Assembly: GCA_964016885.1 (NCBI GenBank)
Contig: OZ024748.1
Location: forward strand, 58,962,001 to 59,026,000
Direction: 5' to 3'
From: Eledone cirrhosa
Lineage: Eukaryota
DNA length: 64,000 nucleotides
Of this stretch, positions 1 to 64,000 are shown in pieces. The notes below the pieces were generated by a model. It saw only the letters and a list, made by a program, of their open reading frames with translations. It was not told where the DNA came from and searched no databases. Numbering within the stretch: the stretch's first letter is position 1; every line of letters begins with the position of its first letter. A program made the position numbers and the translations under genes.

Positions 1-504
1 TCGTATAGGTCACATTGACACGACCAATAATTCCATGGAAAGGTGACGCTATCCTACTAAGGTTGTACATATTTGTTTATATCTTTTTCATGGTATCCTT
101 TTTTTTATTTTTATTATTATATTTTATTTTATTTCATATATTTATTATTATTATTATTATTTTTGTTTCTTAACATTCGGTGGAACTTAATCTTTAGAGA
201 ATACGTTGTTCGTGTCAACAACATAAAACTGACCAAAATTCAAAAGTTTCTTGTCAGAGAATATTTAATGTAAAGAATTTATATACGAATTGTTTATTGA
301 AACTGTCTGAATACTCTCACCATGCAAATCCCCTTGAACACAACACTTTCAATCATAAAATTTGGTCATATTTCATTTTCTAGTATTGTGTAAGTCAAAC
401 TGAAGTGAATAGGTGCAACCATACTGATTTCAAAATCTCTTATATATAATGGGAATTCAACAAACCAGATATAAACTTTCGCAGTACAATCTAGCATTAT
501 TATT

Positions 505-1330
505 GGGGTCGATAAAATAAAGTACCAGTAATGCACTGGGTAATTGCTGGCCTTGTGCCTAAAGTAGAAACAATTATTATTAAAGTGGAGTTATGGTCTG
601 AGTTCAAATCCCGCCAAGGTTAACTTTGCCTTTCATCCATACGGGGTCGATAAAGTACCAGTAATACACTGGGATAATTGCTAACCTTGTGCCAAAATTA
701 GAAACAATTATTATTAAAGTACCAGTAATGCAATGGGATAATTGCTGGCCTTGTGCTAAAAGAAGAAACAATTATTTTTTATGGATTCTGAGTTCAAATC
801 CCGCCGAGGTTAGCTTAGCTCTTCATCCTTGCGGTGTCGATAAAATAAAGCACCAGTAATGTACTGGAGTCGATTTAATCGATTTCCCCCTCCCCTTCAA
901 ATTGCTGACCTTGGGTCTAAAGTCGAAGCAATTATTATAGATTGGTAGTGTCGTTAGAACGTCGGACAACATGCTTTGTTATGGTATATAGTTATGGCCA
1001 TTTATGTTCCGAGTTCGAATCTAGCTGAGGTTACCTTAGCTTTTCATCCTTATTGGTGCGATAACCAGTAATGTACTGGGGTCGATTTAAGCGACTTTCC
1101 CACCCGCAAAAATCGTTGGCCTTACATCTAAGTCAGAAATGATTATTATTATAGATTGGCAGGATCGGTAGAGCATCAGACAACATGCTTTATTATAGCA
1201 TATAGTTATGGCCATTTACATTCTGAGTCTAAATCCCTCCGAGGTTAGCTATGCCTTTCAGCCTTACATGGTCGATAAAATAAGTACTAGTAACGCACTG
1301 GAGTCGATTTAATCGACTTTGCCTTTCCTT
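505..1330 (+). mobile_element. Tandem cluster of ~5 tRNA-derived SINE copies (Meta-domain-like body)
   Basis: Repeated GAGTTCAAATCCCGCCGAGGTTAACTTTGCCTTTCATCC..GGGGTCGATAAAATAAAGTACCAGT (pol III B box GTTCAAATCC); some copies have an A-box-like head TGGCAGNATCGG; tails AGAAACAATTATTATT. Confidence 0.85.
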
Positions 1331-1674
1331 TCAAATTCTTTGCCTTGTGCTAAATGTAATGTTGTTGATGCTGCCAGTTGCGTTCACTCTGAACATCAAG
1401 CTACTATAAAACCATGTCTTCAGATATTCACCAGACAACGTAAAGTTCCATCTACCAAGGTAGACGTGCTTTCTGTAGTTTTACAAGATTTATTATTAAA
1501 AAAATCTTAGCCATTTGTTGATATTTTCAGACAATGTAGCGAGTGGTTGTATTATAGCAGGAATTACTATTATTTCTCATAAACAATATATTAATAATAG
1601 AAATATATATCTTGCAAATATAACTGAAATATATTTTGTGCATAACAATAACGTTTTGGCGCTACTCTTTTAGC

Positions 1675-1748
1675 TTTCCGCTGATAACCATAACAGGCTT
1701 GTTGTGTTTTTACTGCAAGCGTTAGAAACACAGCCTTGTGTCCGGAAA
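1675..1748 (+). ncRNA. Type I hammerhead ribozyme motif, variant core CUGAUAA
   Basis: Stem I TTTCCG/CGGAAA; core CTGATAA 1681-1687; stem II TAAC..GCTTG/CAAGC.GTTA; GAAA 1725-1728; stem III ACACA-gcct-TGTGT; GUC site 1740-1742. Confidence 0.65.
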
Positions 1749-1772
1749 ATATTTATTTAATATATGTATATG

Positions 1773-2050
1773 AGGCGGAAAATTGGCAGAGTTGTTAGAA
1801 CGTCGGATAGAATACTTTGTGTTATTCATTTCCTCTCTCAGCTCTCTGAGTTCAAATCCCACAAAGGTCAACTTTGCTTTTCATCCTTTTGAGGTTGATA
1901 AAAAAAAAAGTACCAGTCAAGTACTGGGGTCGGTTCTTATTCTCGATATCTCCTTCTCACTACCATTCCCTCACTCTTTATCCTTCTCTGGAAGTAATCT
2001 GTTGTGTTCAAACCCGGAGATGGATTGGCTCCACCAGGTTTAAAAAATGC
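1773..2050 (+). mobile_element. tRNA-derived SINE with extended 3' tail
   Basis: TTGGCAGAGTTGTTAGAACGTCGG head, GAGTTCAAATCCC, same body; tail TCTGGAAG..GGCTCCACCAGG recurs at ~23120, ~24870 (minus) and ~27060. Confidence 0.75.
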
Positions 2051-2184
2051 CCCTACGACTCCCTCAAGGGTGATGGGACCATGAAAGCATATCCTTACTT
2101 ATGTCATGACATTCATTTTCTAGCGTCCTTTTATTTCAGCCATCATTCTGTTTTACTATATTATTGCTCTTAGGGCAATGTATT

Positions 2185-2350
2185 TGCAGAATCGGCAGAG
2201 CGTCAGACACCATGCTTTGCCGCATAGCGTTACAGTCTTTTACATTCTGAGTTCAAATCCCGGCGATGCTAGCTTTGCCTTCCATCCTTACGGGGTCGAT
2301 ATAATCGACTTTCCCATTCCCACAAATTGTTGGCACTGTGACTACATCAA
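2185..2350 (+). mobile_element. tRNA-derived SINE
   Basis: Head + GAGTTCAAATCCCGGCG + GCCTTCCATCCTTACGGGGTCGAT. Confidence 0.8.
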
Positions 2351-2964
2351 AAACCAGTATTCTAATGCCTGAATCGACAAAAGTAGGGCATGGAAAAATG
2401 ATGAGATTTAACCCATCAAAAAGTTTTGGTTTCTTTTTTGTTATTATTTAACTTCTACCTACTATAACTCATCTCTGAACTTACAATAAGTGATTACAGT
2501 AAAATTCTGTTTTATATGTATTTATTATTTAAGACTGATGTTAATTTTGTTTCTTGTCATTGCCTTTTATTTTATTATATTTTATTTTACTTTTTAAGTT
2601 ATAATATTAACTGACTACTGTTAACTCGGTTAACTCGTATAATGACTGGTATAATTAGCTGCTTATTTCGCCGCCAAGTAGAACTGTTAAGAATCATAAT
2701 TGTAGCATTATTTTCAACTAAACACAAAACATAAGGAAACAAAAACACACGGAATTGCGATTTACATAGGGTTAAAATGTAGAACAAATTATTATGCAAC
2801 TTGCGAAAATGAAATATGAAGAGAAGGTCAGATATATTTTGTAGTTCCGTTGTAAATCGCCTTGCTGAAAAAAGATGGAAAGGGTTGAAATAGTAAAAGG
2901 GAAAACAGCACTGAATTTTATACTTTGATTGGGACGGGGGATGAGGATCTTCTTCAGCATTGCA

Positions 2965-3230
2965 CTGCTTAGAGTTCAAATCCCAGCGATGTAGATTTCA
3001 ATTTTACAACGGAACTAATTAGATATGTATCTGTAATAAGAAATTATTTTCGTTGTTTTTCGAGTTCAAATCCCAACGGGCAGTTTTCGATTTTCCCCAG
3101 GATCAATAACATATGGATCTGTAATAAGAAATCATTTTCGTTGATTCTAGAGTTCTGCACCCAGTGGTGCATATTTCGCCCCCCTCCCCCTTCCCCCGGA
3201 CCAATAAGATATGTATCTGTAATAAAAAGA
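2965..3230 (+). repeat. Degenerate ~75-bp tandem repeat (3 units) derived from SINE B-box region
   Basis: GAGTTC..CCCA...ATCTGTAATAAGAAAT recurs at ~2972, ~3062, ~3150. Confidence 0.55.
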
Positions 3231-3397
3231 AATTCTCTTTTTCCATTGTTTAGAAGGTGGGAGTGTGTGTGTGGCAAGTTGTCAATATTTTATAGAAAAG
3301 ATGCAGATATTTTGTGTGGTTAAGAATCTCACTCCACGACGACGTGGTTTAAGGTTCCATTCCATAGGCATCATGGTTTAGTGTGTTTTATATACCA

Positions 3398-4256
3398 CTA
3401 GCAGAATGGCCCGGCGTTGCTCGGGCTTCTAAACATAGATTGCCATTTTTAGCCCTCCTTTCTGAAACAGTTTCGTCGTATGTTCATCAATTGATGCAAA
3501 AGTCCTAATAAAAAGTGAAGTCACCTTGGGTGAATAGGCAAATAATTTTCCTTTAAGATTTTTCAAAAGCATGTAATTGCGTTCCCTCTCTTTTTTGTTG
3601 TTGTTTTTGCTGGTGTTGGTGTGATAGTGGCCGTTGGTCGTACTACTAACACGGTCTCGTCCTTCTTCAACCAATCGTGTAAATCCCCTTCTGCCTCGCC
3701 AGCAATGAGAACAATATTTGCTCTAGGGTTCTTATATATTTGATATATATTTATCCTTATAGAGCCTCGTGAAATAAATATGTTTGTTTATATTTTGTTA
3801 TTGTGTATGCAAAAATATCTGTACACGAATATATAATTATATATATATATATATTAAAATAACAGATTAAAGTTTAAGCGAAGAATCGCTGCTTTCACCC
3901 TTAACGCGATCTTCTGAAACTAAAAAAAAAATCGATCTGTGAACGCAGAAGTAAATATTTCGAAAAACGTTACACACCATATATATACACTCTATATATA
4001 CATATATACACACAGTGACATAATGTCGTAATGCAGGCAGCCAGACATACAGACAGATATTATGAGGGCGCGACGTTATAGCTATTTAATGCGGTCCCTA
4101 GGGCATTGAAAATTTGAAATATTTTTTTGCTCAAAACACTCACACAACCATAAGTATTACATGTGTAAAGTTTGAAAAAAATCGGTTGGGTGGTTCTCGA
4201 GTTTTAGGGAGTCAGACAGACAGACAGACATACATTCTCTGTTTTAGATATATAGA
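3398..4256 (-). mobile_element. Non-autonomous Helitron (copy 1), carries a PLE/HHR fragment
   Basis: Minus strand starts TCTATATATCTAAAAC followed by (GTCT)n; ends CCCGAGCAACGCCGGG hairpin + CTAG followed by T. Confidence 0.8.
3871..3921 (-). ncRNA. Hammerhead-like motif, family D (core CAGAAGA)
   Basis: Minus: AGTTT CAGAAGA tcgc-gttaa-gggt GAAA gcag..tcgc TT AAACT; homologous to 46411-46460. Confidence 0.5.
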
Positions 4257-4933
<677 letters not shown>

Positions 4934-5744
4934 TAACCACGCATCGAATAATGTATTGCAAATGAGATTTGGTACATGGAAACTGTGTAGATGCCTGACA
5001 GTGTTTTTTGGTGGTGAGAGGCATAATGCATCACCTAGTTTAACACGACCACCTGAACTTTGAGCTTCTTCAATGGAGAATCTACTCTTGTAAGCATTCA
5101 GGCTTCTCTTCAGGCTAATTTAAGAAGTATTGTTAAACAGATGTTTACTTGTGTAGAAAGGATTCTGTCAACGACCGTGTGAATCATAAAGAACTCACCA
5201 CCGCCCTCCTTTCACCAGGAAGAGAAAGAAATTCCCTTCTGTTCACAGTGGATATGGTGAAGCAAGTTATGTGGTAGACGTGACAACGAAGACTGATGAC
5301 ACATCCATTTCTTTTTGGTTAAGTCCTCGTCGAGGTTTTCAAGTATGTTTGTTTGGGTTTTTTTTTACCTTGAAGATGAAGGTAAAGAGGAAGGCGCTGT
5401 CCACCAGTAAATTTGTTGAACGATGGGTGAGAGTTGCGAACATTTCCCGAGTGAATGAGTCTACCCTAAGTATGGGTATGCACACCGAGAAATGACAGAT
5501 GAGGGAGGGCACTTGCCCTTCATGCACATGGTAAACCAGGATTTCCAGAGTTCATCGATTGGTCCTACGTAGCGATTAATTCTATTAAGAAATTTTCGTT
5601 GCTGGTAATTTTTTAGCAATACCTTGTTTTTATTTTCTGTTCACTCCTGGTACATTGTGGGTATGCAATTACCCACAATGCTGTAGTTTGGTCTTTGTAT
5701 CTTTTTGCCTCATGAATAATTTATCATTATTGTTAGTATATACC

Positions 5745-6400
5745 TTTTACGTTCCGAGTTCAAATCACACTGCGGTTAGCTTTTTCTTTCATTCTTACGG
5801 GGTCGATAAAATAAAGTACCAGTAATGCACTTTCCCCTCCCCAAAAATTGTTGGCCTTGTGCCTAAATCAGAACCATTGGACTGGCAGTATCGATAAAGG
5901 GTCGGACGCCATGCTTTGTAGCATAGTTATGCCCCTTTACGGTCTGAATTCAAATCCCGCCGAGGTTAACTTTGCCTTTCATCCTTACGGGGTCGATAAA
6001 ATAAAGTACCAGTAATACACTGGGTAATTGCTGGCTTTGTGCCTAACGTAGAAACAATTATTAGTATTATTATTGGATACCTTTTACGTACCGAGTTCAA
6101 ATCACGTTGAGGTTGGCTTTGCCCTTCATTGTTATGAAGTCGATAAAATAAAGTACCAGTCACACACTGGGGGCAATTTCATAGTTTTTCCCCTCCCGCT
6201 AAAATTGTTGGCCCTATGTATAAATCAGAAATCATTATCATTAGCGGATTAAGCGCAGGATTGGCAGAGTCGTTAGTGCATCGGACTTTACATACTGTTA
6301 AAGTCCCGCTGAAGTTAATTTTGCCTTTAATCCTTTCTGGGTCGATAAAATAAAGTATCAAATATCTAAATTTCTGACCTTGTGCCAAAGTTAGAAATGG
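5745..6400 (+). mobile_element. Cluster of 4-5 tRNA-derived SINE copies
   Basis: Repeated GTTCAAATC..GTCGATAAAATAAAGTACCAGT units. Confidence 0.8.
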
Positions 6401-6789
6401 GTTGACAGAAGCGTAAAAACTTGGTTAAAATGTCATTATCCTAGGGTGACGAGTCGGCAAAATCAGGAGTACCCCGGGGGGGGGGGGGGGAATATACACT
6501 GGCGTATTTCTTAGGGCCAAAATAATCAACATTCCCCCTTCCCCCAAAGTTGTTGGCGTTTTGCCAGTTTTAGAACGAATTATTATTATTGTCGTTTGGT
6601 CACGTCGCAATATTTCGTCTCGATAAAATGTTAAAGATCAAAATAAATAAATAAATAAATAAATAACAAACCAATATATAGTTTAGAAAGAAAAAGTGAA
6701 AAGGGGGAAAATAACAGAAATTAATTTCAAATTAACTTGCCAAAAATGAACAGAACTTACAAAGAGTTAATTGAAAACATCGGAGAAGG

Positions 6790-7150
6790 AGTAGGTGGTG
6801 GGTGAGGAGGATGGATGGGAAGAGGGTAGGAGGAAGAGGGACAAAGGAGCCAAACAGAAGCAAAGAAAGAAAGGGAGAAAGAAAGCTAGTAAGAAAGAAG
6901 GAAATAGAGTAGAAGGAAGAGAGGAAAAAAAAAACAAAAGGCAGAAAGTAAGAAAGAAAGAAAAAAGGCAGAAAGAAGGAAAGGAAGAAATAAAGAAAAG
7001 AGGAAAGACGGGAGGGAGGAGAAAAACGAAAAAGATAGATAAGGAGAAACATAGAAAGAAAGGACGAGGAAAGGGAGGAAGAACGAAGAAGTGAAAGAAA
7101 GAAAGAGGAAGAGAGAGAGAGAAAGAAGAGGAGAAAGATAAAGAACTGAT
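6790..7150. repeat. Purine-rich (GA/GAA) low-complexity tract
   Basis: Composition. Confidence 0.8.
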
Positions 7151-7451
7151 AGGAATATGTAAGAGAAACTGAAACGTGCATACGAACCAAGCGAGACAAT
7201 AACAGGCACTTAAATGCAGTTGAGTAGTGGAAAGGGGTCAAAGCGCTAAAAGCAGGTCGTTGACATGGCAGTAAAATGTCTAGGTTATAATCTGACGAGG
7301 CTGTGGTGTTTACATTTGCTGCTGTTCAAAGATAACAAGATAACGGACAGGTAGATAAACGGTGATGGTGATAGCGACGGAGAATAGAATCGAAGGAAAG
7401 CGACTCGTTTTCGAATCTCGATTAAGATATTTGTTAACCGATATTTTTTAA

Positions 7452-8320
7452 CATAAATATAAGTATGTATACGTACATACATATATGTATACAGACGTAC
7501 AGTAGTATGTATATACACACATATATATATGTACGTATGGGTTTACCGAACATTTATTATAATATTCGGTTTGTTTGTAAACAAACAGCCCGAATTAAGC
7601 TGTACAGTGTTCGGCAACCATCGTTGCCCTTTTGTTCAACACTGAACAAAAGCGCAGCTTATTAGCTGTCATCAGCATCGTATACCTTCCTGTCAGTCGA
7701 TTGAACGTTTGAAAGTATATACTTTCCTTATGCATATTAACGGCTGAGCAGCCTAATTTGCATATCGAGTGAGTTAGTCGGCCGGGCGTACCGAAAATGA
7801 TAAATGGAAAAAATGAAATTTCATTTCTCACTCTTAGTACGGCTGATACTTAAATATAAGTAGTTATACGTACATACATATATGTATACAGACGTACAGT
7901 AGTATGTATATACATATGTGTACGTATGGGTTTACCGAATAGCCGTTAATATGCACAAGGAAAGTATATACTTTCAAACGTTCAATCGACTGACAGGAAG
8001 GTATACGGTGCTGATGACAGCTAATAAGCTAGAAACTAGTTCATCGTTCCTATGTCAGTGTTGAACAAAAGGGCAACGATGGTTGCCGAACACTGTACGC
8101 CTTAATTCGGGCTGTTTGTTTACAAACAAACCGAACATTATAATAAATGTTCGGTAAACCCATACGTACATATATGTATATACATACTACATACTACTGC
8201 ACATATATATGTATATACATACTGCTGTACGTCTGTATACATATATGTATGTACGTATACATACTTATATTTAAGTATCAACCGTACTAAGAGTGAGAAA
8301 TGAAATTTTATTTTTTTCCT
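7452..8320. mobile_element. Non-coding HHR-bearing repeat, family A, locus 1 (partial tandem + inverted copy)
   Basis: 7452-7940 unit with partial direct repeat from ~7802, inverted copy 7941-8320; homologous to 43495-44290 and 62440-63450. Confidence 0.85.
8005..8047 (+). ncRNA. Minimal type I hammerhead ribozyme, family A
   Basis: ACGGTG CTGATGA c AGCT-aata-AGCT a GAAA CTAG T T CATCGT: stem I 6 bp, palindromic stem III ACTAGT, GUU site. Confidence 0.8.
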
Positions 8321-8341
8321 TTTAACATACATATATATATA

Positions 8342-8490
8342 TATTAAAATAACAGATTAAAGTTTAAGCAAAGAATCGCTGCTTTCACCCTTAACGGGAT
8401 CATCAGATGATCTCGTTAAGGGTGAAAGCAGCGACGCTTTGCTTAAACTTTAATTTGTCATTTTAATATTTGCTCTATGGTTTTATATCT
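8342..8490. mobile_element. Inverted repeat of family D (PLE terminal repeat) fragment
   Basis: Arms 8342-8404 / 8406-8468 centred on GATCATC-A-GATGATC; matches 46416-46505. Confidence 0.75.
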
Positions 8491-8502
8491 CTCTCTCTCT
8501 CT

Positions 8503-8667
8503 GTATGTATGTATGTATGTATGTATGTATGTATGTATGTATGTATGTATGTATGTATGTATGTATGTATGTATGTATGTATGTATGTATGTATGTATGT
8601 ATGCATGCATGCATGCATGCATGCATGCATGCATGTATGTATGTATGTATGCATGTATGTATGTATG
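8503..8667. repeat. (TATG)n/(CATG)n microsatellite
   Basis: Direct reading. Confidence 0.95.
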
Positions 8668-9009
8668 TCGGGTCACCAGTTGGTGCTACTGGTAACATGT
8701 ATCCCAGTACAACCTGTCTCATGGTCGGGTCATTGGCGACTAAACTGGCAACCCCACCAAGGTTTCTTGGTGAGGAGAGTGACTTTGGACATCCTGCATG
8801 ACTAAAAACAAAACCTGTCAAAGGGCAAAGGAGCTCTTAAGAGTCAATGGCCATCCAAAATCACCGGGAGAGATGACCCCTTAGCCTTTGTCAAGGCAGA
8901 GTTCTAGAAGGAAAACTCTGATATAACACCTGCAACCCTGATGGTATCCAATGATGTTGACTTGTTCTTCTTTTTGGTAAATATCATCTTGGTTAAGAGA
9001 GTGGACCTG

Positions 9010-9445
9010 TACCTTTCATTCTTACGGGGGTCGATAATATAAAGCACCAGTAATGCACTGAGGTAGATTTAATCGACTTTCCCCCCTCCCCAAATTGCCA
9101 GCCTTGTGCCTATATAAGAAATCATTAAAATTATTAAGGGTAGTGGATTGGCAATATTGGTAGACCTTCGGTCAGCATGCTTTGCAGCAAATATTAACGC
9201 CCCTTTGCGTTGTCAGTTCAAACCCGCCGAGGTTAACTTTTCCTTTCATCCTTACGGGGTCGATAAAATAAAGCACCAGTAATACACTTGGGTCAATTTA
9301 ATTGATTTTCCCCTTTCCCCGAAATTGTTGGTCTTATCCCGCCGAGGTTAACTTTGCCTTTCATCCTTACGGGGTCGATAAGATAAAGTACCAGTAATGC
9401 ACTGAGATAATTGCTGGCCTTGTGCCAAAAGTAGAAACAATTATT
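9010..9445 (+). mobile_element. Cluster of 3 tRNA-derived SINE copies
   Basis: Same body motif as 505-1330. Confidence 0.8.
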
Positions 9446-10669
9446 AAACTGGGGTTTGGAACATCACTCAAAACTTATTTCATAAGCTGAAAACGTGGAC
9501 GACTAAAATAGAGAATGTTAAACCCAGTTAAGAGCAGCTTTTTACATCCTGAGTTCAAATCCTGTATCATTTTACTTTTGCAACATAACAAGCCATGATA
9601 ACAGTTAAGGAGGTGAAGGTGGGTGACGATATTGAAACCAAAGCTACTGGGTCTCGAACCTTCGTTAAAGTATTTTAGCATCACATGACTGAGAACACAA
9701 CACTCCTCTCTAGACAGGACGCCAGTTCGTCATAGTTAACCGCACAGCTGCTTCTGAAACTCACTTTGGTTTTCATTTTATCTGATTAGACTGAAGCTAT
9801 GTGAAATGAAGTGTCTTGCTCAAGGATACAACGCACCCCGTGGTGTCAGTACAGAGCCGACTATATTCTAATCACTAGACATTGTCTCTCTACTCGTCAT
9901 GATGTGTCAACTAAATTTCTGAGGGCATTTTATTAGACAAGAACTGTCTATCGCAGTGATGGGAAGGGACTATTCCTATTTTGGGGTCACAGACCTAAAC
10001 CATCACCCGGTTTAGCACCGCCTCCTGATCTTTTGGTGTGCAGTGAGAATTATTCCTATTTTGGAGTGGTATACTTAAACCATCACCTGGTTTACTACCA
10101 CAATCACCTATCTTTGGTTGTATTTAGCGAAATCCACTCTGTTGAAAGTATTTGAACCTCATCTCTGGCCTGAGAATAACATTCTCTTTTCCTCCACTGG
10201 TCTAGGAGGTGTCCATGAAGATCACGAGCGCTGCCCTATCTTCTCTGACCAAGTCATAAGAAAACATGAAAACATTATAGATATAATAGGCTTGGATGCA
10301 GGATATTTTAATGTTTAAGGTTTTCACCTCGCAATCATTAGGTCCCAAGTTCAATCCTACTCTGTGGAATCTTGGGCAAGTGTTATTTACCATAGCCGTG
10401 AGTCGACACATGCCTTGTCTGTGAAACTGGATAAACTCATTGGATGGTTGTCAGGTCGACTGTATTATTTGCAGTTCAAAAGGGCCACGTTTCTGTAGAA
10501 TTCTCAGACACTTATATGTTAATTTCATGAGTAGAATGTTTCGCTGATCGAAAGAAATGAAACATTCTTCGCCGAAACCACCGGAGATCCTTTCCATTAT
10601 AGAGCACATTGTAATAACAACCCATCAATCCTTCCTCCCCCAAGAGTGTCAGTAATGAAAGGGTTAAAA

Positions 10670-10962
10670 TTGAAATGTATAACCAGTGTATTTCATTAGA
10701 AATGTGGTAATGAAAGTGTGTTAAAATAGAATCACATAAGCAGTGTATTTCATTAAAAAAATGGCAATGGAAGTGTTAAAAATAGGCAGTGTATTTCATT
10801 AGAAATATGGTAATGTAAGTGTTAACAAAAAGCAGTGTATTTGATTAGAAATATGGTAATGAAAGTGTTAACAATAAACAGTGTATTTCATAAGAAATAT
10901 CGCAATGAAAGGGTCAAGAGTAGACATAGTATTTCATTAGAAATACGGTAATGAAAGTGTTA
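10670..10962. repeat. Minisatellite, ~45-bp unit x6-7
   Basis: CAGTGTATTTCATTAGAAATATGGTAATGAAAGTGTTAA repeated. Confidence 0.85.
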
Positions 10963-11201
10963 CGGCAACAACAAATGCTAGTTTTTGCCATCCTGCAAAC
11001 TAACCTGAAAACTGAAATAAATATAAAGTCATCTACCATCTATGGGATGTCCATTTATATATAAAAAAAAAGAAAAGAAACACAGCAGATGTCAATTAAA
11101 TTCTTTAATTATTCCATTAAAAAAAATTAATTATTGTCGGAATCAAAATAAACTTATAAAAACTTTCTTCATCACATCATTTATCGATATATATGTGGGT
11201 G

Positions 11202-11258
<57 letters not shown>

Positions 11259-11749
11259 GAGTAAAAATTGAAATTTGTAGTTAAACGATCAGAAGTGAGA
11301 GTAAGATAGTCAATAACGTTTCAGGTGTGTGTCATTCATCAGATGGTTGAGTGAGGAAGGAAAAAGTGAAACCAAGGACAGAGTTGGCAACAAAATGCGT
11401 ATCCAACGTTCTAGCAACTCTGCCAATTTGCCGCCTCTTCACAATTTAAATATAAATGAACAAAAAAAAAAAACAACTAATAATGAATATGTCTTATAAC
11501 AATTCGCAACAAACATATAAGGAATAAGTAAATAAATAAAGAATGAAACAAAGACAAAACAGAACTCGACCCTCTACACAATCCGCTTGAATTGTCTAAT
11601 GGTGCGGCACGTGAAAGATTTAAAAAAAAAATATCTATCAAGCTGTCAGCATATCAATTGAGGCAGCAGACGACACTGCTTGGCACACGGATCGTCTGCA
11701 TTATTTGTATTATAACTTCGTTGGCTGATACGTAAAAAGTTGTATCTCA

Positions 11750-12047
11750 TAATAATTGTTTCTACTTTAGGCACAAGGCCAGCAATTACCCCTCCTAATA
11801 ATACAAGGGAAATCGGGGCGGAGGGTTAGATTAAGAGAGGAGAGTGTAAGAGGGAAAGGTGAGAGATAAGGAGGTCGTTTATTGGGATAAAAGAGGAGAC
11901 GGTGATAAGTAAATACAGTGAGTATGGGAAACCCCGTAAGGATGAAAGGCAAAGTCAACCTCGGCAGGATATTAACTCAGACCGTAAAGGGACGTAACTC
12001 TATGCTGCAAAGCATGGTGTCCGACCCTCTACCGATACTGCCAATCC
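11750..12047 (-). mobile_element. tRNA-derived SINE interrupted by ~140-bp purine-rich insert
   Basis: Reverse-complement tail 11750-11790 and head/body 11930-12047. Confidence 0.7.
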
Positions 12048-12269
12048 ACATGAGAATGAAAAGCAATACGAATGAGGAATAATGAATACTTGTGTCGAGC
12101 AGAAGAGCCTGCAATGAAGTGGGCGAAACTCGGAGTTTGTATTGTTATTTCCTTTAACCTAATAGAATTTAAACCGGCCATATTCGGCCAGAATTCTCTC
12201 ACCCCTTTTTGTTCAAACTGCCTATAACCAGCCATTTATACTGATGTTAAGGTATTGTTCTCAAAATAA

Positions 12270-12460
12270 ATAATTGTTTCTACTTTTGGCACAAGGCCAG
12301 CAATTACCCAGTGTATTACTGGTATTTTATTTTATCGACCCCGTAAGGATGAAAGGCAAAGTTAACCTCGGCGGGATTTGAACTCAGAATGGCAAGGGCC
12401 GTAATTCTATGCGTCAAAGTATGGCGTCCGACCCTCTACCGATACTGCCAATCCACCGCC
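12270..12460 (-). mobile_element. Full-length tRNA-derived SINE
   Basis: Reverse complement of head, B box and body. Confidence 0.85.
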
Positions 12461-12715
12461 CATTCTCAAAATAAAATATCAAAATCTCATAGATTCGATA
12501 TGATGTGAGATAAATATATAAGATAAAGCCTTTACCGTGAAAATATAATAGTAAATAGGGAGTAATGTAAATGTTAGAGGATGATATACATTTGAACTCC
12601 CACCCGTCTTCCCGTTGTCTGTATACGAACTGATGACAACTATGTCAATGTTTGAAGTGTGAGCTGTGGTAGGAGAAAATCAATACTGACTTGTTAATGG
12701 TAGCGATCGTAGAGT

Positions 12716-12980
12716 TGCGAGGTTTAGTGGTAAGTGTGTTGGACCTACGATCATAATATCGTGGATTCGATTCCTGGACAAAGCTGTGTTGTATTCTTGA
12801 GCAAAACACTTCATTTCATTATATTCCAGTATACTAAGCTGAGAATGAGTGCCAGCAGTAGCTAGAGTGTTTAACCCTGCGATGGACTGCGCCCTCTCCA
12901 AGGGCGAGTCTTATACTGTCATCCACTTCACGCTATGGAAACCGGGATAAGTACAGGTCTGATAGGCCTCCCGCCTCGCG
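12716..12980 (+). mobile_element. Second SINE family (tRNA head, V-domain-like body)
   Basis: GGTTTAGTGG..GATTCGATTCC head; TTGAGCAAAACACTT; AACCCTGCGATGGACTG..GGAAACCGGGATAAG; homolog at 52655-52955, fragments at ~9690-9860 (-), ~20400-20570 (-), 38745-38860. Confidence 0.7.
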
Positions 12981-13939
12981 ACACATTTGGACTACATGGT
13001 ACTCTGCTTCAGTGAATTATTTTGTACTAGCAAAGATACATTTTTTTTTCCATTAACATTTCCAGAAAAAAAATTCTAACAAATTTGTAGACCAGATGTT
13101 CTGAACTAAGAGAGAGAAATCCCTATTTAACACCACATGGGGAAAGGGAATTCTCATTTTGCTTTCTGTTTTGCACAGTTTTTCCTTAACCACCACAACC
13201 GGGAAATAGAAAGGTTTGCTGAAGAGTTCATAGACTGACCAAGATACTCTCATGGAATAACCACATGAGGTTTATTTTCAACATAGTCCCTGGAAAGAAG
13301 AGTTGAAATTAATTCAGGCAAAATTTCACAGCTCTAGCATCATTCCTTCATAGTCAGTTCATGAATGTTTCAGCCAAGCCTCGTAAAATAAATAGAATAA
13401 AATAAGAAAAATTCGACTTAAGCAGTCTATACAACGAACCATTTCAAGTTGATGTAAATATTTATTTTTCTGATATATTAAATTTGTGGATCTAAATAAT
13501 TTCTATGAAACTGGACGAAAATCGTATTAATTCTCTAAAAATAATATATATAAAATTTCATTTTGTAATTTATTTTCATAAAGACGGCACCTTTCAGACA
13601 TAAACTACTTTTAGATACACCAGATCTGTTCAAATTACACCATTAATCAAAAAGTTTAACCCACTTCAATATTTTCATTTTCGTCGTCAAAGAGTTATGA
13701 AGCGACTTGAGTTCCATATCGTGTCTCAGATTACGAATGATTATTATCCTGAGACATATGTTAATGTGATACCGGAAATATTTATTTTTGCATCGACTTG
13801 AAAGGGTCTTGGTATGTCGTAGAATAGAATTTCCCAAAACTGTTTCAGAATTTTAGAGAATATATTTTACCATCGTTCACTCCCCGAAAATAAATTATAT
13901 ATTTGGGCCAGATCTTCGGTTTTAAGGTACCTTTCCTTT

Positions 13940-14200
13940 GTCTTCTTCGCTCCCTTATTCCTAGAGGGTCGTGAGGGTAGTGTCCTCAAATACTCTCTCC
14001 AGCGGGTCCTGTCAGAAGCAACCGTCTCCATCTGCTCTGACTGGATCTCTAAGCGTGACCAGCCAAGATCCTGGATGTTATCCAACCATCTTGCTCGGTG
14101 TCTACCCCTGTGTCTCCTATCTGTTGGTTTTGCTCGTAAAATCTGTCCAGTGGTTCTTTCCTGAAACATTCTAACCACATGTCTGACGAGACTCCGGACT
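13940..14200 (-). pseudogene. RTE-type LINE ORF C-terminal fragment
   Basis: Translation ..RHVVRM..RRHRGRHRARWLDNI..DRTRWR resembles the RTE C-terminal GHxxRM..RGRPxxRW..DRxxWR pattern. Confidence 0.7.
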
Positions 14201-15084
14201 CTGTAGTTTTTATCAGATAGGAAAGGACAAACATACAACAAAGATTTCCAGTTTTACCCAACCCATATATTTTTATATCTAAGTCTACAATATCTACTGG
14301 GTTACTACCATTTTCAGAGAGATTTGGCTGTAATTTCTAGCAGGCGAAGCGACTATGTAGAAACTGATTTATATAAGTTTAACTGATCTCTTATGGGGAT
14401 GCATCTCATGATAGGTAGATCGGATGTTTCATGATAGGCATCCCAACCCTAGCAGGTAAAAAGTAACTTAAAATGAAACGTCTTGCGCTGCAATGTCCAG
14501 GAATCGAACCCCCAGGTTTTGGATTACACATTATACACTCTAACATAACCTCAAGGCTACACGTCTTTTTAAACACCTTCTTTGGCTTGTTTAATGCATT
14601 ATTTTATTTCTCATGTACGTCTTTGGCTTGTTAATACATTATTCTGACATACATGTATTTTTGAAAAGTGTTTGTCCTCTGAATAGCTTGACGTCAGAAT
14701 AGAGTGACCCATTCTAATAAAAAAACATTACGTCAAATGAAATCATTGTGAGTATTTTCTGCTTTTCTTTTTTTGGTGGGGGGTCTTTTCTTTTCATTTT
14801 TTCTTTCTTTTTTCCTTTCTTTTTTCCTTTCTTTTTTCCTTTCTTTTTTCCTTTCTTTTTTCTTTTTTTCTTTCTTTTTTCTTTCTTTTTTTTCTTTCAT
14901 TTTTTCTCTCTTTTTTTTGAGTTGAAATTAGTAGTGGCTTAACGACTTTAACAAATTTTAAGAGAAATAAGAAACATAATATTTTGGCATTCATGTATTT
15001 TTATTAACAGCTGAAGCTATATTTCAGAACACATGCACACATATTATACGGGTAGTTTAATTACGTATGTATGCATGTATGTTC

Positions 15085-15276
15085 TCTCTTCTCTCTCTCT
15101 CTCTTCTCTCTCCTCTCATCTCTCTCTCCTCTCATCTCTCTCTCTCCTCTCTCTCTTCTCTCTCTTCTATCTCTCTCTCTCTCTCTTTCTCTCTCTTCTC
15201 TCTCTCTCTCTCTTTCTTTCTCTCTCATCTCCTCTCTCTTATCCTATCTCTCTCCCCCCCCCCCTCTCTCTCTCTT
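15085..15276. repeat. (CT)n-rich tract
   Basis: Direct reading. Confidence 0.9.
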
Positions 15277-15294
15277 GAAATAGCAGGAAGAGGG

Positions 15295-15330
15295 TCTTAA
15301 CATTTCGGACGCCAGTCCTTCATCAGAAGA
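15295..15330 (-). ncRNA. Minimal type I hammerhead ribozyme motif
   Basis: Minus: TCTT CTGATGA a GGAC-tggc-GTCC GAAA tg T T AAGA. Confidence 0.7.
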
Positions 15331-15773
15331 AAGAATGCGAAATTAGATATAAACACAATGACATACGTAAACATGTTCTATGGTGCAACACAAATATACA
15401 CGAATTCACATACCTTTTGATGTTTATAGATATACACCTACCGACACGGACACATACACATACGCACACATGTATTGCGCATTGATGGGTGCATACATAT
15501 TTGCACACAAGTATCCCATACGGCAGGGCCTAATCGATTCCCCTTGCAGTAGTACAATCTGGACTCACACACGCCTTATGACAATACTATACATCATTTC
15601 ACCTCTTTTATTATTGATCTTATTGATGTTTTTTTGAGAGAATCGTTTTTGCAAATGACTGAAAATATCGAATAATGTACTCCATTTTTACCAGTACCAC
15701 AAAAATACTGGTCCACACACACACACACCACACACACACCACACACCACACACCACACACACACACCACACAC

Positions 15774-15841
<68 letters not shown>

Positions 15842-16789
15842 CTATACATAGGGTCGATAAAATGTCAATAGACTCTGTCAATGACATTTCAGTCTTAGGA
15901 GAACATTTTAACAGATGACCTGAAAAGTTAATTACTTTTAAATTCATGTTAGCAACGCTCTTTAACCTGAAGTGTATTAATTACCACTAATTATAGAGTG
16001 TATATATATATATATGTATATGCGCCTGTGTCTGTACATATGCATAGATATATACACACATGTACATAGATATATATTTATATATGCACACATACACGTG
16101 TATATATATGTGTATGTGTGTATATATGTTTATGTATATATATATATATATATATGTTTATGTATATATATATATATATATATGTTTATGTATATATATA
16201 TATATATATATATATGTTTATGTATATATATATATATATATATATGTTTATGTATGTATATATATATATGTTTATGTGTAATATATATTTGTGTATGATA
16301 AACGCATGAGAATCTAGGCTCATCTGTTGGTTTCATAGACACATGCGTACATACATACCTACACATACATATATGTAAGTATTCGCATACCACACAAATA
16401 TGTGTGTGTGTGAATCCAACTGCTAATTTGTATGTATGTATTACGTTTTAATTAATAAATAAATGTGTATAATCTCTGGAATCATTCTGTTGTAAGTATC
16501 AACATTCTTAATTGCATCATGTCTAAACCCCCGCCACCCTCTACTACACCATTCTTGTAAATCTGGATATAATGAATGCCAAATCTTTCACATGAGCTTA
16601 ACAATTTGGTTCCAAGCCTTTCTCCCTCACTACACTGTTCCCTCCTGCCGTGCCACTTGTCTGTAGAGACGTATTAAGCTGTAAGAGACACCATTTTGAA
16701 AAGGAAAAGAGAAAATGAAAAAAAGAAGCTTATGAAAAAATGGCTTTAGTTGAATATTTGCAACAATAGCCTGAGTTTGAAGTAGACAT

Positions 16790-17660
16790 TGAATGCTGCT
16801 GCAGTTGCTACAATACTGTTGCTGCTGATGATAGTGGTGGTAGTGGTGATGGTGGTGGTGGTGGTGGTGGTAGTGGTGCTGCAGTTGCTACACTGCTGTG
16901 AGTGTTGCTGGTGGTGGTGGTGGTGGTGGTTGTTATGGGTTAGTTACTGTTGGCGGTGGTGGCGATAGCTGTGCTGGCGGCGGCGGTGGTGGTGTTGGTG
17001 GTGGTGCATTTGCTACAGTGCTGCAACTGTTGCTGCTGTTGATGTTGCTGCTGGTAGTGGTTGTGGTTCAGTTGTTGTTGGTGGTGGTGGTGGCGGCGAT
17101 GGATGTGGTGGTGGTGGCGATGGATGTGGTGGTGGTAGTGATGGTGGCGATGGATGTGGTGGTGATGGTGATGGTGGTGATGTTTGTGCTGATGGTGTTG
17201 CTCGTGCTCCTGGCAGTCGAGCTAGTGTCGGTGGTAGTGGTGGTGGTGGTGGTGCTTATGCTGGTAGTAGAGGTGTTGGTGCTAGTGGTAGTGGATGTCG
17301 AGGTGGTGGCGACGGTTTTTCTGTTGCTGCTGTTGCTGCTGTTGTTCGTGGCAGTCGTGCTAGTGGTGGTGGTGTTGCTGCTACACTGCTGTTGTTACAT
17401 TGCTTCGACTGTTGCTGCTGCTGATGATGCTGGTGGTGGTTGTGGTAGTGATGACGGAGTTGCTGCTGCAGTTGTGGTGTTGGCGTTTGTGCTGTTTGTG
17501 TGTGTTTGGCGGGTGGTTTACTACGGTGCTGTTCTTGTTGATTGTTGTGGTCTGATTGTGATGATATTAATCATGAAAATGTTCTTCATGATGACGATGA
17601 TGATGATGACATTGATAATGCTTATAATGACGATATTGACGATGGTGATGGTAAATATGA
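16790..17660. repeat. Compound trinucleotide microsatellite (GGT/GCT/GTT/GAT)
   Basis: Direct reading; source of the 273-aa low-complexity ORF. Confidence 0.9.
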
Positions 17661-17856
17661 GGTTGACGCTAATTTGTATAAAAGCTAAAAGTACATCTTA
17701 TTCAGTATATTGTATGTAGGTTCATTAACGTTAGATTTGCTGTGTTGAAATGCACTCTAAGCTAAAATATGTGCAGTGATTAGTTGTACTATTATCTCTA
17801 TGCTGAATAAACACTCGGGGGTTTGGTTATGTATTTGTCTGCATTATTTATTAATT

Positions 17857-18039
17857 AGCGGTGGATTGTCAGTATCGGTAGAGGGTCTAACGCCATGCAT
17901 TGCAGCAAAGAGTTACGGCCCTTTATGATCTGAGTTCAAACCCCGCCGAGGTTAACTTTACCTCTCATCCTTACGGGGTCGATAAAATAAAGTACCAGTT
18001 ATACACTGGGATAATTGGCCTTGTGCCAAGAGTAGAAAC

Positions 18040-18070
<31 letters not shown>
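17857..18070 (+). mobile_element. Full-length tRNA-derived SINE with (ATT)n tail
   Basis: Head, B box, body, (ATT)n. Confidence 0.85.
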
Positions 18071-18905
18071 TTGCTTTGTTATTTTATCGATTTAATGGTC
18101 CTTAATCCGGATGGTAGCACTCGTGGGACCATAGGAGTGTCATCATCTCATAAGCAGGTAGCAAGTGTCAAGAGATTGTGTAGGAGGGGTATGGACTATG
18201 GTGGTCACTGAGTGTTTAAGAAGAACCATGATGTTTGTTAGAAATAATATATTTAAACAAAATACAATATTTATATTTCAGAATGAGAGAGAAGCAACGC
18301 GTTAACCGTCAGCTGAATTATGACTAATGATGCGCCAGTAATTAAAACTCTCTAGACATTCGTTTCAGTAGATTAATAAATCATTAAGTCGTCTGATTCT
18401 ATAGGAATTATAATAGTTATGTGTTATTATGGTCTTAGAGAGAACATCAATCACAACCACATACATCACACATCTATACATGTTCTTCCCCTCCCCCAAT
18501 GTATACACACTTCAACAGCATTCTAATAATTATTGTCTGTACAGGTAATTAAAGTGTGTATAAATATTTTGAGACACTCTGTGTGTGTATAATATACAAG
18601 GTGGACCATAATGCACCAGAATACTCAATACTTTGGGTAATAGGGTCCTGACTCTTCTCATCAATTTACTTTTTAACCGTTATTTACAGCTGTTTTCATT
18701 TTGACAGCATTCTGATCAAAAGTCTCTTTCTTCTTTTCTTCTCTTTCTTTTTCCTTTTTTCCTCTTCTTTCCTTTTCTTCTTCTTTCCTTTTCTTCTATT
18801 TTCCTATCTATTTCTTACTATATTATTAACACTTATATTTCTGTCATATGTAGACTTAGCACTTTCCTGTAAACAAGTGCTATTATACCTTATATCATGT
18901 TACCT

Positions 18906-18975
18906 TATTTTATCTGATGAGAACACAATTTTTATCCCAGGATGATTTTGTATTCGAAATGCGCATAATAAAATA
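18906..18975 (+). ncRNA. Type I hammerhead ribozyme, canonical core, family E
   Basis: TATTTTAT CTGATGA GAAcACAA..TTGTaTTC GAAA TGCGCA TA ATAAAATA: 8-bp stem I, G10.1-C11.1, palindromic stem III. Confidence 0.8.
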
Positions 18976-19059
18976 TATGGAACTCTCTTAACCTTCTTTT
19001 AATTTCTTCTTTATTATATATATATATATATATATAAATGTAATGAGTTTTTCGAATAT

Positions 19060-19420
19060 TAATAATAATATTCGATTCGTTTGCAATTATGCAAACAAGC
19101 CTCATTTTTAACGCCATGTCAGTAGAATGAACCCTTCCTTCTTGCTCTTGTATTGGCATGTAAACAGAACTGGAGACACTAATGTTTCTGGGTATTACCC
19201 TTCATCAGTACAGCTCACAGTTCACCTGCCAAACTGTCAGAGCTAGTGAAAATATATGCTATTTTCGAAAAGATACAGTGACTGACGGCCTGATTTGCAT
19301 ATTAGCAGACTGGCTGATCAGTCAGATCTGCATATTAGCTGATCCACTGATCAGCCAGATTTGCATATCAGCAGACTGGCCAGTCAATTTACGCGTGAAT
19401 TTACTATTATTACCATAATG
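19060..19420 (-). mobile_element. Short repeat with HHR-like core and three 33-bp octamer-bearing units
   Basis: Minus: CTGATGA a GGGT-aat-ACCC a GAAA at 19186-19208; ATTTGCAT at 19293 and 19359, ATCTGCAT at 19326. Confidence 0.5.
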
Positions 19421-19781
19421 AAACTGTGGAACAAAAGGTTTTGTTGGCTCATTTCTCAAGTTTGTTAAAGTCTAATTTCAGGGAGTTGAAACCCCCAAAT
19501 AACATGCGTTTGAACTTATCACGTTTATTGTGTAATCTACGATATACTCACGATTTTTTTTAAATAATCATGGTATTATATATATTTGTGGCATTGATTT
19601 CAAATCTACCATCAGTTCTGTCACATCATATTTAGTTTTATAGATACAACATAGCACCTTACATGCTGATATATCCGCCGAAATTAGGGTTCCCAGTTGG
19701 ACGTTATATTTTTTGGTGCCTCAAATATTTTTTCGTCTTATAATTCTTTTACTAGTAATAATTGGTATTTATTTATTTATA

Positions 19782-20126
19782 TCTCTATATATAAAACTGA
19801 GGATGTCTGTATGTGAGTTTGAATCCCTAAAACTCGAAGTACCCAACTGATTTTTTTTCAAAGTATACATGTGTATTACTTATGTTTCAGGGAGTGTTGT
19901 GAACATAAAAAAAATTCAACTTGTTGATCCCCTAGGGCCCGCATTAGGGAACAACTGCATTTTTCCTGCTTCATCGAGGAAAATCTTAAAGATTATCCAG
20001 CCATCAGAGTATTCGTTTTATTTTCTTTACATATTGTCCAGGCATGCATTTTTTCCACGATTAGGTCTGTTAGCGGCCCGCGTTCCAAAATACCTTACCC
20101 CGTGCAACGCCGGGTACCACTGCTAG
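19782..20126 (+). mobile_element. Non-autonomous Helitron (same family as 3398-4933, no PLE insert)
   Basis: A|TCTCTATATATAAAAC...CCCCGTGCAACGCCGGG..CTAG|T; 5' 170 bp align with reverse complement of 4085-4256. Confidence 0.8.
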
Positions 20127-21339
20127 TCATATATATAGTTGGTTTGTTCAATTAACTTGTCTTTGACTGAACGTAATATATATTGTAGTATTAAGACCCC
20201 ATTCAGTCACGAATAACCATAGATTTTGCACCTAGAAAGTTTCGCTCTCGGGCAAGGTGTTTTTGTGGTAGACCAGTAGTCGCCTATGCGACTCTTTAAG
20301 AGAAAGGAAAATACGATACAGCTTGGCACCAGTGTCATCACAACTTATATGCACTATATACAGTGTATATATACAATATATGATGCTGTTCAGGGGAAAG
20401 GCAATGGCTGGTGCAGCTTGGCACCAGTAACATCGCAACTCATTTCTTCAGCTGAGTGAAATAAAGTGTCTTGACCAAGGCCACAACGCATCACCCTGTC
20501 TGGAAATGGAACTCACCACCTCAAAATTGTGCACCCAACGCTTTAACCACTAAACCACGCTCCTTCGCATATTGTAGGATGTTTCTTATTAGATTCTAAT
20601 TTTAAGTTTATATCTTTCTAATTCATAATTCTTGGATTAATTTCGTTATTTAATTTGATTTAAGTGGACTTTAATTCCCCCTTCCATCCCTCTAGATATC
20701 CCATTAGATAAAGTGTATGCTTCAGATGGCAAATTTCCAATTTTACCGTGTACTAGGTTACAATTAGAATTATTATTACTACGTATAGGCACTCTAACTA
20801 TATTGCAGATACGAAAACTTGGATTTCTAACATTCTGGAGAATATACGTTATTTTACCCTAATATCTTGACTTTGTTAATGCCTCAGTGTAATAGTTAGT
20901 ATTCCACTTCGTTAGTTGACTCATTAGAAATTCTATTAAATACTCATTTCACTATCGAATAAATAATTGCTCTAGGGTCGTAAGTAGGTCTGTTGACATA
21001 ATAGGGATTTTAATAAAGTTTATGAGTTTAATTTCAATTTCTAGTGTTACATCTTTCTCTTTTTCTCATCTCTCTCTCCTCCTCCTTTCTCCCTTCTTCC
21101 CCCTCTCTCCCTCTCTATTCTCCCTCCCTCTCTCTTCCTCCCCCTCCCCTCCCTCTAAAATAGGGCACCAGTAAGGCACTGGGGTCCATTTAATAGGCTT
21201 TCCCGTCCCCCAAAATGACTGGCCTTATGCCTATAGTGGAAAGCATCCTTCCATATACTGTACCGATTGTTATTTCTGTTTACCTTTTACACACACATAC
21301 ACACATACACACACATACACACACATACACACATACATA

Positions 21340-21700
21340 TATATGTTTGTTTTTCAAGGTTTTTGATTTGAAATCGTGTATCGAAACAAATATTGTTATA
21401 TAATACTTGGGGAGGGTCATATTGTTATAAAATTACCAGAAATAATAACAGAACACACTCACTGTTTGGTTTGGGTTGGTTTTCGCTTCTGTGTATCTTT
21501 TATACCTCCACAGTTAATTTATTTGGCAATCAATGTTTATCATTGATTGACCAGCGGTTAAAAATGTAAATATATATATATATATATAGTATAGCAAAGT
21601 TCTTTCGTCGCACATCTGCGACATCATCAGTTGTACTATTATGTTTCCTCCCATTGTATTGTAAAGTTTACGCCATTTTTATGTTATTTATTTATTTATT
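21340..21700 (-). mobile_element. HHR-bearing repeat, family B, diverged copy
   Basis: Shares TGAAATCGTGT..ATATTGTTATA..GGGAGGGTCAT with 29558-30128; minus HHR 21587-21638 CTGATGA t GTCGCA-gatg-TGCGAC GAAA gaac TT. Confidence 0.7.
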
Positions 21701-21720
21701 TATTCTTGTCTCTGTGTGTG

Positions 21721-21751
<31 letters not shown>

Positions 21752-21755
<4 letters not shown>

Positions 21756-21907
21756 GAAAAAGTATAACCCCGGCGGTAGAGCTCAAGTCGTTTCGACGGC
21801 TATTTCTGGACCAGTCCAGAAATAGCCGTATTTCCCACTCTACTACCCTAAGTATTGTGTACTCTGGTGCGTTATGGTCCATCTGGTTCCTTACCACAAT
21901 TCCTTCG

Positions 21908-21910
<3 letters not shown>
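21752..21910. mobile_element. (TA)n-flanked short repeat, family C
   Basis: GGACCATAACGCACCA..GTACTCAATACTT and GAGCTCAAGCCGTTTCGACGGCT modules; further copies ~18598, 23710, 23849-24024, 29101-29324, 37945-38087, 40192-40314, 40370-40560, 43301-43483. Confidence 0.8.
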
Positions 21911-21944
<34 letters not shown>

Positions 21945-22629
21945 GTGTATATCGCACAATATCAACAATTGAAAATAGTGAAATGAAACATCGACGTCTA
22001 ATAACACAAAAAGTGTTATTAGTTTCACGCTTGTATGAAATAGAAAATGAAGCGTCTTGCAGAAATGAGACTAAGTGATGTTAGGAGAGAGAATATGTTA
22101 GACCCCCCCCCCCCCGCAAAAAAGGAGTTATGAGATCATTAAGGGGTGGGGGTGAAGTGGGAAAGACTGTATAAGTAAATTTATAACTGTATGAGTGTGC
22201 AGATACAGTAGCTACACACACATACACACACACACATACACACGCGCCCCCACACACACACATGCATGCATACGTGTGTATGTGAACCGTAATACATTTT
22301 TAAAATGTCTACTCTTTATGACATTATTTATCGCGGCTGCTGTTGATAAGTAATCAGAAAAAGATAAGTAATCAGAAAAATGATATATATTTAAATAGTC
22401 ATTAAATAAATTGTACTTTTATAATAATCTCATGCAATGCTTGAAAGGTGACACCTCTCATACACTAATGGGGACACAATTACTGTCCTTTGACCCTGTA
22501 TTGTTTTATTGTAGTCAAAATAAACTGAATTAACGCACGTTCTTGTGAAGGCGGAGGTAGAAGGGAATACAAAAGACGCAGTCTTCGATCAGGCAACATC
22601 TCTTATCTATCATATTAAAGCTTTTGTAT

Positions 22630-23180
22630 ATGGCGTGTAACGGCAGAACCGTTAGAACGTCGGAGAGAATGTTTTACGGTATTCGTGCTGGCTCTTTGCT
22701 CTCTCAGTTCAAATCTCACTGTCGTCAACTTTGCTTTTCACCCGTTCGAGGTCAATAAAAAAACTATCAGTCCAATAGTGGGGTCGATTCATTTCTATCT
22801 CTCTCTCTCACTACCACTCTCTCACTACCACTCTCTCACTATCTCTCTCTCACTGCCACTGTCTCACTTCCACTTTCTCACTACCACTCTCTCACTTCCA
22901 CTCTCTCACTTCCACTCTCTCACTTCCACTCTCTCACTTCCACTCTCTCTCACTTTCTCTCTCACTTTCACACTCTCTCTCACTTTCACACTCTCTCTCA
23001 CTTTCACACTCTCTCTCTCTCACTTCCACACTCTCTCTCTCTCACTTCCACACTCTCTCTCTCTCACTTCCACACTCTCTCTCTCTCACTTCCACACTCC
23101 CTCAAGTTCTATCTTTCGCTTGAAGAAACGTACTCGGGCCCTGAGAGGGCTGGGCTCTGCCAGTCTTTCAAAGAAGCCCT
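22630..23180 (+). mobile_element. tRNA-derived SINE with expanded CTCTCTCACTTCCA minisatellite before its tail
   Basis: Head/body 22630-22790, repeat 22800-23100, tail 23110-23180. Confidence 0.65.
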
Positions 23181-23384
23181 AGAAACGTTGTATCTCAATA
23201 GGGCGCCCCAACTCCTCCACCTCCAGGCGTTACTGTTTAATAGGTTGGGGATGGTGGGAAGCGGATGTTAAGACTGTGTGTATGAGAGGGACAGCGGAAG
23301 AGGGCGTTGCTGATAGCGATATCATCGATTTTATTTCTCAAATCCCACGTAACAAGATTTTATGGAAAAGAGACTGTGTGAGTT

Positions 23385-23700
23385 TGAGTGTGAGTCAATG
23401 TAAAATGTTTCATAAAATGCCAAATTGGTGCTAGTTAAAATAAATTGAATACGTTACAACTGCTTTCACAAGGGAGTTCTCTCCTCTTTGATATTCCAAA
23501 CATTCTACTATAATATAGTTGTCCACCACCTTCCACACACACACACGTGTGGAAGGTGGTGGACAACTATATTATAGTAGAATGTTTGGAATATCAAAGA
23601 GGAGAGAACTCCCTTGTGAAAGCAGTTGTAACGTATTCAATTTATTTTAACTAGCACCAATTTGGCATTTTATGAAACATTTTACATTGACTCACACTCA
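23385..23700. repeat. Perfect long inverted repeat, ~154-bp arms, (AC)4 spacer
   Basis: 23385-23538 is the reverse complement of 23547-23700 with no mismatch seen. Confidence 0.9.
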
Positions 23701-24021
23701 TACACATATGAAGGAGTCGGGACCCCGACGGCAGAGCTCAGCAGGACTCCTTTATATTACCACACTCTACTACCCCAATTATCGAGTACTTTGGTGAGTA
23801 ATAGTCTAACTAGTTTTTATTGCACCCATTTTGATATATATATATATATAGGAAAATGTTCAAGACCTCGACGGCTATTTCTGGTCCAGAAATCGCCGTC
23901 GAAACAGCTTGAGCTCTGCCGTCGGGCTCTTGAACGTTATCTTATTATCCACTCTACTACCCAAAGTATTGAGTACTCTGGTGCGTTATGGTCCACCTGG
24001 TTCCTTAACACACTTCCTTCG

Positions 24022-24057
<36 letters not shown>

Positions 24058-24499
24058 GAATATAAAAGAGAGTTAGACACAGATATACGAGTAAACATAT
24101 ATGTGTTCAAATCGTAAAGGACCAGATTCGCTAGAGTGAAAAAAATGTTAACTATTAACAATATCGTTTGCCAGACTCTATTTAAAATAATAAATCAAGA
24201 AAAGAAATATAAACCTTTTTTGAGTTTCTAACTCAACATATACCTTTGATATATTTGTATATAATCGTATTTATTTTCTTGATTTATTCTTAAATTGTGT
24301 CTGACAAACCCTATTGTCTATAGTTAGTATTATTTTCATCTTAGCGAATCTGGTCCCTTACAATTTGAACACATATATGTATATATCTGTGTTCGTTTTT
24401 CTTTTATATTCAATTATAATATACGGCTCGGAAAAACTCTTTCCTAGAGCTATTTTATTGTAAGAGACTATTTTGAGTTTCTAACTCAATATATACCTT

Positions 24500-24536
<37 letters not shown>

Positions 24537-24869
24537 GTCTGTAGTGGTTGTCTTCTCAATACAAAGCTTGACCACTATACTGCACATGATGTTCAGTTCT
24601 GGCGTGAGATCTTATGAGTCTTTTTAGACCAGACATTCTTTTAAAAAACCGACCACATAAATTGCATATCGGTTTTAGTGCAGCTTGGATTGTTTATCTT
24701 GATGAACCTTTAGACCTCCTTGAGATTTGCAGATCTTGTGGCATTGATAAGGGTAAACATGTTTGTATATTCTATAGTCGTATATATGTATATGTATGTA
24801 TGATATCTATGGTCCTATAACTCCCGATGGAGTCGTAGTGGCGCCGCATTGCGATACGGTTTTTCTTGG

Positions 24870-25065
24870 TTAATCTAAGCTTGGCAGAGCCCATCCGTCT
24901 CCGAGTCTGAAGTACAGCAGATTTCTTCCAGACGGAGAAGAAAAGGAAAAGAGATATAGAAGAAGAATTGACCCTAGTACTAGACTGGTACTTTTTTTTT
25001 ATCGACCTCGAAAGGATGAAAGGCAAAGTTGACCTCGGCGGTATTTGAACTTAGAAAGCAGAGAG
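24870..25065 (-). mobile_element. tRNA-derived SINE with tail
   Basis: Reverse complement of body and TCTGGAAGAAATCTG tail. Confidence 0.75.

Positions 25066-64000: not shown

What the first reader, a model, noticed from the sequence alone, without database searches (positions are those of the whole stretch)
19178..19385. Octamer - AT hairpin - hammerhead architecture shared by two otherwise dissimilar families
Seen: on the HHR-sense strand ATATGCAAATYRGGC lies 80 nt (43875), 72 nt (63183) and 84 nt (19293) upstream of the core, also at 7756. In the 19.3-kb, 7.7-kb and 43.8-44.0-kb copies a palindrome lies between them (GAAAGTATATACTTTC; GAAAATA..TATTTTC). Here the octamer unit is triplicated at 33-bp period. 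Known: ATGCAAAT is the POU/Oct site and the distal element of snRNA-type promoters. Inference: these elements carry their own POU-responsive promoter just upstream of the self-cleavage site. Stem I of the 19.2-kb motif is not convincing.
Basis: partly seen in the sequence, partly recalled or inferred. Interest (0 to 1): 0.7.

Follow-up and report, generated by a model that had tools for sequence, protein, structure and literature searches.

The report
Ribozyme retroposons carrying borrowed U6-class promoter
This is a worn copy of a very common small repeat whose "octamer" box matches the box in front of this animal's own U6-class RNA genes and whose AT palindrome is likely a TATA box, so the repeat likely carries its own promoter next to a predicted self-cutting RNA.

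Summary
Observation confirmed; interpretation partly right. 19034-19390 (-) is a 360-nt partial copy of a 438-nt hammerhead repeat (retrozyme type). Its "octamer" is a 12-nt box (TATGCAAATKAG) found at -76 to -79 in 7 of 7 host U6-class promoters examined (U6 x3, U6atac, MRP, tRNA-Sec x2) and in 0 of 7 U1/U2/RNase P promoters. Box plus hammerhead core occurs 29,676 times in the genome (reversed control 3). The two families are not dissimilar but diverged relatives. Across 11 subfamilies box, TATA and ribozyme core are 93-95% alike, flanks 43-53%. The TATA sits 41-43 nt after the box, against 46-48 in host genes, and units contain T5-T7 or several T4 runs that would stop Pol III. I therefore favour a re-spaced promoter whose productive, read-through transcripts are Pol II. 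No RNA run was listed; transcription, polymerase, bound protein and cleavage are untested. Precedent: newt satellite 2 (snRNA-type promoter). The scan reached a U6-type-promoter reading before on other DNA of this genome (two notes); the spacing shift and terminator conflict were not in the lines of those notes that I saw.

The parts
19034..19390 (-). Family B copy: 360 nt of a 438-nt unit, 95% identical to the family consensus, 5'-truncated, 3' end at an ATTTA word followed by (AT)n; one ribozyme only
19288..19380 (-). 33-bp repeat (2.8 copies) carrying three boxes: 19359-19366, 19326-19333 (ATGCAGAT variant), 19293-19300
19290..19301 (-). Ribozyme-proximal box matching the host U6-class proximal element (17.3 bits; host leave-one-out 13.7-21.9)
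19248..19266 (-). AT palindrome containing the TATA-like hexamer (19252-19258), 42 nt after the box in this copy
19224..19228 (-). Predicted transcription start, inferred from box+77 or TATA+30 in the family consensus; not observed
   Evidence: inference from host geometry
19167..19216 (-). Predicted minimal type I hammerhead: core from 19208, 4-bp stem II with an A.A mismatch at its base, short near-palindromic stem III, GUC site (cut after 19175), stem I with one substitution at 19173
43493..43969 (-). Family A copy (1.1 units): box 43875-43882, palindrome 43830-43845, hammerhead core from 43794
43968..44290 (+). Inverted, 5'-truncated family A partner; box cut away, palindrome and hammerhead (44041) kept
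7451..7916 (-). Family A copy, box 7756-7763, hammerhead broken by a deletion
7941..8324 (+). Inverted family A partner without box, hammerhead at 8011
62866..63451 (-). Subfamily A' copy (1.4 units), box 63183-63190, hammerhead core from 63110, 8 nt shorter between TATA and core

Best explanation
The stretch is a partial copy of a high-copy hammerhead repeat of about 430-470 nt whose box matches the host's U6-class proximal promoter box, and the repeat likely works as a self-promoting retrozyme. Shown: circularly permuted, tandem and inverted copies; the box; a TATA-like hexamer 41-43 nt behind it; a hammerhead fold; 3' ends at ATTTA before (AT)n. Inferred cycle: in a tandem copy the box and TATA start transcription 3-29 nt before the ribozyme core. 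The polymerase reads through the T-run and the next promoter. Two hammerheads (likely as a dimer) cut out one unit, which likely circularises and is pasted into (AT)n by a Penelope-type reverse transcriptase. The promoter is inherited only through such read-through RNA, and Pol III would stop at the T-runs, so the productive polymerase is likely Pol II. The 4-5 bp shorter box-TATA spacing would be the change that favours it. This copy has one ribozyme and a damaged stem I, so it is likely a dead end.
For: Box at -76..-79 in 7 of 7 host U6-class promoters and 0 of 7 U1/U2/RNase P promoters (best score 4.0 bits). Of 97 hammerhead calls in 890 kb of evenly picked DNA plus the window, the box occurs only in 5 related clusters (21 calls); the 75 scored calls of the other 16 clusters reach at most 6.1 bits. 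Search without the box: 24 of 27 hits that reach the box position keep the octamer within 1 mismatch; 2 of the 3 misses are inversion junctions. 11 subfamily consensuses: box 0.93, TATA 0.93, core 0.95, flanks 0.43-0.53. TATA-like hexamer, not part of the search pattern, at +42..44 in 32 of 50 older copies and at +46..48 in none. T-runs inside units: A T6, B T4+T6+T5+T4, A3 T7. T6 gives full termination in human cells (PMC5725217); human type 3 promoters also recruit Pol II, more so when the TATA is mutated (PMC6023835). Copies of 1.3-2.9 units and arrays of 20 or more. Circular units fold far below shuffles, z -6.8 to -14.
Against: No transcript, start site, cap, circle or cleavage was observed. 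The box is the Pol III-class one; the host's own Pol II snRNA genes use other elements. The host distal element TTACCTCCCTT is missing from 48 of 50 older copies. The argument for Pol II borrows human termination data. Pairing in stem I runs to about -35, past the predicted start, and the TATA lies in a hairpin, so RNA structure also shapes this region. Families A, B and G have a mismatch at the base of stem II. Five of the 11 subfamilies were found by a pattern that required box and core, and all consensuses were built from box-bearing copies. The fold z-scores are inflated by internal palindromic microsatellites. No autonomous partner element was identified.
Confidence: 0.55

Rival explanations
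1. A true U6-type Pol III unit: box and TATA recruit Pol III, which makes a 200-330 nt ribozyme-headed RNA ending at the T-run; rare read-through, or host Pol II transcripts, supply the unit-length RNA for mobility.
For: The box is specific to Pol III-class host genes. The first T-run of 4 or more lies 201-338 nt after the core, upstream of the next promoter, in A, A', A2, A3 and B. A TATA is kept.
Against: T-run avoidance is not significant (P 0.21-0.30 against dinucleotide shuffles; A-runs are as rare). Spacing is 41-43 nt against 46-48 in all 7 host genes. Terminated RNA would lack the promoter, so it could not explain why the box is kept. 5' ends of copies do not gather at the predicted start or cut site.
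Confidence: 0.25
2. The box is an RNA-level signal (for the reverse transcriptase, a ligase or folding) and the TATA palindrome is only a hairpin of the circular RNA.
For: Hairpins around the TATA differ in sequence but still pair in A, B, C and D; the B triplication folds back on itself.
Against: It does not explain a 12-14 nt match to host promoters in the same orientation with a TATA behind it. The box keeps no fixed pairing across families. The GAAA/TTTC arms are absent in E, while the TATA is kept.
Confidence: 0.1
3. A POU-responsive enhancer or tissue-specific element, boosting transcription from elsewhere rather than setting a start site.
For: The core is the canonical octamer. Extra boxes arose by duplication at 21, 32, 33 and 41 nt spacing, near multiples of a helical turn (4 cases).
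Against: Fixed orientation and fixed distance to a TATA are properties of a core promoter; the same box is proximal in housekeeping RNA genes.
Confidence: 0.07
4. Chance: an ancestral word spread by copy number, with no function.
For: Copies are not independent; within family B the box is no better kept than its flanks (0.97-0.98 against 0.95-0.98).
Against: 10 of 12 box columns are invariant across subfamilies whose flanks are about 50% alike. Neutral decay after insertion predicts the flat within-family pattern.
Confidence: 0.03

Closest known systems
Metazoan non-LTR retrozymes (Cervera and de la Pena 2020, PMC7229834, passages read; Li et al. bioRxiv 10.64898/2026.07.22.740005, parts 1-3 of 5 read)
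   Same: Small non-coding units with a type I hammerhead, as monomers to long tandem arrays, strongly self-paired, proposed to be moved by Penelope-like elements.
   Different: The passages read name no internal promoter. Here a host-type box and TATA are conserved; copies are mostly dispersed, often inverted, and end at (AT)n. Circles are not shown here.
Newt satellite 2 (Coats et al. 1994; paper not held, known from its title and the citing passage in PMC2220036; octamer-plus-PSE detail recalled)
   Same: Hammerhead tandem repeat with an internal snRNA-type promoter, transcribed by Pol II.
   Different: Here the box is of the host's Pol III (U6) class, proximal, and paired with a TATA at shortened spacing; an invertebrate-type genome; no homology tested.
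Schistosome Sm-alpha repeats (passage in PMC6765202)
   Same: Hammerhead repeat whose promoter ends up at the 3' end of the cut unit, so tandem copies are needed.
   Different: Reported as Pol III and SINE-like; the promoter here is of the gene-external type.
Penelope-like element pLTRs (PMC4209133 and PMC6765202, passages read)
   Same: Minimal hammerhead with short palindromic helix III, promoter upstream of the ribozyme serving the next copy, tandem layout.
   Different: No open reading frame; no autonomous element with this pLTR was found.
Type 3 Pol III promoters (U6, U6atac, MRP, tRNA-Sec of this genome)
   Same: Same 12-nt box, same orientation, TATA downstream.
   Different: Box-TATA spacing 41-43 against 46-48 nt; distal element mostly absent; the promoter lies inside the mobile unit.

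Membership tests
Non-LTR retrozyme | Small non-coding unit with a type I hammerhead fold | tested here: met
   427 and 438 nt units; core, stems I-III and NUH site in 11 of 11 subfamily consensuses; no Rfam hit at gathering score in the window
Non-LTR retrozyme | Tandem copies with two or more ribozymes | tested here: met
   Arrays of A and C, partial dimer of B in L009; the copy at 19.2 kb itself has one
Non-LTR retrozyme | Self-cleavage and circular RNA | not testable with these tools
   No RNA holder listed
Non-LTR retrozyme | Derived from or moved by a Penelope-like element | tested here: inconclusive
   Inverted 5'-truncated pairs and fixed 3' ends fit. PLE-like ORF pieces are common by recalled motifs, but Pfam named none of 6 and none was tied to this ribozyme
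Type 3 (U6-class) Pol III promoter | Proximal element matching the host's | tested here: met
   16.8-21.3 bits against host leave-one-out 13.7-21.9
Type 3 (U6-class) Pol III promoter | TATA box at the host spacing | tested here: not met
   41-43 nt in 11 of 11 consensuses against 46-48 in 7 of 7 host genes
Type 3 (U6-class) Pol III promoter | T-run-free transcribed region ended by a T-run | tested here: inconclusive
   Pattern present but P 0.21-0.30
Type 3 (U6-class) Pol III promoter | Distal element | tested here: not met
   A TTACCTCCC-like word within 200 nt upstream in 2 of 50 older copies; younger families read by eye only
Type 3 (U6-class) Pol III promoter | Pol III-dependent transcription | not testable with these tools
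   Needs inhibitor or occupancy data
POU/Oct-responsive element | Binding of a POU protein | not testable with these tools
   Core equals the recalled octamer consensus; no binding data; flank preference not confirmed from papers (listing only)

The most novel reading that the evidence does not exclude
A retrozyme superfamily captured the host's U6-class Pol III promoter and shortened the box-TATA spacing by 4-5 bp, switching it to read-through Pol II (or dual) use, so that tens of thousands of dispersed, self-copying snRNA-type promoters now sit in the genome and spacing alone sets polymerase choice.
Probability: 0.35. Interest if true: 0.75.

Novelty: new variant of a known kind. Interest (0 to 1): 0.52.

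Why it matters
How animal retrozymes get transcribed is largely open; internal promoters are reported for newt and schistosome repeats. This gives a precise, mutable candidate promoter conserved over 11 subfamilies, a natural test of how box-TATA spacing selects Pol II or Pol III, and about 30,000 copies that could bind snRNA-gene factors. It also defines this animal's U6-class promoter box, useful for expressing guide RNAs.

Tried and rejected
Rfam: 0 hits at gathering score; the E-value list showed only microsatellite-driven miRNA matches among the 150 of 693 rows listed. T-run avoidance as a Pol III signature: not significant; family C could not be included because my pattern found no tandem units there. 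'Start site coincides with the 5' end of stem I': dropped, since pairing extends to about -35. Convergence of A and B: rejected. Within-family conservation of the box: flat, uninformative. Autonomous partner: the PLE-like ORF beside family C in L117 and the RT piece behind a D-like copy in L303 are insertion junctions, not shown to be pLTR-ORF units. In one search the row 'D2' was a duplicate of B by error and was dropped (11 rows). The six window box scores printed are off by one base and were not used. Primary newt papers (Coats 1994, Cremisi 1992, Luzi 1997) are not held. Literature searches (listings) showed no paper on a U6-class promoter in retrozymes or on a cephalopod U6 promoter; the library lacks most subscription papers, and no supplements were read (those of the 2026 preprint are closed and could hold such promoters).

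Full report
OBSERVATION. The window comes from a 3.0-Gb animal genome. ATATGCAAAT occurs 5 times, all on the minus strand, against 1.03 expected. The palindromes and the 33-bp repeat (2.8 copies, 73% matches) are present. Rfam has no hit at gathering score, so the ribozyme calls are from my own scan.

WHAT THE ELEMENT IS. The 19.2-kb stretch has 1,436 first-look candidates in the genome and the 43.8-kb stretch 2,341; 40 of each were scored. Flanks of the fetched loci show circularly permuted units of 438 nt (B) and 427 nt (A), as partial tandems and inverted 5'-truncated pairs. 3' ends gather at ATTTA or T-run words followed by (AT)n (A: unit positions 251 and 302; B: 176 and 215); 5' ends are scattered (many short A hits there are microsatellite noise). 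The finding itself is 19034-19390, 360 nt, 95% identical to the B consensus. Its stem I is weak through one substitution; the family has 8 proximal pairs. All 11 subfamily consensuses keep the core, a short mostly palindromic stem III and an NUH site, with different but pairing stem I sequences. That fits the minimal, dimer-acting hammerheads described for Penelope-like elements (PMC4209133, passages) and non-LTR retrozymes (PMC7229834, passages; bioRxiv 10.64898/2026.07.22.740005, parts 1-3 of 5). A, B and G have a mismatch at the base of stem II, so activity is not assured.

WHAT THE OCTAMER IS. I fetched the host's own small-RNA genes. Three distinct U6 promoters, U6atac, MRP and two tRNA-Sec genes all carry TATGSWAATKAG at -76 to -79 and a TATA 46-48 nt later (7 of 7). 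Ten further U6 and seven further U6atac copies lack both and look like retrocopies; they were not counted as promoters. Four U1, two U2 and the RNase P promoter score at most 4.0 bits against 13.7-21.9 in leave-one-out. The repeat boxes score 16.8-21.3. In 89 evenly picked 10-kb stretches plus the window, 97 hammerheads fell into 21 clusters; the box was found in 5 clusters (21 calls, lacking where copies are truncated) and the 75 scored calls of the other 16 clusters reached at most 6.1 bits. Of 25 sites of 16 bits or more in the sample, at least 21 lie in these repeats, by eye. Genome-wide, box plus core occurs 29,676 times against 3 for the reversed pattern; this measures copy number, not independent origins.

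ONE CLADE, NOT TWO FAMILIES. A second pattern gave 606 mostly older copies. They define subfamilies that bridge A and B: G is 76% like A and 55% like B, while A and B are 49% alike. Across 11 subfamily consensuses the box (0.93; 10 of 12 columns invariant), the TATA (0.93; 4 of 5) and the core (0.95; 6 of 7) stand out from flanks at 0.43-0.53. Five subfamilies were found by requiring box and core, and consensuses used box-bearing copies, so two unbiased checks matter. The TATA was never required, yet it lies at +42 to +44 in 32 of 50 older copies and at +46 to +48 in none. A search with box-less queries gave 27 hits reaching the box position, of which 24 keep the octamer within one mismatch; 15 more were truncated before it. 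Within family B the box is no better kept than its neighbours, as expected for copies that decay after insertion.

HOW IT LIKELY WORKS. Host geometry puts the start 3-29 nt before the core, so the promoter lies outside its own transcript and can be inherited only if RNA runs through the next unit and is cut twice. The same logic is described for schistosome repeats and Penelope tandems (PMC6765202, passages). Units carry T-runs: T6 in A, T7 in A3, T4+T6+T5+T4 in B, T5 or T6 in C and D by eye. In human cells T6 terminates Pol III fully (PMC5725217, passages), and type 3 promoters also recruit Pol II, more so without a working TATA (PMC6023835, passages). Insect Pol III promoters keep PSE-TATA spacing tightly (PMC1761439, passages); a 4-bp Pol II/Pol III spacing difference in Drosophila is recalled, not read. 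The repeats' 41-43 nt spacing therefore fails the host U6 standard, and I infer Pol II as the productive polymerase, as reported for newt satellite 2 (citing passage in PMC2220036; the primary paper was not held). Against this: the box is the Pol III-class one, and the first T-run does sit late in the unit, though not significantly so (P 0.21-0.30). The TATA lies in a hairpin and stem I pairs past the predicted start, which points to added selection on unit-length RNA. Circularisation and Penelope-type insertion are inferred from anatomy; a U6atac retrocopy joined head to head with a B copy (L144) fits RNA-based insertion. No partner element was identified. No RNA run was listed.

NOVELTY. A hammerhead repeat with an internal snRNA-type promoter is known from newts. 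A U6-class proximal box with a re-spaced TATA, kept across a whole retrozyme clade, did not appear in my searches (listings only). Two earlier notes of this scan on other pieces of this genome reached the U6-type-promoter reading; I recorded mine before seeing them, and they are not independent support. Verdict: real feature, new variant of a known kind, promoter likely, polymerase open. Interest 0.52.

Noticed in passing
L088, L089, L090, L140, L209, L210, L211 (upstream 100 nt): This animal's Pol III type 3 genes have an octamer-containing box at -77, while U1/U2 use AATTAAAT near -90 and TCAGTRG near -55; most share TTACCTCCCTT near -260.
   Followed up: partly
L148 (G000:C24:12936134): The RNase P RNA gene has the U1/U2-type promoter elements rather than the U6-class box, which hints at Pol II transcription.
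   Followed up: no
window 8406-, 11342-, 15326-, 18914+, 21630-, 29745-/29883+, 40043+, 53037-: Further hammerhead-like cores of other repeat families; those scored lack the box.
   Followed up: partly
window 44744-45220 (+): ORF piece with a recalled Penelope-type GIY-YIG motif, similar to an ORF in L117; Pfam gave no family.
   Followed up: partly
window 47035-47934 (+) and 54981-55616 (-): Reverse transcriptase fragments (PF00078) of non-LTR type.
   Followed up: no
L144 1200-1620: U6atac retrocopy joined directly, head to head, to a family B copy.
   Followed up: no
L257, L266, L290 and family B: Separate box duplications at 41, 32, 21 and 33 nt, near multiples of a helical turn; only four cases.
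   Followed up: partly
L268, L283: Old copies with a word like the host distal element 33 and 70 nt upstream of the box; may be a relic of promoter capture or chance.
   Followed up: partly
G000:C1:5738350-5751969 and C1:14044559-14050763: Homogeneous head-to-tail arrays of family C (466-469 bp units), candidate source loci.
   Followed up: no
window 500-9450, 17890-18050: Many copies of an abundant SINE-like repeat; very long (AT)n tracts at 30128-35935 and 56158-62188.
   Followed up: no
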